Assembly: GCA_949299395.1 (NCBI GenBank)
Contig: CASGAB010000001.1
Span: forward strand, 77,194-141,193
DNA: 64,000 nt
Reading direction: 5' to 3'
Origin: an uncultured bacterium
GTDB lineage: Bacteria; Bacillota_I; Bacilli_A; RFN20; CAG-826
The position numbers were made by a program, and so were the translations under genes. The notes beneath the pieces were generated by a model that was not told the DNA's origin, did no database searches, and saw only the letters and a program-made list of their open reading frames with translations. Shown here piece after piece: positions 1-64,000 of this stretch (positions are counted from its first letter, which is position 1; each line of letters opens with the position of its first letter).

Positions 1-2091
1 GTTATTTTAGACGAAGAAAATCAAAGTGAAGAAGAAGTTTTCACAATTTCTGAAGAAGAAGGCTTTTCTGAAACTGAAAAAACTTTAGATAAAAGAATTT
101 CTAAAGACGTTATTTTAAATGTTGATGAAAAATCTTTAGAAAAAGGAAGTGAAAGCTATAGTGCTTCAAATTTAACTGTTTTAGATGGTCTTGAAGCAGT
201 TAGAATTCGTCCAGGTATGTATATTGGGTCAACTTCATCCACCGGTTTACATCACCTCGTTTGGGAAATTGTTGATAATGGTATTGATGAAGCTTTAGCA
301 GGTTTTTGTGATACTATCGAAGTTAGTATCAATAGAGATGGGACTTTAACCGTTGAAGATAACGGTAGAGGTATTCCTGTTGATGAAGTTTCAAAAACTG
401 GTTTAAGTGGTGTTGAAACAGTCTTTACTGTTTTGCATGCTGGTGGAAAATTTGGTGATAATGAAGGTTATAAAGTTTCTGGTGGATTACATGGTGTTGG
501 TGCATCAGTTGTTAATGCTTTATCTACCTTTTTAGAAGTTACTGTTTATAAAGATGGTGGAGAATATTTCATCCGTTTTGAAGATGGTGGACATATTGTT
601 AATCACCTTAAAATGGTTGGAAAAACCACAAAACATGGTACAAAAGTTACTTTCCAACCAGATCCATTAATCTTTAATGAGACAGTCGAATTTAATTTTG
701 AAACTATTAAAAATAGACTTAGACAAATGGCTTTCTTAAATAAGAAAGTTAGAATAAATTTAACCGATTATAGAACTGATCCAGCTAAAACCGAATCATT
801 CTATTATGAGGGTGGTATTAAAGAATACGTTCAATTCTTAAATAAAACATCAACTCCTTTAATTGATGAAATTTTCTATTGTGAAGGTATTCAAAAATTC
901 CAAGATATTAATGAAAAAGAAGAAACAATCGTTGTTGAAGTTGCTATGCAATATATTGATGGAGATAACACCAATAATATTTATTCATTCTGTAATAACG
1001 TTTCTACTGGAAATGGTGGTACTCACGTAGATGGTTTTGGTCTTGCGATGACTAGAGTTTTAAATAACTATGCACGTGATAACAATGTTTTAAAGAAAAA
1101 TGATAAAGAAAACTTCAATTCAGAAGATTGGAAGAAAGGTTTAACCGCAATTATTTCAATTAAACACCCAAATCCACAATATGAAGGTCAAACTAAAGGT
1201 AAATTAGGTAATCCTGAAGTTAAAAAGGTTGTTTCTAACGTTTTAGGTCAAGCTCTAGCTAGATTTTTAGAAGAAAATAAGAACAAAGCTTTATTAATCA
1301 TGAGAAAGATTTATGAAGCTTATGAAAGAAGATTAAAAATTGAATCTTATAAAAAGAACTTAGAAAAGAAAAATGGTTTAGATTTAGCAACTTTACCTGG
1401 AAAATTAGCTGATTGTTCATCAAATAATCCTGAAGAATGTGAATTATTCATTGTTGAGGGTAATTCTGCTGGAGGTAGTGCTAAACAAGGTAGAGATCCT
1501 CGAATTCAAGCTATCTTACCTTTAAGAGGTAAAATTTTAAACGTTCAAAAAGCTCAAGAACACAAAATTATGGATAATGCTGAAATTGGTAATATGATTA
1601 CTGCAATCGGCGGTGGTTATGGTGAAAAATTTGATGTTACAAAGATTAGATATCATAAAATCGTTATCATGACTGATGCTGATGTTGACGGTTCTCATAT
1701 TAGAATTTTACTTTTAACATTCTTTAACAGATTCATGAGACCTTTAATTGAAAAAGGTTATGTTTATATTGCTCAACCTCCTCTATATAAAGTCGAATAT
1801 AAAGGAAAAGCTTACTATGCATATAGTGATGAACAATTAAATGTTATAAGAACTCAACTTAATTTAAAGAGTGGTTATCCATTCCAAAGATATAAAGGTT
1901 TAGGTGAAATGGATGCTGATCAACTTGAAGAAACAACAATGAATCCAGCAGTTAGAAAAATGCTCCGTGTTACTGTTGAAGATGCAATTATCGCTGATCA
2001 AATCTTTAACGATTTAATGGGTGAAGATGTTGCTCCAAGAACCGAATTTATTAGAGATAATGCTCAATTTGTTAAAAATCTTGATATTTAA
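1..2091 (+). CDS. gyrB: DNA gyrase subunit B, 5'-truncated by the window edge, with an acidic N-terminal extension
   Basis: Frame is open from base 1 (...YSASNLTVLDGLEAVRIRPGMYIGST); motifs EIVDN, GGLHGVG, VEGNSAGG, PLRGK, MTDADVDG, RYKGLGEM; followed by gyrA. Confidence 0.97.
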   Translation, partial: VILDEENQSEEEVFTISEEEGFSETEKTLDKRISKDVILNVDEKSLEKGSESYSASNLTVLDGLEAVRIRPGMYIGSTSSTGLHHLVWEIVDNGIDEALAGFCDTIEVSINRDGTLTVEDNGRGIPVDEVSKTGLSGVETVFTVLHAGGKFGDNEGYKVSGGLHGVGASVVNALSTFLEVTVYKDGGEYFIRFEDGGHIVNHLKMVGKTTKHGTKVTFQPDPLIFNETVEFNFETIKNRLRQMAFLNKKVRINLTDYRTDPAKTESFYYEGGIKEYVQFLNKTSTPLIDEIFYCEGIQKFQDINEKEETIVVEVAMQYIDGDNTNNIYSFCNNVSTGNGGTHVDGFGLAMTRVLNNYARDNNVLKKNDKENFNSEDWKKGLTAIISIKHPNPQYEGQTKGKLGNPEVKKVVSNVLGQALARFLEENKNKALLIMRKIYEAYERRLKIESYKKNLEKKNGLDLATLPGKLADCSSNNPEECELFIVEGNSAGGSAKQGRDPRIQAILPLRGKILNVQKAQEHKIMDNAEIGNMITAIGGGYGEKFDVTKIRYHKIVIMTDADVDGSHIRILLLTFFNRFMRPLIEKGYVYIAQPPLYKVEYKGKAYYAYSDEQLNVIRTQLNLKSGYPFQRYKGLGEMDADQLEETTMNPAVRKMLRVTVEDAIIADQIFNDLMGEDVAPRTEFIRDNAQFVKNLDI

Positions 2092-2114
2092 TCGAGGAAA
2101 AGAGGTAAAAATTT

Positions 2115-4631
2115 ATGGCAGATGAAAATAAATTAGAAATTGAAAGTGGTATTGTTCCATCATTAAAAGATGCTGAAATTGTCGATGAAGTAAAGTCCTC
2201 ATTCCTTGATTATGCGATGAGTGTCATTATTTCTCGTGCTCTTCCTGATGTAAGAGATGGTTTAAAACCAGTTACTAGAAGAATCATTTACTGTATGGAT
2301 GAAAGTGGATTTACTCCAGATAAGCCATTTGTTAAATGTGCTAAGGTTGTTGGTGATGTTATGGGTAAATATCACCCACACGGCGACTCATCAATTTATA
2401 TGGCAATGGTTCGTTTAGCTCAAGATTTTTCGATGAGATATACACTTGTTGATGGTCATGGTAACTTCGGTACAATGGATGGAGATGATCCAGCTGCATA
2501 TAGATATACTGAAGCTAGACTTGATAAGTTGGCTTTAGAAATGGTTAGAGATATTAATCTTAATACAGTCGATTTTATCCCTAATTATGATGGCAATTTA
2601 GAAGAACCTACCGTTTTACCTTCACATTTTCCAAACCTTTTAGTTAATGGTAGTGATGGTATTGCTGTTGGTATGGCTACAAAAATGCCTCCACACAACT
2701 TAAAAGAAGTTATTAGTGGTTTACAAGCTTACGCAAAAAATCCTGATATTACTGTTGAAGAATTAATGACTTATATCAAAGGGCCTGATTTTCCAACAGG
2801 TGGTATTGTTTATGGACTTAATGGAATTAGGGAATATTTTGCAACAGGTAGAGGAAGTTTTATTTTAAGATCTAAAACTCAAATTATTGAAGAAAGTAAT
2901 GGTAAAAGCAAGATTATCGTTACTGAAATTCCATATCAAACCAATAAAGCAAGCATTGTCGCTAAAGTTGGCGAACTTTATAGAGAAAAGAAAATTGAAG
3001 GTATTACATCAATTAAAGACTTCTCAAAAGCAAATGTTCATATTGAAATTGAATGTAAAAAAGATGCTGTACCATCGGTTGTTTTAAATCAATTATTTAA
3101 AAATACTCAACTTGAAACTTCATATGGCGTTATTAATCTTGCAATTGTTAATGGCGTTCCAAAAGTTTTAAGTTTAAAAGAATTATTACAAAATTATTTA
3201 GATTTCCAAATCGAAGTTGTTAGAAGAAGAACAAATTTCTTACTTGAAAAAGACGAAAGAAGAAAACATATTATCGACGGTTTATTAGTTTGTAGAGATA
3301 ACATCGATGAAATTGTTCAAATGGTTAAAGAAAGTGAAAATAACCAAGACTTTGTTCAAAAAGCAATTGCTTCTAGATTCCAATTTAGTGAAGTTCAAGC
3401 TAATGCAATTATCACTTTACAACTTGGAAGATTAACTCATTTAGAAAACACAAGACTTTTAAATGAAAAAGCACAATTAGAAAAAAATATTGAAAATTAT
3501 CACTTTATTTTATCTTCACGTGAAAACATGCAAGACGTTGTTTTAAATGAATTAGAAGAAATTAAAACTAAATTTGGTGATGATAGAAAAACTGTTATTT
3601 CTAACGAATTAATTTCTATTGAGGACGAAGATTTAATTCCTGAAGAAGATATTGTTATTACATTAACTCAAAAAGGTTATATCAAAAGAATGCTTCCAAC
3701 TGAGTTTAGAGCTCAAAGAAGAGGCGGTAAAGGTATTAAAGGTATGACAACTTACGATGATGATGAAGTTGATAAACTCGTTTATAGTAAAACTCATACT
3801 GATATTCTCTTCTTCTCAAATTTTGGAAGAATTTATAGAAAAAGAGGCTATGAAATTGCAGAAGGCAGCCGTATTGCAAAAGGAAATCATATCGGAAACC
3901 TTTTAAATTTAGATAAAGATGAAAAGATTGTTTCAATTATTTCTGCAGATGATTATGAAAATAAATACTTATTCTTTGCAACAAGAAAAGGTTTAGTTAA
4001 ACGTGTTAAATTAGAAGAATTTATAAGAATTAATTCTAATGGTAAATATGCTATTAAATTTAATGATGAAGACAATTTACTTGATGTAAAAGTTACTGAC
4101 GGTAATACAAAAGTCCTCTTAGCTAGTGATGAAGGTCAACTTGCAATGTTTGATGAATCACAAGTTAGAGCAATGGGAAGAACTGCTAAAGGTGTTGGCG
4201 GTATGAAACTTGGAAAAGCAAAACTTGTTTCACTTGCTACATCTCAAGAAGGTCATTTAGTTTTCGTTATTAGTGAAAACGGTTTAGGTAAATTATCAGA
4301 AATTTATACTTATAGACAAACAAACCGTAATTCAAAAGGTGTTAAAACTATCAAAATTACTGCAAAAACAGGAAAATTATGTGCTATGAAAGTTGTTAAT
4401 GGTGATGAAGACTATCTAGCTATTACAAATAGCGGAATTATTATTCGTTCACCATTAGAAGGCGTTAGAATTTGTGGTAGAAATTCTCAAGGTGTTATCT
4501 TAATGAATATGAAAAATGAAAATGATCATATTTCATCAATTACTATTCTTCCTCATGAAGAGCCAGAAGAAGAAAATGTAGAAGAAAACGCTACTACTGA
4601 AACCGAAACAGTTAAGGAAGAAGCAAAATAA
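2115..4631 (+). CDS. gyrA: DNA gyrase subunit A
   Basis: [17 protein letters not shown], catalytic AAYRYTE and an intact GyrA-box QRRGGKG (distinguishes it from ParC). Confidence 0.97.
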
Positions 4632-4633
4632 TA

Positions 4634-5656
4634 ATGAACCCTTTAGTATTTTTTAAAGAAAATAAAAGATATGATAACTATGAAGTTTCTCGATTAAAAA
4701 GAGCTTTAACTAATGCTTTAGAAATTAGAAATGCATCATATGTTAATTCGATTTTAGATGAAACATACGATGTAATTCATTTTCTTAATGTTGAAGATGT
4801 TGCTTATTACTCAAATTCAATTAAAAAAAGCGTTAAAAAAATTATTTCTTTATTTTTCACTGAAGAAGATTATCGAGGAAGAATTTTAAGTGAAGTTAAA
4901 GATAGAGAAAATAAAACAACAACTTATTTAATAAAAAAACATGATGTTGAGATATTAAATAACTTAGATTTAATTATCGTTCCGTCATTAGAAGCAAAAA
5001 AATATTTAGAAAGTTTTAATATAAAAGCTAAAATCCAAGTTTTAAATTATCCTTTAAGATTAGTTAAATTTAATTTAGATCATACAGTTATAAAAGACGT
5101 AGTTTATCGTTATTTTCAACTCGATGATGAAAGTTATATTGCTACTGTTTCTTTATATTTTAAAGATGAAGAAGGTTTTAAAAGATTAAAAGAGTTGGCT
5201 TTATCTTTCCCAAAAATTAAATTTATCGTTTTAGTTCAAAATGATCCTTTAAGAAGTATTTTTGATAAATCAAAGAAGGTTTTTAAAGAAAAAATAAATA
5301 ACATTATTTTTGCTAATTCAGTCAATGATGATATTTATTGTTCATTATTTTATAACTCAAAAATTTATATCAATTTATCATCATCTTATGGTAATGTTGT
5401 TGAACTTTTTGATGCAATGGCTTCAAAAACTCAAATTTTTACCTTAAATCATGCATCTTTTAGTGATATCACAATTGATAAAGAAACATCCTATAACTAT
5501 AATAGTCTTGATTTATTAAAGGCTGGTATAAATGAATATTTATCAGGTTTAATTGATTCAACAACTTTAGCTGCTTATGAATTTGCAAAAGAAGCAAACA
5601 TTAATAAAGTTGGTGAAGGATTAATTGAAATTTATAAAGATGTTTTGGAGGAATAA
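4634..5656 (+). CDS. Divergent GT-B (GT4-like) glycosyltransferase
   Basis: 340 aa; DLIIVPS and the C-terminal INLSSSYGNVVELFDAMASKT resemble the GT4 E-x7-E region, but degenerate. Confidence 0.55.
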   Translation: MNPLVFFKENKRYDNYEVSRLKRALTNALEIRNASYVNSILDETYDVIHFLNVEDVAYYSNSIKKSVKKIISLFFTEEDYRGRILSEVKDRENKTTTYLIKKHDVEILNNLDLIIVPSLEAKKYLESFNIKAKIQVLNYPLRLVKFNLDHTVIKDVVYRYFQLDDESYIATVSLYFKDEEGFKRLKELALSFPKIKFIVLVQNDPLRSIFDKSKKVFKEKINNIIFANSVNDDIYCSLFYNSKIYINLSSSYGNVVELFDAMASKTQIFTLNHASFSDITIDKETSYNYNSLDLLKAGINEYLSGLIDSTTLAAYEFAKEANINKVGEGLIEIYKDVLEE

Positions 5657-5658
5657 AC

Positions 5659-6939
5659 ATGTTAGATATTAATTACATTATTGAAAATAAAGAAAAGGTT
5701 AAAGAATTATTAGCTAGAAAGAAATTTGAAGCTGATATTGATTCTTTATGCGACAAAGTTTTAGAAAAAAGAAAAATTCAAAGAGAAGTTGAATCAAATA
5801 AAGCTGAGCAAAATAAATTATCAAAGAGTGTTCCACAAGTTAAAAAAGAAGGTGGCGATGTAACTAAAATCTTTGAAGAAGTTAAACATTTAGCAGCTTT
5901 AAATAAAGAAAAAGAAGAAAAATTAGCTGTTTTAGAAGAAGAAATTAATTCTGTTTTAGTTGCTTTACCTAATCTTCCAGATGAAGATTTACTTAGTGGT
6001 GAAAAAGAAAACAATAAACCTATTTATTTTTATAAGGATAAACCAAATTTTGGATTCAAAATTAAAGATCACGTCGAACTTGCTGAATCCTTAGGTTTAA
6101 TTGATTATGAAAGAGGTGCAAAGGTAAGCGGAGCTGGAACTTGGTTCTATACAGGTTTAGGCGCTCAACTTGAATGGGCTTTATTAAATTTCTTTATTAG
6201 TGAACATCTTAAAGATGGTTTTACATTCATGCTTCCTCCACACATTTTAAATTACGATAGTGGATTTACAGCTGGCCAATTCCCTAAATTTGAACAAGAC
6301 ATCTTTAGATTAGATTTAGAAGATCAATTTAAATTTATGCTTCCAACTGCAGAAACTGCTTTAGTTAACTATTATCGTAATGAAATTTTAAATGAAAAAG
6401 ATCTTCCTAAAAAATTTTTCGCATATACTCCTTGCTATAGAAAAGAAGCAGGAACTAACAGATTAGAAGAAAGGGGAATGATCAGAGGTTATCAATTCAA
6501 TAAAGTCGAAATGGTCGAATATACTGCTGATAATGACTCTGATAGAGCATTTGAAGAATTAGTTAATAAAGCTAAAACATTAGTTGAAAAATTAGGTTTA
6601 CACTTTAGAGTTTCAAAACTTGCTGCTGGAGATTGTTCTCATTCAATGGCAAGAACTTATGATATTGAAATTTATTTCCCTTCATTAGATATTTATAAAG
6701 AAGTTTCATCAGTTTCTAATGCAAGAAGTTATCAAGCAAGAAGAGGTATGATGAGATATAAAGATAATGATGGAAAAATACATTATATGCACACTTTAAA
6801 TGGTAGTGGACTTGCAACTTCTAGAGTTTTCCCAGCATTACTCGAACAATACCAAAACGAAGATGGATCCGTTACTATTCCAGAAGTTTTACGTCCATTT
6901 ATGGGTGGATTAACTGTTTTAAAACCTATCAAAAAATAG
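5659..6939 (+). CDS. serS: Serine--tRNA ligase
   Basis: N-terminal coiled coil, PTAE, motif 2 CYRKEAG...QFNKVE, EVSSVSN, HTLNGSGLATSR. Confidence 0.97.
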   Translation: MLDINYIIENKEKVKELLARKKFEADIDSLCDKVLEKRKIQREVESNKAEQNKLSKSVPQVKKEGGDVTKIFEEVKHLAALNKEKEEKLAVLEEEINSVLVALPNLPDEDLLSGEKENNKPIYFYKDKPNFGFKIKDHVELAESLGLIDYERGAKVSGAGTWFYTGLGAQLEWALLNFFISEHLKDGFTFMLPPHILNYDSGFTAGQFPKFEQDIFRLDLEDQFKFMLPTAETALVNYYRNEILNEKDLPKKFFAYTPCYRKEAGTNRLEERGMIRGYQFNKVEMVEYTADNDSDRAFEELVNKAKTLVEKLGLHFRVSKLAAGDCSHSMARTYDIEIYFPSLDIYKEVSSVSNARSYQARRGMMRYKDNDGKIHYMHTLNGSGLATSRVFPALLEQYQNEDGSVTIPEVLRPFMGGLTVLKPIKK

Positions 6940-6945
6940 TATAAT
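6940..6945 (+). promoter_or_regulatory. -10 box for the SRP RNA
   Basis: TATAAT 6 nt upstream of the SRP RNA 5' stem. Confidence 0.55.
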
Positions 6946-6951
6946 CATTGA

Positions 6952-7030
6952 GCCGTTACAAATTAATCTTTCGAACCAGGTCAGGATGGGAACATAGCAG
7001 CCTTAAGAAAATCTTTAGTTGTGTAGCGGT
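6952..7030 (+). ncRNA. ffs: Small-type signal recognition particle RNA (4.5S)
   Basis: Helix-8 signature TCAGG-ATG-GGAA-CAT-AGCAGC; terminal stem GCCGTTACA/TGTAGCGGT followed by a T-run; adjacent to tadA as in Bacilli. Confidence 0.9.
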
Positions 7031-7063
7031 TTTTTTGTTACTATGAAATAATAATTATTGAAA

Positions 7064-7516
7064 ATGGATAAAAAAGAATACGAAAAATACATGGATTTGG
7101 CTTTAGAAGAAGCTAAAAAAGCATTTATTAATAATGATGTTCCTGTTGGAGCGATTTTACTCAACGAAAATAATGAAATAGTTACAAAAACACATAATAA
7201 AAAGGAGAAAAAAAACGATATTAGTGCTCATGCAGAAATTTTAGCTATTAAAGAAGCTGAAACAAAAAAAGGTGATTGGAGGCTAGAAAATTATACTTTA
7301 GTTGTAACTTTATCACCTTGTTTAATGTGTTTAGGAGCAATAATTGCTTCAAGGATTAAAAAAGTTGTTATTGGGTGTGAAGATGATAAAAGAAACGAGA
7401 AAGAATTATCAATAATTAATGATTTATATTTTGATAATAAGATTGAAGTTATAAGAAATATTAAAGAAAAAGAATGTAAAGAAATTTTAAAAGAATTTTT
7501 TAATAAAAAGAGATAA
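7064..7516 (+). CDS. tadA: tRNA adenosine deaminase / nucleoside deaminase
   Basis: DVPVGA, HAE and PCLMC zinc motifs, DWRL; ATG at 7064 preferred over TTG at 7058. Confidence 0.85.
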   Translation: MDKKEYEKYMDLALEEAKKAFINNDVPVGAILLNENNEIVTKTHNKKEKKNDISAHAEILAIKEAETKKGDWRLENYTLVVTLSPCLMCLGAIIASRIKKVVIGCEDDKRNEKELSIINDLYFDNKIEVIRNIKEKECKEILKEFFNKKR

Positions 7517-7643
7517 TTTTTCATTATAAAAATAACGAGAATTATCTCTTTTATATTAATTTTATTATACAGTGTAAAATCTCAAATTTTTAATTCTCTT
7601 ATTATTTGATTTTTATTATTTTTCATTTATGCAATAATAAAGC

Positions 7644-10352
7644 ATGCTTATTTTAAAAAATGTCTCGAAGACAGCTAGTGAAAATAAGGATGTTTTTTTA
7701 TTAAAAGATATTAATTTAGATTTCGAATCTAATGGTTTAAATATTATTTTAGGTCCTTCAGGAAGTGGAAAATCCACTCTTTTGAACATGATTGGTGGAA
7801 TCGATACTTTTTCTAGTGGAGATATTTTGTTTTTAGATCAATCAATTAAAGAATTTAATAATAAAGAGTGGGATAAATATCGTTTAAATGAGGTTGGTTT
7901 TGTTTTTCAATCTTATAATCTTATTTCTCATTTAAATGTTTATGATAATGTTGATATTGCATTAAAAAATACCAGATTAAGTAAGAAAGAACATAAAAAC
8001 GCAGTGAAAAATGTATTAAAGGCGGTTAGTTTAGAAGGTTTTGAAAATAAAAAAATCACTAAATTAAGTGGTGGTGAACAACAAAAAGTAGCAATTGCTA
8101 GAGCATTGATTAAAAATCCTTCAATTATTTTAGCTGATGAACCAACTGGTGCTTTAGATCAAGAAAATAGCGAAATAATCATGGGAATTTTAAAAGAAAT
8201 TTCAAAAGAAAAATTAGTAATTTTAATTACCCATAATGATAAACTTGCTTATAAATATGCAGATAGAATTATAGAGTTTTCTGATGGAAAAGTAGTTAAC
8301 GTTAATACCATTAATCAAAAAGAAGATGTTAAAAAAGAAAACATTCATATAAATTCGAGAAGTATCGGATTTAGTAATAGTATGAAAATATCTTTAAAGA
8401 ATGTTTTTTCTAAAAAAGTACGTAGTATTTTAACGACTTTAGGATCTTCTTTTGGAATTATTGGTTTAGCTTTAGTTTTAGCTTTATCAAATGGAGTTAA
8501 TAAATATGCAACAAAAGTTGAATTAGAAGCCTCAACTTTATTACCAATTACAATCAATTCAATGTCTTCAAAACCAATTGATAATGATAATAATTTAATT
8601 GAATTTCCTGATGAAGATTTAATTTATTCTAACGATGATAATGGAGTCTCTTCTTCATATAGAATTAATTTTATTAACGAAAAATATTTAAATTATCTCT
8701 CACATATAAAAGAAAAATACGATTATATCGATGATTTTTATATTAATATTCAAAACGCAAATACAATTAATTTTTTAACTGACTTTACAGATGGAAGCGT
8801 TAATTTTGTTGATAATAGCCTTACTTTTTCAACAAGTTCAACAAATTTTATTTCTCAAATTATTTATTCATCAAATTCAGCCATCCATCCATTATTTGGT
8901 GGGGAAAATTATTTGAAAGAAAGTTATGATTTAATTTATGGAGAATATCCTAACTTTTCTTCTTCTTTAGATGCTGTTTTAGTTTTAGATCAATATAACT
9001 CTTTACCAACTAAAATGTTGGAGATTTTAGGATTTCTAAATACAACTAGCGAAAACAAAACTATTAATTTTGAAGATGTTTTGAATAAAAAAATCAAAGT
9101 TGTTAATCATAATGAATTATATAGAATTGAGAAAAAAGGTGATGTTTATAGTCAAAATGGGTTTGCACGTGAAATATATACATCAAAGACTAGTGATTTA
9201 AATACCTTATTAAGAGATGAAAATTCAGGTAAAGAATTAAATATTGTTGGAGTTGTTAGACCAAAAGAAAACACAATCATTGGATCGTTAGGAACAGGTA
9301 TTTGTTATGTTCCAACTTTAAACTCTTTAATAGTAGAAGAAAATCAAAATTCAGATATTTTAAAACAATCAACTAAAAACTTTTCTTTAAAAAGGTATGT
9401 CGATGGAAAAGATTTTCAAGACGAAATTATTGCATTATCAAACACAATAAATGTTGATGAAATTTTAAACAATTTAGAAGAGTCGGCCTATTTAATTGAA
9501 AGATTAAATAGAATTTTTGATAAATACTTTGATTTTTACTCAATTTTTAATGGAAATATTTTATTAAACGGAATTAGTGATTATATTAAGGAATTATCTT
9601 TATTTGGTTCATATGTTGATCCATTTGAAGTTTTTGAAACAGGTATTCCTGAATCTATTCAAAAGGTATTTGATTATTATAATAATGGCGATTATGTCGA
9701 ATTTTATGATCAATTTATTTTATTAGCTTGTTGTTTAAACAATTATTCACAAATTAAATCAATTTATATTTATCCAAAAGATTTTGATTCAAAAAACGAG
9801 ATATTAAATCTTTTAGATAAATATAACGAGATTTCAAATGATAAAAACGATCCTTATCATGCAAATAATGATCAAGAAAGAGTCTATTATACTGATGTTG
9901 TTAGTGATGTTGGCGGACCAATTATGGAATTAACTAGCATTATCACTTTAATTTTGGTTATTTTTAGTTCAATTTCTCTGATCGTTTCTTGCTTTTTAAT
10001 GGGAATAATTACATATTCATCAGTTATAGAAAGAACGAAAGAAATAGGAATTTTAAGAAGTTTAGGTATGAAAAAAGGCGATGTTGGTGGCCTCTTTATC
10101 TATGAAAGTATGTTCATTTCTTTAATTGCTGCTATATTAGGATTATTAATATCAATTGGATTATCTTATCCACTCAATTATTTTATAAATAATTTCTATT
10201 CTCAATATGCCCTAGGTCAATTGGTTGTATTTAGTTCATGGCATTTTATTGTTTTAATATTAATTTCTTTATTTATAGGATTAGTTGCAGGATTTGTTCC
10301 TTCACTAATTGCATCAAGAAAGAAGATTGTTGAGTGTTTAAGGAGTGAATAA
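7644..10352 (+). CDS. MacB/FtsX-type fused ABC transporter ATPase-permease
   Basis: GPSGSGKS, LSGGEQQ, LADEPT; large extracellular domain; C-terminal ERTKEIGILRSLG FtsX motif. Confidence 0.9.
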   Translation: MLILKNVSKTASENKDVFLLKDINLDFESNGLNIILGPSGSGKSTLLNMIGGIDTFSSGDILFLDQSIKEFNNKEWDKYRLNEVGFVFQSYNLISHLNVYDNVDIALKNTRLSKKEHKNAVKNVLKAVSLEGFENKKITKLSGGEQQKVAIARALIKNPSIILADEPTGALDQENSEIIMGILKEISKEKLVILITHNDKLAYKYADRIIEFSDGKVVNVNTINQKEDVKKENIHINSRSIGFSNSMKISLKNVFSKKVRSILTTLGSSFGIIGLALVLALSNGVNKYATKVELEASTLLPITINSMSSKPIDNDNNLIEFPDEDLIYSNDDNGVSSSYRINFINEKYLNYLSHIKEKYDYIDDFYINIQNANTINFLTDFTDGSVNFVDNSLTFSTSSTNFISQIIYSSNSAIHPLFGGENYLKESYDLIYGEYPNFSSSLDAVLVLDQYNSLPTKMLEILGFLNTTSENKTINFEDVLNKKIKVVNHNELYRIEKKGDVYSQNGFAREIYTSKTSDLNTLLRDENSGKELNIVGVVRPKENTIIGSLGTGICYVPTLNSLIVEENQNSDILKQSTKNFSLKRYVDGKDFQDEIIALSNTINVDEILNNLEESAYLIERLNRIFDKYFDFYSIFNGNILLNGISDYIKELSLFGSYVDPFEVFETGIPESIQKVFDYYNNGDYVEFYDQFILLACCLNNYSQIKSIYIYPKDFDSKNEILNLLDKYNEISNDKNDPYHANNDQERVYYTDVVSDVGGPIMELTSIITLILVIFSSISLIVSCFLMGIITYSSVIERTKEIGILRSLGMKKGDVGGLFIYESMFISLIAAILGLLISIGLSYPLNYFINNFYSQYALGQLVVFSSWHFIVLILISLFIGLVAGFVPSLIASRKKIVECLRSE

Positions 10353-12867
10353 TATGTTTAAAGAATGGATAAAAAAGTTTAAAAAAGAAAAAGTTAAAGA
10401 AGAAATAAAAAGATATAATCCTAAATACACTCAAGGATTATCTTCTTATCAAGTTGAAAAAAGAGAAGTTGATGGTTTAATCAATAAAACCAAAATCAGA
10501 ATCTCGGGAACATATTTAAAAATTGTTTGCAAGAACGTTTTTACATTTTTTAACCTTCTTTTAATTGCTTTAGGTGCTATTTTAATTTCTTTTGGACACT
10601 GGACTTCAACAGTTTTCTTATTAATTTTAATTTTCAATTTAGCAATTGGGTTAATCCAAGATATTAGAGCTAAAATCGCTGTTGATAAACTATCATTAGT
10701 TGAAAAAGATAAAATTATTGTAATTCGTGACGGAAGAGAAAAAGAAATTCATAGTGACGATATTGTTTTAGACGACATTATTTTATGTAAAAAAGATACA
10801 AAAATACCTTGTGACTCGATAGTTATTAAGGGCGAAGGTAGTGTAAATGAATCACTTTTAACCGGTGAATCTTTACCAACAAAAAAGATCCTAAATTCAG
10901 ATTTATATAGTGGGACATACGTTGTTAATGGTTCTTTTTATGCTCGAGTCGATAAGGTTGGTGAAGAAAATTATATTTCTAAACTTCAATTAAAAACAAA
11001 AGAGTTTAAAAAGCCATTATCTAAGATGTTTGTTCAACTTAATAGACTTTTTAGGGTTTTAGGTATTTTAGTTATTGTTATTGGTTTATTAGACCTTACT
11101 GAGTTTGGTATTTTAGGAATTTTAAATAACGATCCAGGTATTGAAAATGTCTTTGATTGGTTAATAAAAAACGATATTGTTCTTAAATTATCAGGTTCTT
11201 TAATTTCAATGATTCCTTCAGGAATGTATCTTTTAACATCGGTCACTTTGACGGTTGGAGTTATTGCTTTAACTAGAGAAAGAGTCTTAGTTAAAGATAT
11301 GTATTCTCAAGAAACATTAGCAAGAGTTGATACTCTTTGTATTGATAAAACCGGAACTATTACTGATGGATCGATGTCAGTTTTTAACTATAAATTATTC
11401 ACTAAAAATATGTCTCACGATAGATTTGAAGCTTTAATTGCTTCTTATTGTAATAAATTAGGAAAGGATAACGAGACTTCTGAAGCTTTATTACAATATT
11501 TTAAGAGTAAAAAGATTTTTAAAGCTGAAAATTACATTCCATTTTCCAGTGTTTATAAATATAGTGCAGCTGAACTTGAAGATAATGGCACTTTAATTAT
11601 TGGAGCTTATAATTTCTTCCCTTTAAAAAATAATAAAGATATTAAATATTATATTGAAGAAAACTCTAAAGCTGGATTTAGAACTATTGTTGTTGGTTTA
11701 TCAAAAGGAAAAATTGTTAATAATAAATTACCTAACGATATTGAAGCAATTGCTGTAATTTTACTTCAAGATCATATTAGAGAAGAGGCTAAAAAATCTA
11801 TTAAATGGTTTAACGAAAACGATGTTGATATCAAAGTTATCAGTGGTGATAATCCTCTAACCGTTTTAAAAATTGCTGAAGCAACTGGAATAAAAAATAC
11901 CGATAAATACATATCTTTAGAAGGTATGAATGAAGAAGAAGTCAAAGAAGTCGCTTTAAAATATACAATCTTTGGTCGTGTTTCACCTGAACAAAAAGAA
12001 ATTATTATTAAATCTTTAAGGGACCATAATCATACGGTTGCAATGGTTGGAGATGGAATTAACGATGTTTTATCTTTAAAATCAGCTGACGTTTCAATTG
12101 CTTTAGAAAGCGGAAGTAAAGCAACAAGAGATATTGCTAACTTAGTTTTATTAAATAATGATTTTACTAAACTTCCTGATGTTGTTTTCCAAGGAAGAAG
12201 AGTTATTAATAATCTTCAAAGAACTTGTTCATTGTTCTTATCAAAGACCGTTTTCGCGATATTAGTCAATATTTTCTTCCTTATTAATGCTATTTATACA
12301 TCATTTGGATCATCAAACGCTATGCTTTGGCCATTTGCTCCAAATAATTTTTATTGTTGGGAATTTTGTACAATCGGAATAAGTGCATTCTTTCTTGCTC
12401 TTGAACCTAATAAAAATATTATTAAAGGTAATTTTTTAACTAACATTATTAAAAAAGCTTTACCTCATGGTATTTTAATGGGTTTATCAATTGCGACTTT
12501 CTACTTAGTATCATTTTTAGGGCAAAGTCATTTTAGTTCGATAGAAATGGCAAATATTGCAACTTTATTTATTAGTGTTGCTTCATTCTTACCATTAATT
12601 TCATCATCAGTTCCAGTTAATAAATATAGATTATGTGTTTTAATTGGAGCGTTAATTTTAGTTGCTTCAATTTATACATGGTCGATTTTTGGAATTAACT
12701 GGTTATTAATTAATGGCTCTAATTCAGCAGCACCAAGATATTTTACAACCGAAGAAATAGTTACAACTTTAATACTTTTAGGCGGATATTTTGGTGGATA
12801 TTTATTATATTTTGGTTCTTTAATTTTATGGAGAAAATACCATGGAAAACTCAAATTTAGAAAGTAG
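10345..12867 (+). CDS. P-type cation-transporting ATPase
   Basis: TGES, DKTGTIT phosphorylation site, SGD, GDGIND; multiple TM helices. Confidence 0.92.
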   Translation: MNNMFKEWIKKFKKEKVKEEIKRYNPKYTQGLSSYQVEKREVDGLINKTKIRISGTYLKIVCKNVFTFFNLLLIALGAILISFGHWTSTVFLLILIFNLAIGLIQDIRAKIAVDKLSLVEKDKIIVIRDGREKEIHSDDIVLDDIILCKKDTKIPCDSIVIKGEGSVNESLLTGESLPTKKILNSDLYSGTYVVNGSFYARVDKVGEENYISKLQLKTKEFKKPLSKMFVQLNRLFRVLGILVIVIGLLDLTEFGILGILNNDPGIENVFDWLIKNDIVLKLSGSLISMIPSGMYLLTSVTLTVGVIALTRERVLVKDMYSQETLARVDTLCIDKTGTITDGSMSVFNYKLFTKNMSHDRFEALIASYCNKLGKDNETSEALLQYFKSKKIFKAENYIPFSSVYKYSAAELEDNGTLIIGAYNFFPLKNNKDIKYYIEENSKAGFRTIVVGLSKGKIVNNKLPNDIEAIAVILLQDHIREEAKKSIKWFNENDVDIKVISGDNPLTVLKIAEATGIKNTDKYISLEGMNEEEVKEVALKYTIFGRVSPEQKEIIIKSLRDHNHTVAMVGDGINDVLSLKSADVSIALESGSKATRDIANLVLLNNDFTKLPDVVFQGRRVINNLQRTCSLFLSKTVFAILVNIFFLINAIYTSFGSSNAMLWPFAPNNFYCWEFCTIGISAFFLALEPNKNIIKGNFLTNIIKKALPHGILMGLSIATFYLVSFLGQSHFSSIEMANIATLFISVASFLPLISSSVPVNKYRLCVLIGALILVASIYTWSIFGINWLLINGSNSAAPRYFTTEEIVTTLILLGGYFGGYLLYFGSLILWRKYHGKLKFRK

Positions 12868-13381
12868 AATTCAAGATACATTTTTGAAGCTAGCAAAAAA
12901 AATACCGTTAGAAGAAATCGACGTTTCTAAGATTTGTGCTAATTTAAAAATAACTCGTCAGGCATTTTATTATCATTATAAAAATATTTTTGATTTAATT
13001 TTTTCGATTTATATCGATAAAAGATTAACCGCTACAAATTTAGCTTCTTTAAAAGAAATTGTTCATGATTTAATAATCTTTTTATATAAAGATGAGATGT
13101 TTAATAAAGAAGTAGCCGATTCTAACGTAAAAGATGCTTTAAAAGAATATTGTTTTTCTTATCTTTTCCAATCTTTTTCATTATATTTAAATAAATTTAA
13201 TGATATAGAAGTTGCTAAAAAGAGAAAGATTGCAAAATATTTATCTAATGCTGTTAGTGAAGAGGTTTTAGAACTTTTTGTTGATAATAATTATGATCAA
13301 AAAAGAATTGAAGATGAGATATTACTTTATTTAGATGATAAAATTATCGAACAAATTGTTTTTAATTTTAAAAAGGTCTAA
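12842..13381 (+). CDS. TetR/AcrR-family transcriptional regulator
   Basis: N-terminal HTH with ITRQAFYYHYKNIFDL. Confidence 0.85.
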   Translation: MENSNLESRIQDTFLKLAKKIPLEEIDVSKICANLKITRQAFYYHYKNIFDLIFSIYIDKRLTATNLASLKEIVHDLIIFLYKDEMFNKEVADSNVKDALKEYCFSYLFQSFSLYLNKFNDIEVAKKRKIAKYLSNAVSEEVLELFVDNNYDQKRIEDEILLYLDDKIIEQIVFNFKKV

Positions 13382-13500
13382 ATTTTTGATATTATTAGTA
13401 GGATCTTTTCTCTTCCACAAATAGAAAAAAAGAAAATAGATACACGTTTGATGATCTATTTAAATAAATAAAAAAGATTATCTAAAAAAGGAGAGAAAAT

Positions 13501-14616
13501 ATGAAAAAAGAAGACGTAATTTCAACCATAGTATATTTAGCGATGCTTGTAATAGTAGTCATTGTTGGCTATTTTATAATCTCTGCAAATAGTGTAGCAA
13601 TTTTAGATAGCTTAGGTAATAATCAATCAGCCATCTATGTTTTTGTTATTGTTGCATTACTTTTAGGTATTATTTTAAACGTTTTATTTGTAGAAATAGG
13701 TCATGCTCTTGGTGCAAAAATAGGTGGATATGATATTTTATCTATTAATATTTTTGGACTATGTTTTTATAAAGTTTTAGAAAATGAAAAATTAAAGACC
13801 AAATTTGGTTTTAAAAATTTTGATGGTTTAGCAGGGGAAACTAAGATTTTACCTTCCTTAAAAAAAGAAAAACACTCACCAATCCCATATATTATTTTCC
13901 CATTTATTTTGATTCTTTTAGAATTTTTAGTCCTTTATTTATTATTTATTTTTATTAATGATGATTCATCTTTAGCCTTTATTAAATATGGATGGGTTTT
14001 AATTTCAACAGTTGGCGGATTATTTATTCTTTATAATTACATCCCTTTTAAACTTGATACTACAACCGATGGATATCGCTATACTTTATTAATTAAAAAG
14101 ATTAATGTTGAAGCATATAATACAAGACTTAAAATCGAAGGAGATATTTTACTTAATAAAGATTCAAAAGATTATCATGTTTTTGAAGAAATTACTGATT
14201 ATACGGCTGATGTTAATTTCCTTTCTTTATATAATTATTTAGAAAAAAGTGACTTTAATAAAGCTCATGAATTAGTTGATAAAATTATTAATACTGAATC
14301 AAAGGTAAGTACTGAAACAATTGAAAAAGCTAAAACCTGGAAATTATATCTCTATTTAAAGGAAAATAAGTTAGATGAAGCTAAAAACTATTTTGATTCT
14401 TTAGATGATCATTCAAAAGAATATGTTAAAAAAGATAAATCAATGTTAGCGTTAAGAACTTATTCATATTATTTAGGAAAGATAGAAAAATCAGCATCAC
14501 TATTTGATGAAGCTGGAGTTAAATATTTAAAAACCAATAAAAGTGAATTAAGTTTATTTAAAGATAAAGACAAAACTTTATTTGAAAATGATGTTAAAGA
14601 AATAGGAACTTTATAA
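13501..14616 (+). CDS. Membrane protein, M50 peptidase-like with a degenerate HExxH
   Basis: TM helices, VEIGH (HExxH-like), downstream TTDGY, helical C-terminal domain. Confidence 0.55.
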   Translation: MKKEDVISTIVYLAMLVIVVIVGYFIISANSVAILDSLGNNQSAIYVFVIVALLLGIILNVLFVEIGHALGAKIGGYDILSINIFGLCFYKVLENEKLKTKFGFKNFDGLAGETKILPSLKKEKHSPIPYIIFPFILILLEFLVLYLLFIFINDDSSLAFIKYGWVLISTVGGLFILYNYIPFKLDTTTDGYRYTLLIKKINVEAYNTRLKIEGDILLNKDSKDYHVFEEITDYTADVNFLSLYNYLEKSDFNKAHELVDKIINTESKVSTETIEKAKTWKLYLYLKENKLDEAKNYFDSLDDHSKEYVKKDKSMLALRTYSYYLGKIEKSASLFDEAGVKYLKTNKSELSLFKDKDKTLFENDVKEIGTL

Positions 14617-14619
14617 AAT

Positions 14620-14650
14620 AAAAACTGTCGATTCATTCGACAGTTTTTTA
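14620..14650. terminator. Bidirectional intrinsic terminator
   Basis: AAAAACTGTCG/CGACAGTTTTT hairpin between convergent genes. Confidence 0.8.
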
Positions 14651-14668
14651 TTAATTAATTGACTTAAA

Positions 14669-15400
14669 TTATTTTGCTTCTTCAGTAGTTTCACTACTTG
14701 TCTCTGCAGCAGTTTCACTAGTAGTAGCAGTAGGTGCGACACTATTCTTTTTAAGTTCATCTCTAATTTGAACTAATAAGTCGACTTCTGTTAAAACAGG
14801 TGCGCCTGGAGCAGGAGGTACTGGTCTTTCTTCTGGATGAGCAAGGTAATATTGTTCTTGAAGTTTAGCTTCAAGTTGTTTGCTCTTATTAGTAAGATAA
14901 GCGACTACTTTGACGATAACAAATAATGTTAATGCAATGATAATAAATGAAATAATAGCGTTAATAAATGCTCCCCAGTTGATAACAGCAGCTTGGTTAT
15001 AAGCATATTCTGAACCATAAAGAGTATAGTTTCCAGTAATTGAAGCTTTAACAGTTTCAATAACTGATGGGGTAATTTCTTGTCCAGCATAAGTGTCATT
15101 AGCTAATGCTTCAGCTAAAGCTTGTAAATCATCTTTATGGAATGATTGATCTAAGCCTAAGCCTGGATTCATACCAGCTTGAGAAGCAGTGAGTGCAGGT
15201 AAAACTGTAATTAATCCAGTTAAACCACCTGGAACACCCCAAGTACAAACAGAGAGTAAAATATTAACTAATGCAGTAACGATTGCGTTGAAAGCGCCAC
15301 CTATAACAACACCAGTTGCCATATCGAGGACATTGCCTCTAGAAACAAAAGCTTTAAAGTCTTTCCATAAACTTGTAGCTTTGTTCTTTGCCTTTGCCAT
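14669..15400 (-). CDS. mscL: Large-conductance mechanosensitive channel MscL, long variant
   Basis: FKAFVSRGNVLDMATGVVIGGAF, NWGAFINAIISFII, LLVQIRDEL. Confidence 0.9.
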   Translation of the reverse strand: MAKAKNKATSLWKDFKAFVSRGNVLDMATGVVIGGAFNAIVTALVNILLSVCTWGVPGGLTGLITVLPALTASQAGMNPGLGLDQSFHKDDLQALAEALANDTYAGQEITPSVIETVKASITGNYTLYGSEYAYNQAAVINWGAFINAIISFIIIALTLFVIVKVVAYLTNKSKQLEAKLQEQYYLAHPEERPVPPAPGAPVLTEVDLLVQIRDELKKNSVAPTATTSETAAETSSETTEEAK

Positions 15401-15619
15401 AATTTCTTCTCCTTACAATGAATAATGATAAATCATTATTTGTTTAAAAGCCACCTTAAACCTATTTTTTGTTAAAAAAAATAGGGGATAATTTCATTAT
15501 TTTTGAAATAGTAAGAAAAATTATCAACTTTTTGTTTAATTTCGACTCACTGTCTTTTATTTTATTTAAAAATTGAAGGGCATAATTTATAATATTTAAT
15601 AGCAAAACCAAGTAAAAGG

Positions 15620-16489
15620 ATGGTATTTATGAATAAAATAATTATTATGACTGATTCCACCTGTGATTTAGGAGAGGAATTAATAAAAAAACATGATATT
15701 AAGGTTGTTCCTTTACATGTTTCTATTCCTGGAGACGAAAGAGATTATTTAGATGGAGTCAATCTTTTCCCAGATGAAATTTATAAAAGAGTCGAAGAAA
15801 GTGGAAATACTCCAAAGACCGGAGCAAGAAATATCGGTGAATTTATCGAAGATTTTAAAAAATATATCGAAGATGGATTTGATGTTATTTATACCGGTAT
15901 CGGTTCAGGACTTTCTTCATCATATAGTAATGCAATTTTAGCAGCTCAAGAATTTGAAGAAGGAAGAATTGAAATTGTTGATTCAAATTCATTATCAACT
16001 GGTATTGGTTTATTAGTTTTAAAAATGGCTAAATTCCGTGAAGAAGGTGATGATGTTCATGAAATTGCTAGAAAGGTAAGAGAAATCGTTCCTAATGTTT
16101 CATGTAAATTCTGTATTGATCAACTTGAATATTTATATAAAGGCGGTAGATGTAGTGGAATGACAAAACTTTTCGCTAACCTTTTATCACTTCATCCAAT
16201 TGCTAAAATGATTGATGGTAAATTAACCGTTTATAAAGTTCCACGTGGAAAATATATTAAAGCTGTTGATATGCAAATCGATGAATTTATGAAAGATTTA
16301 CCAAATATCGATACTTCAAACATTTTCATTACTCATAGTGGTAGAATGGATGGTGTTGAAGAATATATTTATGAAAAAATTAAAGGAGTAGTTGATCCAA
16401 CCAATATTCATATTACAAGAGCTGGATCAGTTATTTCTTCTCACTGTGGACCAAAAACTATAGGCTTACTTTATATTTTAAGAAAATAA
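15620..16489 (+). CDS. DegV-family fatty-acid-binding protein (FakB-like)
   Basis: MTDSTCDL, SGLSSSY, VDS, LYKGGR, SHCGP. Confidence 0.93.
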   Translation: MVFMNKIIIMTDSTCDLGEELIKKHDIKVVPLHVSIPGDERDYLDGVNLFPDEIYKRVEESGNTPKTGARNIGEFIEDFKKYIEDGFDVIYTGIGSGLSSSYSNAILAAQEFEEGRIEIVDSNSLSTGIGLLVLKMAKFREEGDDVHEIARKVREIVPNVSCKFCIDQLEYLYKGGRCSGMTKLFANLLSLHPIAKMIDGKLTVYKVPRGKYIKAVDMQIDEFMKDLPNIDTSNIFITHSGRMDGVEEYIYEKIKGVVDPTNIHITRAGSVISSHCGPKTIGLLYILRK

Positions 16490-16514
16490 AAGGATTTTAC
16501 TCTTAGTTAACATA

Positions 16515-16540
16515 TAAGCGGATTAATTTCCGCTTTTTTA
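16515..16540 (+). terminator. Intrinsic terminator after degV
   Basis: AAGCGGA/TCCGCTT hairpin plus T-run. Confidence 0.7.
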
Positions 16541-16968
16541 TTGATTCAAAGTCTATTTTTAATGTATAAAAAATTCAGTTAAAGTTTATATATAAGAATG
16601 TTATAAAAAATAAAAATAATCTGTTCCGTTATTTTGGAGAATATAGACAGGAATGAAAAACAATAGAATTATCGTAGAAGACAATAAATGTTTTGTGTGC
16701 ACTTATTTTTAGGACGTTAAGCCTTGTACTATTTGGTATTGGTACAATCCTTTTAATTTTTAATTCTTATTGGTTTTATAAACAGTTGGGTTTTTGAATT
16801 GGGGGATTTCTTTTTAAACACAAATTTTTTGCAATAACTTTTTAAAAAATTACTGAATTTAAACTAAATAAGATATGTAAAATTCAGATATTAATTATTG
16901 ATTTTTTTTGCTGATTTTTGGACTAATAATGGTAATATTTTTTATTATCTATCTATTTTGAGGCTTTT

Positions 16969-17475
16969 ATGAATAAAAGAATACTATTTTCATTTGACTT
17001 ACTATTATTATTAACTATAACCTCTTGTACTAAAGTAGATATTAAATACATGTGTATGAATGATTTTTTAAAAAGAGAGGTTAGTGACGGTCTTTTAAAA
17101 GGAGCAATAAAGTTTTGGGATAGTCCTACAGGTTTTAATGATGGATACATGCTTTTTGTAAAAAATAATTTAAAAGAAGAGCTCTTCCTTTATTATGATC
17201 GTACTTTTTTAGTCAATAAATTTGGTGGACCATATAAATTGGAACTCTATCCATATGATTTTTCAATTGATGAAATTTGCAATTTTATTTATTAAAACAT
17301 AAACGATATTTCATCTGGATTTGATTTAACAAATAATATGGTTTTTGAATTTAATTACTCATTAGAAGAAATAAATAATAGAAATGTAAGAAAAGAAGAT
17401 ACTGGCTTTATTTCAATTAATAATTATGAGCTTCATCAATAAGATGGAACTTTAATACTCAAAGAAAATAATTAA
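16969..17475 (+). pseudogene. Lipoprotein pseudogene with in-frame nonsense codons
   Basis: Signal peptide/lipobox (LLLLTITSC); the same frame continues with coding-like sequence past TAA at 17293 and 17440 to TAA at 17473. Confidence 0.5.
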
Positions 17476-17498
17476 AAAATATAACTAAACAAATAGAG

Positions 17499-17531
17499 AA
17501 AAAATGCACCACTTATATGAGGTGCATTTTT
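17499..17531. terminator. Bidirectional terminator
   Basis: AAAAATGCACC/GGTGCATTTTT hairpin just downstream of tldE. Confidence 0.75.
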
Positions 17532-17551
17532 AATATATTGTTATTAAATTA

Positions 17552-18868
17552 TTAGGAGTTAACAGCAATATTTTTAACTGCAATTGAAGGAACATTTGTA
17601 CTTGATAAAGTAAGTTTTGAATCATTTCCTAATGCAAGAACATCGTTAAATAATTTAAATAAGTTTCCAGCAATTGTAATTAAAGTTAATGGACCGGCTT
17701 TTTTACCATCAACAACATGATATCCTTCACTTTGGAGTGAGAAATCACCGCTTTCAGGATTTAAACCAGCATGTAAACCACTAATATCAGTGATATAAAC
17801 ACCATTTTTAATCTTAGCAAATAAATCGTCTTGTGATAATTTACCTGGCTTTAAAACTATATTATTAAATGTAATTCCCATTTTTGAACCGTGTCTTGAT
17901 GCATTTCCGGTTGAAGAAACACCATCTTTAGCAGCAGTTTCAAGATTATAGAAATATGTTTTTAAAACACCTTTATCAAAAACACGTTTATTTTCGCAAG
18001 CAACACCCTCATCATCAAAATAAGTGAAGAAGCAGTTTTTTGTTAAAGGCTTTTCATCGATTGTAATCTTTTTAGAAAGAACTTGAGTGTTAAGTTTTCC
18101 TTCAAAAAGTGAAGAATGTTTTTGAACTTCTTCAGCACTACAAGAACCTAAAAGTGCATTTAATAATGAAGAAACTACATCTGGAGATAAAACAGCCTTA
18201 TATTTTTTATTTTTAATAGGTGTTCCGTTTAAAAGAGAAATTGCATCACCAACAATTTTTTTAGCAAATGTTTCTACATCAAATTTTGATGGATCGGAAT
18301 CTAAGAAAATATCTCCGCCTGATTTAATTTCGTTTCCTTCTTTTACAACAACACTTCCATAAATATAGAAGTAGTTGTTCTTATTTTTAAGGTTAACACC
18401 ATAAGAATTAACAAAGCTTTCTTCGCTAGAATTTTCGCTATATTGAACCTGAACTTCAGTAACTCTTTTGTCTAAACTTTTTAAAGTATCTTCAACTTTA
18501 TGTAAAAGAGCGATTTTATCTTCTACTTTCCATTCTTCTAATGCTTTAGAATAAATATTCTTCTTATGATACTTTTTACTACCTTCAAAAATAATAGGTT
18601 TTTCTGCTTTTTCATTTAGAAGAGCAGCATCTTTAATAGTATTAATTAAGAAATCTGCAGTAGTTGCATCATCTTTTTCAGTGTTTGCAGTACCAATTTT
18701 TCCTTTATAAATACCACGAGCTAAGATTTTTGATGAAGTTGAAACACTATAAGAATCTAATTCAGAGCGGAATAAAGAGAAAGAGAAGTTAGTATTTTTT
18801 GAAACAACAATTTCGCTTGCTTCAAATCCTGCTTCTTTAGCAAGATTAATAAATTTTTTAGAATTCAT
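17552..18868 (-). CDS. pmbA: TldE/PmbA metalloprotease subunit
   Basis: FDDEG, GLHAGLNPESGDFS, TIAGN; start placed at MNSKK (ATG 18868) behind SD GGAGG, overlapping the tldD stop. Confidence 0.9.
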   Translation of the reverse strand: MNSKKFINLAKEAGFEASEIVVSKNTNFSFSLFRSELDSYSVSTSSKILARGIYKGKIGTANTEKDDATTADFLINTIKDAALLNEKAEKPIIFEGSKKYHKKNIYSKALEEWKVEDKIALLHKVEDTLKSLDKRVTEVQVQYSENSSEESFVNSYGVNLKNKNNYFYIYGSVVVKEGNEIKSGGDIFLDSDPSKFDVETFAKKIVGDAISLLNGTPIKNKKYKAVLSPDVVSSLLNALLGSCSAEEVQKHSSLFEGKLNTQVLSKKITIDEKPLTKNCFFTYFDDEGVACENKRVFDKGVLKTYFYNLETAAKDGVSSTGNASRHGSKMGITFNNIVLKPGKLSQDDLFAKIKNGVYITDISGLHAGLNPESGDFSLQSEGYHVVDGKKAGPLTLITIAGNLFKLFNDVLALGNDSKLTLSSTNVPSIAVKNIAVNS

Positions 18869-20264
18869 TGATTGAACCTCCTCTTCCACCGACAACAATT
18901 TCATCAACTCTAATAGTTGGTTGACCAACGTTTACTGGAATAGAACCAGATGCAGATCCACACATACCTTGACCGAAACCAGCATCATTACCAACCATAT
19001 CAATATGTTTTAAAATATCACGAGCATTACCGACTAAAGTAGCACCTCTAACTGGTTCTAAGATCTTACCATCTTTAATAATATAAGCTTCGCTACATCC
19101 AAAGTTGAAATCACCAGTCGCTGGATTAACGCTACCACCGCCGAAACTAACTGCATAAAGTCCGAGTTTTGTGTTTTTAATGATGTCTTCTGGATTTGAA
19201 TCGCCTGGAGCAATATAGGTATTAGACATTCTTGATGTTGGTTCAAATTTATAAGATTGTCTACGGCAAGCGCCGTTTCCTTTTTCACCCATTCTACGAC
19301 CATTGAAATTATCAACTAAATATCCTGTTAAGATACCGTTTTTAATTAATTCGTTCTTTTGTGGAACGTTTCCTTCATCATCTAAAGAGTTTGAACCCCA
19401 TTCATTTGCTAATGAACCATCATCATAAGCACTAACAATTGGGTTAGCGATTTGTTGACCTTTCATACCTGAGAAGACTGAAAGTCCTTTAGCAACGGAG
19501 GTTGCTTCGAGTTGGTGACCACAAGCTTCGTGGAAAATAACACCACCCCATCCATTTCCAATAACAACAGGGAATTTTCCTGCTGGACATTCTTTTGCGC
19601 CTAACATTAAGATGAGTTTTTCGGCATGTTCTTTTGCTAATGAATCAATATTTAATGTTTTTGTAAAGAATTCCCAACCAGCTTGAGTACCTGGACCATC
19701 AAATCTAGTTTCAAGTTTACCATTTTCAGTTGCAACACTACTTAAAGCAAGTCTTCCATAGTCTCTAACTGTGTTCCACATTTTACCTTCACTATTAAAA
19801 ATAGTTACTTCGTTGTGGTTAATTAAGAAACTTGTAATAACTCTCATAATTCGTTTATCGTGAGAACTAATAATATCCGAAGCATGTCTTAAATAATCGA
19901 TAATTTCTTTATTTGTTAATTCAGAGAAAGGTTTTTCTACCTTATGAATATTTTTTACCCTAATCTTTTTTAAAGTTGCTAATGGTTGAACAAGTCTATC
20001 AAAATCAAAAGACGCTTTTAATGAATCGACAAGTTTAAATAAACCTTTTTTAGTTAAATCGTTTGTATAACCATAAACACTTCTGTTTTCTCTTAATAAT
20101 CTGATACCTACACCGTTAACGACGTTGCTTCCAACACCTTCAACTTTACTATTTTCAAGGGTAATTGATCTTGAAAGTGTGTCTTCATAATAAATTTCAG
20201 CAAAATCGGCACCAGTAGAAGTAGCTTTATTTAAGATTTCGACAGCTAATTTCTTACTAATCAT
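18858..20264 (-). CDS. tldD: TldD metalloprotease subunit
   Basis: HEACGH zinc motif, DDEG, PTSRMSNT, GMCGS..GSIPV..GQP. Confidence 0.93.
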   Translation of the reverse strand: MISKKLAVEILNKATSTGADFAEIYYEDTLSRSITLENSKVEGVGSNVVNGVGIRLLRENRSVYGYTNDLTKKGLFKLVDSLKASFDFDRLVQPLATLKKIRVKNIHKVEKPFSELTNKEIIDYLRHASDIISSHDKRIMRVITSFLINHNEVTIFNSEGKMWNTVRDYGRLALSSVATENGKLETRFDGPGTQAGWEFFTKTLNIDSLAKEHAEKLILMLGAKECPAGKFPVVIGNGWGGVIFHEACGHQLEATSVAKGLSVFSGMKGQQIANPIVSAYDDGSLANEWGSNSLDDEGNVPQKNELIKNGILTGYLVDNFNGRRMGEKGNGACRRQSYKFEPTSRMSNTYIAPGDSNPEDIIKNTKLGLYAVSFGGGSVNPATGDFNFGCSEAYIIKDGKILEPVRGATLVGNARDILKHIDMVGNDAGFGQGMCGSASGSIPVNVGQPTIRVDEIVVGGRGGSINEF

Positions 20265-20498
20265 GTCTATTTTCCTCCACTAATACTTAAAATGATAAAT
20301 GAAGGTTAATTTTTGTAAAGTAAAAAACACCAATTTATTGTAAAGTTTTCTTTATATTTTGCGATTTTCGATAATTTTTAAGCAACTTTTTAATAAAAAA
20401 AATAAATTTTGGACTTTCGATCCTCTTTTTTAATTCTTTAAGATTTTTATAATTTATTTACTTAACAAACACGTTAAAAATATTAAAATATTAACGGT

Positions 20499-21458
20499 AT
20501 GAATAAGAACGAATTATTAAATGTTTTAAAAGAATTTAGAGATAGCAAAGACAACGTTATTTTAATTGATGGAAAATGGGGTAGTGGTAAAACCTATTTA
20601 TTAAATGAATTTATTAAAGATTTTAAAACATGCCCAGTTTATTATGTTTCACTTTTAGGAAAAAGAAATATTGATGATATTAATACTTCTTTATATATGG
20701 AAGTCCATAAAGATCAAATCATTCAAAATGTTGTTCCAGTCGCTGTTTCTCCTTTTAATGATGAACCATCTTTAGATTATATTTTAAAACTTAACTCAAA
20801 ATCTAAATATTTAGTTATTTTAGATGACTTAGAAAGATATGGTTCAACTCATTATGATGAATTTTTATCTTATGTTTGTGCTTTAGTATTAAAAGGATCT
20901 AAAGTTATCGTTGTTTCTAATCTTTCTTATTTAGGAGCTGGAGAAAAATATAACTTTGAAATGTATAAAGAAAAAATCTTTGATCATGTTTATAAAGCCG
21001 ATTTATTCTCAACTTCATTACTTGAAAGAAAATTAGGAAAATATTTTGAAGCTTTTGACGAATCATTAATTTCTTTATTTAACGATAATATTAGAATCGT
21101 TGATAAAACCGCTGAATTTTTAGAAATTATTGATAATTCTTTATCATCTTTATTCCCTAAAGATAATGAATTAAAATCATTAATTTTCTACTCTTTAATA
21201 TTTTTAACAACTTTCTATAACGAAATCCCTCTTTCTTATCCAAAATTACAATTAAAAGGAAAAGAAGAAGAAAGAAAATATATTTTTTCTAAATGTGAAA
21301 ATGAAGAAGATGCTTGGGAAATCTTTAAAGATTATGAATTCTCTTTAAATATTGTTTCAAATTATAAAAAAGATAACCCATTAGACTTAGTTATTGGTAT
21401 TTATTTCTTATATATTTATGGAAAAGCCGATTATCTAGTTTCTTACTATCAAAAATAG
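20499..21458 (+). CDS. KAP-family P-loop NTPase
   Basis: Walker A IDGKWGSGKT, Walker B VILDDLER, YKEKIFD. Confidence 0.75.
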   Translation: MNKNELLNVLKEFRDSKDNVILIDGKWGSGKTYLLNEFIKDFKTCPVYYVSLLGKRNIDDINTSLYMEVHKDQIIQNVVPVAVSPFNDEPSLDYILKLNSKSKYLVILDDLERYGSTHYDEFLSYVCALVLKGSKVIVVSNLSYLGAGEKYNFEMYKEKIFDHVYKADLFSTSLLERKLGKYFEAFDESLISLFNDNIRIVDKTAEFLEIIDNSLSSLFPKDNELKSLIFYSLIFLTTFYNEIPLSYPKLQLKGKEEERKYIFSKCENEEDAWEIFKDYEFSLNIVSNYKKDNPLDLVIGIYFLYIYGKADYLVSYYQK

Positions 21459-21479
21459 ATAATTTTCCTACATTTAATC

Positions 21480-21508
21480 TTGATATTTATAAGATATTTA
21501 CATATAAT
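21480..21508 (+). promoter_or_regulatory. Sigma-A promoter of rpmE
   Basis: TTGATA-N17-TATAAT. Confidence 0.75.
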
Positions 21509-21514
21509 CTTGCT

Positions 21515-21567
21515 ACATGCTTTCTTTGAACTCAATTTAAAATGTTCAAGGCGGAAGGAGTAAAGAT
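21515..21567 (+). promoter_or_regulatory. rpmE leader hairpin (candidate L31 autoregulatory leader)
   Basis: CTTTC-TTTGAAC...GTTCAA-GGCGGAAG stem reaches into the SD AAGGAG. Confidence 0.5.
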
Positions 21568-21774
21568 ATGAAAGAAGGAATTCATCCAAAATACCAAAAA
21601 TGCCAAGTTACTTGCGTTTCTTGCGGTGCAACATTTGAAACTGAATCAACAACAAAAGAAATCAGAGTTGATACATGTTCAAATTGCCACCCATTCTATA
21701 CAGGTAAACAAAGATTTGTTCAAGCAGATGGTAGAGTTGATAAATTCAACAAAAAATACGGATTTAAAAAATAG
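21568..21774 (+). CDS. rpmE: 50S ribosomal protein L31, zinc-binding type
   Basis: MKEGIHPKY, CxxC...CxxC, HPFYTG. Confidence 0.97.
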
Positions 21775-21790
21775 TTTAAATTTAAAAATT

Positions 21791-21818
21791 AAAAGCCACA
21801 GCATTGTGGCTTTTTTTC
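21791..21818 (+). terminator. Terminator after rpmE
   Basis: AAAAGCCACA/TGTGGCTTTT hairpin plus T-run. Confidence 0.75.
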
Positions 21819-21892
21819 TTAGTTTTTTAAGTATTAAAAATAAGTAAAAAATGATATATTAATTGTTGGTTTTGAAAGAGAGAAAATAGCTT

Positions 21893-23482
21893 ATGGAAAA
21901 GAAAAGATTTTATATAACAACTCCAATTTATTATCCATCAGGAAATGCTCATATTGGACATGCTTATTGCACAACTTTATGTGATGTTTTTGCTCGTTAT
22001 AAAAGAATGAGACACTTTGAAACTTTCTTTTTAACAGGTACTGATGAACACGGTTTAAAAATTGAAAAAAATGCTAAGGCTGAAGGAAAAAACCCTCAAG
22101 AATATGTTGATGAAATAGTCGCTAAATTTAAAGATTTATGGAAAGTTATGGAAATTTCTAATGATGATTTTATTAGAACAACCGATCCAAAACATATTAG
22201 TGTTATTCAAAAAGTTTTCTCTCACATGATTAAAAATGATGATGTATATTTAGGAAGTTATTCTGGATGGTATTGTATTCCTTGCGAATCTTTTTGGACT
22301 GATACACAAGTTGGTGAAGAACATCTTTGTCCTGATTGTCATAGAGAAGTAGTAAAACAAGAAGAACCTTGCTTATTCTTTAAAACTAAAAAATATTTAC
22401 CAGAGTTAACTGCATTCTTTGATAAAGATAAGAGTGTTTATCCTCTTGGAAGAAAAACTGAAATGGTTAATAACTTTATTAAACCAGGTTTAGAAGATTT
22501 ATGTGTTTCTAGAACTTCATTTTCTTGGGGTGTTCCAATTAATGAATATGAAGGACATGTCTCTTATGTTTGGGTTGATGCCTTATTTAACTATGTTTCA
22601 GCTTTAAATTATCTTCAAGAAGATGACTCCTTATTCCAAAAATTCTGGCAAAGCGAAGAAAGTGAAATAATTCACGTTATTGGTGCGGACATCACTCGTT
22701 TCCATACAATTTATTGGCCTGAATTCTTAACATCAATGGGTTTAAGACTTCCAGATAGAGTATTTGTTCATGGATTATTAATGATGAAAGATGGAAAAAT
22801 GTCTAAATCAAAAGGAAACGTCGTATCCCCTTATCCATTAATTGAAAAATATGGTGTTGATGCTCTTAGATATTATTTAACTAGAGAAATTATTTTTGGT
22901 AATGATGGTCAATTTACTCCAGAACAATTCATTGATCGTATTAATATGGATTTAGTTAATAACTATGGAAACTTAGTTTCTAGAACAGTTTCAATGATTG
23001 AAAAATATTTTGAAGGAATCATCCCTACATATATTAAAGATATTAATGAACAAGATCATGAAATTGATGAACTTATTAAATTAACTATTTCTAAATATAT
23101 TAATGAACTCGACGATTTAAAAATTACTGAAGGATTTATTGATGTAATGAATTTAGTTAGTAGAGCTAATAAATATATTGAAGAAACAACCCCATGGGTT
23201 TTAGCAAAAGATCCATCAAAAGAAGAAAATTTAAGATCAGTTATGGCTCATTTAGCAAGAGTCTTATTCGTTTCAACAAAATTATTAGAACCAGTTTTAG
23301 TTAATAAGACAAAAGAAGTTTATACTCAACTTGGTTTAACTATTGAAGAAGCTGATTTTAATAATATTGAAAATGAAAACTTATTAGATAACAAAAAAGT
23401 CGAAAAAGGTACAATTTTATTCCCTCGACTCGATGTTAATAAAGAAGTTGAATACGTTAAATCATTAATGGTTAGTAAATAA
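21893..23482 (+). CDS. metG: Methionine--tRNA ligase, short form without the C-terminal tRNA-binding domain
   Basis: YITTPIYY, HIGH, KMSKS, zinc knuckle. Confidence 0.96.
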   Translation: MEKKRFYITTPIYYPSGNAHIGHAYCTTLCDVFARYKRMRHFETFFLTGTDEHGLKIEKNAKAEGKNPQEYVDEIVAKFKDLWKVMEISNDDFIRTTDPKHISVIQKVFSHMIKNDDVYLGSYSGWYCIPCESFWTDTQVGEEHLCPDCHREVVKQEEPCLFFKTKKYLPELTAFFDKDKSVYPLGRKTEMVNNFIKPGLEDLCVSRTSFSWGVPINEYEGHVSYVWVDALFNYVSALNYLQEDDSLFQKFWQSEESEIIHVIGADITRFHTIYWPEFLTSMGLRLPDRVFVHGLLMMKDGKMSKSKGNVVSPYPLIEKYGVDALRYYLTREIIFGNDGQFTPEQFIDRINMDLVNNYGNLVSRTVSMIEKYFEGIIPTYIKDINEQDHEIDELIKLTISKYINELDDLKITEGFIDVMNLVSRANKYIEETTPWVLAKDPSKEENLRSVMAHLARVLFVSTKLLEPVLVNKTKEVYTQLGLTIEEADFNNIENENLLDNKKVEKGTILFPRLDVNKEVEYVKSLMVSK

Positions 23483-23538
23483 AAATGATGGCATTAAGCC
23501 ATCTTTTTATTAAGGATGGAAAAACATATAATTAAGTT

Positions 23539-23835
23539 ATGGAAAAATTTGATTTTAATTTACCTTTAGACTTAACAAATATTAATGAAATTTTAGTTTC
23601 TTTTAATGATGAAGAAGTCATTTTTACTAAATTTAAAGTTTATGAAGAAATAATGACGCTTCAATTTTTAGAAAACGGCGGCGTTCAAATGGTAAAGGAA
23701 TCGAGTTTTGTCGTTAAATTTCAAAATTTATATTTAGAAGTTTTAGAAGTTATCTATAAAGATAATAAAATGACAGCCAAAGAATTTATTGATACAATTC
23801 ATAGAGAAAATTTAATTAATCATAATTTTAAATAA
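23539..23835 (+). CDS. Hypothetical protein
   Basis: 98-aa ORF ending 3 nt before rlmD; no recognised motif. Confidence 0.55.
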   Translation: MEKFDFNLPLDLTNINEILVSFNDEEVIFTKFKVYEEIMTLQFLENGGVQMVKESSFVVKFQNLYLEVLEVIYKDNKMTAKEFIDTIHRENLINHNFK

Positions 23836-23838
23836 GAT

Positions 23839-25176
23839 ATGCAAAAAGAATTAGTTCATGTTAAATGTGTAGATTTTACTTTTGATGGGCAAGGCCTAGC
23901 AAAAGATAACAATAAAAGGACCTATTTTGTTCCTTCTCTTTTAATTGATGAAGAAGCAGATATTGAGGTTTTATATCATAAAAAAGATTATGATATTGGA
24001 AAAATAAAGAAATTAACAAAATTATCTGAATATAGAATTAATCCTAAATGTCCATGTGCAACTGCTTGTGGAGGATGTTGCTTTCAAAACTTATCTTACG
24101 AAAAAGAACTAGAATATAAAAGAAAAGTTGCGATAAATACATTAAAAGGTATTGCTAAAATTGATGTAAAAAACCCATCAATTGTTGGAATGGAAGATCC
24201 ATATTATTATCGCAATAAAATTCAAATTCCTTTTGGCTATGATAAGCAAAAAAGATTAGTTTATGGTTTCTATAAATTTAAATCTCACGATATTGTCCCA
24301 ATTACTGAATGCGTCATAGAAAGTAAAGAACACGTTTCAATATTAAAAAATATTAAAGATTTAATGCTTTCTATGAAAATTACTCCTTATGATGAAGATA
24401 AGGATGAAGGCATTTTAAGACATGTTTTAATTCGTGTTGGTAAAGTTTCTCATGAAATAATGGTTGTTTTAATTGTTAAAGAAAAACAATTTAAAAATAA
24501 AGGTGTCTTTGTTAAAGAATTAGTTAAGTTAAATCCTGAAATTACAACAGTTGTTTACAACTATAACGAAAGAAGAACGAATGTTATTTTGGGTGAAAAA
24601 GAAGAAGTCGCTTATGGGAGAGGATTTATTTTTGATTCACTTTTAGGAGTTAATTTTAAAATTTCTTCTAAATCTTTTTATCAAGTTAATCATGATCAAT
24701 GTGAAAAGCTTTATTCTTTAGGTATTTCAAAAGCTCATTTAACAAAAGATGATGAGATTTTAGATGCTTATTGTGGAATTGGAACGATTGGTTTAATTGC
24801 TTCTAAATATGTAAAAAGCGTTTTAGGTGTAGAAATTGTTAAAGAAGCAATCCAAGATGCAAATGAAAACGCAAAATTAAACATCATCACTAATGCAAAA
24901 TTTATTGTTAGCGATGCTAAAGATGTAATCTTAAAAAAAGCATATGACTGTGTATTTGTTGATCCTCCAAGAAAAGGATTAGATCCAAAGTTTTTAAAAG
25001 GAATTATGAATTCACATCCTAAAAAAATTATTTATATTTCATGTGATGTTTCTACGCTCGCTAGAGATTTATTAACCTTAAAGAAAAATTATTCTATCGA
25101 AAGCATTGATTTTGTTGATATGTTCCCTAGAACTTTCCACGTTGAAACTGTCTGTGTTTTAAATTTAATAAGATAA
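23839..25176 (+). CDS. rlmD: 23S rRNA m5U methyltransferase (RlmD/RumA family)
   Basis: TRAM domain, C-x5-CGGC Fe-S motif, FYQVN, DAYCGIG, VDPPRKG, YISC, DMFPRTFHVE. Confidence 0.93.
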   Translation: MQKELVHVKCVDFTFDGQGLAKDNNKRTYFVPSLLIDEEADIEVLYHKKDYDIGKIKKLTKLSEYRINPKCPCATACGGCCFQNLSYEKELEYKRKVAINTLKGIAKIDVKNPSIVGMEDPYYYRNKIQIPFGYDKQKRLVYGFYKFKSHDIVPITECVIESKEHVSILKNIKDLMLSMKITPYDEDKDEGILRHVLIRVGKVSHEIMVVLIVKEKQFKNKGVFVKELVKLNPEITTVVYNYNERRTNVILGEKEEVAYGRGFIFDSLLGVNFKISSKSFYQVNHDQCEKLYSLGISKAHLTKDDEILDAYCGIGTIGLIASKYVKSVLGVEIVKEAIQDANENAKLNIITNAKFIVSDAKDVILKKAYDCVFVDPPRKGLDPKFLKGIMNSHPKKIIYISCDVSTLARDLLTLKKNYSIESIDFVDMFPRTFHVETVCVLNLIR

Positions 25177-25189
25177 AAAGGAGATAACA

Positions 25190-25729
25190 ATGCAACATAA
25201 AGTTAAACTTACTGTTTTAAAAACCGAACTTTATAAGGATTTACAAAAAGAATATTGTTCAGATCCTAATGCAGGAGTTTGTCCTTTATATAAAGAGGGT
25301 CAAGAATTTATCTTCACTCGTTATAAAAATGAAGATACTTTTTGGACAATGGGTAAAGGAAGTCATTGTTCTGAAGCTTGGGATGCGATTTCTCGCTATA
25401 TTTATACTGGTCTTCAAGGTGGTTCAATAATGAATGGTTGGATGCAAAAAGAAAATGAGATGATAGCATGTTGTAATGATGGAACTCGTCCAGTAATTTT
25501 TAAGATTGAAAGACTAGATTATTTAGCACTTTATTTAGAAAAAATTAAAGATAAAAAAGATGTTAAAAAAGTTATTACATTTTTAAAGAAAATAAATGAT
25601 GTAAATGATGCAATTTATAACGAAGAAGGTAAATTTTTTGAAGTTTATGTACCTAAAAACTTTAATGAAAAAGTACTTAAATTTAAATTTATAAATTTTG
25701 ATGAATATAAGATTAATAATATTGAATAA
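25190..25729 (+). CDS. TIGR04076-like protein with a C-terminal HMA-like segment
   Basis: CP..KEGQEF, CSEAW, ACCNDGTRPVIFKIER. Confidence 0.65.
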   Translation: MQHKVKLTVLKTELYKDLQKEYCSDPNAGVCPLYKEGQEFIFTRYKNEDTFWTMGKGSHCSEAWDAISRYIYTGLQGGSIMNGWMQKENEMIACCNDGTRPVIFKIERLDYLALYLEKIKDKKDVKKVITFLKKINDVNDAIYNEEGKFFEVYVPKNFNEKVLKFKFINFDEYKINNIE

Positions 25730-25743
25730 AAGGAGAAGTAAAA

Positions 25744-26067
25744 ATGATTAAAGAAGGAACAGTTAAAAGAATTAAAAAATTTTCAGATGATAGAAATTTT
25801 AATCAATTTCATTCTCCTGCAAATTTAGCTAAATCTATTTCTATTGAAGCTAACGAACTTTTAGAATGCTTTCAATGGGATGAAGTTAATTATGATTTAA
25901 GTGAAGTTAAAGATGAAATTGCTGATGTTAGTGTATATATCGTTGATTTATGTTTGAAACTTGGACTCGATTTAGACGAAATTATCAATAAAAAAATGGA
26001 TAAAAACGAAGCTAAATATCCTGTTGAAAAAGCATATGGTAAAGCAACCAAATATACAAAACTATAA
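25744..26067 (+). CDS. MazG-like nucleotide pyrophosphohydrolase
   Basis: FHSPANLA, EANELLE, DEIADV, KYP. Confidence 0.88.
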   Translation: MIKEGTVKRIKKFSDDRNFNQFHSPANLAKSISIEANELLECFQWDEVNYDLSEVKDEIADVSVYIVDLCLKLGLDLDEIINKKMDKNEAKYPVEKAYGKATKYTKL

Positions 26068-26197
26068 AAATTTATCTTCTTGCTTGTCAAAATTGTAAAT
26101 TAGACTTAACATTATTAATAAGTTACAAAGCAATATAGTTATTCTCTTTTGTTTTAATTTTTAAAACACTATATTGTCTAATATTTTTCTCCTTTAT

Positions 26198-26227
26198 AAC
26201 CGGATGTTTTTAATATCCGGTTTTATT
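26198..26227 (+). terminator. Intrinsic terminator
   Basis: AACCGGAT/ATCCGGTT hairpin plus T-rich tail. Confidence 0.7.
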
Positions 26228-26309
26228 TTATTTATTAAATAGCATTATTAAAAAACTTAAATAATAATCTATAATAATTATAAATAATCTTTTAGGAGAC
26301 AAAACAATA

Positions 26310-28355
26310 ATGAAAAAAGAGTATGAATCACTATTTACCCCTTGGAAAATAGGAAATGTAACTATTAAAAATAGAATAGTTCTTTGTCCAATGGGTGGAA
26401 CTTCCCTTTTTGGTTGGATGAAACCAAATAATTTTGACAAAAAATCAGCAGAATTTTTCTTAGAAAGAGCAAGAAATAATGTTGGTCTTCTCATTCCTGG
26501 AATTGCTCCATTAAGAGATACAATTTTAGGAAAATGGCTCTACCAAAATAAGAAAATGTTCGATGAATTAAAGATCTATATGGATGAAATCCATAAAACT
26601 GGAGCAAAATTATTCGTTCAACTTACAGCTGGATTTGGTAGAAGTTTTGCTATTACAGAAAGTTTAAAAATTTTTGAAAAACAAAAATGGTTAGGCAAAT
26701 TATGTAAACCAATTATTGATACATCATATCTTTTAGCTTCACCTAGTGAATTACCATCAAGATGGGATCCAAGTATTACTTGTAGAGCTTTAACAGTTGA
26801 TGAAATTAAAGAAATTGTCGAAGCATATGCTAAAACTTCAAAAATGTTAATGGATGCTGGAGTTGATGGTGTTGAAGTTCATGCTGTTCACGAAGGTTAT
26901 TTATTAGATCAATTTACATTAAACTATACAAACCATAGAACCGATGACTATGGTGGAAGTTTTGAAAATAGATATCGTTTCCCAGTCGAAGTTGTTACTG
27001 CAATTAAAGAAAGATGTGGAAAAGACTTCCCTGTTTCATTAAGATTCTCGGTCATTTCAAAAACAAAAGGCTTTGATCATGGTGCTCTTCCTGAAGAAGG
27101 GGACAAATATGATGAAGTCGGTAGAAATTTAGAAGAAGGTTTAAAAGCTGCTAAATATTTACAAGACGCAGGTTATGACATGTTAAACTGCGATAATGGT
27201 ACATACGATGCTTGGTATTGGGCACATCCACCAGTATATATGCCTTATAACTGTAACTTAGAAGATGTCGCAGCATTAAAGAAAGTTGTTGATATTCCTT
27301 TAGTTTGTGCAGGTAAAATGACTTTAGACGTTGCTGCTGAAGCAATTGAAAAAGGAAAAATTGATGGCATGGGTGTTGCAAGACAATTCCTTACCGATGG
27401 CAAGTGGGTTACAAAAGTTTTAGAAGATAGAATTGAAGATATTATGCCTTGTATTCATTGCCATAATGCATGTTTCACTTTTGCTCATTATAAAGGTGTT
27501 GCTAATGATCAAGCATTTAGCGATGTTTCTCATATGGCAAGATGTGCATTAAATCCTGAAACTATGAATAACGGATATTACATCGAAAGAGCTGCTCATC
27601 CTAAACACATTGCTATTATCGGTGGTGGTATTGGTGGTATGGAAACCGCTAGAGTTGCTACTTTAAGAGGTCATAAGTGTACTATTTATGAAATGAGTGA
27701 CCATTTAGGTGGTGTTTTCTGTGAAGCTTCTAACTTTGATTTCAAAGAAGATGATAAACGTTTAATTAAATGGTATGAAAGACAAATGGAAACTTTAGGC
27801 GTTGAAATTAAATTAAATACCGAAGTTAAAGATGTCAAAGAATTAAAAGAAGATAAAGCAGTTATTGCTACTGGTGCAAAAGCTAAAGTTTTACCTGTTC
27901 CAGGTGCTGAAAAAGCTATTAGCGCATTAGATTATCTTAGAAATAAAGACCAAGTTGGTAATAAAGTTGTAATTATCGGCGGCGGTTTAACAGGTTGTGA
28001 AATCGGTTATGACTTATCATTAAGAGGAAAAGAAGTTGTTATTATTGAACAACAACAAGATTTAATGTGTGTTAGAGGTTTATGTTTAGCTAACTCTTCA
28101 TATTTAAGAGATTATTTCAAATTACATAATACTGAAGTCCATTTAGATAGCAGTGTTAAAGAAATTGGTGATGGAAATGTTGTTTTAACTGATATTAGAG
28201 GAAACCAATTCACTATTGATTGCGATACAGTTATCACATCAATTGGATATGATTCAAATCCATTAGCAAACGGCTTATTAGTTGGGGACGCAAATAAAGT
28301 TGGCAACTTAAGACATGTTATTTGGAGAGCTTATAAAGTAGCTATGGGCTTATAG
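26310..28355 (+). CDS. NADH:flavin oxidoreductase / 2-enoate reductase (OYE barrel, Fe-S and FAD domains)
   Basis: IKNRIVLCPM, HAVHEGYLL, RTDDYGGSFENR, CIHCHNAC...C, GGGIGG and GGGLTG Rossmann motifs. Confidence 0.9.
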   Translation: MKKEYESLFTPWKIGNVTIKNRIVLCPMGGTSLFGWMKPNNFDKKSAEFFLERARNNVGLLIPGIAPLRDTILGKWLYQNKKMFDELKIYMDEIHKTGAKLFVQLTAGFGRSFAITESLKIFEKQKWLGKLCKPIIDTSYLLASPSELPSRWDPSITCRALTVDEIKEIVEAYAKTSKMLMDAGVDGVEVHAVHEGYLLDQFTLNYTNHRTDDYGGSFENRYRFPVEVVTAIKERCGKDFPVSLRFSVISKTKGFDHGALPEEGDKYDEVGRNLEEGLKAAKYLQDAGYDMLNCDNGTYDAWYWAHPPVYMPYNCNLEDVAALKKVVDIPLVCAGKMTLDVAAEAIEKGKIDGMGVARQFLTDGKWVTKVLEDRIEDIMPCIHCHNACFTFAHYKGVANDQAFSDVSHMARCALNPETMNNGYYIERAAHPKHIAIIGGGIGGMETARVATLRGHKCTIYEMSDHLGGVFCEASNFDFKEDDKRLIKWYERQMETLGVEIKLNTEVKDVKELKEDKAVIATGAKAKVLPVPGAEKAISALDYLRNKDQVGNKVVIIGGGLTGCEIGYDLSLRGKEVVIIEQQQDLMCVRGLCLANSSYLRDYFKLHNTEVHLDSSVKEIGDGNVVLTDIRGNQFTIDCDTVITSIGYDSNPLANGLLVGDANKVGNLRHVIWRAYKVAMGL

Positions 28356-28364
28356 GGAGTTTAT

Positions 28365-29654
28365 ATGATTGACTATAAAATGGAATTAACCCAAGAACAA
28401 ATTGAGATATTAGAAGGCAAAAAAGGTGATACATTAAGAAAAATGATGGAAACTCTTGTTCTTTTTGGCGATATCTTTGGTGCAAAAAGAATGGTTCCTG
28501 TTACACACAAGACTGGTCATTTAGTTACATCTTTTGGTATTCCTCTTTTAAGACCTTTATATCAAACAATGGATGAAATTAATAACGAAGGTTTAAAAGC
28601 TGAAGGTGGATTTACTGTTGACCCAGCTCCAGTTGATTATGAAAACGTAAAATGTAATGTTATTGAAAAATTAGTTTTCAATAAGATTCTTTATGGAAAG
28701 CAAGCTCAATATACTGAACAAATGCTTAAAGCTGGTTTAGTTGACAAAGATTCTTTCTCTTGCACATGTTATTTAGAAGAATGTGGAAACAGACCTAAAA
28801 AAGGCGACATTCTTTCTTGGGCAGAATCTAGTGCTGTTGTTTTTGCTAACTCTGTTTTAGGTGCAAGATGTAATAGGAATTCAGGCATGCTTGATTTATT
28901 TGGTTCAATTATCGGTTATGTTCCTGAATTTGGATTGCTTTTAGATGAAAATAGAAAAGCAACATGGGTAGTAGAAGTTAAAACTACAAAAGTTCCTGAA
29001 GCTCAAATTTTAGGTTCAGCAATTGGTATGAAGGTTATGGAAGATGTGCCTTATATTGTTGGATTAGATAAATTCATTGGGTGTGAAATTGATCACGAAA
29101 ATGAAGCATATTTAAAAGATATGGGCGCTGCTAGTGCATCAAATGGTGCGGTTGGTTTATTCCATGTTGAAAATTTAACTCCTGAAGCAAAAGAATTAGG
29201 AGATAAATTGATTGTTCCAAATGCAAAACGCTATATTATTGATGATACGGAGTTAGATAGAGTTTATAAATCATATCCAAATATGTGGAAAACTAAAGAT
29301 GCAGGCCCAGAAATTACATTTATTGGCTGCCCACATTTAACTTATTATCAATTAAAGAAGTGGTGCGAAGATATTATTACTTCATTAAAGACAAATAATA
29401 AAAGGAAAGTTAATGGTCAGGTTATTTTAACCTCTGCCCCAAAAGTTAAGGCTAAATTTATTGCTGAAAACAAAGAATTATATGAAGTGGCAACAAAATT
29501 TGGTGTTAGACTTTCTTCAATTTGTCCACTCATGTATACAAATAATCCATTAGTTCATGGAAAAGCGATTTTAACTAATTCCAATAAGTTAAGAACTTAT
29601 TCAATGGCTAGATATTTTAAAGATGAAGAAATTTTATCTTTAATTACTAAATAG
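28365..29654 (+). CDS. Aconitase X catalytic subunit (DUF521)
   Basis: SCTCY, WAESSAVVFANSVLGARCNR, IGCPH, SICP, TNSNK. Confidence 0.85.
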   Translation: MIDYKMELTQEQIEILEGKKGDTLRKMMETLVLFGDIFGAKRMVPVTHKTGHLVTSFGIPLLRPLYQTMDEINNEGLKAEGGFTVDPAPVDYENVKCNVIEKLVFNKILYGKQAQYTEQMLKAGLVDKDSFSCTCYLEECGNRPKKGDILSWAESSAVVFANSVLGARCNRNSGMLDLFGSIIGYVPEFGLLLDENRKATWVVEVKTTKVPEAQILGSAIGMKVMEDVPYIVGLDKFIGCEIDHENEAYLKDMGAASASNGAVGLFHVENLTPEAKELGDKLIVPNAKRYIIDDTELDRVYKSYPNMWKTKDAGPEITFIGCPHLTYYQLKKWCEDIITSLKTNNKRKVNGQVILTSAPKVKAKFIAENKELYEVATKFGVRLSSICPLMYTNNPLVHGKAILTNSNKLRTYSMARYFKDEEILSLITK

Positions 29655-29669
29655 GAAGGAGGAAGAAAA

Positions 29670-30113
29670 ATGAAAACTTTTACAGGTAGAGTTATCGCAA
29701 AAGGTAATTTTAAAGGCGAAGCATGTGTATCTCATCAAGGTTTTAATACTCTTGCTTCTTTCCAAAAATCAGCTTTAATGAAAAAGAAAACAGTTACTGT
29801 TAGTGATCAAAACAACAAAGATTTATTTGGTCTTGATATTACAGGCAAAATTTTATGTTTACCAATTACCATTGGTTCAACAACCGGTGGATTAGTTATT
29901 CAAACTGTTTGTGATATGGGAATTAACCCTGCTGCATTCCTTTTTAGTGAAGAGATTGACTCTTTAGCAGCTAGCGGAATTGTTTTAGCGAAGGTTTGGC
30001 AAAATTCTCCTATTATTTGTGTTGATAAATTAGGAAAAGAATTTTTAGAAACAGTCAAAACTGGCGATAAGCTAGAAATTAAAGAAGAAGGAACAGTTAT
30101 TCTTTTAGACTAA
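29670..30113 (+). CDS. Aconitase X swivel subunit (DUF126)
   Basis: GRVIAKG..KGEA, GKILCLP.TIGST, PAAFLF. Confidence 0.85.
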   Translation: MKTFTGRVIAKGNFKGEACVSHQGFNTLASFQKSALMKKKTVTVSDQNNKDLFGLDITGKILCLPITIGSTTGGLVIQTVCDMGINPAAFLFSEEIDSLAASGIVLAKVWQNSPIICVDKLGKEFLETVKTGDKLEIKEEGTVILLD

Positions 30114-30127
30114 TTAGAACTGAAGCA

Positions 30128-30160
30128 ATAAAAAAAGTGAGTCCAACTCACTTTTTTATT
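30128..30160 (+). terminator. Terminator of the OYE-AcnX operon
   Basis: AAAAAAGTGAG/CTCACTTTTTT hairpin. Confidence 0.75.
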
Positions 30161-30217
30161 TTAGATTTTTTGAATTAATAAAGGAATTAAATAAGATAAA
30201 GAAATATTTTATTCTTA

Positions 30218-30360
30218 ATGTTTACAGCCTGTATAGTTTGATAAACATGATTAAAATTTCTGCCAGGCCATATAAATAAAATAATTAAGGGTGGGCCTTA
30301 ATTATTTTATTTAAAAGGATTATCCCTCCCTGTTTATCTATTTATATATAAACATGCTGC
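30218..30360 (-). ncRNA. Candidate 6S-like RNA (rod with central bubble)
   Basis: Nested inverted repeats 30218-30225/30348-30355, 30240-30247/30331-30338 and a perfect 18-bp 30273-30290/30296-30313; GGGAG and GGCCCACC on the minus strand. Confidence 0.35.
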
Positions 30361-30463
30361 GAGATGAAAAAATTTACACATAATATTGAAAAAAAATTAT
30401 AAAAATTAAAATTTGTATTTCGATTTTACGATATTTTGAAAAGTTAGATTTCAAATGAAACTT

Positions 30464-31126
30464 TTATAGGTTTAAATACTTTTCCAAATCATTTAACATT
30501 TCTTGCAATTTATTAAATGCTGCTGATAAAGGGTAGCCGTCAATAAAACAGTGAGAAACAGTAATATTTAAAGTTAAATAGTAATGATTATTTTTTTCAT
30601 CTAATTGATATTTATCAAAACAAATACGAGGAACGCTGCTAGAAGTATAGTTTCTACTTGGAGTAGGATGTTTCATTGAAACGTAAGAAATAGTAGGAAC
30701 GCTGGTCATATAATAAACAGCGTAATTTTCATCATTATATTGTTCATCAATATCTGTTCTTTTCTTTATTACATCAATATTTTCTCTTACTTCTTTATAA
30801 AAAGTTTTAAAAGAGTCGTGAAGTTTAGAATAAGCATTATAATAAACTCCATTATCTGCCATGACAGTATAAGTTGGATCAATGTTTTCAAAATAAACGA
30901 TTTCATTATTTATTTCTCTAAGATGGAACTCATAAACACTATTCATAGCAAGAGTTGTTAAATATAAAAACGGTATAAAAAATGAAATTTTCTTTTCATT
31001 TTTATATTTAACAAGGTTTGTAACATCCATACGGACATCAAAACCATAAGTTGGATCATCAAAAGTTCTAAAATAATTATATTGATTACGTTTTTTGAAA
31101 GTCTTTTTATCTATAATTTTCATCAT
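30464..31126 (-). CDS. CatA-like O-acetyltransferase (chloramphenicol acetyltransferase family)
   Basis: 220 aa, YNYFR, MDVT, C-terminal HxxxDG motif (SHCFIDGY). Confidence 0.8.
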   Translation of the reverse strand: MMKIIDKKTFKKRNQYNYFRTFDDPTYGFDVRMDVTNLVKYKNEKKISFFIPFLYLTTLAMNSVYEFHLREINNEIVYFENIDPTYTVMADNGVYYNAYSKLHDSFKTFYKEVRENIDVIKKRTDIDEQYNDENYAVYYMTSVPTISYVSMKHPTPSRNYTSSSVPRICFDKYQLDEKNNHYYLTLNITVSHCFIDGYPLSAAFNKLQEMLNDLEKYLNL

Positions 31127-31208
31127 ATATACCTTTAAAATTATATAATAAGAGCGAAAATTGTTAAATATTTGATATAATAATTAAAGTTTAAAGGGAA
31201 GAAACAAT

Positions 31209-33620
31209 ATGTATATTAAAGAAGAATTAAAGAGTTTAAGTATTGAAGAAAAAATTGCTTTTTTAAGAGGAAAAGATAGTTGGACAACTGTTCCTTTAGA
31301 AAAAATTAATCTTAAAAGTATCAGAATGAGTGATGGTCCACATGGATTAAGAAAAGAAAGAAGCGATACTGAAGGATTAATGATGGAATCTTATCCAGCA
31401 GTTTGTTTTCCAACCGCTTCTTTAAGTGCATGTTCATTTGATAAAGAACTTCTTTATGAAATCGGAAGAAGAATTGGTAATGAAGCAAAAAATCAAAATA
31501 TCCAAATTGTTTTAGGTCCTGCAATTAATATTAAAAGAAATCCATTATGTGGTAGAAATTTCGAATATTTTAGTGAAGATCCATTTTTAACTGGTGAATT
31601 AGCTACATATTTTATTAACGGCGTTCAATCTAATGGAGTTGGAGCATGTATTAAACACTATGCTGTTAATAGTGAAGAATTAGATAGAGCAAGAATCAAT
31701 GAAGTTGTTGATGATAGAGCTTTAAGAGAAATTTATTTAGAGGCTTTTAGAAAAGCAATTGTTGCATCTCAACCAGCAACAATTATGCCTTCTTATAATA
31801 AAGTTAATGGTTATTATGCATGTGAAAACAAATATTTATTAACTGATATTTTAAGAAAAGAATGGGGATTTAAAGGAATTACTATTTCAGATTGGGGCGC
31901 AGTTAATGATCCAAGTTTATCAATCAAAAATGGTCTTGATTTAGAAATGCCTAATTCAAGTAATATTAATTATTTCAATGTTTTAGAAGATTATCGTCAA
32001 AATAAAATTAGCGAAGAACAAATTAATGTTCCGGTTGAAAGAAACATTAATCTTTTTAGAAAATATGAAAACAATAAAGCTAGTGAATGTAATTATCAAG
32101 AAGATCATGAATTTGCAGTAAAAGCAGCAGAAGAATCAATTGTTTTACTTAAAAATGATGGAAAATTATTACCATTAAATGATAATGATACAGTTTTATT
32201 TGTTGGTGAATTTATTAACCGTCCAAGATATCAAGGCTTAGGTTCTTCAAAAATTAATCCTTATAGATTAACAGGCTTTTTAAAAGAATTAGAAAAATAT
32301 TCATCACATTATCAATATGCTAGAGGATATGATTCAACTTCTTTATCAAATACTAAAAAATTAGTTAAAGAAGTAGTAGAAATTGCTAAAAACAAGAATA
32401 AAGTCGTTGTTTTCTTAGGTTTAACTCAAACAATTGAGAGTGAAGGTTATGACCGTAAGGATGCTCGTTTACCAGAAGCTCAACTTTTATTAATTGATGA
32501 ATTAACAAAAGTTAATCCCAATATAATTGTTGTTCTAGAAAATGGTTCAGTTATTGAGCTTCCTTTTGTTGATAAAATTAGAGGCTTAATTGAAACTTAT
32601 TTAGGTGGAGAAGGAATTAACGAAGCTTTATTAAAGATTTTATATGGAAGAGTTAATCCTAGTGGTAGACTTGCTGAAACATTCTTTAAAAAGTTAGATG
32701 ATTCTGTAATGAAAAATTATTTAACTAATAATCGATTTGATAATTTACATAAAGAATCAATCTTTGTTGGATATCGTTATTATGCATCTCATATAGAAAA
32801 AGTTTTATTCCCATTTGGATATGGAATTTCTTATTCAACATTAAGTTATTCTAATTTTAAGATTGATAAAGAAATGATTAATGTTGATGAAGATGTAAAA
32901 GTTTCTTTTGATATTACAAATCATACTGATATCGACTCAAAAGAAGTTGTTCAACTTTATGTTTCTAAACCAAATGATGTAGTTTTTAATGCCAAAAGAG
33001 AATTAAAAGAATTTAAAAAAGTATTAGTTAAAGGAAATTCTACAGTCCATGTTGAATTAACTTTACCTTATAGTGCATTTACTTATTATGATATTGGAGT
33101 TAAAAACTATATTGTTCAAGATGGCATCTATAAAATTGAAATTAATAAAGATTCACTTACTGTTATTAATAAATTTGAAGTTAAAGTTAATGGAGTAGTT
33201 ATGGATTATAGTGATTCTCCATATTATTTAAAAGCACATAAATACTTTAAATGTAATGTTGAGGATATTAAAGATAATGAATTTTTAGAACTAGATAAAA
33301 CAATGAATATTAAAGTTTTAGATCCTTCTAAGATAGTTCATGATATTAATTCTTCAGTTGATTTAGCAATTTATTATAATAGTAAGGGCGCTAAACTTCT
33401 TAAAAAGATCTTAAGTAATGTTAAAGAAGTTAAAAATAATGATTTTATTAAAGAAGTATTATTTTCTTCCCCAATTAGACAACTTCGTTATTTTGGAGAA
33501 AATTTGCTTAAAGAAGAAGGAGTTAAAATACTTATCGATATCTTAAATGATAAAGAATATATCAAAAACATTTATCGTTTATTAAAGAGTATGGCTAAAA
33601 ATGGAAAAAGGAACAAGTAA
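31209..33620 (+). CDS. GH3 beta-glucosidase
   Basis: SDGPHG, GRNFEYFSEDP, KHYAVN, nucleophile SDWG, EGYDR, Fn3-like C-terminus. Confidence 0.92.
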   Translation: MYIKEELKSLSIEEKIAFLRGKDSWTTVPLEKINLKSIRMSDGPHGLRKERSDTEGLMMESYPAVCFPTASLSACSFDKELLYEIGRRIGNEAKNQNIQIVLGPAINIKRNPLCGRNFEYFSEDPFLTGELATYFINGVQSNGVGACIKHYAVNSEELDRARINEVVDDRALREIYLEAFRKAIVASQPATIMPSYNKVNGYYACENKYLLTDILRKEWGFKGITISDWGAVNDPSLSIKNGLDLEMPNSSNINYFNVLEDYRQNKISEEQINVPVERNINLFRKYENNKASECNYQEDHEFAVKAAEESIVLLKNDGKLLPLNDNDTVLFVGEFINRPRYQGLGSSKINPYRLTGFLKELEKYSSHYQYARGYDSTSLSNTKKLVKEVVEIAKNKNKVVVFLGLTQTIESEGYDRKDARLPEAQLLLIDELTKVNPNIIVVLENGSVIELPFVDKIRGLIETYLGGEGINEALLKILYGRVNPSGRLAETFFKKLDDSVMKNYLTNNRFDNLHKESIFVGYRYYASHIEKVLFPFGYGISYSTLSYSNFKIDKEMINVDEDVKVSFDITNHTDIDSKEVVQLYVSKPNDVVFNAKRELKEFKKVLVKGNSTVHVELTLPYSAFTYYDIGVKNYIVQDGIYKIEINKDSLTVINKFEVKVNGVVMDYSDSPYYLKAHKYFKCNVEDIKDNEFLELDKTMNIKVLDPSKIVHDINSSVDLAIYYNSKGAKLLKKILSNVKEVKNNDFIKEVLFSSPIRQLRYFGENLLKEEGVKILIDILNDKEYIKNIYRLLKSMAKNGKRNK

Positions 33621-33669
33621 GATTGTTCCTTTTATCTTTATTAAATAGAGAATATAATCTTTACTTAGT

Positions 33670-34632
33670 ATGAAAAGAAAAGAGTTAAAAGGTAGTTTTA
33701 TTCTTCTTCTTGTAGCCTTTTTATGGGGTGTATCTTTTGTCTTTCAATCAATTGCATCTAAATATATGGATGCTTATACAATTCTTTATTTAAGAAGTAT
33801 TATAGGAGCGTTAACTATATTGCCGTTTTTAATATATTTTTTAATTAAAGATAGAAAAAATAATATTAAATATAAAAAGATAGATTTAGTAATTGGTCCT
33901 ATATTATGTGGGGCAGCTTTATTACTTGCTTCTTTACTTCAACAAATTGGTTTAGAAACAGTAAGTGCTGGTAAAACTGGATTTTTAACTTCTTTATATA
34001 TAATACTTGTTCCAATATTTGGTTTATTTTTACATAAAAAGTTAGGGTTAAACGTAATAGTTTCTATTGGCATAGCTTTAGTTGGGTTATTATTGCTTTC
34101 CTTTGATTTTTCTAGTGGATTTAGTTTTTCAACTGGCGATTTACTAATTTTATGTGGAACAATATTTTTTGCTATTCAAATATTATTAGTTGATCATTTT
34201 TCTAAAAAAATAAATGTTTATTATCTTTCTTTTGGTCAACTTATTATTCAAGGGATAGTTTCTTTTGTTATTAGACTCATTTTAGGATTTGATATTTCCA
34301 AGCTTAGTGTTTTAGGAAATATCGAACCTTTAATTGCAATATTATTTATTGGAGTTATATCTAGTGGGGTTGCTTATACACTTCAAATGGTTGGTCAAAA
34401 AGATGTTAATTCAACAGTTTCTAGTCTTTTACTTTCACTTGAAAGTGTTTTTAGTGCGGTCTCTGCAGTGATTATTTATCAATTTTATAAGTTTTCGAAT
34501 GTTGATCAAAATATGTCTTTAGAGGAAATTTTTGGCTCAATTATTATGTTTATTGCGGTAATTATCTCTCAATTACCACCTGAACGGTTTAAGAAAAAGA
34601 AGAAAGCAGAAGAAGAAAAAAGTGAAAATTAA
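33670..34632 (+). CDS. DMT/EamA-family transporter
   Basis: About 10 TM helices, WG.SF, GFLTSLY, LESVFSA; one CGG codon at 34585. Confidence 0.9.
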   Translation: MKRKELKGSFILLLVAFLWGVSFVFQSIASKYMDAYTILYLRSIIGALTILPFLIYFLIKDRKNNIKYKKIDLVIGPILCGAALLLASLLQQIGLETVSAGKTGFLTSLYIILVPIFGLFLHKKLGLNVIVSIGIALVGLLLLSFDFSSGFSFSTGDLLILCGTIFFAIQILLVDHFSKKINVYYLSFGQLIIQGIVSFVIRLILGFDISKLSVLGNIEPLIAILFIGVISSGVAYTLQMVGQKDVNSTVSSLLLSLESVFSAVSAVIIYQFYKFSNVDQNMSLEEIFGSIIMFIAVIISQLPPERFKKKKKAEEEKSEN

Positions 34633-34749
34633 AACTTTCGAAAGTTTCGTTTGAAATCATAATTCGAAAGTATAACAAATTATTTTATTAAAGTATTTGC
34701 TTTAAGATAGCGCATTATAATATAAATTAATCAACGGAGATTTACTTTT

Positions 34750-35388
34750 ATGACGAAAAGAGCACTTATTATTAGCAAAATTTCTTTAGCGGCAATGTTC
34801 TTAGCAATTTGTTGGCTAATTCCAAGTTTAACTGGTCGTGTACCTGAATTAGGAAGAGTATTCTTACTTATGCACATTCCAGTAATGATTTGCGGCTTTG
34901 TTTTAGGCCCTGTTTATGGTGCATTTATTGGATTTGTAGCACCATTAACAAATACTTTATTTTTTGTAACTCCACCTATTACCTCTTCGGTTCCTATGGC
35001 TTTCGAATTAGCTGTTTACGGTTCTGTTGTCGGTTTTTTGTTTGCGATTTTTGTAAAGAAATTTAAAAAACTTGATAGCATTATTTTTATTTATATTTCT
35101 TTAGTTATTGCGATGATCTTAGGTAGAGCTGTTGGTGGTATCGTAAGTTATATTTATAATGTTGCTTCTGGAAACGAATATACAGCAATTGCATATTGGA
35201 CAGGTTATTTTGCTCAAGGATGGCCTGGAATGATTATTCAAATTGTACTTATTCCTTCAATTATTCGTTTACTTTATGGACAAAATATTATTCAAAAATT
35301 CTTACCTGATTATAAATTCGTTTCTAAAGGTGAAGAAACAGTCAAAAAAGAAGAAAATAATCAAGTAAACAAGGTTGAAAATAATTAA
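34750..35388 (+). CDS. ECF transporter S component
   Basis: About 6 TM helices, AMFLA, MHIPV..CG...GP..G, MAFEL. Confidence 0.8.
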   Translation: MTKRALIISKISLAAMFLAICWLIPSLTGRVPELGRVFLLMHIPVMICGFVLGPVYGAFIGFVAPLTNTLFFVTPPITSSVPMAFELAVYGSVVGFLFAIFVKKFKKLDSIIFIYISLVIAMILGRAVGGIVSYIYNVASGNEYTAIAYWTGYFAQGWPGMIIQIVLIPSIIRLLYGQNIIQKFLPDYKFVSKGEETVKKEENNQVNKVENN

Positions 35389-35390
35389 TA

Positions 35391-35978
35391 ATGTTTAAAT
35401 TTGATTTTATTAAAAATAAAATTGATGAATTATTAAAAGAAAAAGAATCTATTATTATTGCTATTGATGGTGATAGTTGTAGTGGTAAATCCACTCTAGC
35501 TTCTTTAATTAATGATTATTATAAAAATGAAGTAAATATTATTCATGTCGATGATTTTTATCTTAATAATAAAGGAAACATCGACATGAATAAGATAAAC
35601 ACTACTTTTGATGGTAATATTGATTATTTAAAATTAAATGAAGTTATAAATAATTTAGTTAAAAAAGATGAATTTATTTATAAAACATTTAATTGTATGA
35701 ACCAAAAGTATAGTGATGATATTCCTTTTAAAAAGAAGAAAATCAATATAGTTGAAGGAAGTTATTCACTTAATATCAATAAAATTGGTTATAAATATTA
35801 TGATTTATCTTTATTTTTAAAAATAAGTGAAGAAGAACAAAAAGAAAGATTATTAAAAAGAAATCCATCTAAATATGAAATGTTTATTTCTAAGTGGGTG
35901 GTCTTAGAAAAGAACTATCAAAAACATTATAAAATCGAAGAAACTGCAGATTTTTTAATAAATGTAAGTGAGATATAG
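35391..35978 (+). CDS. Uridine kinase-like P-loop kinase
   Basis: IDGDSCSGKST, HVDDFY, IVEGSYS. Confidence 0.75.
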   Translation: MFKFDFIKNKIDELLKEKESIIIAIDGDSCSGKSTLASLINDYYKNEVNIIHVDDFYLNNKGNIDMNKINTTFDGNIDYLKLNEVINNLVKKDEFIYKTFNCMNQKYSDDIPFKKKKINIVEGSYSLNINKIGYKYYDLSLFLKISEEEQKERLLKRNPSKYEMFISKWVVLEKNYQKHYKIEETADFLINVSEI

Positions 35979-36112
35979 TTAGTTTTGTTTCGTTCGAAAC
36001 TATTTTTAGATTATTCGAAAGACTTTCACAAGATCGCGAAAGTCTTTTATTTTAGAGTCTTTTTTTCATTACTTTGATTTCTTAAAATATTATTAATGTA
36101 AGGGCTTTCATA

Positions 36113-36922
36113 ATGAAAAAAATCTATTTAAACTTAAAAAGATTCGATATTCCTAGAGAATTAGGAGGTATCAATGACACAGCCTTAAACGAAAGTTATG
36201 GTAAAACAATCGTTAAAGGCATTGAAGAAATGAATTTAGACATACCAATTACTATTTATTTCCAAGAATCTAATTTATTTAGCGCTTTATCAGAAGCTAA
36301 AAAGATTCATATTGGATGTCAAAGCGTACACTATGGAGATGTTGCTCCAGGTGGGAATTTTGGTGCATTTACAACTTCAAGAACCGCTCGATCAATGAAA
36401 GCAATTGGAGTTAACGATACATTAATCGGTCACTGTGAAGAAAGAAACCATTTAAATTATTTAACTTCTTTAAATGGCGGAACTTATGATATTAATTTAA
36501 TTTTAAATAAAGAAGTTAAGTTAGCTACTGACTTGGGAATGAATGTTCTTTATTGCATTGGTGAAAAGAGTGAAGAACAAGATAGAAAATATGAAGTTTT
36601 AAAGAATCAACTTGAAGTTGGACTTAAAGACGTCGATTTAAGTAAAGTTACAATTGCATATGAACCTGTCTGGGCAATTGGACCTGGAAAAACTCCACCA
36701 GATAGAGAATATATTGAAGATATAGTTAAACATATTAAGAGTATTGTTCCTTGCGAAGTCGTTTATGGTGGAGGATTAAAACTCGAAAATGCAAAAATGT
36801 TAGCATCAATTCCTGAACTTGATGGTGGCTTAATTGCATTAACTAGGTTTGGACAAGATTTCGGATTCTATCTCAAAGATTTTGAAGAAATCGTTAAAAC
36901 ATATAAGGAAGGGTTAAAGTAA
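36113..36922 (+). CDS. Divergent triosephosphate-isomerase-family protein
   Basis: NLK, GHCEER, YEPVWAIGPG catalytic residues retained; loops 7 and 8 altered (YGGG, GGLIAL). Confidence 0.85.
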   Translation: MKKIYLNLKRFDIPRELGGINDTALNESYGKTIVKGIEEMNLDIPITIYFQESNLFSALSEAKKIHIGCQSVHYGDVAPGGNFGAFTTSRTARSMKAIGVNDTLIGHCEERNHLNYLTSLNGGTYDINLILNKEVKLATDLGMNVLYCIGEKSEEQDRKYEVLKNQLEVGLKDVDLSKVTIAYEPVWAIGPGKTPPDREYIEDIVKHIKSIVPCEVVYGGGLKLENAKMLASIPELDGGLIALTRFGQDFGFYLKDFEEIVKTYKEGLK

Positions 36923-36924
36923 GT

Positions 36925-38358
36925 ATGAAAGTAAAATTAGAATACGGCGATGGCCAAGTTGAAGTAGAAGTTCCTGAATCAAGTGATGTATTTGAAACAG
37001 GTGTTACTGTCAAAGACCCTAAAGGACTTGATGATGTTAAAGCAGCTACTTTAGAAGCATTAAGACATCCTTTAGATATGAAACCTATCAGTGAACTTGT
37101 TCACGAAGGAAGTAAAATTACTATCGTCTTCCCAGATAAAGTTAAAGGCGGATTCCAAGATGATTCTCATAGAAAAACATCTATCCCATTAATTATCGAC
37201 GAATGTTTAAAAGCAGGCGCAAAAGAAGAAGATATTATGCTTATTTGTTCAAATGGTCTCCATAGAAAAAATAAGCCAGAAGAAATTAGAAGAATATTAG
37301 GTGATGAACTCTTTGATAGATTCTATCCAAAAGGACAAATCATCAATCACGATAGTGAAGATCCAGAACATATTGTTGATCTTGGCTATGAACCAAAATT
37401 CCATGCAAAAGTTGTTATAAATAAGTACGTTTATGATAGCGATGTCACATTCTTAATTGGTCATACTCAAGGTAACCCATATGGTGGATATAGCGGCGGC
37501 TATAAACATTGTGCAACTGGTATCTCAAACTGGGAATCAATTTCTTCCCACCACTGTCCAGAAGTTATGCATAGAGAAGACTTCGTTCCAGTTACTTCAC
37601 ATTCATTAATGAGACAAAAATTTGATGCTATTGGTGAATGGATGGAACACGGAATGGGTAGAAGCTTCTTCTGTGTCGATGCAGTATTAGATTCATTCTC
37701 ACATCAAATCGCAGTTGTTGCTGGTGAAGCTCATGCAGTTGAAAAAGCAACACGGGAAATTGCAGATAAAAGAACTTACGTCCATTGGGCAAAGAAAAAA
37801 TATGACGTTATTATTATGGGACTTCCAAATGATTTCCAATATGGAACACGTCAAGGAAGAAACCCAATCTTAATTGAACAAGCAATCGCTGCTCAAATCA
37901 TTAGATTAAAGAGAGTTATGAGTGATAATCCCGTTATTATTGCTTTAGCTCAATGTGATGACTTCGGCGATGAAGAATTCCCAGCAATGAAAGATGTCTT
38001 CGATTATTATGTTAATAATGGTAATACGCTTCCAGATATCGAACATTATTACGATAATATGGAAACTCAAAAATATATTGATGCTTACCGTTTCAATTAT
38101 GCATTCCATCCATTCCACGCATTCTCAATGATCTCTTGTGCACATATTGCTGAAAGAGATTGTAAAGCTGTCTATATCGTTGGCGCTAAAAAACCAGGTT
38201 GGGCAAGAGAAATGGGCATGAAAACAAGAAATACAGTTATGGAAGCATATGAAGACGCTAAAAAATATGTTGGTGAAAATCCAAATGTCTTAGTCTTACC
38301 AATGACATTTAAACGTCCTTCAGTCCACTTATGTATGGAGGATGATAAAAATGAATAA
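36925..38358 (+). CDS. LarA-family (lactate racemase domain) protein
   Basis: NGLHR, INHD, GGYSGGYK, SHH; one CGG codon at 37753. Confidence 0.8.
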   Translation: MKVKLEYGDGQVEVEVPESSDVFETGVTVKDPKGLDDVKAATLEALRHPLDMKPISELVHEGSKITIVFPDKVKGGFQDDSHRKTSIPLIIDECLKAGAKEEDIMLICSNGLHRKNKPEEIRRILGDELFDRFYPKGQIINHDSEDPEHIVDLGYEPKFHAKVVINKYVYDSDVTFLIGHTQGNPYGGYSGGYKHCATGISNWESISSHHCPEVMHREDFVPVTSHSLMRQKFDAIGEWMEHGMGRSFFCVDAVLDSFSHQIAVVAGEAHAVEKATREIADKRTYVHWAKKKYDVIIMGLPNDFQYGTRQGRNPILIEQAIAAQIIRLKRVMSDNPVIIALAQCDDFGDEEFPAMKDVFDYYVNNGNTLPDIEHYYDNMETQKYIDAYRFNYAFHPFHAFSMISCAHIAERDCKAVYIVGAKKPGWAREMGMKTRNTVMEAYEDAKKYVGENPNVLVLPMTFKRPSVHLCMEDDKNE

Positions 38359-39163
38359 AGATTTCTTAAAAATTAAAGGAAATGATATCACAAAAGGTAG
38401 AATCCCAATTGATATCTATAAAGATAAAGAAACAACCTTTAAATCAATGGCTGATTTAATGGTTGATACTATCTTAGAAAATAATAAATTGGGTAAAAAA
38501 ACATTATTTATTGTTCCTTTAGGTCCTGTCGGACAATATAAATATTTCGTAGAAAGAGTTAATAAAGAAAGAATTTCTCTTAAAGATGTTACCTTTATTA
38601 ACATGGATGAATATATGGATGATGAAACTCATTTAGTTTCATCATCAAATCCATTATCATTCAAAAAAATTATGTATGAAATCTGTTATAACTTAATCGA
38701 TAAAGACTTAATTATGGATGAATCACAAAGAATCTTCCCTAATTTAGAAAATATCGAAACAATTGATAAAGTTATAAAAGAACATGGCGGAGTTGATATT
38801 TGTTTCGGAGGTATTGGAATTACTGGTCATATCGCATTTAATGACCCACCTGAAAAAGGTGTTAGTGAAGAAGAATTTAAAAATCTTGGCACTAGAGTAG
38901 TAAGAATTACTGAAGCAACAAGAGTTGTTAACTCCATGGATGATTTTGATGGTGCATATTATCTTATGCCAGAATATGCAATTACCATTGGCTTTAAAGA
39001 AATATTATCTGCTAAAAAAATTAGATTGTATTGCTTTAGAAATTGGCATAGATCAGTCGTTAGAAGAGCTAGTTTCTTAGATAAAACTGTTTCTTATCCT
39101 GTAACATTACTTCAAGATCATGATGATACAAGGATTGGAATCAGTGAAGAATTAGCAGATTAA
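38351..39163 (+). CDS. NagB/AgaI-like sugar-amine isomerase-deaminase
   Basis: FINMDEY, GGIGITGHIAFND, AITIG, YPVTLLQDH; start at MNKDF. Confidence 0.8.
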   Translation: MNKDFLKIKGNDITKGRIPIDIYKDKETTFKSMADLMVDTILENNKLGKKTLFIVPLGPVGQYKYFVERVNKERISLKDVTFINMDEYMDDETHLVSSSNPLSFKKIMYEICYNLIDKDLIMDESQRIFPNLENIETIDKVIKEHGGVDICFGGIGITGHIAFNDPPEKGVSEEEFKNLGTRVVRITEATRVVNSMDDFDGAYYLMPEYAITIGFKEILSAKKIRLYCFRNWHRSVVRRASFLDKTVSYPVTLLQDHDDTRIGISEELAD

Positions 39164-39181
39164 TTAAAAGGAGTAGTTGTT

Positions 39182-40168
39182 ATGGCAGACGAAGAAAGAA
39201 AGGAAGTCACTAACGAAGAAGAAAAAAAGGAAAAGGTTAAAAAAGAACCTAAACCTAAAGGTTATTATAAAGATAAATTAACCCCTTCATTCGCTAAAGA
39301 AAATAGAGCTAAAAAAGAAGCTGCAATTGCCGCTATTGACTTAGCTACTTTATCAAAACCAGTCAATGATGTTGCTACATCAGGTCCTAAAAAGATGAAA
39401 GACTTCTCTTTATGGGCAAGATGGAAAACATTCCTTGTTGGTTTCGTTGGTGTTGTATGTATCATCGGTATCTGGTGGTTATATGCAATTATTCGTGAAG
39501 CAGGCGGGCAAACTAGCTGGTTATCATCACCAGACTTAGTATGGCAAGCATTTGTTCAAACTGTCTCTAATGGTATTTTGTGGAAACACTTATCATACTC
39601 ATTACAACGTATTCTCATTGGATATTTACTTGCTCTTGTATCTTCCATTCCGGTTGCGTTTATTATGGCATGGTATAAACCATTTAGAGCATTCTTAGAT
39701 CCATTCATTCAATTCATGAGATGTATCCCACCAATCGCTTATGTTCCAATCGTTGTTGCAGCATTTGGTCCAGGTGAAGAATCTAAATATTTCATTATTT
39801 GGTTAGCTGTCTTCTTAACAATGACGGTTACAATCTATCAAGGTGTTAGAAACGTTGACTTAACATTAGTTAAAGCTGCTTATACCTTCGGCGCTAGAGA
39901 TAGAAACTTATTCTTAGGTGTTATCGTTCCTAGTGCATTCCCATTTATCTTGACAGCTATGAGACTTGGTGTTGGTGCTGCTATGACAACATTAGTCGCA
40001 GCAGAATTAACTGGTGCTACATACGGTCTTGGTTCATACATTAATACCATGGGTTCCAACCTTGCTATGAACTATGCAGTTATGGGTATTCTCGTTCTTG
40101 GTTTCTTTGGAATCTTATTCGATAAAGTCTTATTAGTTATCGAAAAGAGACTTACAAGATGGAAATAG
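39182..40168 (+). CDS. NitT/TauT-family ABC transporter permease
   Basis: SLQRILIG, RCIPPIA, EAA-type loop KAAYTFGA, LVAAEL..A..GLG. Confidence 0.9.
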   Translation: MADEERKEVTNEEEKKEKVKKEPKPKGYYKDKLTPSFAKENRAKKEAAIAAIDLATLSKPVNDVATSGPKKMKDFSLWARWKTFLVGFVGVVCIIGIWWLYAIIREAGGQTSWLSSPDLVWQAFVQTVSNGILWKHLSYSLQRILIGYLLALVSSIPVAFIMAWYKPFRAFLDPFIQFMRCIPPIAYVPIVVAAFGPGEESKYFIIWLAVFLTMTVTIYQGVRNVDLTLVKAAYTFGARDRNLFLGVIVPSAFPFILTAMRLGVGAAMTTLVAAELTGATYGLGSYINTMGSNLAMNYAVMGILVLGFFGILFDKVLLVIEKRLTRWK

Positions 40169-40180
40169 AGGTAAAAAAGT

Positions 40181-41080
40181 ATGGAAAATAATAACGAAGT
40201 AGTCATTAAGATAGATAATGTTAGAAAGGTTTATCCAGTTGAAAACGGCGATGATGTTATCGCTTTAAACGGAGTTAACCTTGAAATCAAAAAGAATGAA
40301 TTTATTTGTGTTGTTGGTCCTTCTGGATGTGGTAAAACTACATTATTAAATATCATTGCTGGTCTTGAACAACCAACAAGTGGAAGTGCAACAATTCATA
40401 GAAGACCTATTTTAGGACCTGGTCCTGATAGAGGTGTTATCTTCCAACAATACGCTTTATTCCCATGGTTAACAGTTAAAAAGAACGTCATGTATTCAAC
40501 AAAATTTATTAAACATGAAGTTCCTGTTATGAAAAAGAATAAAGAAACAGGTGAAATGGAACAAGTTTACGAAACTGATGAAAACGGTAATACAGTTCCA
40601 GTCATGAAAAAAGTTAAATATTCAAAACTTGAAAGAGAAGCTATTGCAAGAAAATATATTGAAATGGTTCAACTTAATGGTTTTGAAAATAAATATCCAA
40701 AAGAATTATCAGGTGGTATGAAACAAAGAGTTGCTATCGCTAGAGGATATGCACTTAATTCAGAAGTTTTATTACTTGATGAACCATTTGGTGCTCTTGA
40801 TGCTCAAACAAGATCTCAATTACAAGAAGACTTGTTAAAAACTTGGGAAAAAGAAAGAAAAACATGTTTCTTCATTACCCACGACGTTGATGAATGTGTC
40901 TTACTTGCTTCTAGAGTTATCATTATGAGCGCAAGACCTGGTCAAGTTAAGGAAGTCATTGATATTGATTTACCTTACCCAAGAAGTCAAGCTACTAAAT
41001 TAGACCCAAAATTCCAAGAATATCGTAATCACATTTGGGATGTTGTCTATAAGATGTATCTTAGTAGCGCAAGACATTAA
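40181..41080 (+). CDS. NitT/TauT-family ABC transporter ATPase
   Basis: [38 protein letters not shown]. Confidence 0.92.
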
Positions 41081-41145
41081 TTTTGCTAAAGCAATTTATT
41101 AAAATTGTAAAAATATTTAATTTAAGGAATTATAAGGAGATTAAA

Positions 41146-42276
41146 ATGAAAAAAATTAAATTATTATCTTTAGTTACAGTTGCAGTTTTAGGTGCATCAG
41201 CACTTGTTGCTTGTGGTCCTCAAGGCGGTGAAGAAGAATTAACAACTGTTAGAATCGGATTACACGAAAACTTTGGTGCCGGTGCTGGTTATAGTGCAAT
41301 CAACCAAGGTTTCTTTGAAGAAGAAGGCATTAAAGCTGAACCAATACTAGGTGGAGGACCTCAATTAGCTGCTTCAGTCGTTGAAGGTACAATCGACGTT
41401 TCATTCATGGGTAATGGTGTCGCTTGGAACTATTTCGGTGAAAACGAAGAAATCAAACTTATCGCTTTAGATAACTTAACAGACGACGATAGATTAATCG
41501 CTAGTAAAGCAGGTAAAGGTAAAGATTTAACAATCAATTCAACTTTAACTGAAATCGCTACAGCATTAAAAGGTTCAAAACTTGCATTCGATGCTACAAA
41601 AACTCCAGCTGCATTTTGGTCAAGCTTAGTCGCAGCTATGAATGGTGAATTAGTCGAAGGTCAAAAAGTCTGGTATGAAGGCCAAAACGGTGAAAAATTA
41701 CCTACAGGTTTAACGGATGCTGATTATGTTGCTGCTAACCAAGTTACAGTTATCAACACATCAGATGCTAACCTTACAACTTCAATGCAAAGTGGTGAAT
41801 ACGATTTCTGTATTTCATTTTCACCTGTTGCTACAACTCTTGAAAAAGATACAGAACATTTCACTGTTGTTGCCAAAACATCAACACATTTAGAAGCTGA
41901 TTCATATACTCCATCAACATGGGCAGTCAATGCTAAATGGTTAGCTAGCAATGAAGAAACATTCAAAAAATTCATGAGAGGTTTAGTTAAAGGTATGAAC
42001 TTCAGAAATGCTAACCCAGAAGAATGTACAAAAGACGTTGAAGCAGTTAGTGCTGGTAAAGTCTTAGCTTCATCATTAGATACAACAATTGCTCAATGGT
42101 TAAATGCTGAACAACAACTTGAAATCATCAACAATGGTGATGCATTAAAATATGTTGAAAATATTAGAAATTCACAATTAGCTGGTGATAACGCTGGTAA
42201 AGTTTCTGATAAAGTTACAGCTGAAAAAGCAGCAGACTTCTCATACTTAAAAGAAGCTTGTGAAGCTTTAAAATAG
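41146..42276 (+). CDS. NitT/TauT (SsuA/TauA-like) substrate-binding lipoprotein
   Basis: Start at MKKIKLL behind AAGGAG; lipobox LVAC; GFFEEEG, GGPQ. Confidence 0.85.
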   Translation: MKKIKLLSLVTVAVLGASALVACGPQGGEEELTTVRIGLHENFGAGAGYSAINQGFFEEEGIKAEPILGGGPQLAASVVEGTIDVSFMGNGVAWNYFGENEEIKLIALDNLTDDDRLIASKAGKGKDLTINSTLTEIATALKGSKLAFDATKTPAAFWSSLVAAMNGELVEGQKVWYEGQNGEKLPTGLTDADYVAANQVTVINTSDANLTTSMQSGEYDFCISFSPVATTLEKDTEHFTVVAKTSTHLEADSYTPSTWAVNAKWLASNEETFKKFMRGLVKGMNFRNANPEECTKDVEAVSAGKVLASSLDTTIAQWLNAEQQLEIINNGDALKYVENIRNSQLAGDNAGKVSDKVTAEKAADFSYLKEACEALK

Positions 42277-42305
42277 TTAGTTAAATTAACTAAAAAAGTA
42301 TAAAA

Positions 42306-42331
42306 TAAGGAAGGCAAAACGCCTTCCTTTT
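42306..42331 (+). terminator. Terminator of the TIM-LarA-ABC operon
   Basis: AAGGAAGGC/GCCTTCCTT hairpin plus T-run. Confidence 0.75.
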
Positions 42332-42344
42332 AAAATAATTATTT

Positions 42345-42887
42345 ATGAAAAAATTATTAATTATATTACCATTTTTATTATCATTATCATTATCTTCATG
42401 TTCAACAAAAGAAAAAGAAAATGAAAAAGTTTTTAATAAAATTGTTGAAGAACAATCTTATGATGAAGTTTATGCTTTTTCAGTTGCTCCCTGTGTATTT
42501 AATAATCTAGCTCCTGAATCAGATCAATATAATTTTTATGCAGAGATATTTACTATTTATGGATCTATTGATAATGTCGATACATTCTATGTTTATGGTA
42601 TTGCTGAATGGGGCCCAATATTTGATCCTTATATTTATGAATGGCCATTAAATAGTAGTTATGATGATTGTTTAAGTTTATTTAAAGAAAATATGCCTGC
42701 TAAAAATTTTAATAAAACTAGAGAAGATAATATTTCTTTTATTACAAACGATGATTTGATTGATGTTTTATTTAATCAAAACGATATTACATTAGATGTT
42801 AATTTTGCACTTCAATGTGATAATAATAACTTCATTTATCAAAGTGATGGAAAGATAAATTATAAGTATATTGAATATAAAAAATAA
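42345..42887 (+). CDS. Hypothetical lipoprotein
   Basis: MKK, hydrophobic core, LSSC lipobox. Confidence 0.7.
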   Translation: MKKLLIILPFLLSLSLSSCSTKEKENEKVFNKIVEEQSYDEVYAFSVAPCVFNNLAPESDQYNFYAEIFTIYGSIDNVDTFYVYGIAEWGPIFDPYIYEWPLNSSYDDCLSLFKENMPAKNFNKTREDNISFITNDDLIDVLFNQNDITLDVNFALQCDNNNFIYQSDGKINYKYIEYKK

Positions 42888-42910
42888 CCGATATTAGTCG
42901 GTTATTTTTA
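42881..42910. terminator. Bidirectional terminator
   Basis: AAAATAACCGA/TCGGTTATTTT hairpin between convergent genes. Confidence 0.75.
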
Positions 42911-42931
42911 ATTATTAGATATAAATATTTA

Positions 42932-43807
42932 TTAACTAATTAATGGAGTACCCGCTAAATTTAAAGCACTAACAACAATAATATAAATATTAATTAAAAT
43001 AATTGCGACTGTTGTAGCCATATAAACAATTGCTACACCTTTATTAGTCATCTTTTTATTTAAATATGTTCCAATTAAAGAACCAATAATTGAAATAGGT
43101 ACTAAAATAACTAAGAAGATCCACCAAATACTATCTGGATTAGTATTTAAATTATCTAAATTAGTACTTAAATTAGAGAATATAGTTACAAATGTTCCAT
43201 CAAATGCAGCCATTACAAGTTTAGAAAGTTGAGAGAAGATAATTGTAATTAAAGATGATATTGCAGCTTGTTTCATATCCATTCCAAAGAAAAGAAGTAA
43301 AACAGCAACATTAATTGGACCACCACCAATTCCTAAAAATGTTGAACAAACACCTAAAAATAAACCAATTATTATAGTAATAATAAAGTTTTTAACGTGT
43401 AATACTTTACCTTTTGGTAAAAAGATTTGTTGATAAATAATAACAAATAATAAAAGTGCAATTAATATACCTGATTGAATAATTTTTAAAACATCAGCAT
43501 TAGAAGAAGCTTTAACAAAAGAGAATAAGAATTGACCTAAGATTCCTCCAATTACTGCTCCAATACCTAAGAATACTGCTGTTTTCCAATTTTCAATTTT
43601 AGTTTTACTTGTGATATGTCTAATAATTGAAGTAGAGGTTCCAAAAACAACACAGAAAGTAGAAATCATATTAGTTATTTCAACAGCGTTGAAATAACCA
43701 AAAGCATCTAAAACTGGACGGATAATAACTCCTCCTCCAATTCCAGCAATTGCTCCTACAATACTAGCAATAATTACAACTAGTGGGAAAATAAATAAAT
43801 AAATCAT
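42932..43807 (-). CDS. TauE/SafE-family (sulfite/organosulfonate) exporter
   Basis: Duplicated GIGGG motifs (GAIAGIGGGVII, FLGIGGGPIN), about 8 TM helices. Confidence 0.88.
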   Translation of the reverse strand: MIYLFIFPLVVIIASIVGAIAGIGGGVIIRPVLDAFGYFNAVEITNMISTFCVVFGTSTSIIRHITSKTKIENWKTAVFLGIGAVIGGILGQFLFSFVKASSNADVLKIIQSGILIALLLFVIIYQQIFLPKGKVLHVKNFIITIIIGLFLGVCSTFLGIGGGPINVAVLLLFFGMDMKQAAISSLITIIFSQLSKLVMAAFDGTFVTIFSNLSTNLDNLNTNPDSIWWIFLVILVPISIIGSLIGTYLNKKMTNKGVAIVYMATTVAIILINIYIIVVSALNLAGTPLIS

Positions 43808-43904
43808 AATAAAGTTATAATACTCTTAATGAAAGTAAAATTAAAGTTGTTATTATTTATTCTATAAATAATAACTGTTATATATACTTACTAATTTAGT
43901 TACT

Positions 43905-43938
43905 ATTCTTTCGTTTTTAATTGCTAAAACGAAAGAAT
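43905..43938. promoter_or_regulatory. Candidate DeoR/AgaR-type operator
   Basis: Perfect 13-bp inverted repeat ATTCTTTCGTTTT-N8-AAAACGAAAGAAT between divergent tauE and deoR. Confidence 0.55.
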
Positions 43939-43976
43939 TTTCTTATTATTTAGTTAATTAATAGAAGGTATAGCTT

Positions 43977-44729
43977 ATGAAAATTAATAAAAGACAAAGT
44001 GAAATAGTCGAAATTGTCGATAATAAAAAGAGTGTTACTGTTACTGAATTAAGTAATATTTTAAATGTTAGTGAAGTTACTATTAGAAAAGATTTAGATC
44101 TTTTAAGTGACTATGGAATTTTAATTAGAAGACATGGTTATGCCCTTAAAAAGAATAGTGCTGATATCACTAACCGACTTTCTATTAATTATGAGAAAAA
44201 ATGTAAAATTGCTAAAAAAGCAGCTTCTTTAATTGATGTAAATGAAACTATTTTAATTGGAAGCGGCTCAACCTGTGCTCTTTTAGCTGAAGAAATTGTT
44301 AAAAGTAAACCTGGAGTAACAATTATTACTCATTCAATTTATATTGCTGAACATGCTTCTAAATTAGGAAATAATAAAATTATTCTTTTAGGTGGAGAAT
44401 ATCAAAATGATGCTCAAGTTTTAGTTGGTCCACTTGTTAGAAGTAGTGTAAGACAATTCTTTGTTGATAAGATTTTTATTGGAACTGATGGATTTTTAAA
44501 AAATGTTGGCTTTATGGGAAGTGATTTTTCGCGTAGTGAAGCTATTAAAAATATGGCTGAATCAGCAAAAAATATAATTATTGTTACTGATTCATCTAAA
44601 TTTAATAAAAGAGGACTGTTAGTACAATTTACTCAGTCCCAAATTAGTCGAATTGTTACCGATAGTGATTTAGAAGAAGATTATAAAGAATTCTTTAAAA
44701 ACTACGGTATTCAAGTTGATTATGTATAA
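43977..44729 (+). CDS. DeoR/GlpR-family transcriptional regulator
   Basis: VSEVTIRKDL HTH, GSGST, LLGG, DSSKF. Confidence 0.93.
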   Translation: MKINKRQSEIVEIVDNKKSVTVTELSNILNVSEVTIRKDLDLLSDYGILIRRHGYALKKNSADITNRLSINYEKKCKIAKKAASLIDVNETILIGSGSTCALLAEEIVKSKPGVTIITHSIYIAEHASKLGNNKIILLGGEYQNDAQVLVGPLVRSSVRQFFVDKIFIGTDGFLKNVGFMGSDFSRSEAIKNMAESAKNIIIVTDSSKFNKRGLLVQFTQSQISRIVTDSDLEEDYKEFFKNYGIQVDYV

Positions 44730-44745
44730 AAATTAATTAATTTAA

Positions 44746-45597
44746 TTAATTTATACGAGTAAAAGTGAAGGAATAATTAAATTCCTTTTCTTTTTTAACA
44801 ACATTTATATATTTAATATCTGAAATATGATGTAAGTCGTTAGTATAATTTGAAATTCCCCACCAAGGTTCAACGCAAACAAAGTTTCCTTTATTTGGGT
44901 TTGACCAAACTGCTAAAAATAAAGCGTTAGTAAAATCATAAGTTACGTTATAACCAAAACCATTATCTAAAGTGATTTTTTTATAATTATTTTTCATAAC
45001 GATGGTGTCATATTCTTTAAATAAGTCTTTTGTTAAGACTAATTCATTAGTTTGAAGATCTAAAAATTGATTTAAATCGATTAAACCATTCTCTTTTATT
45101 AAAGGATTAATAACTAAATCACTATCAAAAGTAAGTTTTGAGACATTTTCTTTAGCTTTAAGGCCGGTATGAGAACCATATGCGAAATAAATTTCTTGTT
45201 CATCGTTATCACTAACTACTTTAGTATTAACTTTTAAAGTATAGTTTTCTAATGAATAAGTAATATAAATTGAAAAATGGAAAGGATATTCATCAAAAGA
45301 TTCTCTATTTGAATGGAATCCTAATGTAATTAAATCTTCCTTTTTATCAATTATTTCAAAATCGCTATTTCTTAAAAAACCATGTCTAGCTTTTAAATAA
45401 TAATCTCTATTTTCAAATTTAAATTCGCCTTTTCCAATTAAAGGGAAGATTTGAACATCTTTAAAAGGCCAAGAACCTTCTTCAACTTCATATAAAAGAT
45501 TAAAATTATCATTTTTTAGGTCCAATATTTCTTCTAATAAAGCGCCTTTTAAATTGATTGCAACACTTAAATTTTCATTTTTAATTATTTCATTCAT
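44746..45597 (-). CDS. Aldose 1-epimerase family (LacX-like)
   Basis: FPLIG, RHGFLR, YPFHF, GSH, FVCVEPWWG. Confidence 0.85.
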   Translation of the reverse strand: MNEIIKNENLSVAINLKGALLEEILDLKNDNFNLLYEVEEGSWPFKDVQIFPLIGKGEFKFENRDYYLKARHGFLRNSDFEIIDKKEDLITLGFHSNRESFDEYPFHFSIYITYSLENYTLKVNTKVVSDNDEQEIYFAYGSHTGLKAKENVSKLTFDSDLVINPLIKENGLIDLNQFLDLQTNELVLTKDLFKEYDTIVMKNNYKKITLDNGFGYNVTYDFTNALFLAVWSNPNKGNFVCVEPWWGISNYTNDLHHISDIKYINVVKKEKEFNYSFTFTRIN

Positions 45598-45705
45598 ATA
45601 TTTTCTCTCTTCCTAAAAATTATGTTAATTTTTAGATGTATTATTAATAAAAATTATAGCATAGTTATGGTATAATTTCTTTAACTTTAAAAAGGATTAA
45701 ACAAA

Positions 45706-46827
45706 ATGAAAAATTTCAAAAATATATTAGTCGTAAAAGAGGATAAAATTGAAAAAAGTGATGTTATTTTTAATGATTCTTTTATATCTACAACTAAGAA
45801 TAATGAAGAAGGTATTGATTATTCAAATAAAATCATGATTCCAGGTTTTTTTGATGTTCATACTCATGGTGCCGACGGACTTGATTTTTCAACTGTAAAA
45901 AGCGTTGAAGAAATTGAAAAAATCTTATCTTTTTATAGTAAAAAAGGTGTTACAAGTGTTTTCCCAACTCTTTTAACAGAACATAATGAAGTAGTTTTTA
46001 ATCAACTTGAATTAATATATGAAGCTAGTAAAACCAACCCAATTATTAAAGGAATTCATGTTGAAGGACCTTTCCTTTCTTTAGAATATAAGGGTGCTCA
46101 ACTTGAAGAATGTATTCAAGTTCCAAATAAGGAATTAGTTGATAAATATATCGAACATTCTCATGGTTTATTTAAATATATGACAATTGCTCCTGAAAGA
46201 GAAAATGCTTGTGAAATTATTAAATATTTAGTTTCAAAAGGTATTACAGTTTCAATGGGTCACTCTAGTGCAACATTTGATGAAACAAAAGCTGCTTATG
46301 AAGCTGGAGCTAGAAACATTACTCACTGTTTAAATGCAATGAAAGGAATTCATCAACATTTCCCTTCAATTGCAACCGCTGCTTTATATATTGATGATTT
46401 ATATAATGAAGTAATTTTAGATGGAATCCATGTTCATCCAGAAATGGTCGAATGGATTAGAAAATTAAAAGGAAATGATAAAGTTGTTGGAGTTACTGAT
46501 TCACTTATGTGTGCTGGACTTCCAGATGGTGAATATATGATTGGAAATTCTCCAATTATTGTTAAAGATAGTGATGCTAAACTTAAAGATAGCGGAGTTA
46601 GAGCAGGAAGCTGCTTAACTATGGATAAAGCATTTAGAAATATTAAAAAGTTTAGTAATCTTGACGATATCGATGCTACAAAAATTACTTCTTTAAATGC
46701 AGCAAGATTAACTCATTTAGATGATAAAATTGGTTCAATTAAAGAAGGTAAAAATGCCGATTTTATAGTTTTAAATAAAAATTATGAAATTGAAGAAGTA
46801 TATATCAATGGAAAGAAGGTTTGTTAA
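45706..46827 (+). CDS. nagA: N-acetylhexosamine-6-phosphate deacetylase
   Basis: PGFFDVHTHG, HVEGPF, GHS, TH.LNAM, DGIH, VTD, AGS. Confidence 0.9.
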   Translation: MKNFKNILVVKEDKIEKSDVIFNDSFISTTKNNEEGIDYSNKIMIPGFFDVHTHGADGLDFSTVKSVEEIEKILSFYSKKGVTSVFPTLLTEHNEVVFNQLELIYEASKTNPIIKGIHVEGPFLSLEYKGAQLEECIQVPNKELVDKYIEHSHGLFKYMTIAPERENACEIIKYLVSKGITVSMGHSSATFDETKAAYEAGARNITHCLNAMKGIHQHFPSIATAALYIDDLYNEVILDGIHVHPEMVEWIRKLKGNDKVVGVTDSLMCAGLPDGEYMIGNSPIIVKDSDAKLKDSGVRAGSCLTMDKAFRNIKKFSNLDDIDATKITSLNAARLTHLDDKIGSIKEGKNADFIVLNKNYEIEEVYINGKKVC

Positions 46828-46829
46828 TT

Positions 46830-47999
46830 ATGGAAAAGAATTTAATTATTGCTCATGGTGGTGCTCCTACCGCAGTTATTAATGCTTCTCTTTATGGGGC
46901 ATTAAAAAAATTAAAAAAAGAAGGCTTTAAAGGAAGAGTTTATGCTCCAAAATACGGTAGTGATGGACTTTTTAATGAAGAATTCAATGATTTAACAGAT
47001 CTCACAGATGAAGAATTAGAAATTTTAAAAGACACTCCTGGAAGTGCGATTGGTTCATCTCGTTTCCCTTTATATGAAAAAGAATATGAGAAAATTATCG
47101 ATATTTTAATTAAATATAATATCGGCTATGTTCTTTTTACTGGAGGAAATGGAACAATGGATACAATTGGAAATATCTATAAATATGGTTTAAAAAGAGG
47201 AGTTGAACTTACTTGTGTAGGTATTCCTAAAACTATTGATAATGATATCGGTGTTACAGACCATGCACCTGGATTTGCTTCTTGTGCTAATTACATTGCT
47301 CAAACGGTTAGTGATTGTGCTCAAGATGTTAAAGGTCTTCCAATTCATGTTTCAGTTATTGAAGTTATGGGAAGAAATGCTGGGTGGCTTGCTGCAAGTA
47401 GTGCTTTAGCTAGAAAGAAAAAGGGTGATGCACCACATTTAATTTATTTCCCAGAAGTTCCTTTTGATGAAGATGAATTTATTGAAGATGTTAAAAAAGA
47501 ACGGGAAAAACATCATGGAGTTGTTGTTGTTTGTAGTGAAGGATTAAAAGATAAAAACGGAAATCCAATTGTTAAGCCTATTTTTAAAACTGAAAGAGCA
47601 ACTTACTTCGGAGATGTTTCAACTCATTTAGCAACACTTGTTATTGAAAAACTTGGTATTAAAGCAAGAAGTGAAAAACCTGGGTTAATTTGTAGATGCT
47701 CATCTTCTTTAGTTTCAAAAGTTGATAAAGAAGAAGCAATTTTAATGGGAGAAGTTGCAATTGATGCAGCTTTAAAACATATTAATGGAGTTATGGCTGG
47801 TATTAAAAGAGTTTCTACTAAACCATATAAAATTGAACCTATTTTAATTCCTATTGAACAAGTTATGATGGATGAAAGAGTTTTCCCTCTTGAATATATT
47901 AAAGATAAGCACGATGTTAGCGATGAATTTATTGAATGGTGTAAACCATTAGTTGATGAAGTCAATCCTGTTATTACTTTCTTAGATAAAGATAAATAG
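46830..47999 (+). CDS. PfkA-family phosphofructokinase (GGNG/PKTIDND type)
   Basis: HGGAPT.VIN, GGNGT, PKTIDND, EVMGRNAGW, SEG; start ATG 46830; one CGG codon at 47502. Confidence 0.9.
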   Translation: MEKNLIIAHGGAPTAVINASLYGALKKLKKEGFKGRVYAPKYGSDGLFNEEFNDLTDLTDEELEILKDTPGSAIGSSRFPLYEKEYEKIIDILIKYNIGYVLFTGGNGTMDTIGNIYKYGLKRGVELTCVGIPKTIDNDIGVTDHAPGFASCANYIAQTVSDCAQDVKGLPIHVSVIEVMGRNAGWLAASSALARKKKGDAPHLIYFPEVPFDEDEFIEDVKKEREKHHGVVVVCSEGLKDKNGNPIVKPIFKTERATYFGDVSTHLATLVIEKLGIKARSEKPGLICRCSSSLVSKVDKEEAILMGEVAIDAALKHINGVMAGIKRVSTKPYKIEPILIPIEQVMMDERVFPLEYIKDKHDVSDEFIEWCKPLVDEVNPVITFLDKDK

Positions 48000-48022
48000 A
48001 AATTTAAATAAAAATATTAATA

Positions 48023-48060
48023 AAAAATACTCTATGCTAAGGGCTGCATAGAGTATTTTG
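48023..48060. terminator. Bidirectional terminator
   Basis: AAAATACTCTATGC/GCATAGAGTATTTT hairpin between pfk and the aldolase. Confidence 0.8.
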
Positions 48061-48090
48061 CTTTTTAATTATTATCGACAATTATCGAGA

Positions 48091-49188
48091 TTATTTAATA
48101 TAAGGAGCATCTCCAACAGAACCGAATTCAACATTTGCTGTTAAAACGATTTCTTTAACTGCTTTTTCCATTAATGGAACGATTGCTTTAAGTTCATCAT
48201 TGAAGTTTTTATTTGTTTCAAGTTCGTTAATATATTCTTTTAAATAATATCTATATTCAAATGAATCTGGTTTTTCTTTTAAAAGTTTATAAACCTTACT
48301 TCCTTCTTGTCTTGATTTATCTGCTTCATAATATTCAAGTAAATTTCTTGTTGTAGCAAGTCTAATATCAGTATCCATATTGATTTTTGAAACGCCACTA
48401 GGAATAACTTCTTTTAATTGTTCAAGAGGAATGCCATGTCCTTTAACTTGACCACCTAAAGCATTGATTTCATCGACAATATATTGAGGTACTAAACTTG
48501 AACCGTGGCTAACGATAGTTCCTTCAATATTATTATGTTGCATATTTTCCATAGTTGCGATAACGATTTCTTTTCTTAATTGGACATTATCACCTTTAAC
48601 AGCACCGTGTTTTGTACCATAAGAAATAGCTAAACTATCACAACCGGTTCTTTTAAAGAAATCGATTGCAGTTAATGGGTTAGTATAAGTCGAACTAGCA
48701 GCGAAAACATGATCTTCAACACCAGCTAAAACACCTAATTCACCTTCAACTTGGACACCTCTTTTATGAGCATAATTAACAACTTTTTTAGTTAATTTAA
48801 CATTTTCTTCATAATCTAATGCTGATCCATCAATCATAACGCTATTAAATCCTGCATCGATAACTAATTTACATGATTCAAAACTTCTACCATGGTCTAA
48901 ATGTAATGAAACAGGAATTGATGATTTTTCTGCTAAAGCTTTAACGTATTTTGCAATTCTTTTAGCACCTAATTTTTTATCTTCCATTGTTCCATTTAAA
49001 AAATCTGCTCTTCCACCAATAAATGCTAAACCTGGTTCAGCAACTTGTATGATTGCAGCACAACGTAATTCTTCACAAGCTTCGATTATTGCTTTTGCTT
49101 GACATAATGCATTGACATTAAATGCTCCATGAGCAATTTTATGATCTCTTGCATAAGTTAAAATTTGTTTTGATGATATATATGGCAT
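48091..49188 (-). CDS. Class II fructose/tagatose-bisphosphate aldolase
   Basis: GAFNV, HLDH, VMIDGS, EGELG, GTKHG, SHG, KINMDTD; start at MPYIS behind AAGGAG. Confidence 0.9.
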   Translation of the reverse strand: MPYISSKQILTYARDHKIAHGAFNVNALCQAKAIIEACEELRCAAIIQVAEPGLAFIGGRADFLNGTMEDKKLGAKRIAKYVKALAEKSSIPVSLHLDHGRSFESCKLVIDAGFNSVMIDGSALDYEENVKLTKKVVNYAHKRGVQVEGELGVLAGVEDHVFAASSTYTNPLTAIDFFKRTGCDSLAISYGTKHGAVKGDNVQLRKEIVIATMENMQHNNIEGTIVSHGSSLVPQYIVDEINALGGQVKGHGIPLEQLKEVIPSGVSKINMDTDIRLATTRNLLEYYEADKSRQEGSKVYKLLKEKPDSFEYRYYLKEYINELETNKNFNDELKAIVPLMEKAVKEIVLTANVEFGSVGDAPYIK

Positions 49189-49394
49189 TTTTATATCTCC
49201 TTTTTTTAATTCTTTCATATTCGTTTCGTTATTGCTATTAAAAAACTTCGAATATTATCGCTTTTTTATGTGTTTTCTTTCGTATAAAAGTTTAAAACAT
49301 TTTATTTGAAAAACGAAACGAAAGTTTAATTAACTATTTAAGATATTTTCTTTTTTATATAAAATATAAAAAAGGAAAATACGAGGTTTTTATA

Positions 49395-50345
49395 ATGGGA
49401 AAAGTATATATTGGCGTTGATGTTGGTGGAATGTCTATTAAAGCAGGTGTAGTTAATATTAATGGTGAAATTTTATTTAAAAAAAGCTGTGTTACTGACG
49501 GGCAAAACGTTGATCAATTTTTAAAAGATACTAAAACTTTATTAGAAGAAGTTGTTAATGAAGCAAAAGAAAAAGATTTAGACCCTCAAGGAATTGGCTT
49601 TGGAATTCCTGGAATGGTTGATAATAACTTAGGAATTATCAATAAAATGGCTAATATTGGTGGAAGAGATGTTCCTTTAAAATATTATTTAAAAGATTTA
49701 AATCTTCCAATTTATTTATCAAATGATGCTAATGTTGCTGCTTTAGCTGAACAAAAATTTGGTGTTGCTAAAGGTATGAAACATGTCATTTTACTTACTT
49801 TAGGAACAGGAGTAGGTGGCGGAGTTATTGTTAATAATCAACTTTATGAAGGCAATCAAGGAAAAGGCGCAGAACTTGGCCATACTTGTTTAATTTTAAA
49901 TGGAAGACAATGTGGATGTGGAAGAAAAGGTTGTTTAGAAACTTATGCATCAGCTAGTGCTCTATTAAGATTAACTCGCGAATATATGGAAAAATATAAA
50001 GATTCAATGATGTGGGAATATTGCAACAACGATATTAATAATGTTAGTGGTCTTACTTCATTTGAATGTGCTAAAAAAGGTGATGAAGCTGCTAATAAAC
50101 TTATCGATGAATACATTATGTATTTAGGAGAAGGTTTACTTGATTTTGCTAATATTTTCCGTCCAGAAGCATTTGTTATTGGAGGAGGAATCTCTAATCA
50201 AGGTGAATATTTGACTAATAAGTTAGAAGAATATTTAAGAAAACAAAATTATGGTTATGAAGGCGCTCCTGAAAGTAAAGTTTTAATCGCTAAACTTAAA
50301 AATGATGCTGGAATTATTGGAGCAGCTTCCTTATTGATGGAATAG
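49395..50345 (+). CDS. ROK-family sugar kinase
   Basis: GVDVGG, NDAN, TLGTGVGGG, ELGH, CGCGRKGCLE. Confidence 0.92.
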   Translation: MGKVYIGVDVGGMSIKAGVVNINGEILFKKSCVTDGQNVDQFLKDTKTLLEEVVNEAKEKDLDPQGIGFGIPGMVDNNLGIINKMANIGGRDVPLKYYLKDLNLPIYLSNDANVAALAEQKFGVAKGMKHVILLTLGTGVGGGVIVNNQLYEGNQGKGAELGHTCLILNGRQCGCGRKGCLETYASASALLRLTREYMEKYKDSMMWEYCNNDINNVSGLTSFECAKKGDEAANKLIDEYIMYLGEGLLDFANIFRPEAFVIGGGISNQGEYLTNKLEEYLRKQNYGYEGAPESKVLIAKLKNDAGIIGAASLLME

Positions 50346-50455
50346 CCTATTTCTAATAGCAATTTAATATTAAAAAATATAAAATAATTTAGTTAATAAA
50401 GAATATTTATAATAAAAAATTATAAATATTTTTTAATAAAAAAGGTTTGTAATAT

Positions 50456-52069
50456 ATGAAAAAGGAAATGAAATTTATATTTGTTACTGGAGGAGTTGTT
50501 TCTTCTTTGGGTAAAGGGATTAGTGCTGCTTGTGTAGGTAGATTATTAAAAAGAAGAGGATTAAACGTCTTTTCTATTAAACTTGATCCATATTTAAATG
50601 TTGATCCAGGTACAATGTCTCCTTATCAACATGGTGAAGTTTTCGTAACTAAAGATGGTGCTGAAACAGACCTCGATTTAGGTCACTATGAAAGAATTAT
50701 TAATACCTCACTCACCAAAGAAAGTAGCGTATCTAGTGGACAAATTTATTCATCTGTAATTGAAAAAGAAAGAAAAGGCGAATATTTAGGTGCAACAATT
50801 CAAATTATTCCTCATATTACAAACGAAATTATTAAAAGACTTAAAGATGGTTTTAACGCTAAAGGCGATACTGATGTATGTATTGTTGAAATTGGTGGAA
50901 CTGTTGGTGATATTGAATCTCAACCATTTTTAGAAGCAATTAGACAAATGAGAAGAGACTTTGGCTGTAAAAATACTTTTTATATCCATACAACTTTAGT
51001 TCCTTATCTTAAAACAACCGGCGAAATTAAAACTAAACCAACTCAACATAGTGTTAAAGAACTTTTAGGAATTGGTATTCAACCAGATGCTTTACTTTTA
51101 AGAAGTGAAGTTGATATTAATAAAGAAGCTAAAGATAAGGTTGCGCTTTTCTGTAATCTTCCTTTAAATGCTGTTATTTCTGTTAAAGATGTTCCAGTTG
51201 TTTATGAAGTTGCCTTAAACTTACAAAAACAACACTTAGATGATTTAATCATGGAACATTTAGGTTTTGAAAATTCTCCAAAAGCTGATATGAGTGATTG
51301 GGTTGATCTTGTTAATAGAATTAAAGGTTTAAAAGAATCGATAAATATTGCTTTAGTTGGAAAATATGTTGAACTTCATGATGCTTATATTAGTATTGTT
51401 GAATCATTAAAATATGCTGGTTTCAGTTTAAATAAAAAAGTAAATATTATTTGGGTAAATAGTGAAGATTTAAATGAAGAAAATATAAACGAAACATTAA
51501 AAGATGCTAAAGGAATTATTGTTCCAGGTGGCTTTGGAAAAAGAGGAACAGAAGGCAAGATGCTAGCAATTAAGTTTGCACGTGAAAATAAAGTTCCTTA
51601 TTTAGGTCTTTGTTTAGGTATGCAGCTTTCTTTAATTGAAATTGCTAGAGATGTTTTAAATTATAGCGATGCTAATTCTACTGAATTTGATCCTGATACA
51701 ACTCATAAAATCATCGATTATCTTCCAGATCAATATGAAGGTATTAAGCTTGGCGGAACAATGAGACTTGGAGAATATGATTGTTCTTTAATTAAAGGCA
51801 CTAAAACTTATGATTTATATAAGAGCGATTTAATTAAAGAAAGACATAGACATAGATATGAATTTAATAATGGATTTAAGAAAGAATTTGAAGAAAATGG
51901 TGTAATTTTCTCAGGAATTAATCCTCAAACTAATTTATGTGAAATTATTGAACTTAAAGATCATCCATTTTTTATTGCATCTCAATTTCATCCAGAATTC
52001 TTATCTCGCCCACTTCAACCTCACCCACTTTTTGTAGGTTTTGTTAAAGCAAGTATCGAAAATGAATAA
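50456..52069 (+). CDS. pyrG: CTP synthase
   Basis: [33 protein letters not shown]. Confidence 0.97.
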
Positions 52070-53000
52070 AAACTATAAAGCTAATTTAAAAAATAGAAAT
52101 ATTAAAGAAGAAAAAAAGATTTTAGATATTAAAGAATATAAAGTTAAAGAAGAAAAAGAACTTTTAACTTATTTAATAGAAAATCTACATTTTTCGCGTA
52201 ATAACGCGAAAAATTTATTATCTCATCATTTAATTTCGATTGATGGAGCACCAATCTCTCAATTTAATTTTATGTTATCTAAGGGAGACACTTTAATAAT
52301 CTCTAAAAAACCAATTAAACGTAAAAAAAGAAATGATTTACCAATTATTTTTGAAAATGATGAGATTATTGCAATAAATAAACCTTATGGCTTACTTTCT
52401 GTAGCTAGTGATAAAGAAAAATCATCAACTGCTTATCGAATGGTCATGGATTATCTTCAAGAAAAGGATCGAAAAGCAAGAATTTATGTTGTCCATCGAC
52501 TTGATAAAGAAACTAGTGGAGTTTTAATGTTTGTAAAAAATGAAAGACTTAAAGACGCTTTAACTGATAAATGGAATGATATTGTTAAAAAAAGAGGATA
52601 TTATGCCGTTGTTGAAGGAGTATTAAATAAAAAAGAAGATCGAATTATCAATTATTTAAAGATGAATTCACTTAATTTAATGTATGTAACTTCTTCAAAA
52701 GATAAGATGGCTTATCGCTGTGTTACTAACTATAAAGTTATAAAAGAAAATGATAAATATTCTTTACTTGATATTAATTTAGAAAGCGGAAGAAAAAATC
52801 AAATTAGAGTTACTTTAGGAAGTATGAAACATTATGTTTTAGGGGATGATAAATATGGAGAACCAGAAAACCCATTATCTCGACTAGCACTTCATGCTTA
52901 TGAATTATCATTTATTAATCCTCTCGATAATAAAAAATACGATTTTAAATGTGAGATGCCTAAAGAATTCAACTCATTATTTAATAGAAAAACTAAATAA
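52062..53000 (+). CDS. RluA/RluD-family pseudouridine synthase
   Basis: [31 protein letters not shown]. Confidence 0.92.
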
Positions 53001-53026
53001 ATGCACTCAAAAAGTGCATTTTTTTG
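52998..53026 (+). terminator. Terminator after the pseudouridine synthase
   Basis: AAATGCACT/AGTGCATTT hairpin plus T-run. Confidence 0.7.
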
Positions 53027-53039
53027 TTATAATATTTGA

Positions 53040-54605
53040 GTGAAAAATATAAGCAATACAAAGAGATTATTCTACTTTTTAAAAGAGATTTTTCATCGTT
53101 TTAAAGAATCGATTATAAGCGTAATTCCTATCATGTTTATAGTAGGATGTCTTTTTGGCATTCAATATCTTTTTATTTATTTAGGCGATTTAAATGAAGT
53201 AGTTTTTTCATGGGAATTATTTTTAATATTTTTAGCTTGTGGAATTGTTTTATCACTTGGTATTTCAATATTTTCTTTAGGTGCCGATTTATCAATGTCT
53301 CCAATAGGAAGATATGTTGGAGAAGATTTAACCAAAAGAAAATCATTGGTTTTACTTGGAATTGTTGGATTTTTACTTGGAACTTTAATTACAATTGCTG
53401 AACCAGATTTAACGGTTTTAGCTGATTATATTCCTGGTGAAGTTTTAAATCCTCGGATATTAAAAATAGTGGTTGGAGTTGGTGTAGGTATTTTCTTAGT
53501 TATAGGAATTTTTAGAATCATTTTTTCTAAATCAATTAAAACTTACATCATGCTTTTTTATATTTTAATTTTTGTTATTGCTTCTTTATATGGCGATAAT
53601 GATGGCGCTTTTTTAGAATTATCTTTTGATAGTGGTGGCGTTACAACTGGACAAATTACAGTTCCTTTTTTAGTTAACTTTGGTATTGGTATAGCTGGAG
53701 TTAAAGGTGGGGATAAATCAGATGATGATTCATTCGGTTTAAGTGGACTTTGTTCAATTGGTCCGGTTTTAGTTGTTTTATTACTTGGTGTTTTTGTTAA
53801 ACCGGGAAGTTTAACACCTGTAACAAACGAAACTTATACACTTTTAGATGCATTTATTATTTCGTTTCAAGATGTTGCTTTTGCAATTGCTCCTGTTTTA
53901 CTTTTCTTTATTATTTATGATGTAATTTTCTTAAGATTGCACCGCCAAGAATTAGCTAGAATTATTATTGGTTTTATCTATACTTTTATCGGTTTAGTTA
54001 TTTTCTTAACTGCTGCAACTTATGGATTTATTCCGGTAGGAAAAGCACTTGGAGAAGGCTTTATTGATATTGAATATTTACTCATAATTATCGCCGTTTT
54101 AGTTGGGGCTTGTATTGTTTTAGCTGAACCTTCCGTTCAAATTTTAAATGCTCAAGTTGAAGAAATTTCTAATGGCGCAATAAAGAAGAAAACAATGTTA
54201 CACGGACTTTCAATTGGTGTAGCTATTGCAGTTGCTTTATCTGTTGCTAGAGCTTTATATTTCCCAGATTTAAATATTCTTTATATTATTGGTCCAGGCT
54301 ATGCATTAGCATTTATTTTATCGATATTTATCGATGATATTTATGTTGCTTTAGCTTTTGATAGTGGTGGTATTGCTTGCGGATCAATGGCCTCAGCCTT
54401 TGTTATGCCATTTTTAATTGGAATATCTTTACAAAACGATTCTCAATCAAATGGCTTTGGAGTTATTGGAATTATTTCTATGTTCCCATTAATTTGTATT
54501 GAACTCATTGGTGTTGGATCAAAAATTAGTGTTTATCTTGCAAATAAAAGAGCAAGAGAAGGACTTAGAGATGAAAATGATATGCAACTCATTTCGTTTA
54601 AATAG
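53040..54605 (+). CDS. DUF1538 membrane protein (two fused repeats)
   Basis: Two copies each of AEP and FDSGG motifs; many TM helices; one CGG codon at 53454. Confidence 0.85.
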   Translation: MKNISNTKRLFYFLKEIFHRFKESIISVIPIMFIVGCLFGIQYLFIYLGDLNEVVFSWELFLIFLACGIVLSLGISIFSLGADLSMSPIGRYVGEDLTKRKSLVLLGIVGFLLGTLITIAEPDLTVLADYIPGEVLNPRILKIVVGVGVGIFLVIGIFRIIFSKSIKTYIMLFYILIFVIASLYGDNDGAFLELSFDSGGVTTGQITVPFLVNFGIGIAGVKGGDKSDDDSFGLSGLCSIGPVLVVLLLGVFVKPGSLTPVTNETYTLLDAFIISFQDVAFAIAPVLLFFIIYDVIFLRLHRQELARIIIGFIYTFIGLVIFLTAATYGFIPVGKALGEGFIDIEYLLIIIAVLVGACIVLAEPSVQILNAQVEEISNGAIKKKTMLHGLSIGVAIAVALSVARALYFPDLNILYIIGPGYALAFILSIFIDDIYVALAFDSGGIACGSMASAFVMPFLIGISLQNDSQSNGFGVIGIISMFPLICIELIGVGSKISVYLANKRAREGLRDENDMQLISFK

Positions 54606-54613
54606 GATTTTAT

Positions 54614-55048
54614 ATGATTAGAAATGTTTTTAAAGAAAATGCATTAAATAGAAAAATTAGAAGACAAAAAGAAGACTCTTCTAATTATCAAAATAAATAT
54701 AAGGTTGAAAAACTTTATCTTTCAGTTGTTATTGTTAATCGTTATCAAGGCGATTATTACATCAATAAATTTTTAGATTTAGGAGCTTCATCATCCTTTC
54801 TTTTATATGGAAAAGGCACAGCACCAAGCGAACTTTTATATATGTTAGGTGTTGAAGGTGATAAAAAAGATATCGTTTTAACAGTTGTTAAAGAATCACT
54901 TTTAGATAAAGTAAATGAAGCAATCGAAGAAAGATTTAAAGTTTCTAAATCAGCAAAAGGATTTGCTTTTGTTATTGAATTTGATTCAGTGATGGGAGTG
55001 TTACCATATCGCTTTTTATCTGATACAAAAAATAATGAAAAAAGATAG
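54614..55048 (+). CDS. PII-like signalling protein
   Basis: VIVN, YGKGTA, KDIVL, KGFAF. Confidence 0.75.
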   Translation: MIRNVFKENALNRKIRRQKEDSSNYQNKYKVEKLYLSVVIVNRYQGDYYINKFLDLGASSSFLLYGKGTAPSELLYMLGVEGDKKDIVLTVVKESLLDKVNEAIEERFKVSKSAKGFAFVIEFDSVMGVLPYRFLSDTKNNEKR

Positions 55049-55066
55049 AAAAATAAGGAGATTTTT

Positions 55067-55396
55067 ATGGAAAATAGATATTTAATTTGTGTAATTGTTA
55101 ATAAAGGTTTCTCAGATTTAGTAATGGAAGCAGCAAGAAAGGCTGGAGCAAGAGGTGGAACAGTAGTAAACGCTAGAGGAACAGGTAATAAAGAAATCGA
55201 AAAATTCTATGGAGTAGTTATTCATCCAGATAAAGAATTAGTTTTAATTGTTATTGAAGAAGAAAATAAAGCTAAAGTTATGGAAGAAATATATAAAGAT
55301 TGTGGTTTAGAAACAAGATCTCAAGGTATTGTATTTGCTCTTCCGGTTAAAGATGTTAAAGGAATTGTTGAAGAAAAAGAGGAAGATAATGCTTAA
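55067..55396 (+). CDS. PII-family regulator
   Basis: VIVNKG, AGARGGTVVNARGTG, KELVLI, GIVFALPV. Confidence 0.85.
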   Translation: MENRYLICVIVNKGFSDLVMEAARKAGARGGTVVNARGTGNKEIEKFYGVVIHPDKELVLIVIEEENKAKVMEEIYKDCGLETRSQGIVFALPVKDVKGIVEEKEEDNA

Positions 55397-56226
55397 TCTT
55401 CCTCTTTGTATAACATTTTTTTGATTATATTTTTATTTAAGTTATAGATTAATGAGATGCATATAATTGCATCTTTTTTATTAATCCCGCTTTTAATTAA
55501 TTCTTCATATTTATCTTTTATTAAACTTAAATCGATATCTTTTTTATTTTCTTTATTACCTTCTAAAACAAGAACAAGTTCACCTTTAAATTCTTTATTA
55601 ATTGAAGTTATTTCTTTTAAAGAAGTATAGATAAATTCTTCATAAATTTTTGATATTTCTCGAGCAATTGTTATTTTTCTATCTCCTAAAACTTCATATA
55701 AATCAGATAAAGTTTCATTAATTCTATGAGGCGCTTCATAAATAATTAAAGTATAAGGAAAAGTTTTAATTTCATTAATTTCTTTAATTCTTTCGCTTCT
55801 TTTTGAAGGTAAAAATCCATAAAAAATGAAATGAGAAGTATCTAATGATGATGCAATTAAAGCGGTTAAAGAAGCGGTTGGGCCACTTAAAGGAATAATT
55901 TTATAGCCGGCTTTACTAACTTCTTTAACTAAAATTTCTCCTGGATCAGAAATCGCAGGATAACCGGCATCACTCATACAAGCAACGTTTTTACCTTCTT
56001 CTAAAAGAGAAAGAAGTTTATTAGACATTTCTTTTTCGTTATGTTCGTGACAAGAAATTGTCGATTTTTTAATATTTAAAAGATTTAAAAGTTTTTGAGT
56101 ATTACGAGTATCTTCGCAAAAAATAAGATCAACCGAATTTAAAACTTCGATAGATCTTTTTGACATATCATTTAAATTTCCAATTGGAGAAGGGACTAAA
56201 TATAAAATTCCTTTATTTTGATTCAT
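55393..56226 (-). CDS. rsmI: 16S rRNA (cytidine1402-2'-O)-methyltransferase
   Basis: LYLVPSPIGNL, CEDTR, SDAGYPAISDPG, YEAPHR, KGELVLV. Confidence 0.95.
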   Translation of the reverse strand: MNQNKGILYLVPSPIGNLNDMSKRSIEVLNSVDLIFCEDTRNTQKLLNLLNIKKSTISCHEHNEKEMSNKLLSLLEEGKNVACMSDAGYPAISDPGEILVKEVSKAGYKIIPLSGPTASLTALIASSLDTSHFIFYGFLPSKRSERIKEINEIKTFPYTLIIYEAPHRINETLSDLYEVLGDRKITIAREISKIYEEFIYTSLKEITSINKEFKGELVLVLEGNKENKKDIDLSLIKDKYEELIKSGINKKDAIICISLIYNLNKNIIKKMLYKEED

Positions 56227-57037
56227 GTTTTTGGTTCTTTTTGATAAGTTTTAAAACTTCATCAACTGGTAAGAATTCAACATCATCAACAGCATCTAAA
56301 CGAATGATTTTAGTTAAGATGTTATATGAAGTAATCTTAAATTCTTTGCTATTTATCGTAACTTTTGTTCCTACAACAGGATATTTTTTCTTTTCTTCAG
56401 TATATAAATCATCTTCAAATTTTAAGCAACACATAAGCTTTCCACATTGACCAGAAAGTTTAGGAATGTTGATAGTTAACATTTGGTTTTTAGCTCTATT
56501 TAAAGAAACACCATCAAAAGTATTTAAAAAAGTAGTACAGCAAAGCGGAAGACCACAACTTCCAATTCCACCAACTAATTGAGCTCTTTCTCTAGCATTA
56601 ATTTGTTTAAGTTCAATTCGACAATGAAGTTCGTTAGCTAAATCTTTTAATAATTCTCTGAAATCAACTCTTTCATCACTGACATAAGTAAATAAAACTT
56701 TTGAGCGATCTAAAGTATATTGAGAACTGATTAAATTCATATTGAGCCCCAATTTATGGACATTTTTTTCAAAAACTTTTGATGCTTCAATAGCAGCAGT
56801 AGCATTAAAATTAAAGATTTTAATATCTTCAATAGTAGCTTTTCTTAAAATTGGTTTAATTTCTAAAGGAAATTTTAAAGTAGACATAAGACGAGGCAAT
56901 TCTTCAACCTCTCCCATTTCTCTTCCAATAACTGTATCTACGACAACAAAATCACCTACTTTTAAAGTAGAATCATCTGTCCCAAAATAATATGTTTTAT
57001 TTGTTTTAGCAAACTTAACGCTAATATAAAATTCCAT
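56213..57037 (-). CDS. ricT: RicT/YaaT (PSP1) regulatory Fe-S protein
   Basis: RVDFRELL, RIEL.QI..R, GSCG..LCC, SGQCGKLMCCL. Confidence 0.9.
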   Translation of the reverse strand: MEFYISVKFAKTNKTYYFGTDDSTLKVGDFVVVDTVIGREMGEVEELPRLMSTLKFPLEIKPILRKATIEDIKIFNFNATAAIEASKVFEKNVHKLGLNMNLISSQYTLDRSKVLFTYVSDERVDFRELLKDLANELHCRIELKQINARERAQLVGGIGSCGLPLCCTTFLNTFDGVSLNRAKNQMLTINIPKLSGQCGKLMCCLKFEDDLYTEEKKKYPVVGTKVTINSKEFKITSYNILTKIIRLDAVDDVEFLPVDEVLKLIKKNQKHESK

Positions 57038-57229
57038 CGATATTTTTACCTTTTCTTTTAAAATCTATTTGTAATTTTAGTATTTTAATACTAAATTTTC
57101 AATCTTTTCTATTTATCACAAATATATGTTTTCACGTGGAAATAATATATTAGTATTAATAAAATAGGTTGAAATAATTATTTCAGCCTTTAAAATTTAA
57201 TTTAGATTTGTTTTTTAGGAGATATAATA

Positions 57230-58468
57230 ATGAGTTTTTTAGAAAGAGAAGATAAAGAGATATTTGATTTAATTGAAAAAGAACATAATAGACAAAATGA
57301 ACATATTGAATTAATTGCTAGTGAAAACTTTGTTTCTAAGGCAGTTTTAGAAGCACAAGGTTCAATTTTAACTAATAAATATGCTGAAGGATATCCATCA
57401 AAAAGATATTATGGCGGATGTGAATTTATCGATGGTGTCGAAGATTTAGCTCGTGAAAGATTAAAAAAATTATTTAATGTTAAATATGTTAACGTTCAAG
57501 CTCATTCCGGAAGTAGTGCTAATATGGCTGCTATTAGAAGTTTAATTAATCATGGAGATAAAATTTTAGGTATGGGGTTAGACGCCGGAGGACATTTAAC
57601 TCATGGTTATAAATTATCTTTCTCTGGCCAAGATTATGAATCCTATACTTATGGCGTAAATATTGAAACCGGTTTAATTGATTATGAAGAAGTTAGAAGA
57701 CTTGCTTTAGAAATTAAACCTCAACTCATTATTTGTGGAGCTAGTGCTTATCCTCGTGAAATAGATTTTAAGAAATTTAAAGAAATTGCTGATGAATGCG
57801 GTGCTTTTTTAATGGCTGATATTGCTCATATTGCCGGACTTATTGCAACAGGATTACATAATACCCCAGTTGGTTATGCTGATGTTATTACTTCAACAAC
57901 TCATAAAACTTTAAGAGGTCCAAGAGGCGGAATTATCATGACTAATGATGAAGAATTAGCTAAAAAGATTGATAAAACTCTTTTCCCAGGTTGTCAAGGT
58001 GGTCCACTTGAACACGTTATTGCTGCTAAAGCAGTTGCTTTTAAAGAAGACTTAGAACCTTCTTATAAAGTTTATATGGAAAATGTTCTTAAAAATTGTA
58101 AGGCTTTAGCCGATGAATTTATTAAACTTGGTTATAAAGTAATTAGTGGAGGAACCGATAATCACCTTCTTTTACTCGATGTTAAATCGACAAAAGGCGT
58201 TACTGGTAAAGAAGTAGAAGACCTTTTACAAAAAGTTAATATTACTGTTAACAAAAATTCAATTCCAGGAGACACTGAAAAACCTGCATATACTTCAGGA
58301 ATTAGACTAGGAACACCAGCTATGACTACAAAAGGTTATACTGAAGAAGATTTTAGATTAGTTGCTCATATTATTAATGAAGCAATCGAACATAAAAATG
58401 ACGAAGAATATCTTACTTCTTTAAAAAATAAAGTTATCGAATTAAATAAAAAACATCTTACTTTTTAA
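57230..58468 (+). CDS. glyA: Serine hydroxymethyltransferase
   Basis: [42 protein letters not shown]. Confidence 0.97.
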
Positions 58469-58473
58469 TTAAA

Positions 58474-58965
58474 ATGGTTGATATTGGAAAAGCAACAATA
58501 GAAGAACTTGATGCTATTTTAAAAATTTATGAAATAGCTAGAGATTTTATGAAAAAAAGCGGTAACCCTAATCAATGGGGAGACACCGATCCAACAAAAG
58601 AAAGAATAATAAATTATATAAATAGTGGTGATTTATATATCGGAATTAATGAAAATAACGATATTCTATTTTCTTTTGCACTTATTTTTGGAGAAGATCC
58701 AACATATAAATATATTGAAAACGGAAGTTGGTTTGATAACTCTCCTTATGCAACTATTCATTCTTTAGCAAGTGCTCAAAAAATCAAGAATGTTTTTGGC
58801 TATGTTTTAGCTTTTTCTCTTTCTAAAATTAATCATATAAGAATTGATACACACGAAGATAATCATGTTTTTCAACATATTTTAGCTAAATATAAGTTTA
58901 AAAAAAGTGGAGTCATTTACCTAAGTAATGGATCTCCACGAATCGCATTTGAGTTAACTATTTAA
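58474..58965 (+). CDS. GNAT-family acetyltransferase
   Basis: GNPNQW, DPTY, IRIDTHEDN. Confidence 0.8.
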   Translation: MVDIGKATIEELDAILKIYEIARDFMKKSGNPNQWGDTDPTKERIINYINSGDLYIGINENNDILFSFALIFGEDPTYKYIENGSWFDNSPYATIHSLASAQKIKNVFGYVLAFSLSKINHIRIDTHEDNHVFQHILAKYKFKKSGVIYLSNGSPRIAFELTI

Positions 58966-58984
58966 CTCTTCTATCTATAGAAAC

Positions 58985-59350
58985 TAAAAGAGTTCAGTTT
59001 ACTTAATTCTCTACCACCTTACACATCATCGATAGTTTCTTTACACTACCTCATACATTAAGACTAGATTATCCTACCTTCCATACATTTTGGGGATTTC
59101 TTTTTTATAATTCCTAATCACAAATTCTTCATTCTACACTTCTTATTACTTTGTCTTATATTATCTTTAAATAATAATTTTTAAACAAAGGATTCGTTTT
59201 CTTCATAGATGTAATTGTTTAATTACCGTTTTCACTTTTCTATTATTCCAAGGTTTCTTTTTTCTTTAATTATTATTATGATCCACCTTGTATTTTATAG
59301 AAAATCTATGAGTAGGAAGTTTAGGATATCGTTCCCTGAACTCTTTTATT
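58985..59350 (-). ncRNA. Candidate novel ~365-nt structured RNA
   Basis: 13-bp terminal stem, several nested helices, sigma-A promoter directly upstream, no ORF of meaningful length (see findings). Confidence 0.6.
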
Positions 59351-59356
59351 GACCAT

Positions 59357-59385
59357 ATAGTAATAATAAAAAATATTTTTGACAA
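59357..59385 (-). promoter_or_regulatory. Sigma-A promoter driving the candidate ncRNA
   Basis: Minus strand TTGTCA (59385-59380)-N17-TACTAT (59362-59357). Confidence 0.65.
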
Positions 59386-59432
59386 GCGATTTTTTTAATA
59401 TTTTTTTCAAAATTTACGATTTTTTTCGACTC

Positions 59433-59478
59433 TTTTACGAACGAAAGATTTTGGTATATAAAATTTTTCGTTCGTAAG
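59433..59478 (-). terminator. Hairpin downstream of holB (probable terminator)
   Basis: TTACGAACGAAA/TTTCGTTCGTAA inverted repeat. Confidence 0.5.
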
Positions 59479-59492
59479 TAATTGATTAAAAA

Positions 59493-60455
59493 TTAACTTG
59501 TTAAACTATGTAACAAAAGTAGTTGAATATTAATATTTTTAGAAATTAAGTTCTCATCTTCTAAAATAATTTTAATAGTATTAGATAAATCAGAGGTATT
59601 TTTTAAAATGATTTCAATTAGTCCTAAAAATGGTTTAAGAAAAATTTCTTTATCAACTTTTCTTTTAAAGGCTTCATTATAAAAACTGATCAATAAATCA
59701 TAAAAAAGATAAACTTTTTCCTTGCTATTTAAACTAGGAATGATATCTTTTTCAACAAAAAAGCGAGCGGTCTTTTTATTTGATAATCTTTTTATATATT
59801 CAATAACTAAATTTTTAACTAATTCAAAAGTTTCATTAGATAAATTAACTACGATTTCATCATAATCATTATATAAAGTGGAAAGAAGATAAAAATCTTC
59901 AGTTAAAATGTTTTCATCCTTAGCTTTTTTAATAAATATTTCTTTATCAACATCTTTAAAACGAATAATTTCTACTCTAGAAAGAATAGTTGGTAAGATT
60001 TTATTTTCATTTTCACTAGTAAAAATAGCGTAAGTATTTTCAGGTGGCTCTTCTAAAAATTTTAACAAGGCATTAGTACCTTGAAGTGATAAATATTCAA
60101 TATTTTCGATAATATAAACTTTAATTCCTCTTTTTTCACTTGCCGAACGAGAAAATAAATCTTCGATTTTTAAACGAATATCATCGATTTTTATTGAATC
60201 AAGACGGGCATCAAAAGATAAAAAATCACCATAGATTCCTTCATTAACTCTATTACAAGTATTACAAGAATCACAAGCAAAAATATCTTTTTCACATAAC
60301 AATGATTTAGCTAAATATTTAGCATATGTTCCAAGTGAAGAGCCTTTTTTACCAACTAAAAGGTAGCCATGAAAAAATTTATTATTTTTTAAAGCGTTAA
60401 AAAATAGATTATAGGCATTTGGTTGATATTTTTTTAACTTATCACTTACTTTCAT
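59493..60455 (-). CDS. holB: DNA polymerase III delta' subunit
   Basis: Zinc motif, IKIDDIR, NALLKFLEEPP, LPTILSR; follows tmk. Confidence 0.9.
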   Translation of the reverse strand: MKVSDKLKKYQPNAYNLFFNALKNNKFFHGYLLVGKKGSSLGTYAKYLAKSLLCEKDIFACDSCNTCNRVNEGIYGDFLSFDARLDSIKIDDIRLKIEDLFSRSASEKRGIKVYIIENIEYLSLQGTNALLKFLEEPPENTYAIFTSENENKILPTILSRVEIIRFKDVDKEIFIKKAKDENILTEDFYLLSTLYNDYDEIVVNLSNETFELVKNLVIEYIKRLSNKKTARFFVEKDIIPSLNSKEKVYLFYDLLISFYNEAFKRKVDKEIFLKPFLGLIEIILKNTSDLSNTIKIILEDENLISKNINIQLLLLHSLTS

Positions 60456-61068
60456 TTAATTTTTCTTTAATGATTTTTATAGCATCTTCTAAAACCTCAT
60501 CAATTGTTTTAGAAGCATCGATAACTTTGATTCTTTCTGGATACTTTTTTGCTAAATCTAAGAAAGTTTGGCGAGTTGTATTATAAAAGGTGGAAGTTTC
60601 AAGATCTAAACGATTAACTTCGCGGTCTTTATTTTTATTAATTCTTTTTAAACCTTCTTCTGGATCCATATCAAAAAGAAGTGTTAAATCTGGTAAAAGA
60701 TTATCAGTTGCAAATAAATTAACTTTATAAACTTCATCAACTCCAAGATGTTTTCCCCCGCCTTGATAAGCTAATGAAGAATCAATATATCTATCACATA
60801 AAACGATTTTATTTTCTTTTAATGCAGGAAGAATTTTTTCGATTAAATGTTGTCTTCTAGAAGCAGCAAAAAGAAGTGCTTCGGTATGATCATCTAAATT
60901 TGTATTATTTTTATCTAAAAGAATTGCTCGAATATCTTCGGCAATTTTAACTCCGCCAGGTTCTCTAGTTAAAATGGTGTTAAATCCCATTTCTTTTAAT
61001 TTTTCATCAACTAATTTTGCGATTGTTGATTTTCCTGATCCATCAATTCCTTCAAAAGTAATAAACAT
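60442..61068 (-). CDS. tmk: Thymidylate kinase
   Basis: FITFEGIDGSGKST, REPGG, CDRYIDSSLAYQG; ends TGA-TAA. Confidence 0.96.
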   Translation of the reverse strand: MFITFEGIDGSGKSTIAKLVDEKLKEMGFNTILTREPGGVKIAEDIRAILLDKNNTNLDDHTEALLFAASRRQHLIEKILPALKENKIVLCDRYIDSSLAYQGGGKHLGVDEVYKVNLFATDNLLPDLTLLFDMDPEEGLKRINKNKDREVNRLDLETSTFYNTTRQTFLDLAKKYPERIKVIDASKTIDEVLEDAIKIIKEKLNESK

Positions 61069-61079
61069 ATTTTTCTTCC

Positions 61080-61676
61080 TTATTTTAAATCTGTACGATT
61101 TTCAATTGCTTTTAATAAAGTTAAATTATCGCTATATTCAATGTTACTGCCCATTGGAATTCCATGAGCTAAACGAGTAACTTTTACAGGATAATCTTCG
61201 TATATTTTTGCTAAATATAAAGCGGTAGTTTCGCCTTCTAATGTTGGGTTTGTAGCAATAATTAATTCTTTAATATTTTCTTTTTTAATTCGATAAGCTA
61301 ATTCATCAATTCTTAGATCTTTGATAGTTTTTCCTTTTGAAGAAGATATTTCACCATTTAAAACATGATAAATTCCTTTAAATGAATCCATTTTTTCGAA
61401 AGTTAAAATATCTTTTGGAAAAGAAACAACAATACAGATGTCGTGAGATCTATCACTTGAGCAGTATGGGCAAGAATCGCTATCAATTAATGCGCCACAA
61501 TTTTCACATTGATGGATTTTTTCTTTGGCATTTTGAATTGTATTAATTAAAAAATCGACCTTATTATCATCCATTTCTAAAATAGCATATGCCATTCTTT
61601 CAGCAGTTTTTTCACCGATTGAAGGGAAAGATTTGAAGGCTTCGGTTAAATTAATTATTGATAAAAGTTCTTTCAT
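61080..61676 (-). CDS. recR: Recombination mediator RecR
   Basis: PSIGEKTAER HhH, C4 zinc finger, ATNPTLEGETTA Toprim. Confidence 0.95.
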   Translation of the reverse strand: MKELLSIINLTEAFKSFPSIGEKTAERMAYAILEMDDNKVDFLINTIQNAKEKIHQCENCGALIDSDSCPYCSSDRSHDICIVVSFPKDILTFEKMDSFKGIYHVLNGEISSSKGKTIKDLRIDELAYRIKKENIKELIIATNPTLEGETTALYLAKIYEDYPVKVTRLAHGIPMGSNIEYSDNLTLLKAIENRTDLK

Positions 61677-61678
61677 TC

Positions 61679-61984
61679 TTAAAAGAACATTCCTCCAGGT
61701 TGTTGTTGGAATTTAGCAGCTAGTTCGTCTTCTTTAGCCATAATTTGTTCTTTTGCTTGGTTATAAGCAAGAGCAATTGCTTCTTGAACCATTTCTTTAT
61801 CATCTTTATTTAATGCATCTTCATCTAAAAAAGTAACTTTTTCTAAAGTAAAATCACCTTTTAAAGAAACTTCAACGATACCATTTGCTGTACCGGTAAA
61901 AATTGTTTCTTCTAAGATTTTGTGTTCTTTTTCGTATTCTCTTTGCATCTTTTTAACAGATTGAAGCATTTGTTGCATGTTCAT
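61679..61984 (-). CDS. YbaB/EbfC nucleoid-associated protein
   Basis: MNMQQML..KMQ; located between dnaX and recR. Confidence 0.88.
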   Translation of the reverse strand: MNMQQMLQSVKKMQREYEKEHKILEETIFTGTANGIVEVSLKGDFTLEKVTFLDEDALNKDDKEMVQEAIALAYNQAKEQIMAKEDELAAKFQQQPGGMFF

Positions 61985-61999
61985 AATAAATATTCTCCT

Positions 62000-63688
62000 T
62001 TATTTAAAATTTATATCATTGATATTAAGATCTTTAGCTTTAGGAAGCTTTTTAACTTCATCTAAATTACGATAAAGTGTGATTAAATTTGCAGATTCAA
62101 CTCTATCTAAAGCGTAAACTTTAATATTTTTACCAATAATCTTTGCTAAACATTCTTGGAATTTAGCTTGATTTTCTTTAATATTAACTAATTTTGCTCT
62201 GGTACTTAGGTTATAGGATAAGACCAAGATAGTATCAGTTAATAAATATGGAACGCCTTCTAAAAGTAAAGTGATAAAAGGTTCAAGTTTTGGATCTTTT
62301 TTAAATGGAATAAGTAGTTTCCATCTACTCATTAACTCTTTTTTAGCTTCTTTATTTGATAAAACAGTTAATTTAATTAAGTCGTCTTGATCAAGAAGAT
62401 AAGATTCTCCATCTTTTGCAACATCAATTTTATTTCCAAAAACATCTTCTTTTCCTTCGTTAAATATTGGATCGAGTTTAGAAATAGATTTAATGATTGT
62501 AGTAGGAGTTGGATTTTTTTCTTCTTTTGGCTCTTCCTTAACCTTAACTTCTTTAATAATTTCTTTAACGATTACCTTTTCTTTAACAGGTTCTTCCTTC
62601 TTTTTTGATTCTTCTTCAATAGTTTTATTAGAATCAATAAGTTTAATTAAATAAAGTTCGATTAAAAGGGGAGGGTTGTTTGTGATTTTTAACTCTTTTG
62701 TTAAATCTAAAAGAATATCAATCATTCTGGCGATTTCAGTATCGTTAAAATATTTATTAATTAAAGATAAATATAAATCTTCCTTTCCAGTGTTTACTTT
62801 TCTAGCAATTAAAGCATCTTTTAAAAGCATTAATAAATCGTTAATAAAGCGAGATAAATCGACGTTTTTTGATACTAAATTATTAAAAGAAGAAACTAAA
62901 TTTTGATAATCTTTATTTTTAATTAATTCTAAAAGTGAGATCTTTTCTTTTTTAGTTGTTAAACCAAATAAAGATTCAATATCTTTAGCATGAATTGAAG
63001 TATCGCTAGTAAACGAAATTAGTTGATCTAAAATCGATAAAGCATCACGAGCCCCACCATTAGCAAGTTCAACAATTTCATCAATTGCTTCTTTTTCATA
63101 TCCGATTCCTTCTTTTGTTGAAACATTAATTAAAAGAGCGGATAATTCTTCATCGCTTAATTTTTTAAATTCATATCTTTGGCATCTAGAAACAATAGTT
63201 GGTAAAACTTTATAAAGTTCAGTTGTACAAAGAATAAAAACAACATAAGAAGGAGGCTCTTCTAAAGTCTTTAATAGTGCATTAAATGCGCTATTTGACA
63301 TCATGTGAACTTCGTCGATGATATAAACTTTATATCTAGATTTAGTTGGAGAATATTTAACTCTTTCGATTAAATTTCTAACTTCATCAACCCCACTATT
63401 ACTAGCAGCATCGATTTCAATAACATCAGGAGAAGTTCCTTCACTAATTTCTTTACAGTTTGAACAATCATTACAAATGGAGCCAATTCCTTTTTCGCAG
63501 TTTAAAGCTTTAGCAAAAAGACGAGCAATCGAAGTTTTTCCGGTTCCTCTTGGTCCACTAAAAAGATATGCATGAGCAATTTTATTTTCTTTTAAAGCAT
63601 TTTCTAATGTTTTAACAATTGCTTTTTGTCCATAAACTTCCTCAAAAGAAGTTGAACGATATTTTCTATATAAAGCTAAATAAGACAT
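62000..63688 (-). CDS. dnaX: DNA polymerase III gamma/tau subunit
   Basis: ALYRKYR, GPRGTGKT, IDEVHM, NALLKTLEEPP, SRC. Confidence 0.96.
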   Translation of the reverse strand: MSYLALYRKYRSTSFEEVYGQKAIVKTLENALKENKIAHAYLFSGPRGTGKTSIARLFAKALNCEKGIGSICNDCSNCKEISEGTSPDVIEIDAASNSGVDEVRNLIERVKYSPTKSRYKVYIIDEVHMMSNSAFNALLKTLEEPPSYVVFILCTTELYKVLPTIVSRCQRYEFKKLSDEELSALLINVSTKEGIGYEKEAIDEIVELANGGARDALSILDQLISFTSDTSIHAKDIESLFGLTTKKEKISLLELIKNKDYQNLVSSFNNLVSKNVDLSRFINDLLMLLKDALIARKVNTGKEDLYLSLINKYFNDTEIARMIDILLDLTKELKITNNPPLLIELYLIKLIDSNKTIEEESKKKEEPVKEKVIVKEIIKEVKVKEEPKEEKNPTPTTIIKSISKLDPIFNEGKEDVFGNKIDVAKDGESYLLDQDDLIKLTVLSNKEAKKELMSRWKLLIPFKKDPKLEPFITLLLEGVPYLLTDTILVLSYNLSTRAKLVNIKENQAKFQECLAKIIGKNIKVYALDRVESANLITLYRNLDEVKKLPKAKDLNINDINFK

Positions 63689-63905
63689 AAATAATTTCTA
63701 GATAAAATTATAACTTATTTACTCTTAAATATTAATATTTAAGATTTCATAAATATTTATTTATTAAATGATATTTAATATAATAAAGCGCATGGAAAAA
63801 TTAGGCTTATTTTTTATTCATTTTGAACTATTTAAGACTACTTTAAAACGCATATAGCGTTAGTTTATTTATGATTAAAAAATGTTTTAAAGGAGGATTA
63901 AAAAT

Positions 63906-64000
63906 ATGATGGAAAAAAATATGTATGATAGATTAAAGGTTAGTGAAGCAAGAATTAAAGAAATCGACGAACTTTTATTAAAAGAAGAAACTTCTAAAGA
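63906..64000 (+). CDS. prfA: Peptide chain release factor 1, N-terminal fragment (runs off the window)
   Basis: SD AAGGAGG then MMEKNMYDRLKVSEARIKEIDELLL, resembling the RF1 N-terminus; only 31 codons visible. Confidence 0.6.
   Translation, partial: MMEKNMYDRLKVSEARIKEIDELLLKEETSK

Follow-up and report, generated by a model that had tools for sequence, protein, structure and literature searches.

Between holB and a convergent gene for a GNAT-like protein, the genome of an uncultured bacterium contains a structured element of ~370 nt (minus strand, ~59351-58980) that is conserved in nine species of one genus of uncultured Bacilli with small genomes and does not match any known RNA family. Coordinates refer to the window, which is the whole 64,000-nt stretch of DNA that we analyzed; the host genome (G000) is 1.24 Mb in 39 contigs and is 96.9% complete. 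On balance, we think that a stable, structured non-coding RNA is encoded here by a gene of its own, that this RNA represents a new family restricted to one lineage, and that it works in trans, either as a scaffold or as a partner. Most of the weight of this judgment is carried by the gene call. The original prediction, which was made from the letters of the window, was of an independent large non-coding RNA. Synteny, compensatory changes, a promoter kept in register, and strand-specific G-U pairs argue for it.

On one side of the element is holB (59493-60455, minus strand), whose product matches DNA_pol3_delta2 in Pfam and the delta-prime family in NCBIfam. On the other side is the GNAT gene (58474-58965, plus strand, 163 amino acids), which is convergent with the RNA and ends ~20 nt past it. 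The protein has no match in Pfam (E ≤ 10) or NCBIfam (E ≤ 1e-5), and its sole tie to the GNAT fold is its similarity to two GNAT acetyltransferases with solved structures, 2pc1_A (E = 1.1e-11) and 3h4q_A (8.4e-7). Directly before the GNAT gene is glyA (57230-58468), and beyond glyA is ricT (56213-57037, minus strand). The element was originally described as convergent with the GNAT gene and therefore not a leader, and indeed no gene follows it on the same strand. Nor does it contain a sizeable ORF, again as first described. There is no ORF of 40 amino acids or more on the minus strand of the locus, and the plus strand has one 45-amino-acid TTG ORF. The longest ATG ORFs in the nine homologs have 0-27 codons and none of them is shared; the shortest type of homolog (type B, below) has no ATG ORF at all.

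The features of the predicted gene, in minus-strand order, are:

58980..59351, minus strand: RNA gene (~370 nt) with predicted ends; sequence conservation, one match to CM R1 in the whole genome, MFE z = -3.85
59380..59385, minus strand: -35 box TTGTCA; a -35-like hexamer is at the same distance in 9/9 homologs
59357..59362, minus strand: -10 box TACTAT, 17 nt past the -35 box and 6 nt ahead of the conserved 5' end; TAnnAT in 9/9
59336..59348, minus strand: 5' arm of the closing stem P1, a perfect 13 bp with 58985-58997 (inverted repeat I1)
59315..59328, minus strand: 5' arms of P2/P3, which pair with 59070-59082 in the MFE fold
59203..59311, minus strand: three-way-junction domain (P4, P5, P6, and P7); MFE fold and covariation in 8 sequences
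59311-59304/59210-59203, minus strand: P4, 8 bp, MFE fold
59303-59297/59243-59237, minus strand: P5, MFE fold
59290-59285/59254-59249, minus strand: P6, MFE fold
59211..59226, minus strand: P7 hairpin (loop AAAC), more conserved than any other internal element
59149..59190, minus strand: P8 hairpin, type A only; consensus fold of four genomes
59070..59082, minus strand: 3' arms of P2/P3, MFE fold; P3 is kept with four sequences in types A-D
59010..59068, minus strand: 3' hairpin domain P9/P10, variable; types B-D carry other sequence here
58985..58997, minus strand: 3' arm of P1, which leads into a U-rich tail at 58979-58988

The near-consensus promoter that was originally noted on the minus strand (TTGTCA, 17 nt, TACTAT) is present at 59385-59357, with 9/12 matches to the consensus. 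By itself, this match is at chance level: the region is AT-rich, and 58400-59800 contains 9 promoter-like sites, versus 9.2 ± 3.3 in shuffled sequences. But the same register is found in all nine carriers of the element: a -35-like hexamer, exactly 17 nt, TAnnAT, 6 nt, and then the conserved 5' end. The hexamer is TTGTCA in three carriers, TTGCCA in two, TTTACA in three, and TTGCAA in one, and the boxes are kept in all nine while the sequence around them differs. Transcription would start near 59351. Among the close relatives, conservation begins at the -10 box and ends just past the closing stem, and the flanks diverge. A U-rich run follows P1 in all nine homologs, and we suggest that this tail is the end of the transcript; a terminator scan of the locus did not call a terminator.

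In the window, the RNA's predicted minimum free energy (MFE) is -73.8 kcal/mol (z = -3.85), and none of 100 shuffled sequences folds as well. Since the plus strand of the same block has a similar score (z = -3.89), folding energy alone does not pick the strand. The perfect 13-bp closing stem that was first seen in the sequence (59348-59336 with 58997-58985) is in this fold, and each of the nested helices that were listed with it is in either the MFE fold or the consensus fold of four genomes. The long-range bulged helix consists of 59328-59322/59076-59070 and 59319-59315/59082-59078 in the MFE fold. The hairpin at 59149-59190 (P8) is in the consensus fold only, and the fold of the single sequence pairs this region differently. 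P8 is absent from types B and D. Taken alone, the window's sequence (the helices, the folding energy, and the promoter-like match) is no more than suggestive.

We searched for homologs with BLAST across 61 relatives and found full-length copies, at 81-83% identity and with the same neighbors, in three genomes of the genus. Both BLAST and a full-length covariance model (R1) found just one copy of the element in the window's own genome. Of the 60 genomes of the genus, 58 yielded a HolB. We fetched 30 of the holB loci and viewed the downstream side in all but two short ones, which leaves 28. At nine of the 28 loci, holB is followed by a gap of 378-571 nt and then a convergent GNAT gene, and all nine gaps contain the RNA element. 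At the other 19 loci, the next ORF is directly after holB, and in the five cases that we tested, that ORF is ricT. Across the genus, the element is carried by nine species out of 60. The original prediction had proposed that homologs next to holB be collected and checked for covariation; these nine carriers are the result, and they do show covariation. They fall into four sequence types of ~250-370 nt:

Type A, G000 (the window), G074, G031, G008, and G010: ~368 nt
Type B, G035: ~250 nt
Type C, G006 and G072: ~345-350 nt
Type D, G025: ~285 nt

Among the relatives that we searched, neither BLAST nor R1 linked the sequence types to each other: R1 found the five type A copies, and it found type D only with the filters off (24.5 bits). 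In all nine homologs, G outnumbers C by about two to one (14-18% versus 8-10%) and 62-65% of the bases are purines; the element is ~26% G+C.

The carriers are the species whose HolB is nearest to that of the window (identities of 76, 76, 76, 73, 60, 55, 53, and 50%), and HolB identity drops to 49 and 47% in the species that come next. Because the nine carriers are exactly the species with the nine closest HolBs, the distribution is consistent with the element having arisen once, in the ancestor of the clade, when glyA and the GNAT gene came to lie between holB and ricT. In each carrier, a block of ~2.4 kb, with glyA and the GNAT gene on one strand and the RNA on the other, lies between holB and ricT (57038-59492 in the window; loci L033-L062). 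Homologs of the GNAT gene are present in 36 of the 60 genomes of the genus, at varying places, and the RNA element is beside them only where the GNAT gene adjoins holB. At 21 loci where a GNAT homolog is placed elsewhere, we found no related element (six of these gaps were read).

The boundary between the RNA and the GNAT gene varies. P1 extends with its 3' arm to the end of the GNAT ORF in types B and D. In type C (loci L039 and L040), a compact GC-containing hairpin followed by a T-run lies between the RNA and the GNAT gene; it has the appearance of a bidirectional terminator and is missing from the window's type A.

Beyond the neighborhood of holB, a model of the junction (R3) had one match each in eight of the genus's 60 genomes, and all eight were already known as carriers. 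R3 missed the carrier G006, even though G006 was in its training set, as only ~61 of ~1450 candidates per genome were scored. With R3, we also searched 145 genomes from elsewhere in the family (47 other genera) and found no matches, but this is a soft negative because the filters lose true members such as G006. We also used a pattern with the 5' arm of P1 and the P7 loop to search 401 genomes of the order (8 families and 70 genera). The pattern matched 58 genomes, which is about the rate for the reversed control, and just seven of the matches carry the family's sequence, all in known carriers. Among 30 of the pattern loci that we fetched, the closing partner was complete (12/12) in one, the known carrier G006, and 11/12 in eight others, which have unrelated sequence. 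In a scan of a public collection of genome contigs, one of the at least 119 stretches listed was real, and it came from a known carrier; a public collection of metagenome contigs gave two stretches, both spurious. Within these searches, then, the RNA family is found in nine species only, and more diverged members could escape. Because the family was not found outside this clade, the element may be non-essential or even neutral.

Despite their different sequences, each type folds by itself into the same plan (z = -3.85 for type A, -5.00 for B, -3.75 for C, and -4.92 for D). P1 joins the two ends. Within P2/P3 is a three-way junction at which P4, P7, and P5, whose tip is variable, meet. Beyond the junction are a variable middle part and then a 3' hairpin domain. 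The positions of the helices are kept and their sequences are not: there are three unrelated sequences for P4, three for P5, and four for P3. In P1, 12 pairs are 100% paired in all nine homologs, and three of the pairs have changed on both sides (in type B). The loop and the inner three pairs of P7 are identical in all nine, and of its other stem pairs, the fourth has changed on both sides in type D and the outermost in G010. In P2/P3 (helices 3-4 of alignment A4, below), six pairs have changed on both sides.

We compared three alignments to shuffles and to slid controls. A5 is a MAFFT alignment that was not fitted to any model (427 columns). A8 was aligned by a model (R2) that was built from type A only; G008 was left out so that a spurious partial match would not enter the alignment. 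A4 contains the five type A sequences and type D (432 columns). A fourth alignment (A6, a MAFFT alignment of the junction domain) was misaligned and was left out. The results were:

A5, P1 and P7: 9 sequences, 18 pairs; paired 100% (shuffles 96.6%); both-side changes 5 (shuffles 0.7 ± 0.8); slid controls 0
A8, junction domain: 8 sequences, 28 pairs; paired 96.3% (shuffles 76.2%); both-side changes 20 (shuffles 9.0 ± 2.0); slid controls 2-8
A4, full length: 6 sequences, 88 pairs; paired 98.2% (shuffles 93.8%); both-side changes 18 (shuffles 4.7 ± 1.8); slid controls 0-5

In each of the three alignments, the observed number of both-side changes was reached by none of 500 shuffles; these counts are not probabilities, as the sequences are kin, and the fitting of A4 and A8 to a model favors structure. 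Also, because the nine carriers are close kin, the changes amount to a few independent events, in three or four lineages.

The pairs that are not Watson-Crick indicate the strand. Among the paired cells of A4, there are 30 G-U pairs versus 2 A-C pairs, and in A8, there are 6 versus 3. The U-G wobbles in P1 of G010 and of type C would become A-C mismatches on the other strand. Together with the excess of G over C, these pairs point to the minus strand.

These observations suggest how the RNA might work. A promoter of the sigma-70 type would start transcription a few bases ahead of P1. This stem of 12-13 bp joins the 5' and 3' ends, and with the U-rich tail, it most likely sets the 3' end and shields both ends. 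Inside P1, P2/P3 would carry the three-way junction and display the invariant P7 hairpin, and we propose that P7 and the junction are the working site. In trans, the RNA would then bind a protein or another RNA, or serve as a scaffold for it. The variable 3' domain and the type-A-specific P8 would be dispensable; the purine-rich linkers and the 3' hairpin domain do differ between species.

Which partner might be involved? The original prediction noted three copies of a motif (similar to AUGURU..AGGURG) in the purine-rich 3' part of the RNA and suggested that they could be protein-binding sites in a sponge. The three copies are present in the window, and in its richness in purines and its repeated G-rich motifs, the window's copy is similar to the CsrB/RsmZ sponges. 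However, only the third copy of the motif is kept among the closest relatives (whose RNAs are 81-83% identical), and types B, C, and D either lack the 3' part that bears the motif or have a different one. Also, searches of the host genome (96.9% complete) for CsrA (PF02599), Hfq, and Ro/TROVE found none of them. As the motif copies vary and these proteins were not found, the suggestion of a sponge loses its basis. The absence of CsrA, Hfq, and Ro from our searches of this small genome also narrows the possible partners.

A check for known families, which the original prediction had called for, gave no relevant match. When we ran cmscan with Rfam 15 on the window, no family reached its gathering score at the RNA locus. 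Even at E ≤ 10, the seven matches within 58800-59600 are to eukaryotic miRNA, snoRNA, or UTR models, all with E ≥ 0.81 and with 14-19 bits versus thresholds of 50-245. ARAGORN did not find anything in 58500-59700. Specific candidates were rejected as well. RNase P RNA type B (RF00011) has no match at the locus at E ≤ 10, and rnpB is encoded on another contig (G000:C18, 219.9 bits); the element resembles this class in its length of ~370 nt and in having a long-range P1 that closes the molecule, but it has no match to the model and no sequence relation to the genome's true rnpB. For tmRNA (RF00023), ARAGORN finds nothing at the locus, and the genome's tmRNA lies elsewhere on the same contig (G000:C1:154953-155318). 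A T-box, a riboswitch, or a cis-acting leader was rejected because no such model matches at E ≤ 10 and because what lies downstream on the minus strand is the tail of the convergent gene. The only gathering-level match to Rfam anywhere in the 64 kb is a small bacterial SRP RNA at 6945-7042 (plus strand, 62.2 bits). The words that the element shares with rnpB, ssrA, and the SRP RNA are at chance level only. Of the housekeeping RNAs for which the original prediction proposed a check elsewhere in the genome, rnpB and ssrA (and the SRP RNA) are there, while 6S RNA (ssrS, RF00013) was not found in the window's genome at E ≤ 1. RF00013 did not match any of the 60 genomes of the genus, and control genomes matched as expected, so 6S RNA is either absent from the genus or has diverged past the model.

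Could the element instead be a local, cis-acting or antisense element of the GNAT-glyA genes? P1 might be a bidirectional terminator or insulator, or read-through from the RNA might be antisense to the GNAT gene and glyA and lower their expression. In all nine carriers, the RNA is tail-to-tail with GNAT-glyA, and it was at none of 21 GNAT loci elsewhere; in types B and D, P1 extends with its 3' arm as far as the end of the GNAT ORF; P1 has an A-run on one side and a U-run on the other; and the plus strand also folds well. Indeed, the constant position of the RNA fits a local role as well as it fits simple descent. Like bidirectional terminators and MITE repeats, the element has a perfect inverted repeat that is flanked by an A-run and a T-run and lies between convergent genes. 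But a conserved, covarying structure fills the 338 nt between its arms, and a terminator would have no need for such an interior (340 nt), with its covarying three-way junction and invariant hairpin. The element also has its own promoter, which is kept in register, and the G-U pairs favor a single strand. In type C, the separate hairpin and T-run before the GNAT gene mean that no overlap is needed there. We consider a purely local role to be rather unlikely. A more elaborate version, in which the RNA is a riboswitch-like sensor of a ligand, would have the formation of P1 determine whether the transcript ends at the U-tail or continues antisense into the GNAT gene and glyA (one-carbon metabolism). 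Many aptamer-terminator units are laid out as P1 is, with a U-run immediately after the stem that closes a complex junction, and glyA is a common target of metabolite control. However, the minus strand has no gene downstream of the RNA, the riboswitch families give no match at E ≤ 10, a strong terminator-like hairpin follows the RNA separately in type C, and neither the size of the element nor the large differences between types (250 to 370 nt) are what one would expect of a ligand pocket. We think that ligand sensing is very unlikely.

The lack of a match to RF00013 in all 60 genomes leaves a role without an assigned RNA, and the element, like 6S RNA, is predicted to be driven by its own promoter and has paired 5' and 3' ends. 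It could therefore be imagined as a highly diverged member of a known housekeeping class, such as a 6S-like regulator of RNA polymerase. But at the locus, 6S RNA, RNase P RNA, tmRNA, and SRP RNA do not match at E ≤ 10, and the last three are encoded elsewhere and share only chance-level words with the element. Furthermore, all four types have a branched fold with a three-way junction, whereas 6S RNA is a long irregular rod with a large central bubble. The element is in just 9 of the 60 members of the genus, and because the other 51 lack both it and a detectable 6S RNA, the two are not complementary in their distributions. We give this idea very little credence. As for the possibility of a MITE-like relic of a mobile element, or of non-functional structured DNA that became fixed in the ancestor of the clade, the element does have perfect terminal inverted repeats of 13 bp, an AT-rich interior, a length of 250-370 bp, and a spread that is confined to one clade. 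However, there is one copy per genome, always at the same locus, and the bases outside of the two arms differ, so there is no target-site duplication; these findings rule out a MITE, which had been named as a potential refutation of the original prediction. Also, changes in the internal helices are compensatory, T-G but not A-C pairs are tolerated in the terminal repeat, and the promoter is kept, which suggests selection on an RNA. We consider a relic of any kind to be extremely unlikely.

We return to our preferred reading, a stand-alone gene for a structured RNA of a new family. The raiA motif, OLE, ROOL, GOLLD, and HEARO are RNA classes that are in Rfam. The element appears to be of the same kind as the orphan large structured RNAs of the Firmicutes (the raiA motif, OLE, ROOL, and GOLLD), with a well-supported structure and a narrow spread. 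Like them, it would be a stand-alone gene of hundreds of nucleotides, with covarying multi-way junctions, no coding capacity, and a genomic context that is silent on its function. In contrast to them, it has no match in Rfam at E ≤ 10; it is found in nine species of one genus instead of in whole orders or phyla; its G+C content is ~26%; and large parts of it seem dispensable, as type B has just 250 nt. In part of the text of a large screen of the human microbiome (PMC8040213), holB, Mollicutes, and Tenericutes are not mentioned. We found no published description of the element in the sources as far as they were available, where its characteristic strings match unrelated primer lists only; the supplementary lists of PMC8040213 or of similar studies may include the motif.

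Few large structured RNAs are known in bacteria beyond the classic set, and they have repeatedly yielded new biochemistry. With four very different versions of one core across nine species, the comparison identifies the parts that are needed: P1, P2/P3, and the junction with P7. The family also lends itself to studying the evolution or the origin of a complex RNA fold. More speculatively, the RNA might have been born recently, with the rearrangement that placed glyA and the GNAT gene; it might work without the usual RNA chaperones; and it might be a new ribozyme, an RNA-only particle that assembles by itself, or a stand-in for a housekeeping RNA such as 6S RNA. We regard this scenario as improbable, but if the reading of a recent birth is true, then this would be a rare large functional RNA that was caught near its origin.

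Two other hairpins adjoin the RNA in the window. First, the 3' arm of P1 (58985-58994) could pair with a near-repeat of the 5' arm at 58964-58973 (10 nt, 90% complementary; I13). This alternative was not seen in the flanks of the other type A genomes and is probably due to chance. Second, between the stop codon of holB and the promoter of the RNA, there is a hairpin of ~11-12 bp (59436-59478, minus strand) that is kept in the five type A genomes. It is followed by an A-run instead of a U-run, and it drew weak matches to miRNA models. In minus-strand order, the AT-rich stretch with the promoter separates this hairpin from the RNA block. The hairpin may stabilize the 3' end of an mRNA.
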